Source of the DNA: a virus
Virus record (IMG/VR): IMGVR_UViG_3300045988_107359
Location: 1-41,201 of that record
DNA length: 41,201 nucleotides
Direction: 5' to 3' (one strand)
Every line of letters begins with the position of its first letter. Position 1 is the stretch's first letter. A program made the translations under genes and the position numbers. Shown here piece after piece: positions 1-41,201 of this stretch. The notes beneath the pieces are model-generated. The model ran no database searches. It saw only the letters and a list, made by a program, of their open reading frames with translations, and was not told where the DNA came from.

Positions 1-119
1 ATCCAGCTTGTCGTCTTCTTTGTCTTTCTTCATCCAGTGCCGATTCAGAAGGGCTACCACAATGGCAGAAAACCCGCTCGAACCCAGCACGATGCCGATG
101 ATCTTGAAAATGGGTTCCA
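1..119. repeat. Terminal direct repeat, i.e. assembly overlap of a circular or circularly permuted genome
   Basis: Bases 1-119 are identical base for base to 41083-41201; unique length 41082 bp. Confidence 0.95.
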
Positions 120-1883
120 TTACACCATCCCCTCTGTCGTCCCGGTTGCGTTCACTTTGCGCTGTAAGGCAGAGTATCCGCCGCCGGTGGGAATGTCAGG
201 TTTCTCTTCCGGAGCCGCTACGGGCGCATTTCCTGGGTCTTGCACACCCTGCATAGCCTGCTGCGCCTGCATCTGTGCCGCCTCCTGCTGCTTCATCTCC
301 TGTACCAGTTCGCGTCTGGCAGGAATGTAGCCGTCCGGGATTCGCTCCAGATACTGTGTGGTGCTGATTCGTCCCATTTTGAGCAGGTTGTCCAGCGTCT
401 GGATGGAAGCGATCTCCGAGTAGTAGGAGCTTGCGCCCACGTCAAGCCGCATTGCCATGGGAATCTTTTTCAGCATAGAGAAGTCGAATGGCAGCGGGAC
501 TTCGGGTGGTGGTTGCTGTCCAACGAACTGAAACGCCTGCTCCACCTGCTGTGGGGTATCCACGTCAACGAAACGATTTCCGTAGTAGGCACCCATGAAG
601 TCGATATAGATGCGGTACAAGTCCTCAATGCTCTTGTAAAGGTTCTGCTTTGTCAGCTCAGAGGGCGTGGAAGCCGCTCTCTGCAAGGCGATGATTGCCG
701 ACGTATTGTCCGGTCTGGTATCACCCAGCGCCACGGACGTCGCACCCAAACTTTCCTCTGTCTGATTTACTGCCAGTTCGATGAATTGGGAAATCTGGGG
801 GGAAATGGTCGCCGGGTCGATGATTCGCGCCACGTTGTTCACGTCGCCACCGTTGATGCCAATGGCCGCCCCGATGCGGTTGTCCCACTTTGAGACCCGC
901 GTCTTGTCGTAGACGATCTTCGGGAACGCTGTTGTCATCAGGGACAGCATGGACATGGCGTAGGTCTTGTTGATAAAAATCTGGTTTGGAATCAGGCCGG
1001 TAATCATGGCCTGCCCGTGGTAGCAGTCCTGCACATAGTCCCAGTTCAGCCAGGTAATGGGATATCGGGACAGCTTCAAGTCCCACGCTTCCCGCACCAG
1101 AGAAGTCCTGGTACTCTCACAGCCCCAGATGTGCCCCGTCTCCTCATCTCGCCACAGCAGCAGAAGCACTGTCACTTTGTCGTCGGTCTGCTTTACGTCG
1201 TCCAGGTAGGCGTCAGAGCTGTCCGGCTGAATCAGGCCCCACGTTTCAATGCCGTTGGCTTTGGCCTTGCGTTTTGTGTGGCCCACGATCTCTCGCTTGG
1301 AAATCAGGATATAGGGCTGATTCTGAACAAGCCGGTCATTTGGGTTCCCGAAAAAGACCTGTGTGTTTTCCAGAATTTCCGTGACGATCTTCCCCTTGGC
1401 CTGCTGGCCCGTCTCTGCGTCCGGGTCCCAATAGGTGTAAGTACACCCATCCCCATCCACAGCGGCGTTTCTCGCGTACTCTCGCATGAGGGAAGAGATA
1501 TTCAGATGCTCGGTCAGGCTGTCCAACTCTTCGTTGACGATTCGGACCGGTGTCGCAAGTTCTTCCGTGGCAGGGGTAGCCGCCAGCGGGGTTGCATTGA
1601 CCTTGATGTTGTCCGACGTGATAGAGGCCACTGTGAACAGCGCCACGCGCTTGAGAATGTTGAACACAGGGGTAGGCAAGCCATTTGAGATAACACCTTC
1701 CCACTGCTTGCCGATGAAGAAGTTTTCATTCACGCGGACGGTCTCATTGAGGTTAATATTGCTGTTGAAGAGCATCCCACGCTCATACATCTTCCACACA
1801 GCGTCCGGGGTCAAAGTGATTCCCTTGGCACCGAATAGGTCAAGCCCCGCTGTGTTCGGGGTCTCAGTCTTCGCTTTCTTCAA
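120..1883 (-). CDS. Portal protein
   Basis: 587-aa ORF just downstream of terL. Size and motifs (NENFFIGKQWEG) are typical of SPP1 gp6-type portals. Stop TAA overlaps the ATG of the next gene (TAATG). Confidence 0.8.
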   Translation of the reverse strand: MKKAKTETPNTAGLDLFGAKGITLTPDAVWKMYERGMLFNSNINLNETVRVNENFFIGKQWEGVISNGLPTPVFNILKRVALFTVASITSDNIKVNATPLAATPATEELATPVRIVNEELDSLTEHLNISSLMREYARNAAVDGDGCTYTYWDPDAETGQQAKGKIVTEILENTQVFFGNPNDRLVQNQPYILISKREIVGHTKRKAKANGIETWGLIQPDSSDAYLDDVKQTDDKVTVLLLLWRDEETGHIWGCESTRTSLVREAWDLKLSRYPITWLNWDYVQDCYHGQAMITGLIPNQIFINKTYAMSMLSLMTTAFPKIVYDKTRVSKWDNRIGAAIGINGGDVNNVARIIDPATISPQISQFIELAVNQTEESLGATSVALGDTRPDNTSAIIALQRAASTPSELTKQNLYKSIEDLYRIYIDFMGAYYGNRFVDVDTPQQVEQAFQFVGQQPPPEVPLPFDFSMLKKIPMAMRLDVGASSYYSEIASIQTLDNLLKMGRISTTQYLERIPDGYIPARRELVQEMKQQEAAQMQAQQAMQGVQDPGNAPVAAPEEKPDIPTGGGYSALQRKVNATGTTEGMV

Positions 1884-2265
1884 AGTTCTTCACCGCCTCC
1901 CGTGCTACCCCCATGTCGTAAGACATAATGTTGTTGATGCCGCTGAGCATCCGCTCTTCTCGCTGGTCCAGCGCCTTGCGGTCTTCCATGTACTCTTCCA
2001 GCTTTTCCAGGTCGAGAACGAGCTTGTTCACAAGTTCAACATTTCCGTCAACATCCGCTGTAAGAGAACGAAGCCGCCGGAAAAGCTCGTCTATTTTCTC
2101 GTCCGCTTTGGACTTAAAAAGAGACAAAACAGCCACTTTGTCGGTTAGCTTACCGATCATCAGTTCCAACTGTCTGATTTTCAGCTCAAGCAGCTTCTTC
2201 AAATTCAGAGTGGTTGCCATGAAAGCAAAGAACACGACCAGTAAGCAGACGTAATACAGCTCCAT
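1864..2265 (-). CDS. Hypothetical membrane-anchored coiled-coil protein
   Basis: 133-aa ORF with a strong RBS (AAGGAGGAAACA-ATG). N-terminal hydrophobic helix (LYYVCLLVVFFAFMATT) followed by heptad-like Leu/Glu/Lys-rich sequence. Sits between terL and portal. Confidence 0.6.
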   Translation of the reverse strand: MELYYVCLLVVFFAFMATTLNLKKLLELKIRQLELMIGKLTDKVAVLSLFKSKADEKIDELFRRLRSLTADVDGNVELVNKLVLDLEKLEEYMEDRKALDQREERMLSGINNIMSYDMGVAREAVKNFEESED

Positions 2266-2275
2266 TGTTTCCTCC

Positions 2276-3525
2276 TTATCCAGCGCCGAGATACCCGGCA
2301 GTCACTTCCCCGCCGGTCATGTATCCTGCGTAGTCTTCCGGCGCATCATCCTCTTCGTCGTCCCAGAAGACAGGCTCCTTCTCTTGAATGGCTTCTGCCG
2401 GTAACACACGACTTACGCAGTAGTAGCGCACACCATCGACCGTGTGGGTCACCTCGTGTGGGTCTTTGGCGCAGTCGTTCGGGTTCTTTTCATCCGCCTG
2501 AATGTCCTGAATATCCCCGACAGCGCCCTTGCAGGTGTCGAAGAACAGCAGCCCAGGCAACTTGTCAGGGACAGTGCCATCATTCCGACGGAACATGGCC
2601 TGCACATGTGGGTCACGCAGAGGATAGGGAGCCATCGCTTCCTTCATCATCATGTGGCCCTGGACGCGGTTGTTATCCGCTTTGATAAGACCCACCTGGT
2701 TCAGCATGAACACCTCCGCCATGGTCTTGCCGGTGTCCTTCTGCCTGCTCCACATATCCGGCGGCGCATAGGTGGCCGCGATATGCTCACCCGGAAGGGT
2801 CAGCTCATGTATTTTGTCCGCCGCTTCCTTGACGATCAGGCCCTTATGGGTGAACTCCCGGTAGCACCAGGAGCGTCCATCCTCATCCACCGCCCACCAG
2901 TAACACGCGAACATGTCAAGGCCGTAGTCAAAACTCCGGTATCTCTGCCAATGGTCTGGAATCTTGAAGGGCTTCACCACATGAGTAGCAACGGAAAACT
3001 CCGGGAAGTAGTTGCCGCCGATTGCGTTCCAATCGCCATAGCGGTAAGCCTTTCGCTTGTCTTCCGGCATATTTGCCAACATCCGCACATAGCCAGGGGA
3101 AGAAGCCATCAGGTGATAGTTGTCTTCAACTGTGGCGGGAATGAAACTATAATCATCCGGGTTCTCATTCTCTTCCGGGTTGTCCGAGTTGAGCTTGAAG
3201 TCCCTGTCGATGAAGAGCCGCTTCACCCATCTGTGACCGACACCGCCGGGGTTACAAGTCAGGTACATCCGCTTTGGGAACTCATTGACGCCACGAAGAC
3301 AGCCGCCCAGGAAGTTGAACGCTCTCTCAGAAAACTGCGTTGCCTCGTCAATGAAGATCCAGTCGTATTCCAGACCGTTGTATTCGTCCTCAGAAGCATC
3401 TCCGGCCCAGTGGCCGAACTTGATGGTCGAGCCGTTGTGGAAGGTCATAAGGTGCGTTGTGGCGTTGTAAGAAGCCGCCTCACGCGGTACCATCTTTACG
3501 ATGGGGCGGATATGGTTTTCTTCTA
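2276..3525 (-). CDS. terL: Terminase large subunit, exon 2
   Basis: The reading frame is open upstream of the listed Met as far as 3525 (..LEENHIRPIVKMVPRE..). Walker B-like DWIFIDEATQF and a C-terminal nuclease-type region are present. There is no Walker A here (it is in exon 1) and no RBS before the internal Met. Confidence 0.85.
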
Positions 3526-4328
3526 CAATTTTGTTATCGCAAAGGCTTTTTATCCTCTGCTTCTAGCCCTTTCGGGTAGTTCGGCATATCTCTCTCCCCC
3601 TCTGGGGACCCGCTCTCGTGGGTGTGTCACCTGTTCTAGGCTCTCACCTATGCTCTGCGGCTGGACGGCATCCCTGCCGGCCTTCACCTCTGATTAGCCT
3701 GTCTGTAAATCGTTTGCGTAGATTGGCGTCGCAGCTAATCCACTGGCAATTCTCCGGGCAGTAATCACCATCCGGGTCAATGCGGTCAATAGAAAGAATC
3801 TCCTTGTGTGGAGTGTCCTTCGGTTGCTCGTAGTACCCATGTTCATAAGCCCATGCTCGAAACGCAGCGTAATCGTCTTTCCACTCGTCACAGACCTTGA
3901 TTCCCTTCATGGAGTAGTTCTTTCTGTGCTGTGCCTTGTTGTAGTAACAGCGTTGCTTCATGGCGTACCAGATCGTATAAAGTCGTTCCTTCTTGGAGTA
4001 GCCGTGCTTCGTGTTTCGTTCCCTAGTACACTCAGCTTTCAAGCACCCGCAAGAACGTGTCTTCCCTTTCACAAGGTCAGTACCGACTACCAGCGTCGTC
4101 ATGCCGCAATCGCAGGAACACAGCCACTTACCAACAGCCTTTCTCTTCCCGTTTGGAAGGGTCTTGTGCTGCAACTGATACTCAATGACGGTCAAGCGCC
4201 CGAAGCGCTGGCCTGTCAGCTCGTGTCTACGCATATATGAACCCCCTCTGGCGTTATTTACAGATTTAGCTTCCCAGCTTTTTAGCAGGTTTCTAACGTG
4301 TATTCCTACACGCCGGAGCAAGAAGTTT
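3526..4328 (-). mobile_element. Probable group I self-splicing intron carrying a homing-endonuclease-like ORF, inserted in terL
   Basis: 803 nt. The 5' splice site follows a U (GAGU|AAAC) and the last intron base is G (AAAUUG|UAGAAG). Joining 4329 to 3525 gives CCU GAG UUA GAA GAA AAC, i.e. ..RRTYPELEENHI... Exons total 229+1250 = 1479 nt, in frame. Candidate P1: exon CCUGAGU pairs with intron GCUCCGG (4319-4313), with a U.G pair at the splice site. Candidate P2 hairpin CGUGUA-GGAA-UACACG at 4312-4297. Confidence 0.72.
3644..4234 (-). CDS. Intron-encoded HNH/AP2-type homing-endonuclease-like protein
   Basis: ATG at 4234 is preceded by AGAGGGGG. Cys-rich N-terminus (CSCDCG..SCGC). LYTIWYAMKQRCYN and SIDRIDPDGDYCPENCQW motifs are typical of phage HNH-like endonuclease families. 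The ORF lies wholly inside the terL interruption. Confidence 0.7.
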   Translation of the reverse strand: MRRHELTGQRFGRLTVIEYQLQHKTLPNGKRKAVGKWLCSCDCGMTTLVVGTDLVKGKTRSCGCLKAECTRERNTKHGYSKKERLYTIWYAMKQRCYYNKAQHRKNYSMKGIKVCDEWKDDYAAFRAWAYEHGYYEQPKDTPHKEILSIDRIDPDGDYCPENCQWISCDANLRKRFTDRLIRGEGRQGCRPAAEHR

Positions 4329-4557
4329 ACTCAGGATAAGTGCGACGCATAATCAGAATCCTGATTCCCGGATTCGTAAAAGCGCCTCCGACAGCTTTGA
4401 TTCTGACGCTGTGTGTTTTGCCACCGCCCTTAGCACCGCCGTAAGCTGTATAGGTTGTTCTCGATAGGTAAAACAACCTCTGCTTTGCGTTAGCCTCTCC
4501 AGGGTCCCAGACGATCTCTTTCTTCCCCTGCCCCCGGTACATTCTTCTCTTTGCCAC
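4329..4557 (-). CDS. terL: Terminase large subunit, exon 1 (Walker A)
   Basis: 76 codons plus 1 nt. P-loop YGGAKGGGKTH. Ends ..ILIMRRTYPE, and the following TAA is intronic. GTG start at 4557, with an alternative ATG at 4542. Confidence 0.8.
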
Positions 4558-4577
4558 GAACTCACCCCATTTCAGGC

Positions 4578-4626
4578 AACAAAAAAGGGCCAGCCACCTA
4601 GAAATTTCTTTCTAGGTAACTGACCC
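4578..4626 (-). terminator. Strong rho-independent terminator 20 nt upstream of the terL start
   Basis: On minus: GGGUCAGUUACCUAGAAA-GAAA-UUUCUAGGUGGCUGGCCC. This is an 18-bp stem (3 G.U pairs) with a GNRA loop, followed by UUUUUUGUU. Confidence 0.8.
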
Positions 4627-4665
4627 CATTCGGCCCATCCTACCCACCACTTAGAGTAGGGTTAT

Positions 4666-4818
4666 TCACTTCTCTGTGGTGCAAACAACCTTTCTGTGTG
4701 TCTGCACCACCTTGACACTGTTGTTCTTTCCTGGAATGACCTCTACCCGGTCTCCCCTGGAAAGTGCTGCCTCAATGGCAGCGATCACCTTTGCATTGAG
4801 AGAAACCAAGTAGAGCAT
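4666..4818 (-). CDS. Hypothetical 50-aa protein (doubtful)
   Basis: MLYLVSLNAKVIAAIEAALSRGDRVEVIPGKNNSVKVVQTHRKVVCTTEK. A GGGG run abuts the ATG, so RBS spacing is poor. The longer 99-aa version overlaps the tRNA and is rejected. Confidence 0.3.
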   Translation of the reverse strand: MLYLVSLNAKVIAAIEAALSRGDRVEVIPGKNNSVKVVQTHRKVVCTTEK

Positions 4819-4831
4819 CCCCTTTCTTCTT

Positions 4832-4922
4832 TGGCGCGAGGAGGAGGATTTGAACCCCCACAGGCCTTGGCCCCTAGCGCATTTCAAGTGCGCCCTCTTC
4901 AACCAGCCTTGAGTATCCCCGC
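4832..4922 (-). tRNA. tRNA-Ser (anticodon UGA), type II with long variable arm
   Basis: 91 nt with encoded CCA. Acceptor GCGGGGA/UCCUCGC and discriminator G. 3-bp D stem with a long D loop. Anticodon stem GCGCA/UGCGC with loop CUUGAAA. T arm GGGGG-UUCAAAU-CCUCC. Confidence 0.85.
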
Positions 4923-5271
4923 ATATAAATGCCCTACCAGAATTGTACTGGCGCTCTTGTCCCAAAGAGAGCTGCTCTTTACGGGCCGCAGCTTATCACA
5001 TAGGAGGGCGGTAGAAACCAATGAAAAGACCGCACCGAAAGGAGCCAAACTCTAGGTCATGCCCTAAAGCCCAGCATAAGCCCGTCTTTCCGGGCTGTCA
5101 GCCCGCTTCTGGTCGTGGCATGGCCTTGTACCTGCTATCCAAGAGTGTGCCCAAACCGAATAGCAAACCACGCTCGCATATCGCAGACAACTGAAAAACA
5201 GAGATAAGAATGGAAGCGAATTTCACTTCCTTTCCGTTCTGTATTTCTGCCAACTCCGTCGAGTTGGCACT

Positions 5272-5341
5272 TGGTACCCAGCAGAGGAATTGAACCCCTA
5301 AACACAACATGCCATATCGTGTCCGTAACCTTACACTAGGT
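5272..5341 (-). ncRNA. tRNA-like element or degenerate tRNA (possible anticodon GGC)
   Basis: 70 nt ending ACCA. T arm AGGGG-UUCAAUU-CCUCU. Acceptor ACCUAGU/GCUGGGU with 2 G.U pairs. Possible anticodon arm ACGAU-AUGGCAU-GUUGU. Only 14 nt are available for the D region, so no canonical D arm. Confidence 0.35.
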
Positions 5342-5580
5342 ATAGTTGTTTATAATCTGTATATGTGTCGAGTGCCCTGTTCTATATTTCAGAATGGCTT
5401 TTCTGAAATGGTACCCCCCGTTTTTCTGGTGTATGGTTTTCGTGAGAGGTATGTTTGGAGGGTTGCTCTCAAGAGTGTGTGTAGTCTATACAGGGGCCGG
5501 CCGCCAGAGGAGCGCCCTTTTTCCGCCACACCCTCACTGTTTGGTAGGGGGGTGGTAGGGGTACCCCCCTATATAGTAGG

Positions 5581-5690
5581 CACGCACACGCCCGCGCCCC
5601 GCGCGGGGCCACGCGCCCCCCCGGCCCCCACCCCCCCAGGCCCAGGCCCGTGCCCGTGCTGGTGGTGGTGTGCTCGCTGTGCTGGTGTGT
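5581..5690. repeat. Extreme GC / poly-C low-complexity island
   Basis: 14-bp perfect palindrome GCCCCGCGCGGGGC at 5596-5609. Six C-runs of 3-7 nt at 5616-5655 (G-runs on the minus, transcribed strand). Short tandem units CAGGCC x2, CGTGCC x2, TGG x3. Confidence 0.9.
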
Positions 5691-5768
5691 GATAGCCTGT
5701 CAAATCCCTGTCAGACAGGGCAGAAATCCTTATATATCAATGGGTTGTCCATGCCATAATAGCAGAGA

Positions 5769-5804
5769 AGCGCAGATACATATATATAATAGTGTATCTA
5801 CGCT
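5769..5804 (-). promoter_or_regulatory. Hairpin immediately after the terS stop (possible attenuator or terminator)
   Basis: Inverted repeat AGCGCAGATACA (5769-5780) / TGTATCTACGCT (5793-5804) with an AT-only loop. Only a modest T-rich tail on the minus strand. Confidence 0.35.
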
Positions 5805-5806
5805 TA

Positions 5807-6205
5807 CTACTTAAACGCATCCGCGCCACCCACACCCTGAATCTTTAGAGTAATGGTTGCGCCCTGATCTCCTGTATTAATTGGGCTATCGGTGTAGCCG
5901 CCGTTTTTGGTTTGTTTGAGTTGGAATATTGCAGCCGTGCCGGCTTTGGGATCGTGCTCAAGCATGGTAAGCAAGCGATGCTCCCGGAATTGCTGCAACC
6001 TTTTTAGTGGTGCATCGTATCCGTGATATGTGTCCCCCTTCTCCCCTCCCCGCCCATACCTTTCCAGCGTCGTGGGGCTTACCTGGAGGAATTTACACAA
6101 CTCAAAATCAGTGGGGATAAGCTCTTCTTTTTGGCACTTTTCAATAAATTGTGTAATGAAAAGGTCCAATTTTTGTGGAGAATCAATCTTTTTCTTGTTT
6201 GCCAT
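5807..6205 (-). CDS. terS: Terminase small subunit
   Basis: N-terminal HTH-like region (LCKFLQVSPTTLERYGR). AAIFQLKQTKNGGYTD motif is typical of small terminases. First gene of the late operon. Start taken at the second ATG, 9 nt after AAGGAG. Confidence 0.75.
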   Translation of the reverse strand: MANKKKIDSPQKLDLFITQFIEKCQKEELIPTDFELCKFLQVSPTTLERYGRGGEKGDTYHGYDAPLKRLQQFREHRLLTMLEHDPKAGTAAIFQLKQTKNGGYTDSPINTGDQGATITLKIQGVGGADAFK

Positions 6206-6279
6206 TGATTTCATCTCCTTGCTTAAAATGTTTTATATATTTGAAAGTATACAAATCTTAATCCTGCTTTGGTAAGTCA

Positions 6280-6308
6280 AGTATACCATACGTTATCAAA
6301 ATAATCAA
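6280..6308 (-). promoter_or_regulatory. Candidate late-operon promoter
   Basis: On minus: TTGATT, 17 nt, TATACT, with TATGG just upstream of the -10. Lies about 70 nt upstream of terS. Confidence 0.45.
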
Positions 6309-6347
6309 GAGAAATACGAAAAGTATTATTAGAGAATTTAATGGAAA

Positions 6348-6390
6348 GGGCCTGTTACCATCAGGGAATTTGATGGGTTGAAACAGGCCC
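6348..6390. terminator. Hairpin terminator after the RHH gene
   Basis: GGGCCTGTT (6348-6356) pairs with AACAGGCCC (6382-6390). An inner stem CCATCA/TGATGG is also possible. T-rich flanks on both strands. Confidence 0.5.
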
Positions 6391-6414
6391 TTTTCTATAC
6401 TCTCTTATATATAC

Positions 6415-6639
6415 TTATATGCTCTCTGTGCCCTCTGGTGTGGGCTGTGCGGCGTCCTGGTGCTGTGCCATGAAATCATCTACTGCTGCCCGGAAAACAG
6501 CGTTGGGCGTGGTTCCTGCGGCTTTGCAGGCCGCCTTGAATTCGTCCGCTGCATCCCGCCTCATTTTACAGCCTAATACCGTGGTGGCTTTGGCTATGTA
6601 TTTGTTGTTTGCCCGTCGCTGGGCATCCGTAAGCGTCAT
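6415..6639 (-). CDS. Ribbon-helix-helix (Arc/CopG-like) DNA-binding protein
   Basis: 74 aa with RBS AGGGGGTGA. The pattern AQRRANNKYIAK..TVLGCKMRRDAADEFKAACKAAGTTPNAVFRAAVDDF is typical of RHH regulators. Divergent from the accessory operon. Confidence 0.65.
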   Translation of the reverse strand: MTLTDAQRRANNKYIAKATTVLGCKMRRDAADEFKAACKAAGTTPNAVFRAAVDDFMAQHQDAAQPTPEGTESI

Positions 6640-6685
6640 TGGTTCACCCCCTAGATTCAGTATTTATATTGTAGCACACCCCGTC

Positions 6686-6730
6686 AAGGTTTAACCATGT
6701 ACAAATTGCCTAAATACATGGTTTAACCTT
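6686..6730. promoter_or_regulatory. Operator pair (inverted repeat of the GGTTTAACCATG motif)
   Basis: AAGGTTTAACCATGTA (6686-6701) and TACATGGTTTAACCTT (6715-6730) form an inverted repeat (central base differs) separated by 13 nt. Confidence 0.6.
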
Positions 6731-6745
6731 TGTCTATTCCGTCTA

Positions 6746-6774
6746 TTGCAATCCATGGTTAAACCATGTATTAT
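6746..6774 (+). promoter_or_regulatory. Promoter of the accessory operon, with the operator filling the spacer
   Basis: TTGCAA (6746-6751), 17 nt, TATTAT (6769-6774). The 15-bp palindrome CATGGTTAAACCATG (6754-6768) lies exactly between -35 and -10. Confidence 0.65.
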
Positions 6775-6818
6775 ATAGCCATCAAAGGGAAACACCCAAA
6801 CAACAGGAGGCACACACC

Positions 6819-6989
6819 ATGAAAAAGATCATCGCTTGCATCTGCATCGCGCTCGCGGCCTTCGCCGCCGGCCACCTCACCACGATCTACACGCTGGAGA
6901 TCGAGACAGACGGCGACGGCGACAGCGCCATTGTTACCAGCTTCGGGCAGGAGCACTTCTACGGCATCAACGGCTACGAGATCGGCTAA
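6819..6989 (+). CDS. Small secreted or membrane protein (56 aa)
   Basis: Not in the ORF track because it is under 60 aa. RBS CAGGAGG lies 8 nt before the ATG. MKKIIACICIALAAFAAGHL is a signal/TM-like N-terminus. Confidence 0.5.
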   Translation: MKKIIACICIALAAFAAGHLTTIYTLEIETDGDGDSAIVTSFGQEHFYGINGYEIG

Positions 6990-7062
6990 CTCCATTCCGG
7001 GCCTGGGCGGTGTCCCGCAAAACGCCGCACCCCATAAATCTAAAAACAGATAGGAGATAACC

Positions 7063-7578
7063 ATGAAATACTTTATCAATGTGAACACCCTCGCAGAGCT
7101 GAAAGCTCAATACCGCCGTTTGGCGATGAAGCACCACCCCGACAGAGGCGGAGACCTGGAGATCATGAAAGCTATCAATGCAGAACATGATGAGCTTTTC
7201 TCCATCCTCTCCAAAGCTCAGAACGACAAAGCAGCAGCAGACCCCACCGGACGCACCGCAGCCACCACTGAAACCCCGGAAGAGTTCCGGCAGATCATCG
7301 ATCTGCTTCTGAAGCTGGACGGCCTGGAAGTTGAGCTTTGCGGCTCCTGGCTTTGGATTGGTGGCAACACCAAGGAACACAAAGACGCACTGAAAGCGGC
7401 TGGTTGCCGTTGGTGCTCCAAAAAGAAGTTGTGGAGTTGGCACCACCCCGAAGAGGGACAGCGTTACAGCAAGCATGGAAACAAAGACATGGGCTATATC
7501 CGCACTAAGTACGGCTCTCAGACGTTCGAGGCCGGAAAAGAGACCAGCAAGTACGCTAAGATCGGGGCGACCGCGTAA
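7063..7578 (+). CDS. J-domain (DnaJ-like co-chaperone) protein
   Basis: The N-terminus (LKAQYRRLAMKHHPDRGGD..MKAINAEHDELF) contains the HPD tripeptide. The C-terminal LCGSWLWIGGNTKEHKDALKAAGCRWCSKKKLWSW module recurs in Firmicutes mobile elements (recalled, not searched). Confidence 0.8.
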   Translation: MKYFINVNTLAELKAQYRRLAMKHHPDRGGDLEIMKAINAEHDELFSILSKAQNDKAAADPTGRTAATTETPEEFRQIIDLLLKLDGLEVELCGSWLWIGGNTKEHKDALKAAGCRWCSKKKLWSWHHPEEGQRYSKHGNKDMGYIRTKYGSQTFEAGKETSKYAKIGATA

Positions 7579-7599
7579 GCGGTCCCCCAGGAGGTAACA

Positions 7600-8055
7600 A
7601 TGGGATACAAAGATTTGCTTCTCCGATTCGGAGAAATCCAAGAGCAGGCCGAGCGCAAGATTTACATTTATGTAAGAGCCCCCGAAACCCTAAAAACAGC
7701 GAAAGAAATCGCCTGGAGAGACTGCGATGCAGCAGCCAAAATTAAAGAGCTGGAAGCCATAACAGAAGCTTTGAAAGACTACCGCACAGCCCTAGCGAAA
7801 CGATACGGAGAACTCGAAACGATGCCATACAAAGACGCGCTAAAGATCGAGCGTGTCCCACATTGGAAAAAACATATAGAGTATATCGTGACCATAACAA
7901 GGGTTTTCGAGGACGGAACCCAGAGAGAAGAGCTTCGAGAGATATACAAAGGAAAAGAACGTAAAGCAGCCCTCGGCAGATACGAAGGGCTTCGCAAGCA
8001 ATTTCCCGGCATCGAATCGACCAAAATGATTGATAAGCGAAGTTGGGAGAAATAA
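7600..8055 (+). CDS. Hypothetical protein
   Basis: 151-aa ORF with RBS CAGGAGG, same strand and operon. No motif recognised. Confidence 0.6.
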   Translation: MGYKDLLLRFGEIQEQAERKIYIYVRAPETLKTAKEIAWRDCDAAAKIKELEAITEALKDYRTALAKRYGELETMPYKDALKIERVPHWKKHIEYIVTITRVFEDGTQREELREIYKGKERKAALGRYEGLRKQFPGIESTKMIDKRSWEK

Positions 8056-8143
8056 GCCGAAACGCCCCTTCCGGGCGTCTGCCGGAAATAGCCTACCGGC
8101 ACTGATGAGGCAGGCTAAACACAAGACCAGGAGGATGAATACC

Positions 8144-8335
8144 ATGAAAACCTATTATTTCCCCGACAATGAACACTACGACGCTTTCTTCGGCGCTTTT
8201 ACCCCTATCTGCGTAGACCTAGCCGAGTTGGAGCGCCTGGCCCGTGGCTGGGAGATTGATTTCGATGAGCTGTTAGACCAAGTACACGAAGCAAGAGGCG
8301 ATGAGATCGCCGAGTACGGCGTTTGTGATAGCTGA
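8144..8335 (+). CDS. Small acidic protein (63 aa)
   Basis: ATG lies 9 nt after AGGAGG (8129-8134). 16 Asp/Glu against 4 Lys/Arg. Lies directly upstream of the CasB-like gene. Confidence 0.55.
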   Translation: MKTYYFPDNEHYDAFFGAFTPICVDLAELERLARGWEIDFDELLDQVHEARGDEIAEYGVCDS

Positions 8336-8414
8336 AACATCCTTCAGGATGTCCGCCGGGATTGCAAAACCAAGCAATCCCTGGTAAGATTAAGAAAAAC
8401 AGGAGGTTTTAACT

Positions 8415-8930
8415 ATGAAGAAAACCAATGAGTTCTTCTCCAACATCGACCGTCTGCCGCTGGGCAAGCGAAACGCCTTGAGGGACGAGGCAAAGAATCA
8501 GTTCGGCCAGGTCGAGCACCCTAGCACCTACGCTCACTTCTTTAGTTGCCTGCCCGAAACTATCCCGGAAGAGTTAGAAAGCCGCTGCTATTTCGCAGCC
8601 TGCCTTCACTGCTTGTGGCCGGTTGGCACTACCAACCGCCTGCCGGTAGAAGAAATCCTATGGGATATAGCAAGGAAAGATGCACAGAAGCAGAAGAAAC
8701 TGGAGCACGATTTGAAAATCCTGCTTGATTACCAGTGGGGAACCGGCGACATCCTGCCTGGTAAAATTTATCACCTGGCCAAGATTTTCAAAAATGAGGG
8801 CTATGCTATCGACTGCGCCGCTCTGCTGGACGATTTGATAAACTGGGACGACCTGAAACAAACCGTGCAGCTTAAATGGTCTCGCGCTGTTTACATGAAA
8901 CCAGGCACAGACGGAATTTTATATTGCTGA
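8415..8930 (+). CDS. casB: CasB/Cse2-like protein (type I-E Cascade small-subunit homologue), orphan
   Basis: 171 aa with RBS AGGAGG. N-terminal LPLGKRNALRDE and C-terminal IDCAALLDDLINW..TVQLKWSRAVYM match my recollection of Cse2 landmarks (LxxGxxAxLRR; DhxxLhxDLxxW...WARxYY), and the size fits. Not verified by a profile search. Confidence 0.55.
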   Translation: MKKTNEFFSNIDRLPLGKRNALRDEAKNQFGQVEHPSTYAHFFSCLPETIPEELESRCYFAACLHCLWPVGTTNRLPVEEILWDIARKDAQKQKKLEHDLKILLDYQWGTGDILPGKIYHLAKIFKNEGYAIDCAALLDDLINWDDLKQTVQLKWSRAVYMKPGTDGILYC

Positions 8931-8936
8931 CGCCCC

Positions 8937-8965
8937 TAGACAAACAACGAAAGTTGTCGTATAAT
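8937..8965 (+). promoter_or_regulatory. Near-consensus promoter of a small-RNA cassette
   Basis: TAGACA (8937-8942), 17 nt, TATAAT (8960-8965), with TG at -16/-15. Confidence 0.5.
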
Positions 8966-8971
8966 GCGCTT

Positions 8972-9043
8972 GTAATCCTTCGCAGGATTCAGCGCGACAA
9001 TCCCCCTTCCCGGTTATCAGGACCGAGAGGGGGGATGCTTTTT
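8972..9043 (+). ncRNA. Candidate ~70-nt small RNA ending in an intrinsic terminator
   Basis: 5' hairpin AAUCCU-UCGC-AGGAUU (8974-8989). Then a 14-bp hairpin AUCCCCCUUCCCGGU / ACCGAGAGGGGGGAU (9000-9036) followed by GCUUUUU. No ORF. Confidence 0.4.
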
Positions 9044-9239
9044 GACAGAAATTTGACAGGCCGAAATAGGTTATTCTGGGTAAAAATAAGGCATTTTAAG
9101 GCACAGAAACAGCTCAAAAACAGCCCATAAATAGGCACAGAAAAACCCGCAAACCGTTGGTATTCAATGGCTTGCGGGTTTTCGGTTGTTCGGATTCAGA
9201 ATTTCACCTAATCAAGACACGACGACATATTAAAACCCC
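9041..9239. other. Probable attP region (arm-type direct repeats)
   Basis: Non-coding stretch downstream of int. TTTGACAG occurs twice (9041-9048, 9052-9059) and AGGCACAGAAA twice (9099-9109, 9133-9143). The core site is not identified. Confidence 0.3.
9141..9183. terminator. Bidirectional terminator downstream of int
   Basis: AACCCGCAAACC / GGCTTGCGGGTT stem (one mismatch), flanked by A5 upstream and T4 downstream. Confidence 0.6.
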
Positions 9240-10367
9240 TTATTTATCAACGCTTTCCGCGTTTTCTACATCATCTTGACAGAGAAATTGATTCAGCCTC
9301 TCCGTTGCCGCTTTCTTCTGCCGTTTCCTGATGTGCGTGTACACGTTCAGCGTGGTTTGGATATCCGCATGGCCAAGAAGATCTTGCATATCCTTCATCC
9401 CAACGCCAGCTTCATATAAAATCGTGGCGTAATAGTGCCGCAGCTGGTGAGATGTAACTGTTACCCTCCACCTATCCAATCCACGCAGTTTCTTTTTCCC
9501 CTCCTGCTGTTCTTTCTCTTCTGCCAACCCCGCAGAAATACACCACCGTTTCCACGCGCGGTGATACTCATTTGCTGTCATGTAGCCGTTTTTCCCCTTA
9601 AATATCATCCCGCTTTTGTTGCGTGGAAGCCGCCGTTTCAGCTGTTCCAACAGGGATATCTCCCGTTCTCCTGCATCCGTTTTCGGCGTTTTCACGCGCG
9701 GGATACCATTGATAAATTCAACGGAATGTTTCACACTGATCAGATTTTTCTCCCAGTCGAAATCTTCCCAGCGCAGGGCCAGCAGTTCAGCGCGGCGCAT
9801 CCCAGTAAACGCCTGGAGCAGCGGAAACAGCCCGAATCCTTCACCACCAAATGCCGCCCGCACCTTATCCATTTGTTCGTCTTCCGGCGGCTCCCTGGTC
9901 CCTTTTGGCAGGTTTCCGGGCAGCCTTGCAGATCGCGCTGGGTTGTATTTAATCATACGCTTCAAAATAGCGTAATCAAAAATCCCGTTCATCACGTTCT
10001 TGCGCTTGGACACAGCACTAAACCCCAACCCCTTCGCCGCTGCGCTCTTTAAAAAGTCCATGATCTCATCAGCGTAAATGTCGCCAATGTTTCGCCCGGA
10101 AAACCAGTCCTTCGCTTCGCGCAAAGAGGGCATGTATCCGTGCTCTGTGTTCCAGCCGACCTTATCCACCTCTATCTTAAAATTGAGCCACTCATCCGCC
10201 ACCGTCTCAAACAGCACGGCCTTCTCCTTGGCTTCCTCTTCGGCCCGGTTCCACTCAGCTATCTTCCGCCGTACTTCCTTCTGTGTTTTGCCGTAGAAGT
10301 ATTTGGGTTTCGCCATCCCCGGCAGCTTCACTTGCTCCTGCCACCGTCCGTCCTTGCGTTTAATCAT
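9240..10367 (-). CDS. int: Tyrosine integrase
   Basis: 375 aa. The C-terminal catalytic region (HQLRHYYATILYEAGVGMKDMQDLLGHADIQTTLNVYTH) carries the R..H-x-x-R..Y signature of tyrosine recombinases. Confidence 0.9.
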   Translation of the reverse strand: MIKRKDGRWQEQVKLPGMAKPKYFYGKTQKEVRRKIAEWNRAEEEAKEKAVLFETVADEWLNFKIEVDKVGWNTEHGYMPSLREAKDWFSGRNIGDIYADEIMDFLKSAAAKGLGFSAVSKRKNVMNGIFDYAILKRMIKYNPARSARLPGNLPKGTREPPEDEQMDKVRAAFGGEGFGLFPLLQAFTGMRRAELLALRWEDFDWEKNLISVKHSVEFINGIPRVKTPKTDAGEREISLLEQLKRRLPRNKSGMIFKGKNGYMTANEYHRAWKRWCISAGLAEEKEQQEGKKKLRGLDRWRVTVTSHQLRHYYATILYEAGVGMKDMQDLLGHADIQTTLNVYTHIRKRQKKAATERLNQFLCQDDVENAESVDK

Positions 10368-10595
10368 TGCATTTACCTCCTAGTTGTGATACACTAGAGG
10401 GGTATCCATACCAGATACAACCCCCATAGAACCGTCCGGGCCTGCGTCAACTCCTGGACGGTTCTTTCCTTTTGTCGATTAGCTCCCAAATTCTGCTAGT
10501 TTTTGTTGCCCTCTGGGTATATACTGGCCCCGGTGACTGTATCACAGCCTCCGCAGGAAGGGCCGCGTATAATGAAAGCAGAAATGGAGGGAACC

Positions 10596-10778
10596 ATGAA
10601 CAACATCGAAAGAGTGGCTGCCTTTATCGACAGCCGAGAAGAAGCAGAATCTATCCGTCTCCTACTCTCCCATACTTTTAAGCCACGCTTCTATAAGCTG
10701 GACAAGGGCTATCAGCATATCGGCCTGGTTGTCGGTGAGGTCCTCGCCGGGCTTGATAATCCCCCTGCTAACAAGTAA
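10596..10778 (+). CDS. Hypothetical 60-aa ORF, convergent with and overlapping the repressor 3' end (doubtful)
   Basis: RBS GGAGGG lies 6 nt before the ATG, and TATAAT sits at 10568-10573. Overlaps the repressor gene by 117 nt on the opposite strand. Confidence 0.3.
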   Translation: MNNIERVAAFIDSREEAESIRLLLSHTFKPRFYKLDKGYQHIGLVVGEVLAGLDNPPANK

Positions 10779-11045
10779 ATCCTCTAACCACTCCCTTGTG
10801 CTTTTAACAGGCGCAGGGGAGTTTTCTTCTTCTATCCCTATCAGTTCGTTCGGGTCCATATCCAACGCAGCAGAGAGGGCCTTTAACCGTGTTATAGGGA
10901 TGTTCTTGATTGCGCCCGTCTCATAGCGTTGCAGCGTGGAGCGGCTCATTCCGGTTACATCCGCGAGATCGGCGTAGGAGTAACCGAGCTGTTTTCTCCT
11001 ATACGCTAGTTTTTTCGCAATTTCATTGTAATCTAGTTCTTTCAT
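10662..11045 (-). CDS. CI-like repressor (XRE-family HTH)
   Basis: N-terminal HTH (LGYSYADLADVTGMSRSTLQRYETG). Divergent from a Cro-like gene, with shared operators between them. Confidence 0.85.
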   Translation of the reverse strand: MKELDYNEIAKKLAYRRKQLGYSYADLADVTGMSRSTLQRYETGAIKNIPITRLKALSAALDMDPNELIGIEEENSPAPVKSTREWLEDLLVSRGIIKPGEDLTDNQADMLIALVQLIEAWLKSMGE

Positions 11046-11057
11046 AGTTTCACCTCT

Positions 11058-11175
11058 TTGCGTACATTATACACCATCCGATTTATCCACGCAACATTTT
11101 TTTCAAAAAAGTTGCGCAAATGGGTTGACATATCCTGGACCAGGGTGTATTATAAAATCATCCCAGGTACGCAAC
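11058..11175. promoter_or_regulatory. Lysis-lysogeny switch: four operators plus divergent promoters
   Basis: GTTGCG(T/C)A(C/A) sites at 11058-11065, 11088-11095, 11111-11119 and 11167-11175. Rightward promoter TTGACA (11125-11130), 17 nt, TATTAT (11148-11153). Leftward promoter TTGCGT (11094-11089), 17 nt, TATAAT (11071-11066). Confidence 0.7.
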
Positions 11176-11240
11176 ACCAATCAGGGAGTGAACCTTGAAA
11201 ACTGAATGTAAAAAGTTTTCTCAGAAAGCGAGGTGAAAGT

Positions 11241-11435
11241 ATGAACGCCAATCTTATTCGTGGGAAAATCGCAGAACGCGGTCTCACTCAGCAAAAACTT
11301 GCTGAGAAAACCGGTATTTCTGAGAACTCCCTCTCAAGAAAGCTCTCAGGAAAGCGTGATTTCCGCCTGGAAGAGGTAAAAAGAATCTGCGCCATTCTTG
11401 GCATAGAGAATCCGTCCCCTTATTTTTTTACCTGA
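11241..11435 (+). CDS. Cro-like HTH regulator
   Basis: 64 aa with HTH LTQQKLAEKTGISENSLSRKLSG. First gene of the rightward early operon. Confidence 0.8.
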   Translation: MNANLIRGKIAERGLTQQKLAEKTGISENSLSRKLSGKRDFRLEEVKRICAILGIENPSPYFFT

Positions 11436-11529
11436 TTTGTCCCAAATAAGCAACAATAGGTACAAATGGGTAAGAATAAGAAAGAATAGGAAAGCCGCCC
11501 AGGTTTCCCTAGACGGCCTCCTACGGTGG

Positions 11530-12060
11530 TTATTCGGTTGGTGGGTGACAGCGGCTACAAGGCGTGTAACCGTCCTCTACGGCCTCTGAGAGCGTTGTCT
11601 CGATCTTGCTTTGTCTCAGGTAAGAGCAACTCTCTCTGTGGTACTTCTCGCCGGTTCGTGTGACGTAAACGATGATCTCATCACTGGCACTTGATGAGGT
11701 CTCGGTTTCGTCCAGGTCTCCGGCGGAGCAGGTGTCCTGCGCGTTGGTGTCGTAGCTCGGTTCTGGTTCCGGCTCTGGTTCCTGTTCCTGCGCCGGTTCC
11801 GCATCTTCTTCCTCTGCTTGTTTCTTTTCCGCTTCTAGCCTTTTGGCGGTTTCGGCAGCTTGCTTTTCAAGTTTATCTCGCGCTTCCTCTAACGCCGAGA
11901 TAGAAGCATCTTGCCTATCATTCGTCTTTTGCTGTTCTTCGTCGGAATTGCACAAGTAGATAACACCAACAATCACAAGCGCGAGAACAAAGTAGTACCA
12001 ATTATCAAGAAACCATCTTAGTTTCTTCTTTGGTTCAACCGACTTGTTTTCGTCTTCCAT
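11530..12060 (-). CDS. Membrane-anchored protein with acidic linker and C-terminal Cys-rich (YH..C...PC..C) domain
   Basis: Start MEDENK has an RBS-like GGGGGTGGATAGGG upstream. TM helix WYYFVLALVIVGVIYL, then an E/Q/P-rich linker, then GEKYHRESCSYL...GYTPCSRCHPP. Antisense to the early operon. Confidence 0.6.
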   Translation of the reverse strand: MEDENKSVEPKKKLRWFLDNWYYFVLALVIVGVIYLCNSDEEQQKTNDRQDASISALEEARDKLEKQAAETAKRLEAEKKQAEEEDAEPAQEQEPEPEPEPSYDTNAQDTCSAGDLDETETSSSASDEIIVYVTRTGEKYHRESCSYLRQSKIETTLSEAVEDGYTPCSRCHPPTE

Positions 12061-12129
12061 CCCTATCCACCCCCTTCCTGAACCAATGATACCAGGTTCA
12101 GGGCCGACATGCAAGAAAGGAGGGCCAAA

Positions 12130-12324
12130 ATGCCCAGAGAGTTACCCGGCTTCCGGGACCAGTTGGAGGACATTCTGTCCTTCAGCAACGGGAACAGAAT
12201 CTTGACAAAAGAGGAAGTCCAAATCTACACCGGTAAAAGTAGAAACTGGTGTGAGAAATATCTCGCTGTTGGAAAAGGCGGCATCACCGCCCAGGTCCTT
12301 GCCAGAAAGTTGGTGAGCTTATGA
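12130..12324 (+). CDS. Hypothetical small protein (possible DNA-binding)
   Basis: ATG lies 5 nt after AAAGGAGGG. 64 aa. Confidence 0.5.
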   Translation: MPRELPGFRDQLEDILSFSNGNRILTKEEVQIYTGKSRNWCEKYLAVGKGGITAQVLARKLVSL

Positions 12325-12776
12325 GCGATTCCGGACACACCACCCGAAAACCTGGGCGAAATCAGCGCTGGGACGTGAACGCGATCCGCTGGAACGCTGT
12401 TGCAGGTACCGACCGCAAACACACCAAGGGCTGTGAGGGATGCCGGTATCACGACTATTACGGGGATTGTATCTACATCCTCGTAGAGGGCCACCGAAGA
12501 GGCGTCCCCATGAAGCCAGGCGGCGGATGCAGCAAGAAGAGCGTGGGCAGAGCCAAGTCCGGCAAGTTCATCCTTACCGACACGCAGAAGCAGATCGCTA
12601 AAGTCTCCAAGGCTTGGGACTTCGACACAGAGAAAGCCGCCCAGTTTTATGAACTCGGCGACAGTGATACAGCGATTGCCAACAAACTGAAGTGTCGCAA
12701 GCAATCTATCCTGGACTGGCGCAAGGCTACCGGGCGCGTGTCCAACTACATCCGCCGTCGGGAGGGCAAGCTATGA
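12321..12776 (+). CDS. Cys-rich protein with C-terminal HTH
   Basis: 151 aa. CEGCRYHDYYGDC..GGGCSKK, then DSDTAIANKLKCRKQSILDWRK. ATGA overlap with the upstream gene. Confidence 0.6.
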   Translation: MSDSGHTTRKPGRNQRWDVNAIRWNAVAGTDRKHTKGCEGCRYHDYYGDCIYILVEGHRRGVPMKPGGGCSKKSVGRAKSGKFILTDTQKQIAKVSKAWDFDTEKAAQFYELGDSDTAIANKLKCRKQSILDWRKATGRVSNYIRRREGKL

Positions 12777-12967
12777 TTTATCGCATCCGACACGTCCGTC
12801 TGAACGACGACGGACACGTCTGTTGGGAAGACCACCGGCGGACAGAGTACAAATCTGACCAGAAGACCTTACTGGGTCAGATCATCACGCGAAAAATCAG
12901 AGGCGGAGAGATTCGGACTTACCGGGTCGAAGCTGCCAAGTTAGAACCAAAGGAGATGCTGAAATGA
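12773..12967 (+). CDS. Hypothetical protein
   Basis: Start MIYRIRH overlaps the upstream stop (ATGA). 64 aa. Confidence 0.5.
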   Translation: MIYRIRHVRLNDDGHVCWEDHRRTEYKSDQKTLLGQIITRKIRGGEIRTYRVEAAKLEPKEMLK

Positions 12968-13131
12968 ACGCAGTACAGGCTATCAAAGCTAAGCACGACC
13001 TGGACGCTCTGCTCAGAGCCATCGCCCCCCGTATGGAGGAGAACGTCAAAGCCCGTCGTGCCAAGGAAGCCAGCCGTCACAAGCTCAACGCCGTCATGGC
13101 TAAAGCGGGGATTCCCCTGCGGGTGCTGTGA
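12964..13131 (+). CDS. Hypothetical 55-aa protein
   Basis: Not in the track. ATGA overlap with the previous stop. MNAVQAIKAKHDLDALL.. Confidence 0.45.
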   Translation: MNAVQAIKAKHDLDALLRAIAPRMEENVKARRAKEASRHKLNAVMAKAGIPLRVL

Positions 13132-13268
13132 TGACCCACGACCACCCCGTGTATCGGCGCTGTATCCGGTGTTCCAAGCATTGGAACGTGAGCGCCATCG
13201 AACCAGGCCCGGACGTGTATGTCTGTCCGAGCTGTGCCAATTTCTTTGAAAGGATGTTGAAGAAGTGA
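13131..13268 (+). CDS. Small zinc-ribbon protein (45 aa)
   Basis: Not in the track. TGATG overlap. CIRC..(18 aa)..CPSC. Confidence 0.45.
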   Translation: MTHDHPVYRRCIRCSKHWNVSAIEPGPDVYVCPSCANFFERMLKK

Positions 13269-13441
13269 AGAAAACCGTGGAGATCACCCGCGAGATCATC
13301 CATGACTTCATCATGGACGAACCCAGCGACTTCGTGGATTTCTGCCAGAAGCTTTATGAGGCAGAGGTCTTAGCCTATCTGGACTACCGTCAGCAGGAGT
13401 TTGACGAGTGGATTGATAGCCGCATCAGAGGGGAGGGTTAA
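13265..13441 (+). CDS. Hypothetical 58-aa protein (GTG start)
   Basis: Not in the track. GTGA overlap, with GAAAGGA 10 nt upstream. Fills the gap to the next gene. Confidence 0.4.
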   Translation: MKKTVEITREIIHDFIMDEPSDFVDFCQKLYEAEVLAYLDYRQQEFDEWIDSRIRGEG

Positions 13442-13443
13442 GC

Positions 13444-14106
13444 ATGGGGATTCCCGTTCTGGTGTACGGAAAGTCCGGCAGTGGCAAGAGCCGCTCCCTG
13501 AAGAACTTCTCCCCCGATGAACTGGTTTTAATTAACCCCATCGGGAAGCCTCTTCCATTCCGCGGCAAGTTCAAGTGGACTTTGATTTCTGATAACTACT
13601 CAGAGATCAAGATGTGGTTGTCCAAGATGCCGGTAGATACCGCAGTCATTGACGATGCCGGTTACCTGCTCACCAACCACTTTATGAGAGGCCATAGTGG
13701 CCCCAAAGGTGGTGGGAACACGTTCGACCTGTTCAATGCCATTGCAGATGAGTTTTGGTCTTTGATGTCCTTCATTCAGTACCAGCTCCCTGCCAACAAG
13801 ATCGTGTACATCATCATGCACGAGCAGGCCGACGATTATGGCAACACCAAACTCCGTACCATCGGCAAGCTCTTGGATGAAAAGGTTTGCATCGAGGGCA
13901 TGGTAACCATCTGCCTGCACTGTCTAGCCGACAAAGACCACCACTACTTCCGCACCAACTCAGATGGCGGAGACATCTGCAAATCGCCCGAAGACCTCTT
14001 CCCCCTTGAAATCGAGAACGACCTCAAAGCGGTGGACACGGCTATCCGCGAGTATTGGGGCATCGCCCCGGAACCCGCCCAGGAGGCCCCCAATGGGCAG
14101 ACCTGA
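13444..14106 (+). CDS. Sak4-like RecA-fold ATPase (recombination)
   Basis: Walker A at the N-terminus (LVYGKSGSGKS) and Walker B-like AVIDDAG. About 220 aa and followed by a DUF669-type SSB, the usual phage pairing. Confidence 0.7.
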   Translation: MGIPVLVYGKSGSGKSRSLKNFSPDELVLINPIGKPLPFRGKFKWTLISDNYSEIKMWLSKMPVDTAVIDDAGYLLTNHFMRGHSGPKGGGNTFDLFNAIADEFWSLMSFIQYQLPANKIVYIIMHEQADDYGNTKLRTIGKLLDEKVCIEGMVTICLHCLADKDHHYFRTNSDGGDICKSPEDLFPLEIENDLKAVDTAIREYWGIAPEPAQEAPNGQT

Positions 14107-14332
14107 CAGCGGTGTGGCACGGTATATCTTTGCCAGCGCCACCGTGAGAGTGGGGTTCCCGGTAGACTTCCGGGGGAATGTATCCCTTAACTGCTACCAG
14201 TGCCCCTTCTATCAGCGCAACTATCGTTCTTGCGGACTGAACAAGAAGATTGTTGCCTATCCCGAACACTATGTAGGGGACGAGTGCCCCTTAGAAATCG
14301 AAAAGGAGACTGACGAACATGAAAAAATTTGA
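14093..14332 (+). CDS. Hypothetical Cys-rich protein
   Basis: Internal Met of the listed ORF, overlapping the upstream stop. NCYQCPFY..SCGL..DECP. Confidence 0.45.
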   Translation: MGRPDSGVARYIFASATVRVGFPVDFRGNVSLNCYQCPFYQRNYRSCGLNKKIVAYPEHYVGDECPLEIEKETDEHEKI

Positions 14333-14903
14333 TTGGAACAACATCACCGCAAAGGCCCCCGACGAGTTCAGCCTTCCCGAACCTGGCGGCTATATCGCCC
14401 AGATTACCGCTGTGGAGGACCGCGAAGACAAGGAATACATTCTCGTCGAGTGGGAGTTTGCTTCCGGTCAGTATAAGGGAGACAACGGTAAGACCTACTC
14501 TCGCGCTGGTTTCTGGCCTGCTCCTTACTACGCCAGCTACAAGGGGGACAATATCGCCTACTTCAAGCACTTCAAGAATGCTGTGGAATTCTCGAACCGT
14601 GGATATACATTCAACGAGGATAACATCCAGAGCCTGCGCGGGAAGTTCTTCGGTGTGATCGTGACCCAGGAGGAATACCAGAACAGCAAGGGTGAGATCA
14701 AGAACAGCCTCAAAGCAAAAAACTGCGTGTCCGTCCAGGACATTCAGACCGGCAACTTCAAGGTGCCCAAAAAGAAACTCTTCAGCGGTTCTACTCCTGC
14801 TTCTGCCCCTTCCTACGCTTCCCCTGCCCCGACCGCTGACCCCTTCACCAGTGCCAACCCCTTTCAGGATATGACGCAGGACAAGGAACCATTGCCCTTC
14901 TAA
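14319..14903 (+). CDS. DUF669-type phage single-strand DNA-binding protein
   Basis: 194 aa. The C-terminal tail QDKEPLPF resembles the acidic SSB tip (D-x-x-LPF). Positioned after the Sak4-like ATPase. Confidence 0.6.
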   Translation: MKKFDWNNITAKAPDEFSLPEPGGYIAQITAVEDREDKEYILVEWEFASGQYKGDNGKTYSRAGFWPAPYYASYKGDNIAYFKHFKNAVEFSNRGYTFNEDNIQSLRGKFFGVIVTQEEYQNSKGEIKNSLKAKNCVSVQDIQTGNFKVPKKKLFSGSTPASAPSYASPAPTADPFTSANPFQDMTQDKEPLPF

Positions 14904-14915
14904 GGAGGTGTTTGT

Positions 14916-15215
14916 ATGAGCGTGAGTATCAGGCAAAGAGAGGGCTTTATCGCTATGCCGAACGACCACCTCTTTGACAGTGAGTTATCCCTTGAAGCTA
15001 AAGGGCTTCTGAGCCTGTTCTACGAACTTTCTCAGAGCGGAATCCCGTTCAACGATGCAAGAGTATTCGATCTGTCCAACAGCAAGGCAGGTGAGTTTAT
15101 CTCTGCTGTCATTGAGCTTAAAGATCATGGGTACATTGACTTTGATGTAAAACCAGAGGACTTCTTCGCAGAAGCAAGCCTTTGGATGAAGCGTCGGAGG
15201 GAATATCGTGAGTAA
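14916..15215 (+). CDS. Helix-turn-helix protein related to the N-terminus of the replication initiator
   Basis: 99 aa with RBS AAGGAGG. Its N-terminus (..DSELSLEAKGLLSLF) parallels that of the next ORF (..DKNLSNKARGLLSTV). Confidence 0.55.
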   Translation: MSVSIRQREGFIAMPNDHLFDSELSLEAKGLLSLFYELSQSGIPFNDARVFDLSNSKAGEFISAVIELKDHGYIDFDVKPEDFFAEASLWMKRRREYRE

Positions 15216-15906
15216 TATCGTCCGAGTAGACAGAAACAAAAATTACACGGTGATGGGCAACTATCACTTGCGCGACAAGAACCTGTCGAACAAGGCGAGA
15301 GGCTTGTTGTCTACCGTCCTGTCTCTGCCCCCTGAGTGGGACTACACTGTTCGCGGCCTTGCAGCTATTTGCAAGGATGGAGTAGACAGCATTGCTTCTC
15401 AGCTCAAAGAGTTAGAACGATACGGCTATCTTACCAGAAGTCAGAGGCAGGAAACGGACGGGAAGTTCTCTGGAATGGAATATACGTTCCGAGAGCGGCC
15501 GTGTACGGGTTTCCAGTGTACGGTTAACCCCGCACAAATAAATACTGATAAAGTAAATACTGAATATATCCCCCCTATATCTTTAGATAAATCTAAAGAT
15601 ACCCCCCAGAGGGGGGAACCCACACCCAAGCGAGAGCGAAAGAGATTTACTCCTCCCAAGCTGGAAGAGGTCGAAGCTTACTGTCGGGAAAGAAACAACT
15701 CTGTCGATGCTTCCCGATTCCTGGACTACTACGAAGCAGTGGGCTGGAAGGTAGGCAAGCAGCCCATGAAGGACTGGAAGGCTGCCGTCCGAACTTGGGA
15801 ACGCAGGGACGCAAGCAACGCCTCTTCCCAAGCAAAAAAAGATGAGGTTTACCGCGCCCCGGTCTGTGTCGGGTTCGATGAGGAAGGGAGAGGGATTTAC
15901 AAGTGA
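15208..15906 (+). CDS. Replication initiator / replisome organiser
   Basis: N-terminal wHTH-like region. C-terminal FTPPKLEEVEAYCRERNNSVDASRFLDYYEAVGWKVGKQPMKDWKAAVRTWE is typical of phage DnaD-like organisers. Directly upstream of dnaB. Confidence 0.7.
   Translation: MSNIVRVDRNKNYTVMGNYHLRDKNLSNKARGLLSTVLSLPPEWDYTVRGLAAICKDGVDSIASQLKELERYGYLTRSQRQETDGKFSGMEYTFRERPCTGFQCTVNPAQINTDKVNTEYIPPISLDKSKDTPQRGEPTPKRERKRFTPPKLEEVEAYCRERNNSVDASRFLDYYEAVGWKVGKQPMKDWKAAVRTWERRDASNASSQAKKDEVYRAPVCVGFDEEGRGIYK
15501..15616. promoter_or_regulatory. Candidate replication origin inside the initiator gene
   Basis: GTGTACGG x2 (15501-15508, 15516-15523). TAAATACTGA x2 (15539-15548, 15554-15563). AT-rich palindrome TCTTTAGATAAATCTAAAGA (15580-15599). 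CCCCCC-AGA-GGGGGG (15602-15616). Confidence 0.35.
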
Positions 15907-17195
15907 TGAACTCAGCCTATTCCTTGGAGGCTGAAAACTCTGTGCTGGGTTCCATTCTCCTGGACGCTTCGGTTTTTCCGGGCGTTCGGGAGGCCCTCAC
16001 AGCAGAGGATTTCAGCAACACCGTAAACAAGGCTATTTACAAGGCCGCTGAGGGCCTTTTCAACGCAGGCAAGGTAGTTGACCCGGTAAGCATCAAAAGG
16101 GCCGCAGAAGCGATTCTAGGCGGGTCTGAGGACGTGAATCTGAATGACTACATGCTTCAGCTCCTAGAAATCACACCGACAGCTGCCAACGTAAGCGAAT
16201 ACGTCAAGTTGGCGCGAGACGCTTCCATGCGCCGTCAGCTCATCGAGATTGCCCGGAAGATCGAGATGTATGTAGAGAGCTACTCTCCGCCCAGAGAGGT
16301 GATAGCTTCCGCTCAGAAAGCCTTGCAGGGCATTGAAAGCAACGAGAGGAACCAGGAAACCATCAGTTTCTCCGATGCTCTGACTGACTTCCTGGTCCTT
16401 CAGGACGAGATTCAGACTGGTGTATGTTTATTCATAAAAACCGAATATAAATACATTGACAGAGTGCTGGGCGGTGGATTACTCAACAGCGGTTTCTACC
16501 TGCTGGCAGGCCGTCCGGGTATGGGTAAGACCACGCTGGGCTTGAACATCGTCCGTAAGGTAGCGAAGAAAGGCCTGCCGGTGTTGTTCGTCTCTCTGGA
16601 AATGTCCAAAGAACAGATCACGCAGAAGCTTCTAGCCCTGGAAACCGGCCTCTCCACGCAGGAGTTGGTCGGAAAGATGGACGCCCAGGCCGTGGACAGG
16701 GTGACGGAAGCAGCCACGCAGATACACGGCCTGCCGCTGACGCTGAACCGCAAGCCGGGTGCCACGGTGTCTGACATAGCGAATATGGCCCGTGCCGTGA
16801 AAGGTCTAGCCATGATTTGCGTGGACTACGTCGGTCTCATCGAGCCGGACAACAAGCAGGCCAAGCGCTATGAAGGGGTGTCCCAAGTCTCCCGTGACTT
16901 GAAGCAGTTGGCCTTGCGCCTGAATATCCCGATTCTCGGCCTGGCCCAGCTCAGCCGGGAAGTTACCGGACGAACAGATAAGCGTCCTGTAATCTCCGAC
17001 CTGCGAGATTCCGGCGGTCTGGAGCAGGATGCGGACGGCATTATTCTACTGCATCGTCCAGACTACTACGACCCCGAATACAAGCACGACCCTGTGACCC
17101 CCGTTATCTTGGAGGCCACGATAGGCAAAAACCGACACGGCCCCACCGGTAAGGTAACACTGGACTACTACCTGACCAACGGTCGGATTTTATGA
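15903..17195 (+). CDS. dnaB: Replicative DNA helicase DnaB
   Basis: 430 aa. N-terminal LEAENSVLGSILLD, Walker A GRPGMGKTT, and SLEMS and RDSGGLEQDAD motifs. Confidence 0.9.
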   Translation: MMNSAYSLEAENSVLGSILLDASVFPGVREALTAEDFSNTVNKAIYKAAEGLFNAGKVVDPVSIKRAAEAILGGSEDVNLNDYMLQLLEITPTAANVSEYVKLARDASMRRQLIEIARKIEMYVESYSPPREVIASAQKALQGIESNERNQETISFSDALTDFLVLQDEIQTGVCLFIKTEYKYIDRVLGGGLLNSGFYLLAGRPGMGKTTLGLNIVRKVAKKGLPVLFVSLEMSKEQITQKLLALETGLSTQELVGKMDAQAVDRVTEAATQIHGLPLTLNRKPGATVSDIANMARAVKGLAMICVDYVGLIEPDNKQAKRYEGVSQVSRDLKQLALRLNIPILGLAQLSREVTGRTDKRPVISDLRDSGGLEQDADGIILLHRPDYYDPEYKHDPVTPVILEATIGKNRHGPTGKVTLDYYLTNGRIL

Positions 17196-17205
17196 AGGAG
17201 GTACC

Positions 17206-17613
17206 ATGCTATTTGTTATTCCCCTGCCCCCCGTGACCAAAAAGAACTCCCAGCGCATCATCAAGGTCAACGGACGGCCTATTATTATCCCATCGGCTAA
17301 GTATGTAACCTATGAGCGGGAAGCTATCAAGTGCTTGCAAGCCTATTTCGGCGGCAAAGAGCCGCCCAAGATCGACTACCCTTGTAACGTAAAGTGTGAG
17401 TTCTACATGCCCACCCGCCGCCGGGTAGACCTGAACAACCTGCTCGAAGCTGCAACGGACGTGCTGGTTCGCGCCGGTATCCTGGACGATGATAACAGCC
17501 AGATCGTGGCATCCCACGATGGAAGTCGGGTATTCTACGACAAGGAGAACCCCAGAACGGCGATAACCATCGAGCATTTTCGTGAACCCACGAAAAAGGA
17601 GGAAAACCAATGA
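17206..17613 (+). CDS. rusA: RusA-type Holliday junction resolvase
   Basis: 135 aa. The pattern PPVTKKNSQRI..DLNNLLEAATDVLVRAGILDDDN is typical of the RusA family. Confidence 0.75.
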   Translation: MLFVIPLPPVTKKNSQRIIKVNGRPIIIPSAKYVTYEREAIKCLQAYFGGKEPPKIDYPCNVKCEFYMPTRRRVDLNNLLEAATDVLVRAGILDDDNSQIVASHDGSRVFYDKENPRTAITIEHFREPTKKEENQ

Positions 17614-18188
17614 TCAAAATCGGAAAATGCGCCGATACGATAACAACATGGGCGGAGCTGAGGGATGCCGTCCATGCCGGTTCCAGTCCGCTTAAAGTCG
17701 GCGATGAAATCGAAATCGAGCTAAAAACCGGCGAACGTGTGACGCTCGTTTGCGAGTTGGTAAAAGATGGCCGCGCAACCTTTTTCACCAGGGACTTGCT
17801 GGAAGACACCCACGCCATGGACGAGGGGTGGATCACCGGATACAAAAAACACCTGAGTACTATGGATAGGTACCTGAAGAAACTGTTCCATATTCTGCCG
17901 GATGATTTGCAGGCCGTGATTTGCGATGGCAAGCTGCGGCTGTTGCGGGAACGGGAGGTTTTTGGAGAAAATTGCTATGGAAGACCGGAGGACTGTGAGC
18001 AATTACCGCGATACCGGAAGCCAAAAAACCGTGTGAAGTGGCTGAGTGGCGTTCCGTTTCCGTATTGGTTGGCGTCCCCGCGTGCAGGCACCTCCACGCC
18101 ATTTTGCGCTGTGAGCAGCGACGGCAGCAGCAGCGCCACCGCCTCCGCCAGCACCAGCTTCGGCGTGTGCTTCGGCTTTGAAGTTTAA
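17610..18188 (+). CDS. Hypothetical protein (DUF6273-like C-terminus)
   Basis: 192 aa. PYWLASPRAG..CAVSSDG resembles a domain common in Clostridia. Family name recalled, not searched. Confidence 0.5.
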   Translation: MIKIGKCADTITTWAELRDAVHAGSSPLKVGDEIEIELKTGERVTLVCELVKDGRATFFTRDLLEDTHAMDEGWITGYKKHLSTMDRYLKKLFHILPDDLQAVICDGKLRLLREREVFGENCYGRPEDCEQLPRYRKPKNRVKWLSGVPFPYWLASPRAGTSTPFCAVSSDGSSSATASASTSFGVCFGFEV

Positions 18189-18239
18189 TCTAAAATCTAA
18201 CAATCGCGGGGCCTTGTGTCCCGTGTAGGAGGGAAACAA

Positions 18240-18794
18240 ATGAACGAATTGAACCAATACGGAATTCTATCTGGGAACGAAATCCGACAGCGCATGTCCA
18301 AATGGGATATCATCATACACCCATATAACGATCAGCAGCTCGGCCCCAACAGCTACAATCTGCGTTTGATGGATCGGATGCTGGTGTACACAGAGGCGGT
18401 GTTGGACCCCAAACGAGACAACCGCACACGGGAGATCACCATCCCGCCGGAGGGCTACGTGTTGAAGCCCGGAAGGGTGTACATCGCGTCCACGGAGGAA
18501 TGGACCGAGACCCGGAACTTGGTCCCCATGCTGGTTGGGCGCTCGTCCGTGGGGCGCTTGGGACTGGCTGTACACGTTACAGCGGGTTTTGGGGACATCG
18601 GGTTCCGGGGCCGTTGGACGCTGGAGCTGGCAGCCACCGAGCCGGTGCGTATCTACCCCGGTATGGAAATTTGCCAAATTTATTATCATACCATCGCGGG
18701 AGAAATCCTGGATGAATATAAAGGCAAGTACGTCGGACAAGAGGCGCCTACCCAGTCCCGGCTCTTCCAGGAAATGGGGGAAGACAATGGCTGA
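18240..18794 (+). CDS. dcd: dCTP deaminase (possibly bifunctional dCTP deaminase/dUTPase)
   Basis: Start MNELNQ lies after GGAGGG. The GRSSVGRLGLAVHVTAGFGDIGFRGRWTLEL motif is characteristic. Confidence 0.85.
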   Translation: MNELNQYGILSGNEIRQRMSKWDIIIHPYNDQQLGPNSYNLRLMDRMLVYTEAVLDPKRDNRTREITIPPEGYVLKPGRVYIASTEEWTETRNLVPMLVGRSSVGRLGLAVHVTAGFGDIGFRGRWTLELAATEPVRIYPGMEICQIYYHTIAGEILDEYKGKYVGQEAPTQSRLFQEMGEDNG

Positions 18795-19089
18795 ATACAT
18801 CGAGCGAGAGGCCTTGTTAGAGGCTATCAGCAAAATTGGCGGAAGCCCTCTCAGCGAGTGGGACACTGTGGGAGTGATTAGCCTAGTTGCAAACCAGCCT
18901 GCCGCCGATGTGGCCCCGGTGCGGCGTGGGCATTGGGTGCGGGTTGGCGATGGGACAACATGCAGCGAGTGCCTAGCAGGGATGAAGCGGACCGATGGCA
19001 TACAAACCGAGTGGGTAGATCTATCCATGATGCTATTTTGTCCAAAATGTGGTTCCAAGATGGACAAGGAGAAGAGCCATGCAAACTAA
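18787..19089 (+). CDS. Hypothetical zinc-ribbon protein
   Basis: Start MAEYIERE overlaps the dcd stop. CSEC..(24 aa)..CPKC. Confidence 0.55.
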   Translation: MAEYIEREALLEAISKIGGSPLSEWDTVGVISLVANQPAADVAPVRRGHWVRVGDGTTCSECLAGMKRTDGIQTEWVDLSMMLFCPKCGSKMDKEKSHAN

Positions 19090-19417
19090 ACCCACCATCG
19101 ATCTAAAAAATGACAACTTCGGGGCCGTCTTAAACTGCGCGGTTCGATACAGCCTGGGCCGTCACACCTACATACCGGGGTTTGTTATGGGTTTCATCGG
19201 CCCGCTGTTGCCCTACGTCAGCGATAAGACACTGTGGTGTATGGAGCGAGATATCAAAAACTTCGTCGAGCCATACGCCAAGTGCCCGCCCAAATCCATC
19301 ATCGACAAAATGGACATCGAGCAGTGGGAGCGATTCCTGCAAGCGGTCCAGCAAGCTATCGACGAAAGAACAGTTGGATGCCCCTCCCGGAACCGCCGGG
19401 GGTTGAATGACAACTAA
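19079..19417 (+). CDS. Hypothetical protein
   Basis: Start MQTKPTID overlaps the upstream gene's end. 112 aa. Confidence 0.55.
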   Translation: MQTKPTIDLKNDNFGAVLNCAVRYSLGRHTYIPGFVMGFIGPLLPYVSDKTLWCMERDIKNFVEPYAKCPPKSIIDKMDIEQWERFLQAVQQAIDERTVGCPSRNRRGLNDN

Positions 19418-19485
19418 CGCGTAACCGTGTTGGAATCGACACGGTTAAACTGGCCGAAATCGACCAGTTTAGAAAGGAGAGCAAA

Positions 19486-19791
19486 ATGAATATCCCGGAT
19501 AAAATGAAATGCTGGGGAGATTTCCCGGCCATGGTAGGCTACGCTGCCTGCTATGAAGCCCTAGCAGAGGAGTGCATGGAGTTGGCTCACTGCGCCCTGA
19601 AACTCGCCAGAGTTTTGCGGGGAGATAACCCGGTTAAAGAGGACGGAACGATCTACCTGGATAAGTTGGACGAAGAATACACCGACGTTGTTTCCTGCGC
19701 TATCGCCCTTGAGCTGAAACCCAATGCGGATATTTCTGTTTGGAAGTGGGAACGGCACAAGAAGCGGCTGGAAGAAATGGAGGGGAAATAA
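19486..19791 (+). CDS. MazG-like nucleotide pyrophosphohydrolase (small all-alpha NTP-PPase)
   Basis: 101 aa with EECMEL and EEYTDV acidic motifs spaced as in MazG-type proteins. Confidence 0.5.
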   Translation: MNIPDKMKCWGDFPAMVGYAACYEALAEECMELAHCALKLARVLRGDNPVKEDGTIYLDKLDEEYTDVVSCAIALELKPNADISVWKWERHKKRLEEMEGK

Positions 19792-20726
19792 TGGAGTTGG
19801 AAATCAAGCCCTGCCCTAAGTGCGGGAATCAAAAGGTTTCTGTGAGGGGCATTTTCAGGGAAAGCGACTGGAAAGGGTGTGCTCGTGTTAAGTGCAAACA
19901 GTGTGGCTTTACTGGACCGTTCGCAGAAACCGCAGAGGAAGCAGTGAAGGTTTGGAATGTTTTGATCGTTGAGGTATTTGAAAGAATGAATCCTCATCAC
20001 GAAAAGGAAGGAGACGCAATGAAGAAGCATGAACCCTGCCCCGTTTGTGGCAAAGCAAACATGGAGGTCAAACAAATGACCCTCTCCAAAGAAGAAATCA
20101 TTCGTGGAGAGCGAAAGTTCCGCGCCGTGTGTCGGAAGTGCGGTTGGGCTGGCCCTGAACGCAGCAACCCGAACGATGCGTTGTGGTATTGGGACAAAAC
20201 AATCAAGCAAATTCACGGAGAAAACGAGCCAAAGGAAAAACCGGCTAGAATACCGGAAAATGTGGCTTTGATCGAGCGTGTCATTGGAGGGCTGGATTGC
20301 TGTTTGATGGATAAGCCTTGCGAGGATTGTCCTTACAACGATGGGAACAGAGGAAGTACGGAGTGTATCAGCCACCTGCTTAAGCTGGCAACTAAGCTAC
20401 TCTCTGACTACCGTGACGCAACCGTTCTGATGAACGCAGAGAAGAAGGACGCCACAAGAAAAAGCATCCTGGACGCCGCCGCAACCTGCGTCTGCAAAGA
20501 GAGAAACGACCAGTACGGGGAACCAGAAGATTGTTTCCAGGATATCGCCAACCTCTGGGCAGCTTACAAAGGAACCAACTTCGATCCCTTTGACGTGGCT
20601 ATGATGATGTCCCTGTTAAAGGTGGCACGAGCCAAAGCAAACCCTCAGCACACAGATAACTACATCGACCTCTGCGGCTATGGAAGCATTGCCGGGGAGT
20701 TAGCAAACAAGGAGGAAAACGAATGA
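19791..20726 (+). CDS. Fusion protein: two Lar-like zinc ribbons, a Cys-rich linker and a DUF6378-type NTP-PPase-like domain
   Basis: Start MELEIKPCPKCG. A second module follows (HEPCPVCG..CRKCGW). The C-terminus (ERNDQYGEPEDCFQDIANLW..DVAMMMSLLKVARA) is DUF6378-like (recalled). Confidence 0.55.
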   Translation: MELEIKPCPKCGNQKVSVRGIFRESDWKGCARVKCKQCGFTGPFAETAEEAVKVWNVLIVEVFERMNPHHEKEGDAMKKHEPCPVCGKANMEVKQMTLSKEEIIRGERKFRAVCRKCGWAGPERSNPNDALWYWDKTIKQIHGENEPKEKPARIPENVALIERVIGGLDCCLMDKPCEDCPYNDGNRGSTECISHLLKLATKLLSDYRDATVLMNAEKKDATRKSILDAAATCVCKERNDQYGEPEDCFQDIANLWAAYKGTNFDPFDVAMMMSLLKVARAKANPQHTDNYIDLCGYGSIAGELANKEENE

Positions 20727-21049
20727 AAATCTTTATCTCTCAGCCCATGCGAGGCAAAACCGACGCCGAAATCCTGGCAGAACGGGAGCGAGCTATCAAG
20801 GTTGCTAAGGCCAAGTGGGGTGACGATGTGGAGGTCCTGGAGAGTTTCTTTCGGGGTGCTCCCGCCGAAGCAAAGCCGCTGTGGTTTCTGGGCGAGAGCC
20901 TGAAAGTCATGGCGGATGCGGGTGCTGTTATCGTATGCAAGGGGTGGAGCGAAGCAAGAGGATGCAAGGTGGAGATCGCCGCTGCAGAAGCGTACAAGTT
21001 GCCGGTTTTCTTTTTGATCGGCGATAAATTGCGCGGATACAACGAGTAA
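20723..21049 (+). CDS. Nucleoside 2-deoxyribosyltransferase-like (DUF4406-type) protein
   Basis: 108 aa. MKIFISQPMRGK..ADAGAVIVCKGWSEARGCKVEIAAAEAYKLPVFF follows the pattern of that family (recalled). Confidence 0.5.
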   Translation: MKIFISQPMRGKTDAEILAERERAIKVAKAKWGDDVEVLESFFRGAPAEAKPLWFLGESLKVMADAGAVIVCKGWSEARGCKVEIAAAEAYKLPVFFLIGDKLRGYNE

Positions 21050-21086
21050 CATGTGCAAAAAATACACAGGTTGGAAAGGGGAACCA

Positions 21087-21290
21087 ATGGAAACATGTAT
21101 GTGTAGGTGTCGTAAATGTGGCGGGAGTGTCATTCTGAAAGAAAGTGGCTATTCCGCTCTGTTTACGGAGCGACTGCATAGGGTGTTCTGGATGCAGTGT
21201 AAACGCTGTGGAAACTATGGCCCAGAAGGTACCGAAGCAGAAGCCTTTTATGGATGGATTGAAGAGAATAAGGAGGGCAACAATGATTGA
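21087..21290 (+). CDS. Lar-like zinc-ribbon protein
   Basis: Start METCMCRCRKCGG lies after AAAGGGG. A second CxxC follows (CKRCGNYGPEGTEAEAFYGW). Confidence 0.5.
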   Translation: METCMCRCRKCGGSVILKESGYSALFTERLHRVFWMQCKRCGNYGPEGTEAEAFYGWIEENKEGNND

Positions 21291-22056
21291 GCTTGAAAAC
21301 ACTGAAGTAGTCGGCTGGGAAGCCGCTATCCGAGGGATGCGAAACCCCATGAACTCCTGGGAGCGGTCGGATAGCCAACCGTGCAAGAGCGGGGACGGAT
21401 TCGAGGATTGCCGTGTGGGAGTTCATGGAAGTTGTCCACGCGGGGACGAGGACTACTTCAAAGAAGACATTTTCTGCGTCGGAAAGAATGACTTCGAGCT
21501 GATGCAGCGCCTCGCCAGGGCCGGAACGGATCACCGCAAGTTTATGCGCATGATCGTGGTGTATGTGGACGTGACTGCACCGCTGTACTGGTGGAAGGAG
21601 TTCAAAACGTATCGCGCTGGGAAAAGGTGGGGAGATGAAGAACCGGATGCGTTTGTTATCCCCTCTGATTACTTGGAGTACGACATTGAAATGAATTCCT
21701 GCTCCACGATGCACACGCTGGACAAGCGTGACCTAGAGTTGGAAGATTTCAGTATGGACAGCATCAAAGAAAATGATGTAGCAGTTCAACTTTTCTGCGA
21801 TGTGATTGAAAGAATCAATGCGTTGCGTCGCTGGTATAAGGAAGGTGGAGAAAAATCTTACTGGAGGGAAATGATTCAGCTTCTCCCAAGCAGTTACAAC
21901 CAGCGCCGAACCTTGATGCTGAACTACGAAGTTCTAGCTAACATTTACCGCGCCCGGCGCAATCACAAGCTCACCGAGTGGCGGGAGTTCTGCCGCTGGA
22001 TCGAATCTCTCCCCTACTCCGAACTCATCACGGGAAAGGAGAAGTTGGATGACTGA
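21283..22056 (+). CDS. ThyX-fold (Thy1-like) protein, divergent
   Basis: Start MIELENTEVVGWEAAIRGMRNPMNSW lies after AAGGAGGG. Overall resemblance to flavin-dependent thymidylate synthases, but I cannot find the canonical RHR..S..S.RY motif (FKTYRAG and NSCSTMH instead). Confidence 0.5.
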   Translation: MIELENTEVVGWEAAIRGMRNPMNSWERSDSQPCKSGDGFEDCRVGVHGSCPRGDEDYFKEDIFCVGKNDFELMQRLARAGTDHRKFMRMIVVYVDVTAPLYWWKEFKTYRAGKRWGDEEPDAFVIPSDYLEYDIEMNSCSTMHTLDKRDLELEDFSMDSIKENDVAVQLFCDVIERINALRRWYKEGGEKSYWREMIQLLPSSYNQRRTLMLNYEVLANIYRARRNHKLTEWREFCRWIESLPYSELITGKEKLDD

Positions 22057-22450
22057 CGAACGAGTGAGACGGGAAAGACGCCGTGTTAAGCGTCTGGCTG
22101 CTGGACTGTGTGCGAAATGCGGGAAGTTCCCGCATAGACCGGGTGTCCAAACCTGTGTTTCTTGTTTTGAGAAGCAAAAGGAGCTGGACAGAAAAAAATA
22201 CCTGAGAAAGACAGCAGAAAAGAAACTGGAAAGGAGAGAATCGGAAAGGCCGAACACCATCTGTATCGACTGCAAGCACGCAGTCCCCACAGCAGACGGC
22301 AAGTATGGCTGTGAGTGGTCACGGCACTTCCAGCCGGTCACCGGTTGGGTGGCTGTGCGGCGTGATCTGAAAGTACAGGGAGGAGCCGGGAAAGTCCATC
22401 TCTCCCTGTCGTACAAAGTGGAAAGCTGTCCAAAATTCATCGAAGGATAA
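22049..22450 (+). CDS. Zinc-finger protein, last early gene (possible late regulator)
   Basis: 133 aa. CAKCG..CVSC and CIDC..C motifs with a basic N-terminus. Confidence 0.55.
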   Translation: MTDERVRRERRRVKRLAAGLCAKCGKFPHRPGVQTCVSCFEKQKELDRKKYLRKTAEKKLERRESERPNTICIDCKHAVPTADGKYGCEWSRHFQPVTGWVAVRRDLKVQGGAGKVHLSLSYKVESCPKFIEG

Positions 22451-22454
22451 AAGG

Positions 22455-22481
22455 AAGGGCCGCCCGGTGTGGGTGGCCCTT
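22455..22481. terminator. Bidirectional terminator between the convergent early and late operons
   Basis: 11-bp stem AAGGGCCGCCC / GGGTGGCCCTT with a 5-nt loop. T-rich on both sides. Confidence 0.75.
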
Positions 22482-22485
22482 CTTG

Positions 22486-25400
22486 TTATTTGCCTGCGGC
22501 GATATTTTCAATTGCTTTCTGCTTGGCATGTGCCCAGTCTTTCTTCCACGGAGTTCCTCTTTGGCTGTTAATGTAGTCATAGTAAGCCGCTCTTTCGGCT
22601 TCCGTTGCATCGACAGCCATAAGTGCCCGGTAAATTTTAACGTAACTGTCTTTGCCGTTCGTCTCTACGGAAGAAGCAAAACTGGCTTGTTTCTCGGTAG
22701 ATACCGCGTTATTCAAGGCAGTTTGTGCTTTTTCTTCTTTGGCTGTCTGTGCCCCTTGCGTTTTTGAAAAGTCAGACCAAGATGTTGTTACATTCTTGTC
22801 TTTGTAGGCGTTATACAGCTTCTCTTGCTCTACCGGGTCGCTGGTCTTGCCAACGATTCCCTTATAAAGCTCAGAGTTGCTGACATCACCGTTGCCGTTG
22901 GTATCAAATTCTTTCTTAGCGTTCAGAAGGGCTTGAATTTCTTGCGGGTTATCGTAACCAGCATTTTTGACTTTCTGATAGGAATCCGCTTTTACAGGAT
23001 TCATCTTGAAGAACTTGATGGAATCGCTCAGATATCCTTTCTGGGAATCGTTCAAATCAGAACGCCCATTGATGTAGTCCTCTAGCATACCTTGTTTAAC
23101 AACTTCATCGTCCGTACTGTCATCGTTTTCCAACGTACGCTTGTAGGCGTACACAGAAGCGAAGGCAGACGGGTCAAGGCCGACTTTCTCCTTACCGGCC
23201 TGTGCCGACTGAATCCACTTGGCTTCCTTCTCAGCTGGTTCCCCTGCTGCGATCTTTCCGATGCCATTGGCGTAGTCATACACTGTTTCAATGTACCGTG
23301 CCTTGTCGTCGTCGGACATGTTCTTGTAAGTATCTGTCTGCATAAACTGGGTGAGAATACGGTATGCCTCTTGCCCCTGTGTTTTCTGTCGTGCAGACCA
23401 CTGGTCAGCCGTCATTTTCCCGCCCATGAAGTCAGCAGACTGTTTTACAGAACTGGGGAATACGTCAGTATACCCAGCGTCATAAAGCCGTTGCAATTCG
23501 TCCTCCATAGCGGAAGAGTTCCAGGTAGAGGAATAGCCAGGGGACAAGAAATTGTTAAAGAAACGTTGTAACGGAGTACCTGTTTCTTCCGTTCTGCCCC
23601 AAGCATCCAGGTAGTCGATCTGGTTATATTCCAGACCGGGAACCTTGTTCAGTGTCTTGCCAATCAATTTTTGCAAGGACTTGGGCAAGGGACTGTTGGG
23701 GTCATAGAAGGTGCTCTGTCTAGTGCTCTCCCCTGTCCGTTCGATCTGGCCGCCCAGAGTGGGAAGGAACTGGGTCAGGTAGTTTGTCAGGATGTTTGAC
23801 ACGATAGCGCCAAGGCCATTGTCGCTGAATTTGATGTTATCAATGGTGTCGTTCAGGGATTGCAGCATAGACATTTCCAGCATTGGGTCTGCGACGTTTT
23901 TCAGAACATCGAGGAACTGGAAGAAGTTCAGGCCCTCTCGCTGGTCATAAGCGTTTTTTAACTCCACGCCAACGAAGAACGGAAGCGCTTCCGGGGCCAA
24001 CCAGTCCAGGGTATAGCTCTTGTCTCCGATCTGCAAGGCGTAGCTCTGAGCGCCGCGTAGGTCGTTGAAATCGTCCTGCTTGTCGTCGCCGGTACTGCCA
24101 GCAGAGATCAAGCCCTTCGCAAACATGAGGCCGCCCAAGGCCAGCAAACCAGTACCGGTCAGGCCAGCGGCAATGTTGTCAATGGCCTCCGCCGCCGTTT
24201 TGTTTCCGTTTCGCACCTGGGCCAAGTCGTAGGTCAAGCCCTTGGCAAGGCCGATGGGAGAATACTCCACACCGCGAACAAGGATGTTCGCGGGGGTCTT
24301 TTTGAAGGGAAGAACACCCTCGACCAAGTAGCTTGCAGCACGGTCTACGGCGTTGTTGCTGTGTTTTAGGCGGTTAGACCGTGTAACAAACTCGCTGAAA
24401 GCGTTTAAGTCACGATAGGTAGCTTTCTGGGCTTCCAGAATGGCGTACTCCTGGGCCTTATTCTTTGCCTCTAGAGAGATCGTGTCGTTCATATAGTCCA
24501 CGGCACTGATTTTATTGGCTTTCAGGTACATGGCAAGAGATTCCGCATAAGCGGGGCGAGAAAACGCCATATCTTCCTTGTCGAGCAGCCAGGAGTTTGC
24601 GTCAGAGCCTTTTTGGAACAGCTTTCCAAGCGGTGAAGTGAATACTTGCTGGCTATCTCGAATGATGGATTGTGCCTCATCGTACTTGCCGCCGTTTTTA
24701 ATAAGCTCCTCCACGTTGTTGAAGTCGTGCCAACCAGCCTGGAACAGAGCGCGATCTTCCTTGCTTGCTACGTTTAGGACAGATTTCGTCCTATCCTGCA
24801 CGTTGAAAGCACCTTCCATCGTGGCAGCTATGGTATTCTTCATCATACGAACAGGCATAAAACCAAGGTTGCCAAGTACGTTTCTGCCATGCGTGCGAAG
24901 GTTTGCAAGCATCATGGTATATCGAATCGTATCGAACTTATCCTGCCAGGTCGCAGGCATTTTTCTGCCGATATCCTGGTAAATTTCTTTCCGAATGGCA
25001 TCCCGTTCTTCCTGGGTTTCTGCGTCCAAAAAGCGCTGAACCAGTTCAGGGTCAAGCTCAATATCCTCGAATTTTGGAAGCCCGGTTTCCTTGTCCACCT
25101 TAGACCGTCTCCGTGCCTTTTCGTTCAGGTTTTCAACAGTCTTCGTGATGGAGTAGAGCTGCCCTTCCGGGGACATTTTATTGATAAGATTGAAACCCTG
25201 CAAAGCCTGTGCGGTGTCCTTTGCATAGTCGATCATTGTGTTGGCAATGTCAAGCGCTGCGATGGCGTCTCCTGCGTTCACTGCGTTGTTGTACAGGGTG
25301 ATACCCATAGCGGTATTGAACTTACTGGAACTGCCGTTCTGCATAGCTCCCATCCAGTCTTCCTTCGCCCTCTGGAATCCTACGTTTTCAATCTTCTGCC

Positions 25401-28400
25401 GAACCTGCGCGGTGGCTTTTGCGTCGCTGTAAACCATTCTAGAAAACTCACCTCTGGCAAGAGCATCCTCCATCTTGGTTACAAAATCATTGGGCGTGAT
25501 ATTAGCGTTCATCAGTGTGGAAGCGGTCTTACTGGTCAGGCGACCATAGGGGTTCATGGTAGGAATTTCTTCTCTTGCTCTCCCTTGCTCTGCTTCCGTC
25601 TGCTGATAGGCGCTTTCATTGATTCTATGGAACTGGTAGCCAGGCGTGTTTTCCACCCAGGAAGCAAAGTCGCCAGCAAAATTTTTGGAAGCTGCACCCA
25701 TTCCTTCCGGAAGGCTGTTTTCCTCGTTGACAGCTCCCTGATCCTGTGCTACACTATCCGTAGAAGACGGCGTAGCTGTGTCACTGGGGTTGCCTGAAAG
25801 GGTCCTGGCATTGATTGGCACAGTTGCGCCGTCTTCATCTGTCAACAGGACTTCATGCAGGTAGTAGCGGCCATAGTTAGGGCTTTCGTTTCCGTATTTG
25901 CGGACGATCACACCCATGTCATAGGTCTGCTCTCCAATCTGGATTTTTCCGCCGAAGGTCACGCTGTCCCAGCCTCGGCCCTTCCAGTTGGCTTGCTCGT
26001 CGATGACAACGCCGTTCTCTATCACGGCAGGGACAGCAGAGAAAGCAATCGCCTTATTCCGGCTCATGCCGTGCATAATAGAATCCTTTGCCCCGCGCTT
26101 GGTCAAGGCAATATCACCGAACCCAAGGCGGGTCACTTTGTTCCCGATGGAAGCAAAGAACTCTGCCACCTGGTCTCCGGTTCGTTTCAGACCAGGGGCG
26201 AACTCCGTTCCGGCCATGCGGGCAATGATACCGCCCTCATCAATGGCAGCCTTGTTTGCCCGAAGGGTGTCCAGCAGGCGGCCCGTCAGTTGTCCCTTTT
26301 CGCCCGGTTGCGTTTCAACTTGCGATTGAACTTGCGTATCCTGCGTTTGAGCTTGAGATTGAGGTTCAAATTGAGCCTGAGATTGAGCAAGTGTTTGTCC
26401 TTGTTCCCACTCTTGATAAAGCTGTTCTTCCGTGATTTCTCCAAGTTCCAAAGCAAGGCGGTTCTGCTCCTTATATGCCTCGAAGCTCCCGCGTTTCACA
26501 GCCCCAGGAATGGCTTCCTTTGCTGCGATATAGGCTTCGTTGGGCGGCACTTGGCTGTCTACCTTGTTGGCCGAGTAGCCAGCTTCGTTGGGAATGTAGC
26601 CCTTGGACAGCATCTCGTCAAGCACCAGCTCGACTTTCTTCGCAGTGGCATAGTTCTCTTGGCCTTGGTCGTTGATAATGGCGATCAGGGCCTTTTCCAG
26701 GTCTGCGCGAGAGATGCCCATGCGTTCCGCCTGCATCATGGCTTCGGACTTCGTAACAACGGTGCCTCTGCCCTTCTCGTTAAACTGTCCAGCTTTCGAG
26801 TATTCCACGTCCTGCAACAGCGCTTCCGCCGCCTGTGCGTAATACTGGTGCATCTGAGGGTAGTCCCACTGAAATGCTTTTACACTGGGCTTGGAAACGT
26901 CTCCGGCAGTTCTCTGGTCAATGTGCGCCGCCTCTTCTCCAAAGTTTCTGGAAAGCTGACCGGCGTCTTCGCGTTCTGCCTGCGCTTCCTGTGCCTGAAT
27001 CTGCCGCTCTGCCTGCAAGAGAGTTTCTTGTTCTCGGAGTAAGTCGGGAACTTCTTCCTCTGTCGCGTTTGCGGCGCGTTCCTGCCAAGCTGCTTCTCTT
27101 TGTGCAAGAGCTTGTCTTGCATGCACAAGGCGTTCTCTTGCACTCTGCATCTGCGCTCTGGTGTCCTGGTTTGCCTGTGCTTGTTCCTGGGCCTGGGTAC
27201 GCATTTGTTCCTGCGCCTGAGAAGCGCGAATCAAGGGATTCGCAGATTCCTGCGTAGGCTGTTCCTGAATGGGTCTGGGAGCCTCTTCGACCGTTGGGGT
27301 GGGTGTGGTGTCCTCGGTGGGGGAAGGGTCGTTGTAGGGCGTTCTCCCTGCGCCAATGGCGCTGCCGATCACGTGACCGCCTGCACCAAACGCGGCACCG
27401 GAGATCGCACCAATGGCAGCGTTTTCGGCCAAGTCAGAAAGGCTGAATTTCGCATTTGGGTCTCTGGCTGCTTTGTCCGCCAACCAATTCATGGTGTAGG
27501 AAGCGGATTCCTCTGTTGCTTCAATGCCTGCCTGCTTTGCTACCGCCTTGATAAAGTTGGTGCCACCGCCCCCCTTGACCAGCTTGAGCAAGCTGTCCAT
27601 GGGAATTTTCTCGGTAAATGCTTCGATACCACCGGAGACAAGGCCACGGGCCAAAGCTTCTCCTGCACCTGTGCCATTCATTTGCAGTTCACCGGCTTTT
27701 TGACCGGCGGCCAGAGCGCCCATGCCGCCCAAGGAGATTGCCTGGCCTGCACCGGGAATGACATTGGCAGCCAAAAACGGAGCCATTTGCAGCATAGAAA
27801 GTCCGGCCTTGGTCATTAGCTTCCCGGCCCCGGTCTTTCTGGATGCAACCAGGTCTTGGGTCGCGTCCTGGCTTTCTTTCAGATTCATCATACCATCGCT
27901 GTACCAAGGCACAGGATCGTTGTGCTTGAACGCCTCGGAAGTCTCGCGCATTTTAGCTGCTTCCTGATTCAGCCGCTCTTTTTCTGCTTGGTCTGTGGTT
28001 TTGTTGGCCTTATGCTGGAGATAATCAGCGGTGTACTTCTGGGACTGATAAGTGGGGTCATTGCGGTTCTCAATGGCGTTTCTGGTAGCCTTTCTCGCTG
28101 TTTCTAGCAAGGTCTGGAAACCGCCGAGAAGTCCTTTCCCAACGGCAGTCCCCCACTTTTCGCTCTGCTCTCTGTCCCACTCCGTAGGGGTGTAGATGGT
28201 TCTTCCGTTGCCGTCGGTGTTGAGGCGTTCCGGCGCAACGTCCTTTTGTTTCTTCTCCCAGGCAAGAGCACGCTCTAAGTCGTAGCTGGCAGGGTTAAGG
28301 CGGACCGCTTTGCCATACTCAGCGGCATCATCCATGAGGCCCTTGTCGCCGGTTTCCTTGCCGTAGTTGTAGTAGGACTTAGCGACACGAAGATTTTTTC

Positions 28401-29130
28401 GTCCTGCGTCGGACATACCCGCATATTCATCCTGCTTTATTTCGGGCGTGATAAAACCAGCGCCGCTGTCACCGCCGGAATACCCGCTGTCTCGCCGGAT
28501 ACTCTCTGCACGGGCGTGGGCCTCTTCCTGCATCTGTTTGCCCTGTTCGGTGTATCCGCGCTCGATGAGCTTTTGACCGCTTTCCCACGCTTCCTTCTGG
28601 CTCCGAAGATAGAGTTGTTCCGGCTTAGAAAGATTCTTCCGGTCTGCTTTGGAAAGCGCCGTCTTGTTTTTCTTGCGCTGGGCGTTTCGCAGGTTAGATG
28701 CCAGGCCGCTAGGCAACGCAGAATCATTCTCTTCTCGGTTGAAGTTGTCCGTTCTGCTGGTCTGAATACGCTTTCCTTGTCGCCGAAGTTGTCCCATAGG
28801 AGAGGTATCCATCGTGTTTTCATGGGCTTTCTTTGCTGCGTCGCTTGCCATAATAGGCAGAGACTTCTTCCCACCAAGAGCAGTCTGGTACTGCCTGGAA
28901 GAGGGCGTGGTTGTTTTTTTGCTTTTGCTATTATTACGAGAGACCTGCTTAACACCAGCAACCTTCCCGTTGCTGGTTTTGGTGGCTTGAGAAGCCGTGT
29001 TTTTCCCTTTGCTTGCGCTAGACAGGATACTGGAACCACTTTGAAGCAAAGACGCCCCTGTTTCCTTGGGGTTCTTTTTCTTCTTGTTGGCTTTATACCG
29101 CATCCGGCTCAGTGCTTCGTTGTCCGCCAT
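22486..29130 (-). CDS. Giant (2214 aa) polyvalent-type virion / ejection protein
   Basis: A single uninterrupted ORF, last in the late operon. Basic N-terminus. Gly-zipper/TM-like segments at about 27330-27800. Q/E-rich coiled region. LPD/nuclease-like module at about 25830-26290 (AVPAVIENG..WKGRGWDS..YYLHEV). Long alpha-helical C-terminal half. DTNGNGDVSNSE calcium-loop-like motif at about 22861-22905. Confidence 0.8.
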   Translation of the reverse strand: MADNEALSRMRYKANKKKKNPKETGASLLQSGSSILSSASKGKNTASQATKTSNGKVAGVKQVSRNNSKSKKTTTPSSRQYQTALGGKKSLPIMASDAAKKAHENTMDTSPMGQLRRQGKRIQTSRTDNFNREENDSALPSGLASNLRNAQRKKNKTALSKADRKNLSKPEQLYLRSQKEAWESGQKLIERGYTEQGKQMQEEAHARAESIRRDSGYSGGDSGAGFITPEIKQDEYAGMSDAGRKNLRVAKSYYNYGKETGDKGLMDDAAEYGKAVRLNPASYDLERALAWEKKQKDVAPERLNTDGNGRTIYTPTEWDREQSEKWGTAVGKGLLGGFQTLLETARKATRNAIENRNDPTYQSQKYTADYLQHKANKTTDQAEKERLNQEAAKMRETSEAFKHNDPVPWYSDGMMNLKESQDATQDLVASRKTGAGKLMTKAGLSMLQMAPFLAANVIPGAGQAISLGGMGALAAGQKAGELQMNGTGAGEALARGLVSGGIEAFTEKIPMDSLLKLVKGGGGTNFIKAVAKQAGIEATEESASYTMNWLADKAARDPNAKFSLSDLAENAAIGAISGAAFGAGGHVIGSAIGAGRTPYNDPSPTEDTTPTPTVEEAPRPIQEQPTQESANPLIRASQAQEQMRTQAQEQAQANQDTRAQMQSARERLVHARQALAQREAAWQERAANATEEEVPDLLREQETLLQAERQIQAQEAQAEREDAGQLSRNFGEEAAHIDQRTAGDVSKPSVKAFQWDYPQMHQYYAQAAEALLQDVEYSKAGQFNEKGRGTVVTKSEAMMQAERMGISRADLEKALIAIINDQGQENYATAKKVELVLDEMLSKGYIPNEAGYSANKVDSQVPPNEAYIAAKEAIPGAVKRGSFEAYKEQNRLALELGEITEEQLYQEWEQGQTLAQSQAQFEPQSQAQTQDTQVQSQVETQPGEKGQLTGRLLDTLRANKAAIDEGGIIARMAGTEFAPGLKRTGDQVAEFFASIGNKVTRLGFGDIALTKRGAKDSIMHGMSRNKAIAFSAVPAVIENGVVIDEQANWKGRGWDSVTFGGKIQIGEQTYDMGVIVRKYGNESPNYGRYYLHEVLLTDEDGATVPINARTLSGNPSDTATPSSTDSVAQDQGAVNEENSLPEGMGAASKNFAGDFASWVENTPGYQFHRINESAYQQTEAEQGRAREEIPTMNPYGRLTSKTASTLMNANITPNDFVTKMEDALARGEFSRMVYSDAKATAQVRQKIENVGFQRAKEDWMGAMQNGSSSKFNTAMGITLYNNAVNAGDAIAALDIANTMIDYAKDTAQALQGFNLINKMSPEGQLYSITKTVENLNEKARRRSKVDKETGLPKFEDIELDPELVQRFLDAETQEERDAIRKEIYQDIGRKMPATWQDKFDTIRYTMMLANLRTHGRNVLGNLGFMPVRMMKNTIAATMEGAFNVQDRTKSVLNVASKEDRALFQAGWHDFNNVEELIKNGGKYDEAQSIIRDSQQVFTSPLGKLFQKGSDANSWLLDKEDMAFSRPAYAESLAMYLKANKISAVDYMNDTISLEAKNKAQEYAILEAQKATYRDLNAFSEFVTRSNRLKHSNNAVDRAASYLVEGVLPFKKTPANILVRGVEYSPIGLAKGLTYDLAQVRNGNKTAAEAIDNIAAGLTGTGLLALGGLMFAKGLISAGSTGDDKQDDFNDLRGAQSYALQIGDKSYTLDWLAPEALPFFVGVELKNAYDQREGLNFFQFLDVLKNVADPMLEMSMLQSLNDTIDNIKFSDNGLGAIVSNILTNYLTQFLPTLGGQIERTGESTRQSTFYDPNSPLPKSLQKLIGKTLNKVPGLEYNQIDYLDAWGRTEETGTPLQRFFNNFLSPGYSSTWNSSAMEDELQRLYDAGYTDVFPSSVKQSADFMGGKMTADQWSARQKTQGQEAYRILTQFMQTDTYKNMSDDDKARYIETVYDYANGIGKIAAGEPAEKEAKWIQSAQAGKEKVGLDPSAFASVYAYKRTLENDDSTDDEVVKQGMLEDYINGRSDLNDSQKGYLSDSIKFFKMNPVKADSYQKVKNAGYDNPQEIQALLNAKKEFDTNGNGDVSNSELYKGIVGKTSDPVEQEKLYNAYKDKNVTTSWSDFSKTQGAQTAKEEKAQTALNNAVSTEKQASFASSVETNGKDSYVKIYRALMAVDATEAERAAYYDYINSQRGTPWKKDWAHAKQKAIENIAAGK

Positions 29131-29145
29131 GGATAAGCCCCCTTC

Positions 29146-30603
29146 TTAGTGATACTGCATGTAAAGTGCTGCGTTGGGATTCAAAGCCAACCAGCCGCGG
29201 CGCATGTTGTTGACCTGGTCAGAGCTGAAGCCAAGTTTCAGATATCCAGAGAAGTCTCCGTACTTTGCCATGTCCTGTGCTTTCTGCAAGGTCATTTCCT
29301 GATTGTACTGGTGGGTGTCCTTGTTGAAGCCTGCAATGTCCACGTTCAAGTTGGCCTGGTCTTTTGCCACGTTCACCAGGCTCTCAGCGGCTTTCTGGTA
29401 CTCCTGAAGCAGGGCGGCAGCACGCTCGTACTCATTGTTTGCAATGGCCTCCGCAATGCTGTTCTGATACTCCACGTACAGGCTGGAAAGCTGCTGCTGT
29501 ACTTTGGTCAGGGCGTTGGCTTCGTTCGTGCGGAGGGTGCTCATGTTGCTCTGAAGCTGGTTGCCCATGGCAAGTGCCGCCTGGGAGCCGTTTCCTGCGT
29601 TCATGCCGGTGTAGGCCGCGCTCTCGTTGAAGTTCTGCTGCTGTTTCAGTGCCTCTGCCGCGATTTGGTTCGCCTGCGCCTGGTAGGTACCGGGAATCTC
29701 TTTCATCGCGTTTTCCAACTCCATGCGGCTTTTATCGTAGGAGGATTGCAGAGCGGCAAGTGCTTTGTCTTTCTGCGCTTCGTAGAGGTTGTTTACATAC
29801 TCGACCTGCGGCTGGTAGGTGGGCAGACCGATCTTGTTTAGTGTGTCCTCTTCCTGCTTCAAGGGAAGATACTGGGAGCCGTCGTTGCCGCCGGAGTAGC
29901 CATAGGCGGAACGGATTTCTTCTGCCGCCGTGTGAACTCTGTCCATAGTGGTCTTGTCGCCCCGTGCTTTGGCAAGCTCGTACTGCTGCTGCAACGACTT
30001 AATGATGTCAGTATCAGAGGCAGAGACGTTTGCATCGTGATAGCTGCCGATGGAGTTATAGGAGCCGTAAGGGCCGGTGCTGATACGCAGAGACCAAAGG
30101 CCCGTTGCCGGGTTATAGGTTGCCCCAGCCGTGCCGGGGCGAACGACTTTATAGTTGCCACCAGCAGTTACTACGGTGTCCCCGATCTTCGTTCCGGCGG
30201 GGGCGTTCCCGTCTGCGCCGACATTCCAGGTCTTGCTTCCACCTGCGTTCCCGCTGTTGATTTTCGTAGACCACAAGCCACTTGCCGGGTTGTAAGTAGC
30301 CCCGGCGGTACCAGGAGCGACTACTCTGTAATCACCACCCGCCGTGTGGACGGTGTCACCAATTTGTGTACCAGAAGGGGCGTTTCCGTCCGCACCTGCG
30401 TTCCAGGTTCGGTTTCCTGTGGTGGTGTTTCCACCGGAAGGAATGGTAACAGAGTTACCGCCAGAGCTTCCGCCAGAAGAACCACCGGAACCCATGGAGC
30501 TCGCTGTGTTTTTGATGGAGCTTGCTTTGTCCGAAGCCGCTTTTGTTACTGCGTTAGCAACGGAACCGAGTGCGTTTTTAATGGAGTTTGTAGGAAGTGC
30601 CAT
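29146..30603 (-). CDS. Virion structural protein with duplicated ~50-aa module
   Basis: 485 aa. Gly/Ser-rich linker, two copies of TWNxGADGNAPxGTxIGDTVxTAGGxYxVVxPGTAGATYNPxxGLWS, and a coiled C-terminal half. Confidence 0.7.
   Translation of the reverse strand: MALPTNSIKNALGSVANAVTKAASDKASSIKNTASSMGSGGSSGGSSGGNSVTIPSGGNTTTGNRTWNAGADGNAPSGTQIGDTVHTAGGDYRVVAPGTAGATYNPASGLWSTKINSGNAGGSKTWNVGADGNAPAGTKIGDTVVTAGGNYKVVRPGTAGATYNPATGLWSLRISTGPYGSYNSIGSYHDANVSASDTDIIKSLQQQYELAKARGDKTTMDRVHTAAEEIRSAYGYSGGNDGSQYLPLKQEEDTLNKIGLPTYQPQVEYVNNLYEAQKDKALAALQSSYDKSRMELENAMKEIPGTYQAQANQIAAEALKQQQNFNESAAYTGMNAGNGSQAALAMGNQLQSNMSTLRTNEANALTKVQQQLSSLYVEYQNSIAEAIANNEYERAAALLQEYQKAAESLVNVAKDQANLNVDIAGFNKDTHQYNQEMTLQKAQDMAKYGDFSGYLKLGFSSDQVNNMRRGWLALNPNAALYMQYH
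30082..30408 (-). repeat. Tandem in-frame duplication within the 485-aa gene
   Basis: Residues 66-115 and 125-174 are about 80% identical by eye. Confidence 0.8.
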
Positions 30604-30672
30604 ACTCGTTCCCCTTTCTCTTTCCTGTGTTCAAGTAGGCCCCCGTCCGGCTTTGGGCGGGGGCCTTTGCGT

Positions 30673-30990
30673 TCATCTGTTTCGTTCCACGCGGTCGATT
30701 TTTTCTCGAACCTCCATGCTCCATGCGTCGATGTGTGCTTTCATCTCGTCCCACACCGTTCTTGTTCCTCGAACGTGTTCTGCGTCGTCGGTGTCCAGGA
30801 TGATGTCAGCGATGCGGCACAGGTTCTTTGCGTGGGAAAGCTCCTGCTTTGCCATGGACAGGTAAAGGTCTTTCGCTTCCCCGTTCTTTGCGTAGATCGC
30901 TTCCTTGGCATACTTCTGCGCGTCCGAGACTTCGTCCAGAGCCGCGTCATACTTTGCCATGATTTTAGTTAAGTGTTCCAGATGTTCCAT
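30673..30990 (-). CDS. Hypothetical helical protein
   Basis: 105-aa ORF in the late operon. No motif recognised. Confidence 0.55.
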   Translation of the reverse strand: MEHLEHLTKIMAKYDAALDEVSDAQKYAKEAIYAKNGEAKDLYLSMAKQELSHAKNLCRIADIILDTDDAEHVRGTRTVWDEMKAHIDAWSMEVREKIDRVERNR

Positions 30991-30992
30991 GT

Positions 30993-31307
30993 CTAAGCCT
31001 CCTTGATATAGCGGTACAGCTTGTCCAGGTCTTCCTCAGAACACTTGAAACCGGCGATGCTGACCGGCCACTTGCCCTGTGCGTGGTTCTTGACGGCGGT
31101 GTACGCTTTGTCCACGTCCACCTGCTCCCCGTCCACCAGGCAGAGCATAGCGCCCAAGGGGTGCTTGAGCATTGCCTCGCTCTTCCCTTCCAGGAACAGA
31201 GCGGCACCGGCACCGAATAAAATGCCTTGCCATTTAGGAAGGGTAGGAACCAGTTCCCGGTCTACGAACGCCGCTACACCGCGCTTTACTTTCTCAATAG
31301 ATTCCAT
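30993..31307 (-). CDS. Hypothetical protein
   Basis: 104-aa ORF in the late operon. Confidence 0.55.
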   Translation of the reverse strand: MESIEKVKRGVAAFVDRELVPTLPKWQGILFGAGAALFLEGKSEAMLKHPLGAMLCLVDGEQVDVDKAYTAVKNHAQGKWPVSIAGFKCSEEDLDKLYRYIKEA

Positions 31308-31361
31308 TTCAAAACCTCACAGAAAAGAGAAAGGGGGGCGGTTGCCCCCCAATAGTCGTTG

Positions 31362-31874
31362 TTACGCGCCAGCAGCTGCCGCCGCAGTGGGAGCAGTCCA
31401 GGAATTCTTTGCAGGCATCGGCTCAGGACAGACACTGGTAGCCGGGATCACCAGCTTGGTCAGGCCCTGGAGCTGGGCAACCTGCGCCTGCAAGCAGGAA
31501 ATGGTTGCGCCGGTGGTGCCGTTCAGAACTGCCTGGTTCATGTTGATGGCGTACTGCTCGTCCTTGTTCTTGCCGATCAGGTCGCGCAACTCACGATCAC
31601 GCCGGTCAAGAGTGGTGTAAACATCGACCATCTTCTGGTCGAAGTAGGCGTTTGCCTTGAGCAGGGAGATTTCGGCGTCCTTCGCTCCGATCTCCTGGGT
31701 CAGGTTCAGCTCATAGCGGTTGACAGCGGTGTTCTCGCTGCAAGTGCAGTTGCCGTTCCCGGCGGCAGCACGTGCCATGCCCCAGCCGCCATTCAGCAGA
31801 GTACCGACAGCACCGGCGATGCCGAATCCAAGGGCAGTGCCAGCCACACCTTTAGAAGCATATTCGCGTTCCAT
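31362..31874 (-). CDS. Hypothetical membrane-associated protein
   Basis: Start MEREYASKG lies after AAGGAGAAAAAAT. Gly-rich hydrophobic segment GVAGTALGFGIAGAVGTLL. Confidence 0.55.
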   Translation of the reverse strand: MEREYASKGVAGTALGFGIAGAVGTLLNGGWGMARAAAGNGNCTCSENTAVNRYELNLTQEIGAKDAEISLLKANAYFDQKMVDVYTTLDRRDRELRDLIGKNKDEQYAINMNQAVLNGTTGATISCLQAQVAQLQGLTKLVIPATSVCPEPMPAKNSWTAPTAAAAAGA

Positions 31875-31944
31875 ATTTTTTCTCCTTCGCAGTTTATTTA
31901 GCTCGCCCAAGTCCGCGCGTCAACCCAGGTCTGCCATTACTCAC

Positions 31945-31973
31945 AGTATACACCATATACAGAAAGTATACAA
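31945..31973 (-). promoter_or_regulatory. Candidate internal late promoter
   Basis: On minus: TTGTAT, 17 nt, TATACT, with TATGGTG before the -10. Contains a 12-mer also found upstream of terS. Confidence 0.4.
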
Positions 31974-32046
31974 GTCTTTACTGTGCGTATTTTTCCGACA
32001 CTTTTCGTAGAGTGTTGGCCCCCGCAAAGTGCGGGGGCCGTTATGC

Positions 32047-32205
32047 TTACTGTGCGTCGGCAGTGCCACCGTATTCGGAGGGCACCAGTTCGGGCAGACC
32101 GGAGTCGATTAGGACTTCGGCGACGCCCTTCTTCAGAGCCTTCGGCACCTGATCAAAGGCGGTCTTGCCCAGGATCACGCGCTGTGCAAAAAACATAGCC
32201 ATCAT
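32047..32205 (-). CDS. Small XkdX-like protein (52 aa)
   Basis: Start MMAMFFAQRVILGKTAFDQVPKALKKGVAEVL lies after AAAGGAGAG. This is the pattern of small proteins that follow tail-fibre genes in Firmicutes phages (recalled). Confidence 0.5.
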   Translation of the reverse strand: MMAMFFAQRVILGKTAFDQVPKALKKGVAEVLIDSGLPELVPSEYGGTADAQ

Positions 32206-32261
32206 CACAAACTCTCCTTTCGTCAAAAATTTTATGACAAGGGACACAATGCCCCGAATCA

Positions 32262-32618
32262 TCAGGTTTCACCGGCGGCGTAGACCACGCCCGCCATCTC
32301 TGCGATGCAGTCCTCGATAAAATCCGACCGTTCGGTCTGGGCCTGCACCTGCGCTCTCAGCAACTTGTTCTCCGCCTGCAAATCCTCAATTGTCACCGGC
32401 TTCTCCGGCTCCACCTCCGGGTGCTCTGCGTTGTAGGCGTCCAGCGCCTCCTGGTCTACCACCAGCGCCGTCACAGCGCTGTCAACGATAGTGAGAGTGC
32501 AGAATCCCTTAGTGTTGATGTAGTCCATCAGCAGGGTATCGGGGAGAGAGACGGAGTTGGGGGATGGGGTGGAGGTTGGGTTTCCGTGGTTGGGGCCTTG
32601 GGTGTTGATGTAGTACAT
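32262..32618 (-). CDS. Hypothetical protein downstream of the fibre gene (possible fibre chaperone)
   Basis: Start MYYINTQ lies after AAAGGAGGTACCAAC. Coiled segment DLQAENKLLRAQVQAQ. Confidence 0.55.
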   Translation of the reverse strand: MYYINTQGPNHGNPTSTPSPNSVSLPDTLLMDYINTKGFCTLTIVDSAVTALVVDQEALDAYNAEHPEVEPEKPVTIEDLQAENKLLRAQVQAQTERSDFIEDCIAEMAGVVYAAGET

Positions 32619-32635
32619 GTTGGTACCTCCTTTCT

Positions 32636-35380
32636 TTAGCCGATACCAAGGAAGTAGTAGGTAGTACCGGCATAGTTCCATTGTGTATCCGCAGAATAAG
32701 TAGAAAACCAATATATTACTTTCGAGTCATTAGATTTTTTTGCGGATACATATTGCCGGTTGCCGAAACACTTGGTCCACTCGGAATCGTTCAGAGTGGC
32801 AACGGGAATCTTGGTTAGCACACCATTACTGTCTGTTTGGTTGACATAGGTTCCGCTAGTAAGGCGTAATACCAAAAACATAACCACCTTCGGCGGAAAA
32901 TCAAACGTCAGGCTACACGGGTTACTCTCCCCATACGTCCCAGTACCCACATAACTAACCACCTGCACCCTCGCTTTATCCCCCAACTTCCCCAGGTATT
33001 CGATAGTGGTACCTGCTGGGATAGCGGCGTAGCCGGTGACGGGTTGAGCCGTAAAGGTAAACACGTTGCTTCCATCGGAGCCTGGCGATTTTGCGACACT
33101 TACGCTACTATCCACCTTAAAAAATCCGGTAGAACCTTTTAATCCACCGGCGCTAGAATGAACCGGAATATAAACGTATTTCCCAGCGATACTTGATTTC
33201 ACAGTATCTGGTTTTGAGCTGTTGTACACACCCGCAGTTATAGGGGATGTGATGGATAACGTACCATCATCGGTAACGCCTAATGAACTGCCAGTCAAAA
33301 GTTGTGGGCTGCCTCCTCCAACAATTGTTACGGTCTGGGCATCCCCCAACGTATACCCCGCCTCTTTCGCATCATCGCCCTCTTGATACGCATTGGGGTT
33401 TGTTGATACAGGGTAGGTGGTGGTTGTTCCGGCGGGGGTTAGTGGGTGGCCGGTAACGTCCTGGCATTTTGAAAGCCTAATGTATAGGTAGTTAGATTCC
33501 GTGGTCATAGAAATGTTGGCATCTGCTGGAACATAGAAGATTTTGCCAGCCAAACTACTGTAAGAGTTGTAATCAGGATGCTGATAGGACCGAATCAGGA
33601 TAAACTTTCCGGCAATTACCGACGAAATATAGGTGAAGTTCGAGTTAGCGGTTACTTCGCCGTAATCATTGTCTGGATTGAGTGAGATTCCGCCATTATC
33701 ATCGACAGCTAGACTGTCGCTGTATCCCATGTAAAAACCAATATAGCCTTCCCCGGAGCCTGTCGCAGAGATATCTTTTTTTGTTTTAACATCCCCCAAT
33801 TTATACCCCGCCGGAATCTCCTGCGCTGTCGTAACGGTTTTACGCCAAACATGCAACTCCCCCGTATTCCCCAACGCCCGAAACATGCCGTCGGGGGTGG
33901 TGGAGGGGGGGAGGCCGATGATGGGAGGGGTGGTGGGTTTGAGGATGTCTCCTACTTTGCTGTTGAGCAGGCTCAGAGGAACAGGATGGTTGTCCGCTGT
34001 GGGCGACAGGATGGAGAGAGGACCGGTCATGGTGCCGCCTGCGAGAGCAAGGTAGTTTTTCAGCAGTTCTGCATGGGCGTCGGTGGCGGTGTTGTGGGCG
34101 CTGACTGCTGTGGTGGCGGTGCCCTTGGGGTCTGCGCCGGTTTGTTCGGCGGTGACTTTGTGGGGGTTGCTTTGGTCGGCAATATGGCCTGGGACTTTGG
34201 AAAGGGCGGCGTTGAAGGCGGTCTCTGTGCCGGTGTAGCCTGCTTCTACGGCAGCGGTAAAGGCACTTTTTCCGTTTTGGCCGCTCACACCTGCCGGGCC
34301 TTGGGGTCCTTCCGGGCCGGTCTCGCCTTGGGGGCCTTGCACACCTTGGATGCCTTGGGGGCCTTGTTTGCCCTGTTTGCCCTCCGGGCCGGCCTCACCC
34401 TGCACACCCTGGGGGCCTTGGGGGCCTTGGGGGCCGGTCGGGCCTTGGAGCTTGCCGACGGAAGTCCAGTCGCCCTGTGTTTCAGACCAGATGTAGCACT
34501 CCTCGTCGGCTTTGACCATGTACATCTTGTCATTGCCGTTGGGAATGGCGTTTTTCAGCGCGGCAAGGGTGCTGTAAATGTCCTCGATGTAGAGGCTGGT
34601 GCCGTCCTTACCGGGGGCACCGGCAGGACCTTGGGCACCGGTGGGGCCTTGTGTCCCCGCTTTCCCCTGCGGACCCTGGGGGCCGGTAGGGCCTTGCTCA
34701 CCCTGTTCTCCCTGCACACCCTGTACGCCGGGGATACCCTGGATACCCTGCGGACCTCTGGCACCCTGTGCGCCCTGTTCGCCCTGGACACCCTGCGGAC
34801 CCTGTGGGCCACGGACAGACACGGCCTGGGGCGCAATGGCACTGTCCTGGATGGTGAAGGACATGACACCGTTTGTGTCGATGCTTGGGACGATGCTTGG
34901 GCCGGTGGCTCCTCGGTCTCCCTTGTCGCCCTTCACGCCCTGGATACCCTGTTCTCCCTGGGGGCCGGTGTCACCCTTCACGCCGTGGACGATGGTCTTG
35001 GTGCCGTCATCGGAGACTTCGCAGTTGTCAAACTGCATCCGTCCGCGCTGGGGCAGGGTCTCCCCGGCAGGGTCCATAATGATGTGACCGGCAGAACCGG
35101 ATGCCTGCCAAGTCACGCCGTCCTGGCTGGTTTCCAGTACTCGATCTGCGTTCAGGCGGATGTACTTGAAACCTGCTCCTTCCGGGAGCTGTACGCTCGT
35201 CTCCACGCCCAGCGTTTCCAGAGCGGGAAGCAGGGTGACGTTGATATACTCCTGGATGGTCAAAGGCCCTTCGTCGAACTTCTTCTTCAGTTCGGCAGCA
35301 GACAGACCGCCTACGTCGTTGGGTTCGTCGTCCAACTTCTGGACGATGTTTAAGTCTTCGTTCAGCTTTTTTAAGCTCAT
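32636..35380 (-). CDS. Collagen-like tail fibre protein
   Basis: Start [11 protein letters not shown] lies after GAGGTGA. Three Gly-X-Y tracts, then a long beta-rich C-terminal half. Confidence 0.8.
34268..34984 (-). repeat. Collagen Gly-X-Y triplet-repeat tracts
   Basis: Residues about 136-165, 193-263 and 315-374 of the fibre ORF are uninterrupted G-X-Y ([13 protein letters not shown]...). Confidence 0.9.
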
Positions 35381-35385
35381 AGGTA

Positions 35386-37488
35386 TCACCTCGCATAGCC
35401 CGTGAATCGTACCCGCATGTCAGCGGACAGGATGGTCACGGTGGTGTTAATGGATTCCGTTCGGAAAATCAGCTTGTAAAACACGAACTTCTTCGCCTTG
35501 ATCTTCAGGCGCTTCATGTGCGGCTTTCGGTTCGGGTTGAAGCTCCACTTCCGAAAATCCGCCCCGGAAAACGAGATCAGGGACGAGACCACGACCTTGT
35601 TTGTATAGGCCGATTTTCGGTCTGTCTGAACGGTTACATAGACTTCACCGTGGGTCTCCGGCTTGATGCCTACCCACAGCATGGCGCTGTACTTTCGCAT
35701 GAAGTCCTGAGAAAAACTCTCTGCGCCGCTTTCCCAATAGCTTTCGATTTTCTCCCCGTTGTCTGTCCGGTTGGTGTAAGCGATGAGATTCAAGCGTCCC
35801 TTGCTGTCTCCACTATATAGCTTCCCACGGAAGTTTACGAAGCACGTCACGTCAAAGGCTGTGTAGCAGTACCAGGCATCTGCGGCGTAGTTGTGTACCA
35901 GCGCCCTGTTGTCTGTATTGATGATGTAATACTCTTGGTTGTCGTTGTCGTCCCAACAGCGGCAGTGTTCCAGGTCAAAGCCTGCCAACGTCCCCATGAT
36001 GCGGTCAGAGATACGCCGTGCCTGCCGCTCGTCAATGGTCATGTTGGCAGAGTAGGAAGAGCTGTTCTTCCACTCATACAAGTCGTGCCCGAAGAGCGTT
36101 CTCGGAGAGTTCAGCACCAGTTGTGCTTGCCCCGGTGCCACATTTCCAATGGCTCGGTTCACGGGCGTTGCGTAGAACGTCGCCGCCGTGGTGTTGTCCA
36201 CCATCGTGGTCACGCCGTACTGCACGGAGTAGGTAGACGTAGACTTGTAGACGATCAGCCGGGAGTAGTGCCGAATGAGTGCCGTGATGGGAGTGTTGGC
36301 GTCCCCCACTTTCAGGACGTTCATGTCCGGGAAGTAGTCTGCCCTCGGTTTTCCATCGTTGTCCAGGCCGGAGTAATATGCCTCGTTCGTGCCGTCTCCA
36401 TAGAGAAAGACACGGTTGTCGTTGGCTCCGTTGAAGGTCTCTGCATACTTCATGGCAAGCGCCTTGTCCCGGAAGTTCTTCTTCACTTCCCACGCGATTT
36501 CAATGGTGTTTATCCCCTTCTCCGGGGCTGTGCTGAAGGTCACAGTCCCCTTTTCCAGGTCAACGGTGTACTTGCTCTTCTCGATCTCAGGCTCGTTCTC
36601 TGCCGCCTTGTTCTTTACCCAGTCTACGGACTTCAAGTCCTTCTCCGGCAGGGTGAAGGTAGTGGCAGTGCCGTCCGGGGAGAACCAGCAGCGGCGCTTC
36701 CCGTTGAGCTTGTTCACCTGCTCATAAGTGGTGCCGCCGCCGCTTGGAACGACGGTAATGGTCACGATAGGCCGGTACCCGTCCACGTCCTGAAGTGTTT
36801 TTCCGTCCCACTCTTTGTACTGGCCCTTTGCCATGATATAGAGCTTTTCAGAGTAGCCGAAGAAAAACACCGGTTCCGTGGTGTCCAGATCACCAATGGC
36901 TTCCCGCTTCCATGCCCCGTCATGGAGCTTCCAGAGCTTTCCGTCGGCAGCGCCGACCAGGTACTCTTTTCCCTTCACGTTGCCAGCCCATAGACCAGCG
37001 ACTTTCTGGTTCACGGAAGAGGATACCGCACGGCAACGCTTCATCTTCCAGGTGTACTCATCCCGTTCTGCGTCATAGGTGCAGGAAACAAGCTGATAGG
37101 TGAAGTTCTCGTCATAGCGCCAATAGTATCCTGCGTACTGTTCCGCGTTCTCGTAGCTTACAGAGACCTCGTCCCCGGAGACTTCCAGAAAACCGTCTGT
37201 CGTCACAGTGCAGGTTGGGTGCATCCGAAGCTTGCCGGAGACATGTTCATCAACGCGAACTTTTTGCGCGTTGTCCTCCACCTGCAAGGTATAGGCTTGC
37301 AGTAAGCCCTTCACCATCTGCTGTCCCGGTCTTCTCTGCAAGTTCCGGTCACGGGTGACTTTGAAGTTCCGAATGACCGATGCTTCCCCCATTTTCAGTT
37401 TGGTGTCGCCGTCTGGGTTTTCGTTCAAGCCAAGAAATTCCTGGATACGAAAGACCTTCTCGTCGGCTCCGGTCGTAATTCTCGCCAT
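35386..37488 (-). CDS. Large tail / nozzle-type structural protein
   Basis: 700 aa, lying between the head-completion gene and the fibre gene. Function inferred from position only. Confidence 0.5.
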   Translation of the reverse strand: MARITTGADEKVFRIQEFLGLNENPDGDTKLKMGEASVIRNFKVTRDRNLQRRPGQQMVKGLLQAYTLQVEDNAQKVRVDEHVSGKLRMHPTCTVTTDGFLEVSGDEVSVSYENAEQYAGYYWRYDENFTYQLVSCTYDAERDEYTWKMKRCRAVSSSVNQKVAGLWAGNVKGKEYLVGAADGKLWKLHDGAWKREAIGDLDTTEPVFFFGYSEKLYIMAKGQYKEWDGKTLQDVDGYRPIVTITVVPSGGGTTYEQVNKLNGKRRCWFSPDGTATTFTLPEKDLKSVDWVKNKAAENEPEIEKSKYTVDLEKGTVTFSTAPEKGINTIEIAWEVKKNFRDKALAMKYAETFNGANDNRVFLYGDGTNEAYYSGLDNDGKPRADYFPDMNVLKVGDANTPITALIRHYSRLIVYKSTSTYSVQYGVTTMVDNTTAATFYATPVNRAIGNVAPGQAQLVLNSPRTLFGHDLYEWKNSSSYSANMTIDERQARRISDRIMGTLAGFDLEHCRCWDDNDNQEYYIINTDNRALVHNYAADAWYCYTAFDVTCFVNFRGKLYSGDSKGRLNLIAYTNRTDNGEKIESYWESGAESFSQDFMRKYSAMLWVGIKPETHGEVYVTVQTDRKSAYTNKVVVSSLISFSGADFRKWSFNPNRKPHMKRLKIKAKKFVFYKLIFRTESINTTVTILSADMRVRFTGYAR

Positions 37489-37494
37489 GAAACA

Positions 37495-37947
37495 TCAACT
37501 CCAACGGGAAAAGTAGTTGTATTCGGTGCTTACGCCGTATACGTCGGTAATGCTTTCCGAAGAGCGTGGGAAACCGGCAGCCAGCTTATCCCGAAGCTCT
37601 TCATACCTTTGCTGGAAGAACGCCGCTGCCGAAGGGTTCTCATCCAGCAAGAGTTGTGCCGCCAACCCGTAGGGAAGGACGGTCTGACAAATGTAGTCGT
37701 CCAGTTGAATGAAATCCGTGAAGTTCTGAATTACATCCACAATGGGGCGTTTTCCTTCCTCTACCTGCTCATAGGTGTCTGAGTAAGGAAACAGCTCCCC
37801 ACGCAGGGCATTCAGAATCAGCAGTGTTCTCACCTTGTATTCTCTGGTATCAGAGGTGTCCGTCTCACCGCTGGATTCGTTCACCTCGTCGATAAGGCCC
37901 ATGGCAATGTCAAAGACACGCTGGGCGGTGGTGCTGGGCGCAGGCAT
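37495..37947 (-). CDS. Head-tail adaptor / head-completion protein (by position)
   Basis: 150-aa ORF directly after the capsid gene, RBS AAAGGAGGG. Confidence 0.45.
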   Translation of the reverse strand: MPAPSTTAQRVFDIAMGLIDEVNESSGETDTSDTREYKVRTLLILNALRGELFPYSDTYEQVEEGKRPIVDVIQNFTDFIQLDDYICQTVLPYGLAAQLLLDENPSAAAFFQQRYEELRDKLAAGFPRSSESITDVYGVSTEYNYFSRWS

Positions 37948-37964
37948 CGTGTTCCCTCCTTTGG

Positions 37965-37991
37965 AAAAAGGGGAGGCGCTGGGCCTCCCCC
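37965..37991 (-). terminator. Intrinsic terminator / attenuator after the major capsid gene
   Basis: On minus: GGGGAGGC-CCAGC-GCCUCCCC followed by UUUUU. Confidence 0.65.
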
Positions 37992-38004
37992 TTGTTTCGT
38001 TTTA

Positions 38005-38856
38005 TCAAGCGGTTGCGGTAGAGGACACATAGATGCCCTTGCACTTGGTGTCCAGCACAAAGCTGTCGTAGATATAGCGGCCTTCGACCACATCACCATC
38101 CACGCCCATGGGGTTCTTGTGAACGCGGTAGTTCTTCAGCTTCATCACGTCCACGGTCGCGCCCTTGTACTTCAGAATGAAGTTGGTAGCGGCAGGGAAG
38201 ATGGAGGAAGGAACGGTCACCACGTCCACGCCGTCGATGGTGCCACGGTAGCCGCGCCGGATGTTCTCAGCAGTCAGAGTGTCAGAGCCGCCCATGACCA
38301 CGTCAGCCAGCTTGAACTTGAGGAAGGTCAGTTCAGGGATGAACAGGACGCGGCCCGTGGTGGGGACTTTCTCATCGGACATGGTGGCGTTGGCAGTGAA
38401 GATCTTCTCCACGATGTTGGCCTTGGTCAGCACACCGTCCTTAGAGGTCAGAACAGCCTTGCCGGTGGTCAGGCCGTTGCCAGCGATCCACTTCTCGAAG
38501 CGGTACTTGTCGATTTCAGGGGTGATGACCTCGTCGATCTCACGCTTGAGGCACTTGTTTGCCTGCTTGATGTTGAACTGCTCGGAGGCGTTACCGGCGT
38601 CGATGGAGAAGGTAAATGCCTTGTCCACCGCCAGGGTCATCTCCTGGGTGGTGTCGCCCAGCTCGGTCAGAGCGCCGAAACGGGCGGTGCCGGTGCGGGT
38701 GTAGTTGGTGGTCGGCACGGTATCCACGGAGTAGATTTTGATCGTCTTGACGCCCGTGAATTCGTAGTCGTGTCCGCAGTAACGGTCGGTCTTGGAGCCG
38801 ATGGTGAAGCGCTCCTGAACTTTCTGGGAATACTTCTCAGCAAGATTGATAGCCAT
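38005..38856 (-). CDS. Major capsid protein (HK97-fold type)
   Basis: 283 aa. The N-terminus MAINLAEKYSQKVQERF is typical of a compact capsid family of Firmicutes phages (recalled). Follows the scaffold gene and is followed by a terminator. Confidence 0.8.
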   Translation of the reverse strand: MAINLAEKYSQKVQERFTIGSKTDRYCGHDYEFTGVKTIKIYSVDTVPTTNYTRTGTARFGALTELGDTTQEMTLAVDKAFTFSIDAGNASEQFNIKQANKCLKREIDEVITPEIDKYRFEKWIAGNGLTTGKAVLTSKDGVLTKANIVEKIFTANATMSDEKVPTTGRVLFIPELTFLKFKLADVVMGGSDTLTAENIRRGYRGTIDGVDVVTVPSSIFPAATNFILKYKGATVDVMKLKNYRVHKNPMGVDGDVVEGRYIYDSFVLDTKCKGIYVSSTATA

Positions 38857-38898
38857 AGGGGTTCCTTATCCTTTCCGGCCCCTATGAAACGGGGCCTG

Positions 38899-39816
38899 TC
38901 AGTCGTCCCCGGAATACCAGTCGTCGTCAATGGGGTCAGCCTTTTTCTGGGCGTTCCCAGCAGACTTCTGGCTGCCGGTGGAACGTTGTTTGTTGTCCAG
39001 ATTCTTCTTGGCAGTCTCCAACTCGCTTTTCAGCTGCTCGTTTTCTGCTGCCAAGTTTTTGGCTGTGAATCGTGCGTAGGAAGAAACCAAACTTTCCCCT
39101 TCTCGAAGCATCGTCTCCCAAACCTCCTTGGGAATATCGCTCATTTTCACATCGGGGAACGCACGCTGAAACGCGGCGTTGTCCGCGTCAATGCGCTGTC
39201 TCTCTTCCAGTTGCGCCTGCTGTTCTCTCTGCGCGTTCTGTCTCTGTGCGTCAAATGCCTGCCGCTCTCTGTCCAGTTTCACGCGCTGAAGGGCAACGCT
39301 CTTGTCGATGCCCTCTCTGCCTGCCAGCAGTTCCGCTCTTGTGGCGTCCATCAGGTCTTCAATGCTCATGTTGCTGGGCGCTGCCAGCTCCGACAGAAAA
39401 CCTTCCAGTTCTGCCACGCGCTCTTTTGCCGTGTCGCGTTCGCCGCGCACATGGTCATAGTCCAAGCCCTTCTGTGCCAGGACGGTCGCCTCTTCACGAT
39501 TCACCTTCGTGATCTCGCCGAATCGCTTGAGTTCCATGAAGGGCTGGTCTTCCCCTTCCTTCGTCTCTTCGCTCTTCTGCTCGTCCGAAGTGCCTTGCTC
39601 CCCTTCCTGCGGTTCCTCTTCCTTCGGCTGGTCTGCTTCCGGTTCGGGTTCCTCGGCGGGAGGTTCCTGCGTTCCTTCGCCCGTTTCGTCTGCCTGCACG
39701 TCGCTCAGATCGATATCATCAAAGAAAGCGTCGTCGTCATAGTTTGACGTAGTACCCTCGCTCAAAGCGGCGGTATCCACGGTCTCAGGGGCGTTGTTCA
39801 TTGCAGTTTCGCTCAT
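38899..39816 (-). CDS. Scaffolding protein
   Basis: Start MSETAMNN lies after AAGGAGATAAAACT. Highly acidic N-terminal half with coiled-coil Q/E/R-rich regions. Immediately upstream of the capsid gene. Confidence 0.7.
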   Translation of the reverse strand: MSETAMNNAPETVDTAALSEGTTSNYDDDAFFDDIDLSDVQADETGEGTQEPPAEEPEPEADQPKEEEPQEGEQGTSDEQKSEETKEGEDQPFMELKRFGEITKVNREEATVLAQKGLDYDHVRGERDTAKERVAELEGFLSELAAPSNMSIEDLMDATRAELLAGREGIDKSVALQRVKLDRERQAFDAQRQNAQREQQAQLEERQRIDADNAAFQRAFPDVKMSDIPKEVWETMLREGESLVSSYARFTAKNLAAENEQLKSELETAKKNLDNKQRSTGSQKSAGNAQKKADPIDDDWYSGDD

Positions 39817-39894
39817 AGTTTTATCTCCTTCTTGGCTATGGTCGGCCAAATATAAGTTGTTTCTTACAGGTATCTAAACCCGGTTCAGCCGGGG

Positions 39895-40674
39895 TTAGAG
39901 CAGGTTTAAGCGGCCAAGGATGGTCACGACCTCGTCTCTTTTGATGGGTCGTTCCGGCCCTTCGCCGTTGATGATGCCTTTTTCCGTCGCCTTGGCCCAG
40001 TGACCGTCTGTTCGGCTCCACACGGGTTCCAGCATGGTGTCAGCGTAGTTCATGGCCTCAGTTAGGATGCCGTAGCACATCTCAGGTGTCAGCTGCTTCA
40101 GGAGCTTTTCAATGTCCATTTCCTCTTCCTCCTTCCCTGTCAGAATCTCGTTGACTGCGTTTGCGATCTTCGGGTGTAGGTTATACAGGAAATCGCCGGG
40201 GCAAGCCTTGTTCGCCGTCCATCGGTGGACGACCATGTTCTGTTTGTCCCACTGCCCCATCAAGGACTTATCGCCCTTCCAAAGCAGTTTTGGAATCCCG
40301 TTGCGCTGGCAAATGTCAGCCAGCAGTTTCACAAGGGCTTCGATTGCCGCCGTGTTCACCAGGTAGGGAGCCACATTGTCACTTGCAACTTCGATGGTCA
40401 CAAGCTGGTGGTCGATCTTGTTCGACGTACACCAGGCGCGGTTCTCTTCGCCGCACACCTGAGCAATCGAGCCGTCGCCGCCAACGACGTAGTGACAGGA
40501 AGCGCCGTTCTTAGGGTCGCGCTTGATAAAGCGGCTCATATCCGCAAAGCGTTCTGCCGGGAGGTCTTTGCCGCCTGCGGTGCAGTGAATGGCTACACCT
40601 TTGATAGTGCCTTGTCTCGGCTTTGTCACGTTGGGCGAAAGCCGAACATAGGTGGGAAGTCTGGAATTACTCAT
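39895..40674 (-). CDS. Endolysin: N-acetylmuramoyl-L-alanine amidase (Amidase_2/PGRP type) with C-terminal binding domain
   Basis: Motifs IHCTAGG, SCHYVVGGDGSIAQ..NRAWC, TIEVA and VVHRWTANKACPGD. The C-terminus resembles an SLH-like module. Confidence 0.8.
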   Translation of the reverse strand: MSNSRLPTYVRLSPNVTKPRQGTIKGVAIHCTAGGKDLPAERFADMSRFIKRDPKNGASCHYVVGGDGSIAQVCGEENRAWCTSNKIDHQLVTIEVASDNVAPYLVNTAAIEALVKLLADICQRNGIPKLLWKGDKSLMGQWDKQNMVVHRWTANKACPGDFLYNLHPKIANAVNEILTGKEEEEMDIEKLLKQLTPEMCYGILTEAMNYADTMLEPVWSRTDGHWAKATEKGIINGEGPERPIKRDEVVTILGRLNLL

Positions 40675-40870
40675 TCTGCTTTACCTCCGGTAGACCTGCG
40701 ATTGAGGTCAGAATAGACACGATACCGGCTAGGACAGCGGCAGAAGCCACCATCGGCCAGGAAACGTCACTCAGCACAACACCGGCACCGATACAGCCGA
40801 TTGCCGTCTGTGCAATGGTCTTCACGGCACGAACCGCCGCTGCACAAGCCCACGCTTTCCAATTTCTCAT
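40667..40870 (-). CDS. Holin (phi LC3-like small two-TM type)
   Basis: 67 aa with two hydrophobic helices (AVKTIAQTAIGCIGAGVVL and MVASAAVLAGIVSILTSIAGL). Overlaps the endolysin start. Confidence 0.7.
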   Translation of the reverse strand: MRNWKAWACAAAVRAVKTIAQTAIGCIGAGVVLSDVSWPMVASAAVLAGIVSILTSIAGLPEVKQNE

Positions 40871-40881
40871 TTCCTCACCTC

Positions 40882-41201
40882 CTAACCGGTTACAATGGGC
40901 AACCGTTCCACCTCATCCATGATGGTGTCCAGGTGTCCGTTGCCACCGAGTGCCTTGTAGGTTCTATGCATCTCCTGGATGTTCTCTTTGTCTTCCAGAG
41001 TGATGCCGCCAGCTTCGACATACCGTCTACCGAGGGAGCGCACCCGGTCGATCATCAAAACTTTCTGCGCTGCTGCCAGCGCATCCAGCTTGTCGTCTTC
41101 TTTGTCTTTCTTCATCCAGTGCCGATTCAGAAGGGCTACCACAATGGCAGAAAACCCGCTCGAACCCAGCACGATGCCGATGATCTTGAAAATGGGTTCC
41201 A
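40882..41201 (-). CDS. Single-TM membrane protein (106 aa), truncated by one base at the window end
   Basis: In the duplicated copy the ATG is at 120-118 and overlaps the portal stop (TAATG). Full product MEPIFKIIGIVLGSSGFSAIVVALLNRHW.. has one N-terminal TM helix. Lies upstream of the holin, so possibly lysis-associated. Confidence 0.6.
   Translation of the reverse strand, partial: EPIFKIIGIVLGSSGFSAIVVALLNRHWMKKDKEDDKLDALAAAQKVLMIDRVRSLGRRYVEAGGITLEDKENIQEMHRTYKALGGNGHLDTIMDEVERLPIVTG
41083..41201. repeat. Second copy of the terminal overlap
   Basis: Identical to 1-119. Confidence 0.95.

Follow-up and report, generated by a model that had tools for sequence, protein, structure and literature searches.

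A probable counter-defence operon with an orphan Cse2 homologue and a predicted self-cleaving ribozyme in a temperate phage, presumably of gut Clostridia

What is an operon of five small genes, one of them a homologue of a CRISPR-Cas subunit, doing beside the integrase of a temperate phage? The question is raised by positions 6415–9043 of the viral sequence IMGVR_UViG_3300045988_107359:1-41201 (hereafter the window, meaning the whole stretch of 41,201 nt, in which all coordinates are counted). We consider it probable that this operon is hypervariable accessory cargo, that the temperate phage which carries it infects gut Clostridia, and that counter-defence is its most likely task. Judged from its sequence features, the locus is most likely of the Aca type, to which a putative Cas11e decoy and punctuation by a ribozyme are added.

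The segment comprises five ORFs on the + strand and a divergent ribbon-helix-helix (RHH) gene, as the initial annotation had described; each of the five ORFs has a Shine-Dalgarno sequence. In pairwise comparisons between six related phages, dN/dS lies at 0.03–0.32 for all five cassette genes, and therefore the ORFs are real coding genes. The first (6819–6989, +) encodes a small protein of 56 aa with an N-terminal hydrophobic (membrane) segment, IIACICIALAAFAAG, and an acidic tail; it has zero family matches in Pfam, PHROG, NCBIfam and PADLOC. The second (7063–7578, +) encodes a 171-aa probable J-domain protein with an HPD motif at residues 25–27 and a C-terminal domain of unassigned function. 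Its Pfam DnaJ match (E 1.8e-5, 25.1 bits, under the cut-off of 27.8) covers helices II–III only and its NCBIfam DnaJ matches (1e-6) the N-terminal region only, while phrog_15863 is matched at E 2.6e-47. The third (7600–8055, +) encodes a basic protein of 151 aa, with zero family matches in Pfam, PHROG and NCBIfam, that accompanies the J-domain gene every time. The fourth gene, for a strongly acidic protein of 63 aa (8144–8335, +; net charge −12, pI 4.05), had been recognized before with its start at 8145, one nucleotide out of frame; it begins at 8144. The last gene (8415–8930, +) encodes a 171-aa orphan homologue of Cse2/CasB (Cas11e).

Between the 63-aa and Cse2-like genes lie two intergenic hairpins with no U-run (8337–8385, +; −25 kcal/mol, z −3.5), none of which matched in Rfam. 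Downstream of the last gene is an uncertain promoter-like site, TAGACA-17-TATAAT (8937–8965, +; 11 of 12 matches), which could drive a short RNA consisting of the two hairpins that follow it. A 3′ hairpin (8966–8995, +) stands before the intrinsic terminator (+), where the strong terminator reported at 9000–9043 indeed consists of a 15-pair hairpin at 9000–9036 and a U-run to 9043, closing the unit; folding of 8966–9043 gives −40 to −44 kcal/mol (z about −4 to −5). Beyond it, a tyrosine integrase (9240–10367, −) matches Pfam Phage_integrase at 7.4e-23 and phrog_1 at 7.9e-62. The attP site presumably lies within 9044–9239, and direct and inverted repeats are present in 9082–9182.

Comparison with related phages was the check proposed at the outset, on the grounds that conservation as core genome in every relative would speak against an accessory cassette. 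Across six phages that are >90% identical, the segment is instead a mosaic of exchangeable slots. The J-domain gene, which occupies the variable slot C, is found only in the window and in two relatives (L004 and L007), and the others carry a 69-aa gene or ArdA. In L006, an ArdA anti-restriction gene (Pfam 1.6e-31, phrog_2059 3.7e-23) replaces both the J-domain and 151-aa genes in this slot. A further slot, D, receives the relatives' insertions at about 8398–8407, just 3′ of the hairpins at 8337–8385. The 63-aa gene is kept in all six phages, and the Cse2-like gene is never absent from the cassette.

Such a mosaic beside the integrase, at the prophage end, might also be an accessory operon of a general kind, a "moron" or a means of early host takeover, whose variable cargo is expressed from the prophage or in early infection, a reading that we regard as unlikely overall, yet as deserving real weight. 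Under it, the 56-aa membrane protein would act in superinfection exclusion, the J-domain protein in chaperone hijacking, and the Cse2 homologue in a role other than CRISPR inhibition, with further ways of manipulating the host besides. The small membrane protein is present in every one of the six phages (dN/dS 0.05–0.29), a podovirus J-domain homologue heads a small-gene operon divergent from terS, and most proteins that flank ribozymes in other phages have no assigned function, all of which would suit such an operon. Against this, nearly all recognizable cargo in or beside ribozyme-punctuated arrays is of the counter-defence kind (ArdA, the Cse2 homologue, a D12 methyltransferase), the exceptions being the J-domain protein and a zinc ribbon; acr-aca-like partners accompany the 63-aa protein; and the clade of orphan cse2 genes is old, evolves under purifying selection, and shows changes specifically at functional arginines.

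The Cse2 homologue needs to be considered closely. Taken as a single protein, it falls below threshold for both Pfam (21.2 bits vs 24.6) and TIGR02548 (20.5 vs 28.5, E 4e-4). Among its relatives, 71 of 80 match TIGR02548 (best 3.3e-22), the family profile matches Cse2 in the PDB at 5e-17, and six PADLOC Cas11e models match the protein itself (best 1e-6). The AF2 model has nine helices and a pLDDT of 93.7, and a Foldseek search with it returned Cse2/CasB structures as all of the top 14 PDB matches, with TM up to 0.72/0.78 and a sharp fall in score after them. The C-terminal signature W144, Q152 and W155 is kept. By this modelling and profile evidence, the protein that had been called CasB-like has a true Cse2/Cas11e fold.

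The gene is an orphan. There is no further cas gene and no CRISPR array in the 41-kb genome, and the canonical cse1-cas7 placement is not found, in contrast to the canonical type I-E locus L010. The gene has the make-up of an orphan viral cas gene, namely a Cas homologue that lacks its cognate system and has neighbours of the anti-defence kind. The nearest cellular relatives of the protein come from canonical I-E loci of Evtepia-like Clostridia. The isolation of this cas gene and the sub-threshold single-protein matches would be expected if it were a decaying, functionless piece of a recently captured host CRISPR-Cas system or the remnant of a phage-borne one. We find this very improbable: dN/dS is 0.03–0.16 across the six phages (purifying selection), the fold prediction has high confidence, and the gene is the one always kept in the cassette. 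Moreover, identity to the nearest cellular Cse2 is 35%, as against 68% and 38–40% to orphans that reside in mobile elements of two other kinds, and the three orphans (the window's, P0003 and P0004) form one clade in 256 of 300 bootstraps (85%).

All three members of this clade carry Asp at positions that hold Lys or Arg in 72 of 77 relatives. In the window protein the residues are D24 and D99, in columns that are 87% and 94% Lys/Arg in the 77 relatives, and they correspond to E. coli CasB R27 and R101 by hhalign, in a low-probability alignment that is anchored by conserved motifs. In E. coli, R27 and R101 tether Cse2 to Cas7 D22 and touch the flipped-out target bases (PMC5965380). The latch arginines thus read as reversed in charge, and this copy of Cse2 is apparently disabled. 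Outside the clade, a further orphan, P0028, has His and Glu at the two columns. Speaking against the proposed significance of these changes, P0111, a relative in a canonical locus, is not basic at the R101 column either, where it has Asn. The element of P0003 also encodes an AcrVA2-like gene.

Given the fold and the substitutions, the protein would be a dominant-negative small subunit, which would bind host Cse1 or Cse2, or else sit where Cas11 belongs in type I-E Cascade; by both routes, stable R-loop locking and Cas3 recruitment would be blocked. The arginine reversal might, however, keep the protein out of Cascade altogether, and therefore the poisoning route is uncertain. A rather different proposal is that the homologue helps host Cascade for the benefit of the phage, by retargeting or stabilizing it against competing elements or by silencing a CRISPR-controlled toxin. 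Retention of the fold and of W144, Q152 and W155 would fit, as would the partial CRISPR systems mentioned for phages in PMC10161043. We think it improbable, as the phage has no crRNA or CRISPR array, the residues that hold the target strand are charge-reversed, and the neighbourhood is anti-defence-like. An inhibitory Cse2 thus remains the reading that we prefer.

The 63-aa protein is the second, independent inhibitor candidate, possibly Acr-like. It has 22 homologue clusters, and in other phages its homologues adjoin a 65-aa HTH protein or an RHH protein of 48–53 aa, in small two-gene operons with palindrome-bearing promoters. Its AF2 model has a pLDDT of 80 and no fold match in the PDB.

How would such genes be controlled? 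The divergent gene (6415–6639, −) encodes a 74-aa regulator, probably of the RHH type and a putative Aca-like repressor. As a single protein it has weak Pfam matches to RHH_10 (0.09) and ParG (0.13), and RHH_10 or ParG matches are seen in 16 of 37 relatives. The family has >244 clusters. Searched against the PDB, its profile matches the RHH proteins ParG, PutA, AvtR and ORF56 (E 0.002–0.1; 0.002–0.015 for ParG, PutA and AvtR). All of these matches are weak, and they are to RHH proteins exclusively. The gene also lies upstream of the late operon, on the same strand, and its product may have a role in late-gene timing.

The cassette promoter, TTGCAA-17-TATTAT (6746–6774, +), has its spacer filled by operator O3 (6754–6768), the palindrome CATGGTTAAACCATG. 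Recurrence of the promoter-covering palindrome in front of the RHH gene, already suggested by the initial annotation, was borne out by two further copies, O1 (6686–6701) and O2 (6715–6730), which form an inverted repeat with 16-nt arms that are 94% complementary and overlap the likely promoter of that gene. The operator motif CATGGTTWAACC has 5 matches in the 41-kb genome vs 0.3 expected, all inside 6685–6768. Siblings carry as regulator an 82-aa paralogue, 37% identical, with a different operator: their promoter, TTGACT-17-TAAGAT, has TATGAGTTAACTCATA in its spacer, which is another palindrome in the same layout. Regulator and operator palindrome are swapped jointly as one module, with the geometry kept. 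The combination of an operator palindrome over the operon promoter and a small RHH-type regulator corresponds, in its predicted architecture only, to the layout of Aca loci. We infer that the RHH protein would bind all three palindrome copies, two over its own promoter and one in the cassette-promoter spacer, and that the cassette would consequently be expressed in a burst early on and then be shut off, as happens under Aca proteins. Since the RHH proteins weakly resemble ParG and TacA1, the regulator might also be read as an antitoxin, part of a toxin-antitoxin or a plasmid-type stability module to which the cassette is unrelated. This is hardly credible, considering that the regulator is divergent and has no co-transcribed toxin, that Pfam, PHROG, NCBIfam and PADLOC find no toxin domain in the cassette proteins, and that an operator lies within the promoter of the cassette and changes together with the regulator.

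The promoter at 6746–6774 exists as claimed, yet the idea that it alone accounts for the five genes as one transcript is incomplete because a predicted self-cleaving ribozyme would split that transcript. This is a type II hammerhead (8055–8119, +; Rfam RF02276) between genes 3 and 4, matched at 49.8 bits vs a gathering score of 37 (E 1.9e-7) over model positions 1–66 of 66. Reading the alignment, the core CUGAUGA, GAAA and GUC is intact, and loop I (UAGCCU) is complementary to a 3′ AGGCUA, giving the pseudoknot; core and pseudoknot positions are unvarying between phages. The same element is present in six relatives, and 69 nt are unchanged in five phages bar one loop base, while the flanks diverge. 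Its 5′ edge is a recombination breakpoint. At the same or other junctions, sibling phages have a twister ribozyme, and twister and hammerhead also occur between small genes in many other phages.

The predicted cleavage site lies between C8079 and U8080. Self-cleavage of the polycistronic RNA here would leave two halves, a variable 5′ one with the 56-aa, J-domain and 151-aa genes and a conserved 3′ one that holds the 63-aa and Cse2-like genes. The 3′ half would start with a 5′-OH inside a terminal hairpin; the expression of each module would therefore be independent of its neighbours. The ribozyme would also be a conserved joint for module recombination. In Firmicutes, a 5′-OH may promote decay by RNase J1, and therefore the effect of the ribozyme could go in either direction. 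We tentatively propose, at somewhat less than even chances, that hammerhead and twister are interchangeable punctuation that cuts counter-defence RNA at module borders and also provides recombination joints, and that the orphan Cse2 of the same locus is an anti-CRISPR, the first to derive from Cas11e, which the reversed charge of its two latch arginines has disabled. If true, bacterial hammerhead and twister ribozymes, whose role is described in reviews as still largely elusive, would gain a concrete biological function.

Taken as a whole, the anti-defence, Aca-regulated reading of the initial annotation stands in several parts: the mosaic slots with ArdA, the co-variation of regulator and operator, the orphan Cse2 with reversed arginines, and the 63-aa protein in acr-aca-like operons. 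Two parts do not follow the expected pattern: no protein in the window matches a known Acr in Pfam, PHROG or NCBIfam, and the regulator is divergent vs the usual downstream aca. For the J-domain, 151-aa and 56-aa proteins, the suggested tie to anti-defence is one of position only. PADLOC on the cassette gave, beyond the Cas11e matches, a marginal HTH model on the Cse2-like protein and a marginal JetA on the 63-aa protein, and nothing else; the Cse2-like protein is the sole convincing match of defence-system models in the cassette, which does not have the make-up of a prophage-borne defence island. In the host search, two genome scans contained no prophage copy, and the one Evtepia-like array examined had no spacer against the phage.

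Among known systems, the acr-aca loci are closest in layout, and one RHH-type Aca protein, Aca14, has been shown experimentally, repressing via inverted repeats over the −10 element (PMC13551039). As in acr-aca and Aca14 loci, small, mostly acidic, fast-exchanged genes stand behind a strong promoter with an inverted repeat over its core and a small regulator that is auto-repressing (here predicted to be so); as in Aca14 loci specifically, an RHH fold (in the window a probable one) takes the place of the usual HTH, and a co-opted cas gene is under control, csx20 there and cse2 here (PMC13551039). Unlike acr-aca loci, in which the regulator is the last gene of the operon, the window has it upstream and divergent, with three operator copies, a transcript predicted to be split by a ribozyme, and no known Acr.

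For the Cse2 homologue, the parallel is with AcrIB3 and AcrIB4, viral orphan cas genes that are described as Cas-derived anti-CRISPRs (Katz et al., bioRxiv 10.1101/2023.06.24.545427). AcrIB4 has been proposed to substitute for Cas11b (bioRxiv 10.1101/2025.06.06.658234), and this Cas11-like Acr is therefore a precedent for a Cse2-like one. Shared with them are a Cascade-subunit homologue that stands alone in a virus, an anti-defence neighbourhood, proposed subunit poisoning, and mimicry of the Cas11 small-subunit role. The window protein differs in being a type I-E Cse2, where theirs are the type I-B Cas8b C-terminus/Cas11b, and in its signature, the charge reversal of both latch arginines. The available part of the Katz et al. 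table of 358 orphan viral cas genes holds neither these contigs nor a cse2, cas11 or casB entry.

The ribozymes resemble the type II hammerhead and type P5 twister of bacteria and phages (RF02276, RF02684; PMC6765202) in their canonical core, pseudoknot, intergenic position near phage functions, and in the occurrence of different classes at equivalent places. They differ in having a gene context that can be read, as they lie where modules join in a regulator-controlled operon whose cargo is of the ArdA or Cse2 type, in the alternation of hammerhead and twister at one junction between siblings, and in breakpoints that coincide with the ribozyme edge. A synthetic analogue also exists: in RiboJ-type insulators, a self-cleaving hammerhead before a cistron strips variable 5′ RNA and leaves a defined 5′ hairpin ahead of the ribosome-binding site. 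The window hammerhead has the same placement but is natural, and its insulation is putative, by analogy. Finally, in the immI region of P22, the RHH repressors Arc and Mnt control antirepressor. The cargo there is different and the sequences are unrelated; what P22 immI and the window have in common is one or more RHH repressors (putative in the window), palindromic operators, and a divergent promoter region in a temperate-phage accessory operon.

An anti-defence role is the best-supported reading of the segment at 6415-9043, which we regard as a candidate on the strength of sequence comparison, namely its mosaic structure with ArdA and its orphan Cse2. The genome is complete and circularly assembled at ~41 kb (end overlap ~117 bp), with its late genes on the minus strand, the first being a small-terminase-like gene (5807-6214), and with a tyrosine integrase on the same strand (9240-10367), then CI-like and Cro-like genes. 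Between the late-gene start and the integrase are five plus-strand ORFs, every one preceded by a Shine-Dalgarno sequence: a 56-aa gene (6819-6989) encoding a predicted membrane protein, a 171-aa gene for a putative J-domain protein with an HPD motif (7063-7578; phrog_15863), its 151-aa partner (7600-8055), a 63-aa gene (8144-8335), and a 171-aa Cse2-like gene (8415-8930), after which comes a strong terminator, a hairpin with a U-run (9000-9036, +). The layout that the initial annotation had read as an Aca-type anti-defence island (five genes, promoter, palindromes, divergent gene, and terminator) was found in full in the sequence; the 63-aa gene had been placed one base out of frame, and it starts at 8144. 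For each of the five cassette genes, pairwise dN/dS across six related phages falls within 0.03-0.32. Among GenBank phages, there was neither a DNA match to the segment nor a protein match to the Cse2-like gene; scanning genome collections with the Cse2-like alignment or with the integrase gave no prophage copy or host. PADLOC gave no credible match to any non-Cas defence system in the cassette, and a reading as a defence island was dropped for this reason.

Six phages were compared in detail, namely the window, an ENA contig (L002), and four IMG/VR genomes (L004-L007), and two extra relatives (L065 and L068) were added through pattern search. The flanks are >90% identical among relatives, whereas inside the segment whole modules differ. 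The regulator and its operators come with either a 74-aa or an 82-aa protein; the 56-aa gene may or may not be preceded by an additional gene, of 66, 75, or 109 aa; slot C, filled in the window by the J-domain and 151-aa genes, can instead hold a 69-aa gene, alone or with a 154-aa gene, or one for the ArdA anti-restriction protein (167 aa; Pfam 1.6e-31; phrog_2059 3.7e-23); slot D holds nothing, a 110/111-aa Cys-rich gene, or a 115-aa gene; and the Cse2-like gene is followed by nothing or by a 102-aa gene. Inside the segment, the six phages have just three genes in common, those for the 56-aa, 63-aa, and Cse2-like proteins, and the cargo proteins are mostly small and acidic. By this comparison of relatives, the check that the initial annotation had proposed, the segment is not core genome but a swappable cassette, one of whose alternatives is a textbook anti-restriction gene. 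A hairpin-plus-SD linker (GCCC-NNNN-GGGC-GAAAGGA) recurs before different cassette genes (L004 4355-4396, L005 4845-4884 and 5160-5183, L006 4500-4543), and may be a joint for gene insertion upstream of the 56-aa gene.

The cassette promoter (TTGCAA-17-TATTAT, 6746-6774, +) has its spacer occupied by the palindrome CATGGTTAAACCATG, and two more copies form an inverted pair (6686-6730) before the divergent 74-aa gene. The operator motif has five matches against 0.3 expected, all confined to this region of the genome. The 74-aa protein belongs to a family of >244 clusters, the profile of which matches ParG, the PutA RHH domain, AvtR, and ORF56 in the PDB at E 0.002-0.1; given these weak E-values and Pfam RHH_10 or ParG matches in 16 of 37 members, an RHH fold is likely but not a strong assignment. 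In three siblings, the protein is replaced by an 82-aa paralogue (37% identical), and exactly the phages with this paralogue carry a different palindrome, TATGAGTTAACTCATA, at the same three positions, with one copy within the spacer of a TTGACT-17-TAAGAT promoter. The breakpoints of this exchange map to window 6460, within the regulator gene's 3' end, and to 6758 at the promoter. The joint replacement of protein and site, with geometry kept, is good comparative evidence that the 74-aa protein would bind these palindromes, and we infer that it represses the cassette promoter. Experimentally, the RHH protein Aca14 represses anti-defence operons via inverted repeats over the -10 element (PMC13551039). 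Because the regulator and its operator move together in this exchange, they would offer matched orthogonal repressor-operator pairs.

Two further observations concern the ends of this transcription unit. The first cassette gene has a 5' UTR (window 6776-6818; ATCAAAGGGAAACACCC...AGGAGG) that resembles the UTR ATCAAAAGGGAAAACCCAAGGAGG of contig L016 (5890-6000), a type that serves in unrelated phages as the leader of an operon for the 63-aa protein and an HTH protein, and the likeness suggests a shared leader module. Directly after the Cse2-like stop, a near-consensus promoter-like site (TAGACA-17-TATAAT, 8937-8965, +) is followed by two stable hairpins (to 9043); it could yield an RNA of ~75 nt, or the stretch may simply be 3' UTR and terminator.

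The junctions between exchanged genes carry predicted self-cleaving ribozymes. A type II hammerhead lies at 8055-8119 (+), scoring 49.8 bits over the full Rfam model against a gathering score of 37, with a canonical core (CUGAUGA, GAAA, GUC) and a possible pseudoknot between loop I and the 3' tail (UAGCCU with AGGCUA). Its 5' start is the final base of the 151-aa gene's stop codon, and predicted cleavage between C8079 and U8080 would leave a downstream RNA beginning with a hairpin, then the 63-aa ribosome-binding site. In five phages, 69 nt are invariant save one loop base, while both flanks diverge, and the slot C recombination breakpoint is the 5' edge of the hammerhead. At the same junction in L002, a type P5 twister (69.3 bits) replaces the hammerhead, and L005 has both, the twister coming after the extra 75-aa gene; these two twisters differ by one compensatory pair. 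The ribozymes found in the sibling genomes are all inside the cassette, and no further ribozymes were found in the window's other intergenic regions (Rfam, E up to 1). In more distant phages, twisters lie directly 3' of the 63-aa homologue, and an identical 33-nt segment of a type P5 twister is present in a further 17 phage contigs from IMG/VR (among L047-L064), where it sits among short ORFs in all and has an ORF end at most ~30 nt upstream in most. Some of these arrays are serial, either twister plus hammerhead or two twisters. Of 27 proteins flanking twisters in other phages, 25 have no Pfam match, the rest being a D12 methyltransferase and a zinc ribbon.

Several details accompany these ribozymes. 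In the largest related group of the contigs L047-L064, the twister segment is downstream of lysin-like and holin-like genes; L047 and L064 have a type II hammerhead ~0.9 kb further along the same strand as the twister; and the two twisters of L060 are ~280 nt apart. Of the hairpins within the cassette, the ones at 6990-7062 fall short of significance (z -1.6), and for the ones at 8337-8385 there is no Rfam match.

According to a review (PMC6765202), what hammerhead and twister ribozymes do in bacteria is largely elusive; it observes that different classes share site types and that a part in polycistronic RNA processing has been suggested. In a literature search that was not exhaustive, we found no paper linking either class to anti-defence operons. 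The cassette puts both in a readable setting, at the junctions of swappable genes in an apparently repressor-controlled operon where such cargo as can be recognised is counter-defence, and thereby makes their role in bacteria and phages, a long-open question, directly testable.

Other structured RNAs and insertions were seen in the window and its relatives. An ~807-bp insertion splits the window's large terminase gene, leaving an N-terminal ORF of 76 aa (4327-4557, -) and one of 405 aa (2276-3493, -), and L002, without the insertion, has an intact gene of 492 aa. Inside the insertion lies an ORF of 225 aa without a Pfam match (3644-4321, -), and Rfam gave no group I intron (E up to 1). Between the small and large terminase genes are a gut-2 RNA (RF02990, 41.5 bits; 4616-4663, -), within a ~255-bp indel present in some siblings and absent from others, and a tRNA-Ser(UGA) (4832-4922, -). 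From this tRNA to the small terminase gene, ~880 nt (4923-5806) are ORF-poor and partly GC-rich, less conserved (~84% to L002) than the flanking genes, and without an Rfam match. RT-2 RNAs (RF03077, 123-157 bits) adjoin a reverse-transcriptase gene in two contigs of the second orphan cse2 lineage (L008 11191-11424, L012 13514-13747), and another is present in the twister-bearing phage L047 (7030-7251). Two tandem skipping-rope RNAs (RF02924) occur in another twister-bearing contig (L054 6238-6464, -).

A small acidic protein in the company of changing small regulators is the pattern that led to Acr discovery, and the 63-aa family (22 clusters, 52-95% identical) is found in such company. Its homologues in other phages lie after lysis genes, adjoining the integrase, and in several phages a 65-aa HTH protein starts 7 nt after the homologue, the pair having terminators on either side and its own promoter bearing two copies of the palindrome GGCTAAAATTAGCC. 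Other homologues have beside them either a 53-aa RHH protein, recognised by Pfam RHH_5 (5.6e-5), or an RHH-like one of 48 aa. The predicted fold of the 63-aa protein (pLDDT 80) had no match in the PDB (best E 1.0). Gut Clostridia phages are, to our knowledge, a group with almost no characterised Acrs, and the 63-aa family, along with the small acidic proteins of 110, 115, 66, and 69 aa, offers candidates for anti-defence screens.

The Cse2-like protein falls, alone, just under family thresholds. A profile built from it and its three closest relatives found 161 proteins among 1.84 billion, TIGR02548 (casB_cse2) is matched by 71 of 80 relatives, and the profile of the 80-sequence alignment matches solved Cse2 structures at 5e-17. 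In addition, its AlphaFold model (pLDDT 93.7) has the Cse2 fold, with the top 14 PDB matches all Cse2/CasB (TM up to 0.72/0.78). The protein is thus a true Cas11e homologue. No other cas genes or CRISPR array were found in the window genome or in its relatives, which makes it an orphan. A 68% identical protein (P0003) is encoded in a different integrative element, adjoining an AcrVA2-like gene, and a lineage 38-40% identical (P0004) occurs in phage-like contigs (35-75 kb), where it immediately follows an HTH gene. Among cellular proteins, the closest homologues share 35% identity; they are the annotated Cse2/CasB of Evtepia sp., in canonical loci (cas3-cse1-cse2-cas7-cas5-cas6e, CRISPR array, then cas1-cas2). 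The window, P0003, and P0004 lineages form one clade in 256 of 300 NJ bootstraps, which, together with the low dN/dS, implies a probable old capture of cse2, maintained under purifying selection. Neither P0004 nor P0028, an orphan outside the clade without cas neighbours, was found in IMG/VR.

An RNA anti-CRISPR, in the form of a solitary repeat unit, was also considered; the cassette hairpins were compared with ATTAACCCCACGTATGTGGGGATGAACCG, the repeat found in the nearest cellular type I-E system, and repeat-like motifs were searched for, but nothing convincing emerged and the idea was dropped. The 9000-9036 hairpin is a terminator. A loose-pattern search turned up CCCCGGAGAAGGGGATAAAC at ~36507-36526 (-), which resembles the 3' part of a type I-E repeat, probably by chance. 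The Evtepia-like array, of which there are two copies (L010 and L011), has 23 spacers, none with a match in the window or its relatives.

The Cse2-like protein differs from its family at specific positions. Its net charge is ordinary for the family (range -13 to +9), and overall charge was dropped as a distinguishing trait. Two columns that are 87% and 94% Lys/Arg in the family are both Asp in the window protein (D24 and D99), Glu and Asp in P0003, and Lys and Asp in P0004; P0028 has His and Glu. In one protein from a canonical locus, the second column is Asn, so that the correlation between orphan state and charge loss is not perfect. An hhalign alignment, with the G.R.ALKR and R...LLD..W motifs as anchors, places these columns at E. 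coli CasB R27 and R101, which tether Cse2 to Cas7 (D22/W199) and touch flipped-out target-strand bases (review, PMC5965380). From the orphan state and the Asp residues at the R27/R101 columns, we infer that the protein may act as a dominant-negative small subunit. As a possible type I-E inhibitor derived from Cas11e, it is a concrete candidate, with a mechanism made testable by two Arg-to-Asp changes at known functional positions, which also give obvious revertant controls.

Three things here go beyond the initial annotation: latch residues putatively reversed in charge in a clade of orphan Cse2 proteins, the ArdA-bearing mosaic, and the apparent punctuation of the operon by ribozymes. The accessible part of a table of 358 orphan viral cas genes (bioRxiv 10.1101/2023.06.24.545427) has no cse2, cas11, or casB entry and none of the four contigs. 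AcrIB4, a homologue of the Cas8b C-terminus/Cas11b, inhibits type I-B and is a proposed Cas11 replacement (bioRxiv 10.1101/2025.06.06.658234). It offers a precedent for a dominant-negative Cse2, with the difference that AcrIB4 acts on type I-B, whereas the window protein is a type I-E candidate. Seen more broadly, subunit-poisoning Acrs are, as far as we know, few, and the Cas11 version has been proposed so far for type I-B only.

Follow-up and report, generated by a model that had tools for sequence, protein, structure and literature searches.

A solitary, remodelled Cse2/CasB homologue at the prophage end of a temperate phage, a candidate anti-CRISPR protein

A gene that resembles the small subunit of type I-E Cascade lies by itself in a viral genome, and the question raised by this locus is why a phage should carry that one subunit alone. 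The original prediction proposed a mimic that enters host Cascade and acts as an anti-CRISPR. The sequence analyzed here (the window) is the complete 41,201 nt stretch of IMG/VR record IMGVR_UViG_3300045988_107359. The gene and its ribosome binding signal are located as follows.

8415..8930, plus strand: solo cse2/casB (cas11e) homologue, 171 aa, 19.6 kDa (open reading frame list, profiles, AF2 model)
8401..8406, plus strand: Shine-Dalgarno sequence AGGAGG, 8 nt ahead of the ATG (read from the sequence)

The open reading frame starts with ATG. The two motifs that first drew attention to the 171 aa product, LPLGKRNALRDE and IDCAALLDDLINWDDLKQTVQLKWSRAVYM, are both present at 8415–8930, and they represent the family consensus L..G.R..L[KR]R.AG and ID...LL.DL..WN....VQ.KWAR. 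A candidate promoter for the gene itself, TTGCAA-N17-TAAGAT at 8362–8390, has a score of 8/12, which is under the scan threshold, and was rejected.

The Pfam CRISPR_Cse2 (PF09485) and TIGR02548 casB_cse2 profiles both match the window protein with an E-value of 4e-4, the latter over residues 20–158, but as a single sequence the protein remains under the curated cut-offs (21.2 bits vs. a cut-off of 24.6 for Pfam, and 20.5 bits vs. 28.5 for TIGR02548). Thus the profile comparison suggested at the outset gives a match, yet one that falls short of the curated thresholds. Six PADLOC models of Cas11e also match the protein (best E-value = 1e-6). An HMM of operonic Cse2, built solely from three Cse2 proteins found within complete I-E operons, matches the window open reading frame with 112.6 bits (E-value = 4.5e-34). 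When PDB sequences are searched with the window protein, the only meaningful matches are three Cse2 crystal structures (E-values of 0.02–0.1).

A word-indexed search detected just three close homologues, whose clusters comprise 97, 8 and 57 sequences. When all 1.84 billion cluster representatives were searched with a profile, 161 relatives came to light. The window-type family is rare and is represented by two 50%-identity clusters among the 1.84 billion representatives. The nearest relatives score above the curated casB_cse2 cut-off, and 70 of the 71 full-length relatives match Pfam Cse2. The family profile aligns with the Cse2 structures 3WA8, 2ZCA, 4H7A and 5U07_B with E-values of 2.5e-17 to 1.7e-7, the crystal structures having values of 2.5e-17 to 4.5e-14. 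PHROGs has no family for the window Cse2 protein, the BFVD viral structure library shows no fold that resembles it, and a blastn search of annotated phage records with the 5.5-kb neighbourhood shows no match.

The AF2 model of the window protein was obtained with an alignment of 32 sequences and has a pLDDT of 87.8 and a pTM of 0.85; that alignment was used because a model from only 4 close sequences was unusable (pLDDT 44). Foldseek comparison of the model with the PDB shows that the 16 best matches are all Cse2/CasB chains (TM 0.53–0.75, the next match having a TM of ~0.16), a result to be read with the caveat that the folding alignment includes genuine Cse2 sequences. These chains are from Thermus, Meiothermus, Thermobifida, the I-E-HNH system and E. 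coli Cascade. The family-level profiles, the operonic HMM and the AF2/Foldseek matches together identify the window protein as a true Cse2/CasB (Cas11e) homologue with the Cse2 fold, as had been proposed from the motifs. The homology with operonic Cse2/CasB (PF09485, TIGR02548; structures 2ZCA, 4H7A, 3WA8, 5U07 and 4TVX) is full-length, with 30%–36% identity to the Oscillospirales proteins, and the likeness extends to the all-helical fold (TM up to 0.75), the size, the motifs G.R..L[KR], ID...LL.DL..W and VQ.KW.R, and both invariant Trp residues.

Unlike operonic Cse2/CasB, the window protein is encoded alone on a temperate phage, with no cas operon, and is under the curated cut-offs. That the gene has neither another cas gene nor a CRISPR array with it had been noted earlier, and both points hold. 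Profiles of cas3, cse1, cas7, cas5, cas6e, cas1 and cas2 detect nothing in the six translated frames of the window (best E-value = 0.03), and no PADLOC Cas model matches any of the 20 other window open reading frames. The window has no CRISPR-like direct repeats. It also contains no sequence that resembles an I-E repeat with nine or fewer mismatches, and Rfam shows no match at positions 8300–9300; an RNA anti-CRISPR that acts by way of a solitary I-E repeat unit was therefore rejected as a candidate.

The phage was said to be temperate. The contig is circular, with a 119-nt terminal overlap (positions 1–119 equal 41083–41201), integrated copies are found among its relatives (see below), and the following genes lie downstream of the cse2 homologue, all of which is in agreement with a temperate phage.

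9240..10367, minus strand: tyrosine integrase (Pfam Phage_integrase 7e-23, phrog_1 9e-62)
10662..11045, minus strand: CI-like HTH repressor (Pfam/PHROG annotation)
11241..11435, plus strand: Cro-like HTH gene, divergent from the CI-like repressor (Pfam/PHROG annotation)

Terminase, portal, DnaB, RusA and similar genes are found in syntenic relatives of the window phage. A 78.6-kb contig (L038) was considered as a prophage with host flanks and discarded, as it proved to be the free phage assembled as a concatemer.

The cse2 homologue was also placed in a cargo (moron) position beside attP and int. Two integrated copies (L002 and L003) confirm this placement; the gene is the final one of the prophage and is ~255 bp from the att junction. 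The sequence beyond 9184 in these copies is unrelated DNA that opens a Mn-catalase-like open reading frame, MFSYQKTLQYPVRIKNTNPKLA. The features on the two sides of the gene are given below.

6746..6774, plus strand: promoter-like site TTGCAA-17-TATTAT ahead of the cassette (consensus scan only)
6819..8335, plus strand: same-strand accessory cassette upstream of cse2 (open reading frame list, annotation), with the next four open reading frames
6819–6989, plus strand: 56 aa, function unassigned (open reading frame list)
7063–7578, plus strand: weak J-domain, phrog_15863 (annotation)
7600–8055, plus strand: 151 aa, function unassigned (open reading frame list)
about 8135–8335, plus strand: about 66 aa, function unassigned (open reading frame list)
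8055..8119, plus strand: type II hammerhead self-cleaving ribozyme, ~300 nt upstream of cse2 (Rfam, 49.8 bits vs. gathering threshold 37)
8937..9043, plus strand: conserved module past the cse2 stop codon with a promoter-like TAGACA-17-TATAAT, two hairpins and a U-run (fold, scan)
9130..9185, no strand assigned: attP region (the integrated copies L002 and L003 part from the phage sequence after 9184)

The upstream cassette of small genes differs among related phages (seen in L002 and L016), and two relatives (L004 and L006) have an additional 102-aa gene inserted directly downstream of the cse2 homologue. Thus the cse2 homologue sits in a variable cargo region. Hammerhead and/or twister-P5 ribozymes are present at the equivalent spot in all related phages. 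In the module past the stop codon, the promoter-like sequence has a score of 11/12, and the predicted fold has an energy of -35.2 kcal/mol (z = -3.9) with a compensatory change in L002/L003. Judged from sequence and fold, the module would be either a terminator or a small RNA of ~70 nt. A known acr or aca gene is not recognisable beside the cse2 homologue in the window, where the neighbours are small uncharacterised proteins; this counts against an anti-CRISPR reading.

How the gene stands relative to ordinary cse2 genes can be seen from its relatives. Those at 31%–36% identity are found in complete cas3-cse1-cse2-cas7-cas5-cas6e-cas1-cas2 operons that are followed by I-E arrays. Classification of 34 loci with cas profiles built for this analysis shows 25 that are operonic (I-E) and nine that are solo, to which the window is added. 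The solo copies span at least four mobile-element backbones. The first is the window phage family itself (L002, L004-7, L016, L037-39). The second is an integrative element (L001) that encodes an integrase, an AcrVA2-like gene and a PIN/Phd toxin-antitoxin pair, and carries a Cse2 protein (P0003) with 68% identity; the AcrVA2-like gene (PF26125) is about 6 kb from the solo cse2. The third is a different, 75-kb phage-like contig (L014) with a solo protein of 40% identity (P0004), and the fourth is a small contig (L036) where the solo gene (protein P0028) is beside a phage-type helicase.

Among the phage variants dN/dS is 0.04–0.26 (~0.1), with dS up to 0.47. The reading frame is intact in every one of the 12 or more copies, and an "internal stop" in one copy (L005) that was considered as the mark of a pseudogene removes only the final 4 residues. 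These sequence comparisons show that the cse2 homologue is under purifying selection and indicate a functional gene. In the phylogenetic tree the window protein forms a monophyletic clade with P0001, P0002, P0003 and P0004 (92/100 bootstraps), and P0028 joins this mobile-element clade in just 3/100 bootstraps.

The closest operonic Cse2 proteins are from gut and rumen MAGs of the Oscillospirales, i.e. Ruminococcaceae, Oscillospiraceae, Faecousia, Pseudoflavonifractor, Lawsonibacter and Butyricicoccus. The window phage has 49%–59% G+C and contains a gut-2 RNA motif, and the integrated copies adjoin a Mn-catalase/CotJC-like gene, the host flank being just ~160 nt long. The Cse2 relatives, the gut-2 motif and the Mn-catalase-like flank point to a host among the Clostridia, which would be an Oscillospirales bacterium with a type I-E system. 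A scan of 185,579 species-representative genomes with the window protein shows no prophage copy. First 67 and then 257 unique spacers from the I-E arrays beside the closest operonic Cse2 genes were compared with the window and its related phages, and nothing beyond chance similarity, at most 16 nt long, was found. This absence of a spacer match is a further point against the anti-CRISPR reading.

The window protein has a specific lesion at two positions where E. coli Cse2 is anchored to Cas7. For this comparison the E. coli CasB sequence, verified with PDB 4QYZ_B, was placed in the family alignment by MAFFT, and hhalign gives the same mapping, which is nevertheless that of a distant alignment (hhalign E-value = 0.014). 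The two codons are located as follows (from the alignment).

8484..8486, plus strand: codon of Asp24, in the column of E. coli Cse2 R27
8709..8711, plus strand: codon of Asp99, in the column of E. coli Cse2 R101

Residues in these and three other columns were counted in 25 tabulated operonic proteins and 10 solo copies (the nine loci and the window).

R101 column (window D99): operonic, Arg 25/25; solo, Asp 9, Glu 1
R27 column (window D24): operonic, Arg 25/25; solo, Asp 7, Glu 1, His 1, Lys 1 (Arg 0/10)
K27 column: operonic, Gly 25/25; solo, Lys 7, Arg 1, Gly 2
H120 column: operonic, Arg 24/25; solo, His 9, Arg 1
L153 column: operonic, Arg/Lys 25/25; solo, Leu 9, Lys 1

Thus the window protein differs from operonic Cse2/CasB in having Asp in place of both R27 and R101, Lys in place of the invariant Gly of the "AG" motif, His in place of Arg120 and Leu in place of Arg/Lys153. 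The mobile-element clade retains 54 of the 62 strongly conserved columns. The hydrophobic core, the two invariant Trp residues and the ID...LL.DL motif are among these, and the conserved surface residues R19, R23, K117, K123, D133, D140, Q152, K154 and R157 are also retained. Window K123 is the equivalent of E. coli R119. The location of P0028, which has Glu in the R101 column, outside of the mobile-element clade points to a convergent origin of the acidic switch in that column, which thus arose at least twice.

A rule that a non-basic residue at the Arg columns identifies a solo copy was tried and abandoned, since three operonic proteins depart from it, P0073 (Ser) and P0042 (Asn) in the R101 column and P0050 (Glu) in the R27 column. 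Variation at the Arg columns alone is therefore not proof of a new function. An acidic residue in the R101 column is so far confined to solo copies.

The significance of these columns is known from E. coli, where Cse2 R27 and R101 are salt-bridged to D22 of Cas7 (PMC5965380; van Erp et al. 2015, PMC4787809) and, after target binding, hold the flipped-out bases of the target strand (PMC5965380, PMC4787809). R101A alone renders E. coli immunodeficient, the R27A/R101A Cascade purifies without Cse2, and Cas7 D22A resembles the Cse2 mutants (PMC4787809). In all 25 related I-E operons the Cas7 protein keeps the acidic partner, in the sequence LNRD[D/E]. We take D22 to be within the corresponding LNRDD of E. 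coli Cas7. With Asp at both anchor positions and the acidic Cas7 partner conserved, the window protein should not, by analogy with E. coli, dock on Cas7 in the canonical manner. The loss of the anchors could equally mean that there is no interaction with Cascade at all.

The interpretation that we favor, and consider somewhat probable, is that the gene encodes a captured and remodelled Cas11e/Cse2, most probably from an I-E operon of the Oscillospirales type, which is now an anti-CRISPR candidate. Its target would be type I-E Cascade and its mode of action that of a decoy or a poisoned subunit. This reading is based on the purifying selection on the gene, the finding of solo copies on several mobile elements that are unrelated to each other, the AcrVA2-like gene that lies ~6 kb from the L001 relative, the type I-E systems of gut Oscillospirales to which the closest operonic relatives belong, and the published precedents for Cas-derived Acr proteins, including the Cas11b-like AcrIB4. 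With respect to the original prediction of an anti-CRISPR that acts by subunit mimicry, the anti-CRISPR function remains plausible on circumstantial evidence, but entry into host Cascade is doubtful given that the anchor residues are Asp.

In the proposed mechanism, the phage Cse2 would be produced by the prophage or early in infection and would compete with host Cse2 for one of its partners. This partner may be the second of the two Cse2 copies in the head-to-tail dimer, the C-terminal helical bundle of Cse1, or the arginine face of host Cse2, the last by charge complementarity. As the phage Cse2 does not supply the arginine anchor and relay, a Cascade that depends on it would have no working "belly", and such a complex may be unable to form or lock a stable R-loop, so that the host would lose its immunity against the phage or prophage. 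Titration of another Cse2 partner by a decoy is no less likely than true incorporation, and we prefer the decoy since the Cas7 anchors are reversed but most other conserved residues are kept. A poisoned subunit may also be held in the complex by the remaining contacts, e.g. via K123.

A more specific form of this proposal, which we put forward tentatively and think rather less likely to be correct than otherwise, is that these proteins constitute the first Cas11e-derived anti-CRISPR family, evolved at least twice independently by charge reversal of the anchor arginine of the R101 type. They would act outside of Cascade as charge-complementary decoys whose acidified Cas7-binding face pairs with the arginines of host Cse2, or else with the Cse1 bundle, and would strip small subunits from type I-E Cascade or withhold them. 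If this is true, a mining rule follows, i.e. a solo gene with an acidic residue in the R101 column.

Of the other explanations, the one that best survives is exaptation of the Cse2 fold, either for inhibition of another defence system or for a nucleic acid or protein binding role in lysogeny. The window protein has lost the residues by which Cse2 is bound to Cas7, its cassette neighbours are uncharacterised proteins, and a Cas homologue can act on another CRISPR type, as with the Cas3-derived AcrVIA2 that acts against type VI (Katz et al., 10.1101/2023.06.24.545427). However, the 54 of 62 conserved columns are kept under purifying selection and many of them are at the surface, which suggests that some contacts of the Cse2 type are kept, and type I-E proteins of the order to which the host probably belongs are the nearest relatives of the window protein. 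We regard exaptation as a real but unlikely explanation.

It is quite improbable that the protein is a working small subunit that boosts the type I-E Cascade of the lysogen itself, a pro-CRISPR form of superinfection exclusion. Prophage cargo often protects the lysogen, and the fold and most conserved residues are kept, but both anchor arginines are charge-reversed where in E. coli R101A is sufficient to eliminate immunity and R27A/R101A causes Cse2 to leave Cascade (PMC4787809). In addition, Cas7 of the host type keeps its acidic partner, and the 25 tabulated operonic proteins without exception have Arg at both positions. Least credible, and very nearly negligible, is a functionless, decaying remnant of a cas operon that was acquired by imprecise excision: a solo gene at the prophage end by att is where imprecise excision captures host DNA, but the dN/dS of ~0.1 over a dS of up to 0.47, the intact frame in every one of the 12 or more copies, the good ribosome binding site, the presence of one clade on three unrelated backbones with a convergent substitution on a fourth, and the present integration site beside a Mn-catalase-like gene and no cas locus are all against it.

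The anti-CRISPR reading has counterparts among known proteins. Cas-derived Acr proteins are known from mobile elements of Listeria, namely AcrIB3, which mimics Cas5, AcrIB4, which is homologous to the C-terminus of Cas8b, and AcrVIA2 (10.1101/2023.06.24.545427; Nature 2024). Katz et al. catalogued 358 orphan viral cas genes (10.1101/2023.06.24.545427), and the window gene falls into this category, as it resembles a cas gene, lies in the variable cargo part of a viral genome and has neither array nor operon with it. The part of Table S3 of that study that covers 356 UViGs has entries of the cas1/3/5/6/7/8 types and none for cse2, cas11 or casB (10.1101/2023.06.24.545427).

AcrIB4 is the closest precedent. 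The EVADES preprint describes it as in effect a Cas11b homologue and proposes that it replaces Cas11 (10.1101/2025.06.06.658234). Like the window protein it is derived from a small subunit, is found alone on a mobile element and follows the logic of a defective mimic; it acts before or at target DNA engagement, as is proposed for the window protein. AcrIB4 however belongs to type I-B, is about 9 kDa, comes from the 3′ portion of cas8b and has verified Acr activity, whereas the window protein is a full-length Cas11e of 19.6 kDa of type I-E, with a charge reversal of the anchors, and its Acr role is predicted. AcrIB3 is likewise a Cas-derived protein that keeps its fold and has lost a functional element (the "hook"), which is comparable to the loss of the arginine anchors in the window protein. 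It differs in that it represents another subunit and is found in a defective I-B Cascade by immunoprecipitation, whereas incorporation of the window protein is doubtful. AcrIE1-10 share the presumed target and bind Cas3, Cas7e, Cas8e or the R-loop ssDNA. An April 2026 review has no Cse2-derived Acr and gives none of AcrIE1-10 as a Cas homologue. Neither a Cas-derived Acr of type I-E nor a full-length small-subunit mimic was found in the searchable literature. Thus the principle of Cas-derived Acr proteins is already known, and what this gene adds is a full-length small subunit of type I-E with an identifiable lesion.

Cas-derived anti-CRISPRs have been shown only recently, and the examples (AcrIB3, AcrIB4 and AcrVIA2) are all from Listeria type I-B genes. 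The solo cse2 genes represent a natural experiment in which the R101 column, part of the Cse2-Cas7 anchor site that was defined by mutagenesis in E. coli, is acidic in every solo copy, by a switch that took place more than once. They offer a concrete and falsifiable mechanism together with a one-residue diagnostic for mining more examples, and possibly a genetically encoded off-switch for type I-E tools. At the level of the gene, the locus would be a case of a phage that has turned a stolen component of the immune system into a weapon.

Every related phage carries one or more self-cleaving ribozymes within the small-gene cassette, just 5′ of the cse2 homologue. Two classes are found at the cassette, type II hammerhead (48–50 bits) and twister-P5 (61–69 bits); equivalent cassette positions are held by different classes in related phages, and L005 has both.

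Window 8055–8119 (+): type II hammerhead ribozyme
L002 9289–9343: self-cleaving ribozyme
L004 9632–9696: self-cleaving ribozyme
L005 9641–9705 and 9114–9168: two self-cleaving ribozymes
L006 9293–9357: self-cleaving ribozyme
L007 9267–9331: self-cleaving ribozyme
L016 1936–1990: self-cleaving ribozyme

In the window and the related phages the ribozymes are on the coding strand, thus the polycistronic mRNA should be cut between the cargo genes. One cassette gene, at positions 7063–7578 (+), encodes a product that strongly matches the uncharacterised family phrog_15863. Its N-terminal match to the J-domain (DnaJ) is weak and below the cut-off (E = 1.8e-5).

The region directly 3′ of the cse2 homologue displays a module, and the junction between prophage and host follows position 9184.

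Window 8937–9043 (+): promoter-like site, two hairpins and U-run
Window 9130–9185, L002 10517–10893 and L003 772–1184: prophage-host junction region

The module begins immediately 3′ of the cse2 stop codon with TAGACA-17-TATAAT, a promoter-like sequence that is near consensus (11/12); a pair of hairpins and a U-run come after it, with a fold energy of −35.2 kcal/mol (z = −3.9). A compensatory base change is present in the integrated copies L002 and L003, and in L004 and L006 the module is found twice, flanking an inserted 102 aa gene. A search of the module against Rfam gave no match. It could specify an sRNA of about 70 nt, or could be just the operon terminator. In the integrated copies the host DNA past the junction opens a Mn-catalase/CotJC-like open reading frame, MFSYQKTLQYPVRIKNTNPKLA (Pfam Mn_catalase, E = 0.004, a match on 22 aa).

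Two other features of the window are as follows.

Window 4616–4663 (−) and 4832–4922 (−): gut-2 RNA motif and tRNA-Ser(UGA)
Window 32636–35389 (−): 917 aa open reading frame, repeats around 34281–34960

The gut-2 motif (41.5 bits) is barely over the gathering score; it adjoins the phage-borne tRNA-Ser(UGA), and the pair is kept in L005, L006 and L007. The 917 aa open reading frame has collagen-like repeats of the Gly-X-Y type with a 9-nt period and is probably a tail fibre. The assembly of L038, a 78.6-kb contig of the same phage family at 1011x coverage, resembles a concatemer and is colinear with the circular genome of the phage, which suggests that the phage was actively replicating or induced in that sample.

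Among the Cse2 relatives, P0049, P0072 and P0079 are about 675–690 aa long with the Cse2-like region C-terminal, and are probably Cse1-Cse2 fusions. Two of the other elements with solo relatives have the following features.

L014 13191–13424 (−): RT-2 RNA motif, 125 bits
L001 2622–3659 (−) and 4832–5481 (+): AcrVA2-like gene and PhdYeFM/PIN pair region

On L014, a 75-kb phage-like contig with the solo Cse2 P0004, a reverse-transcriptase gene adjoins the RT-2 motif and an HNH endonuclease interrupts the NrdD gene. The integrative element L001 carries a 68%-identical solo Cse2 together with an AcrVA2-like protein (PF26125) and the toxin-antitoxin pair PhdYeFM/PIN, a gene content that fits an anti-defence/accessory island.
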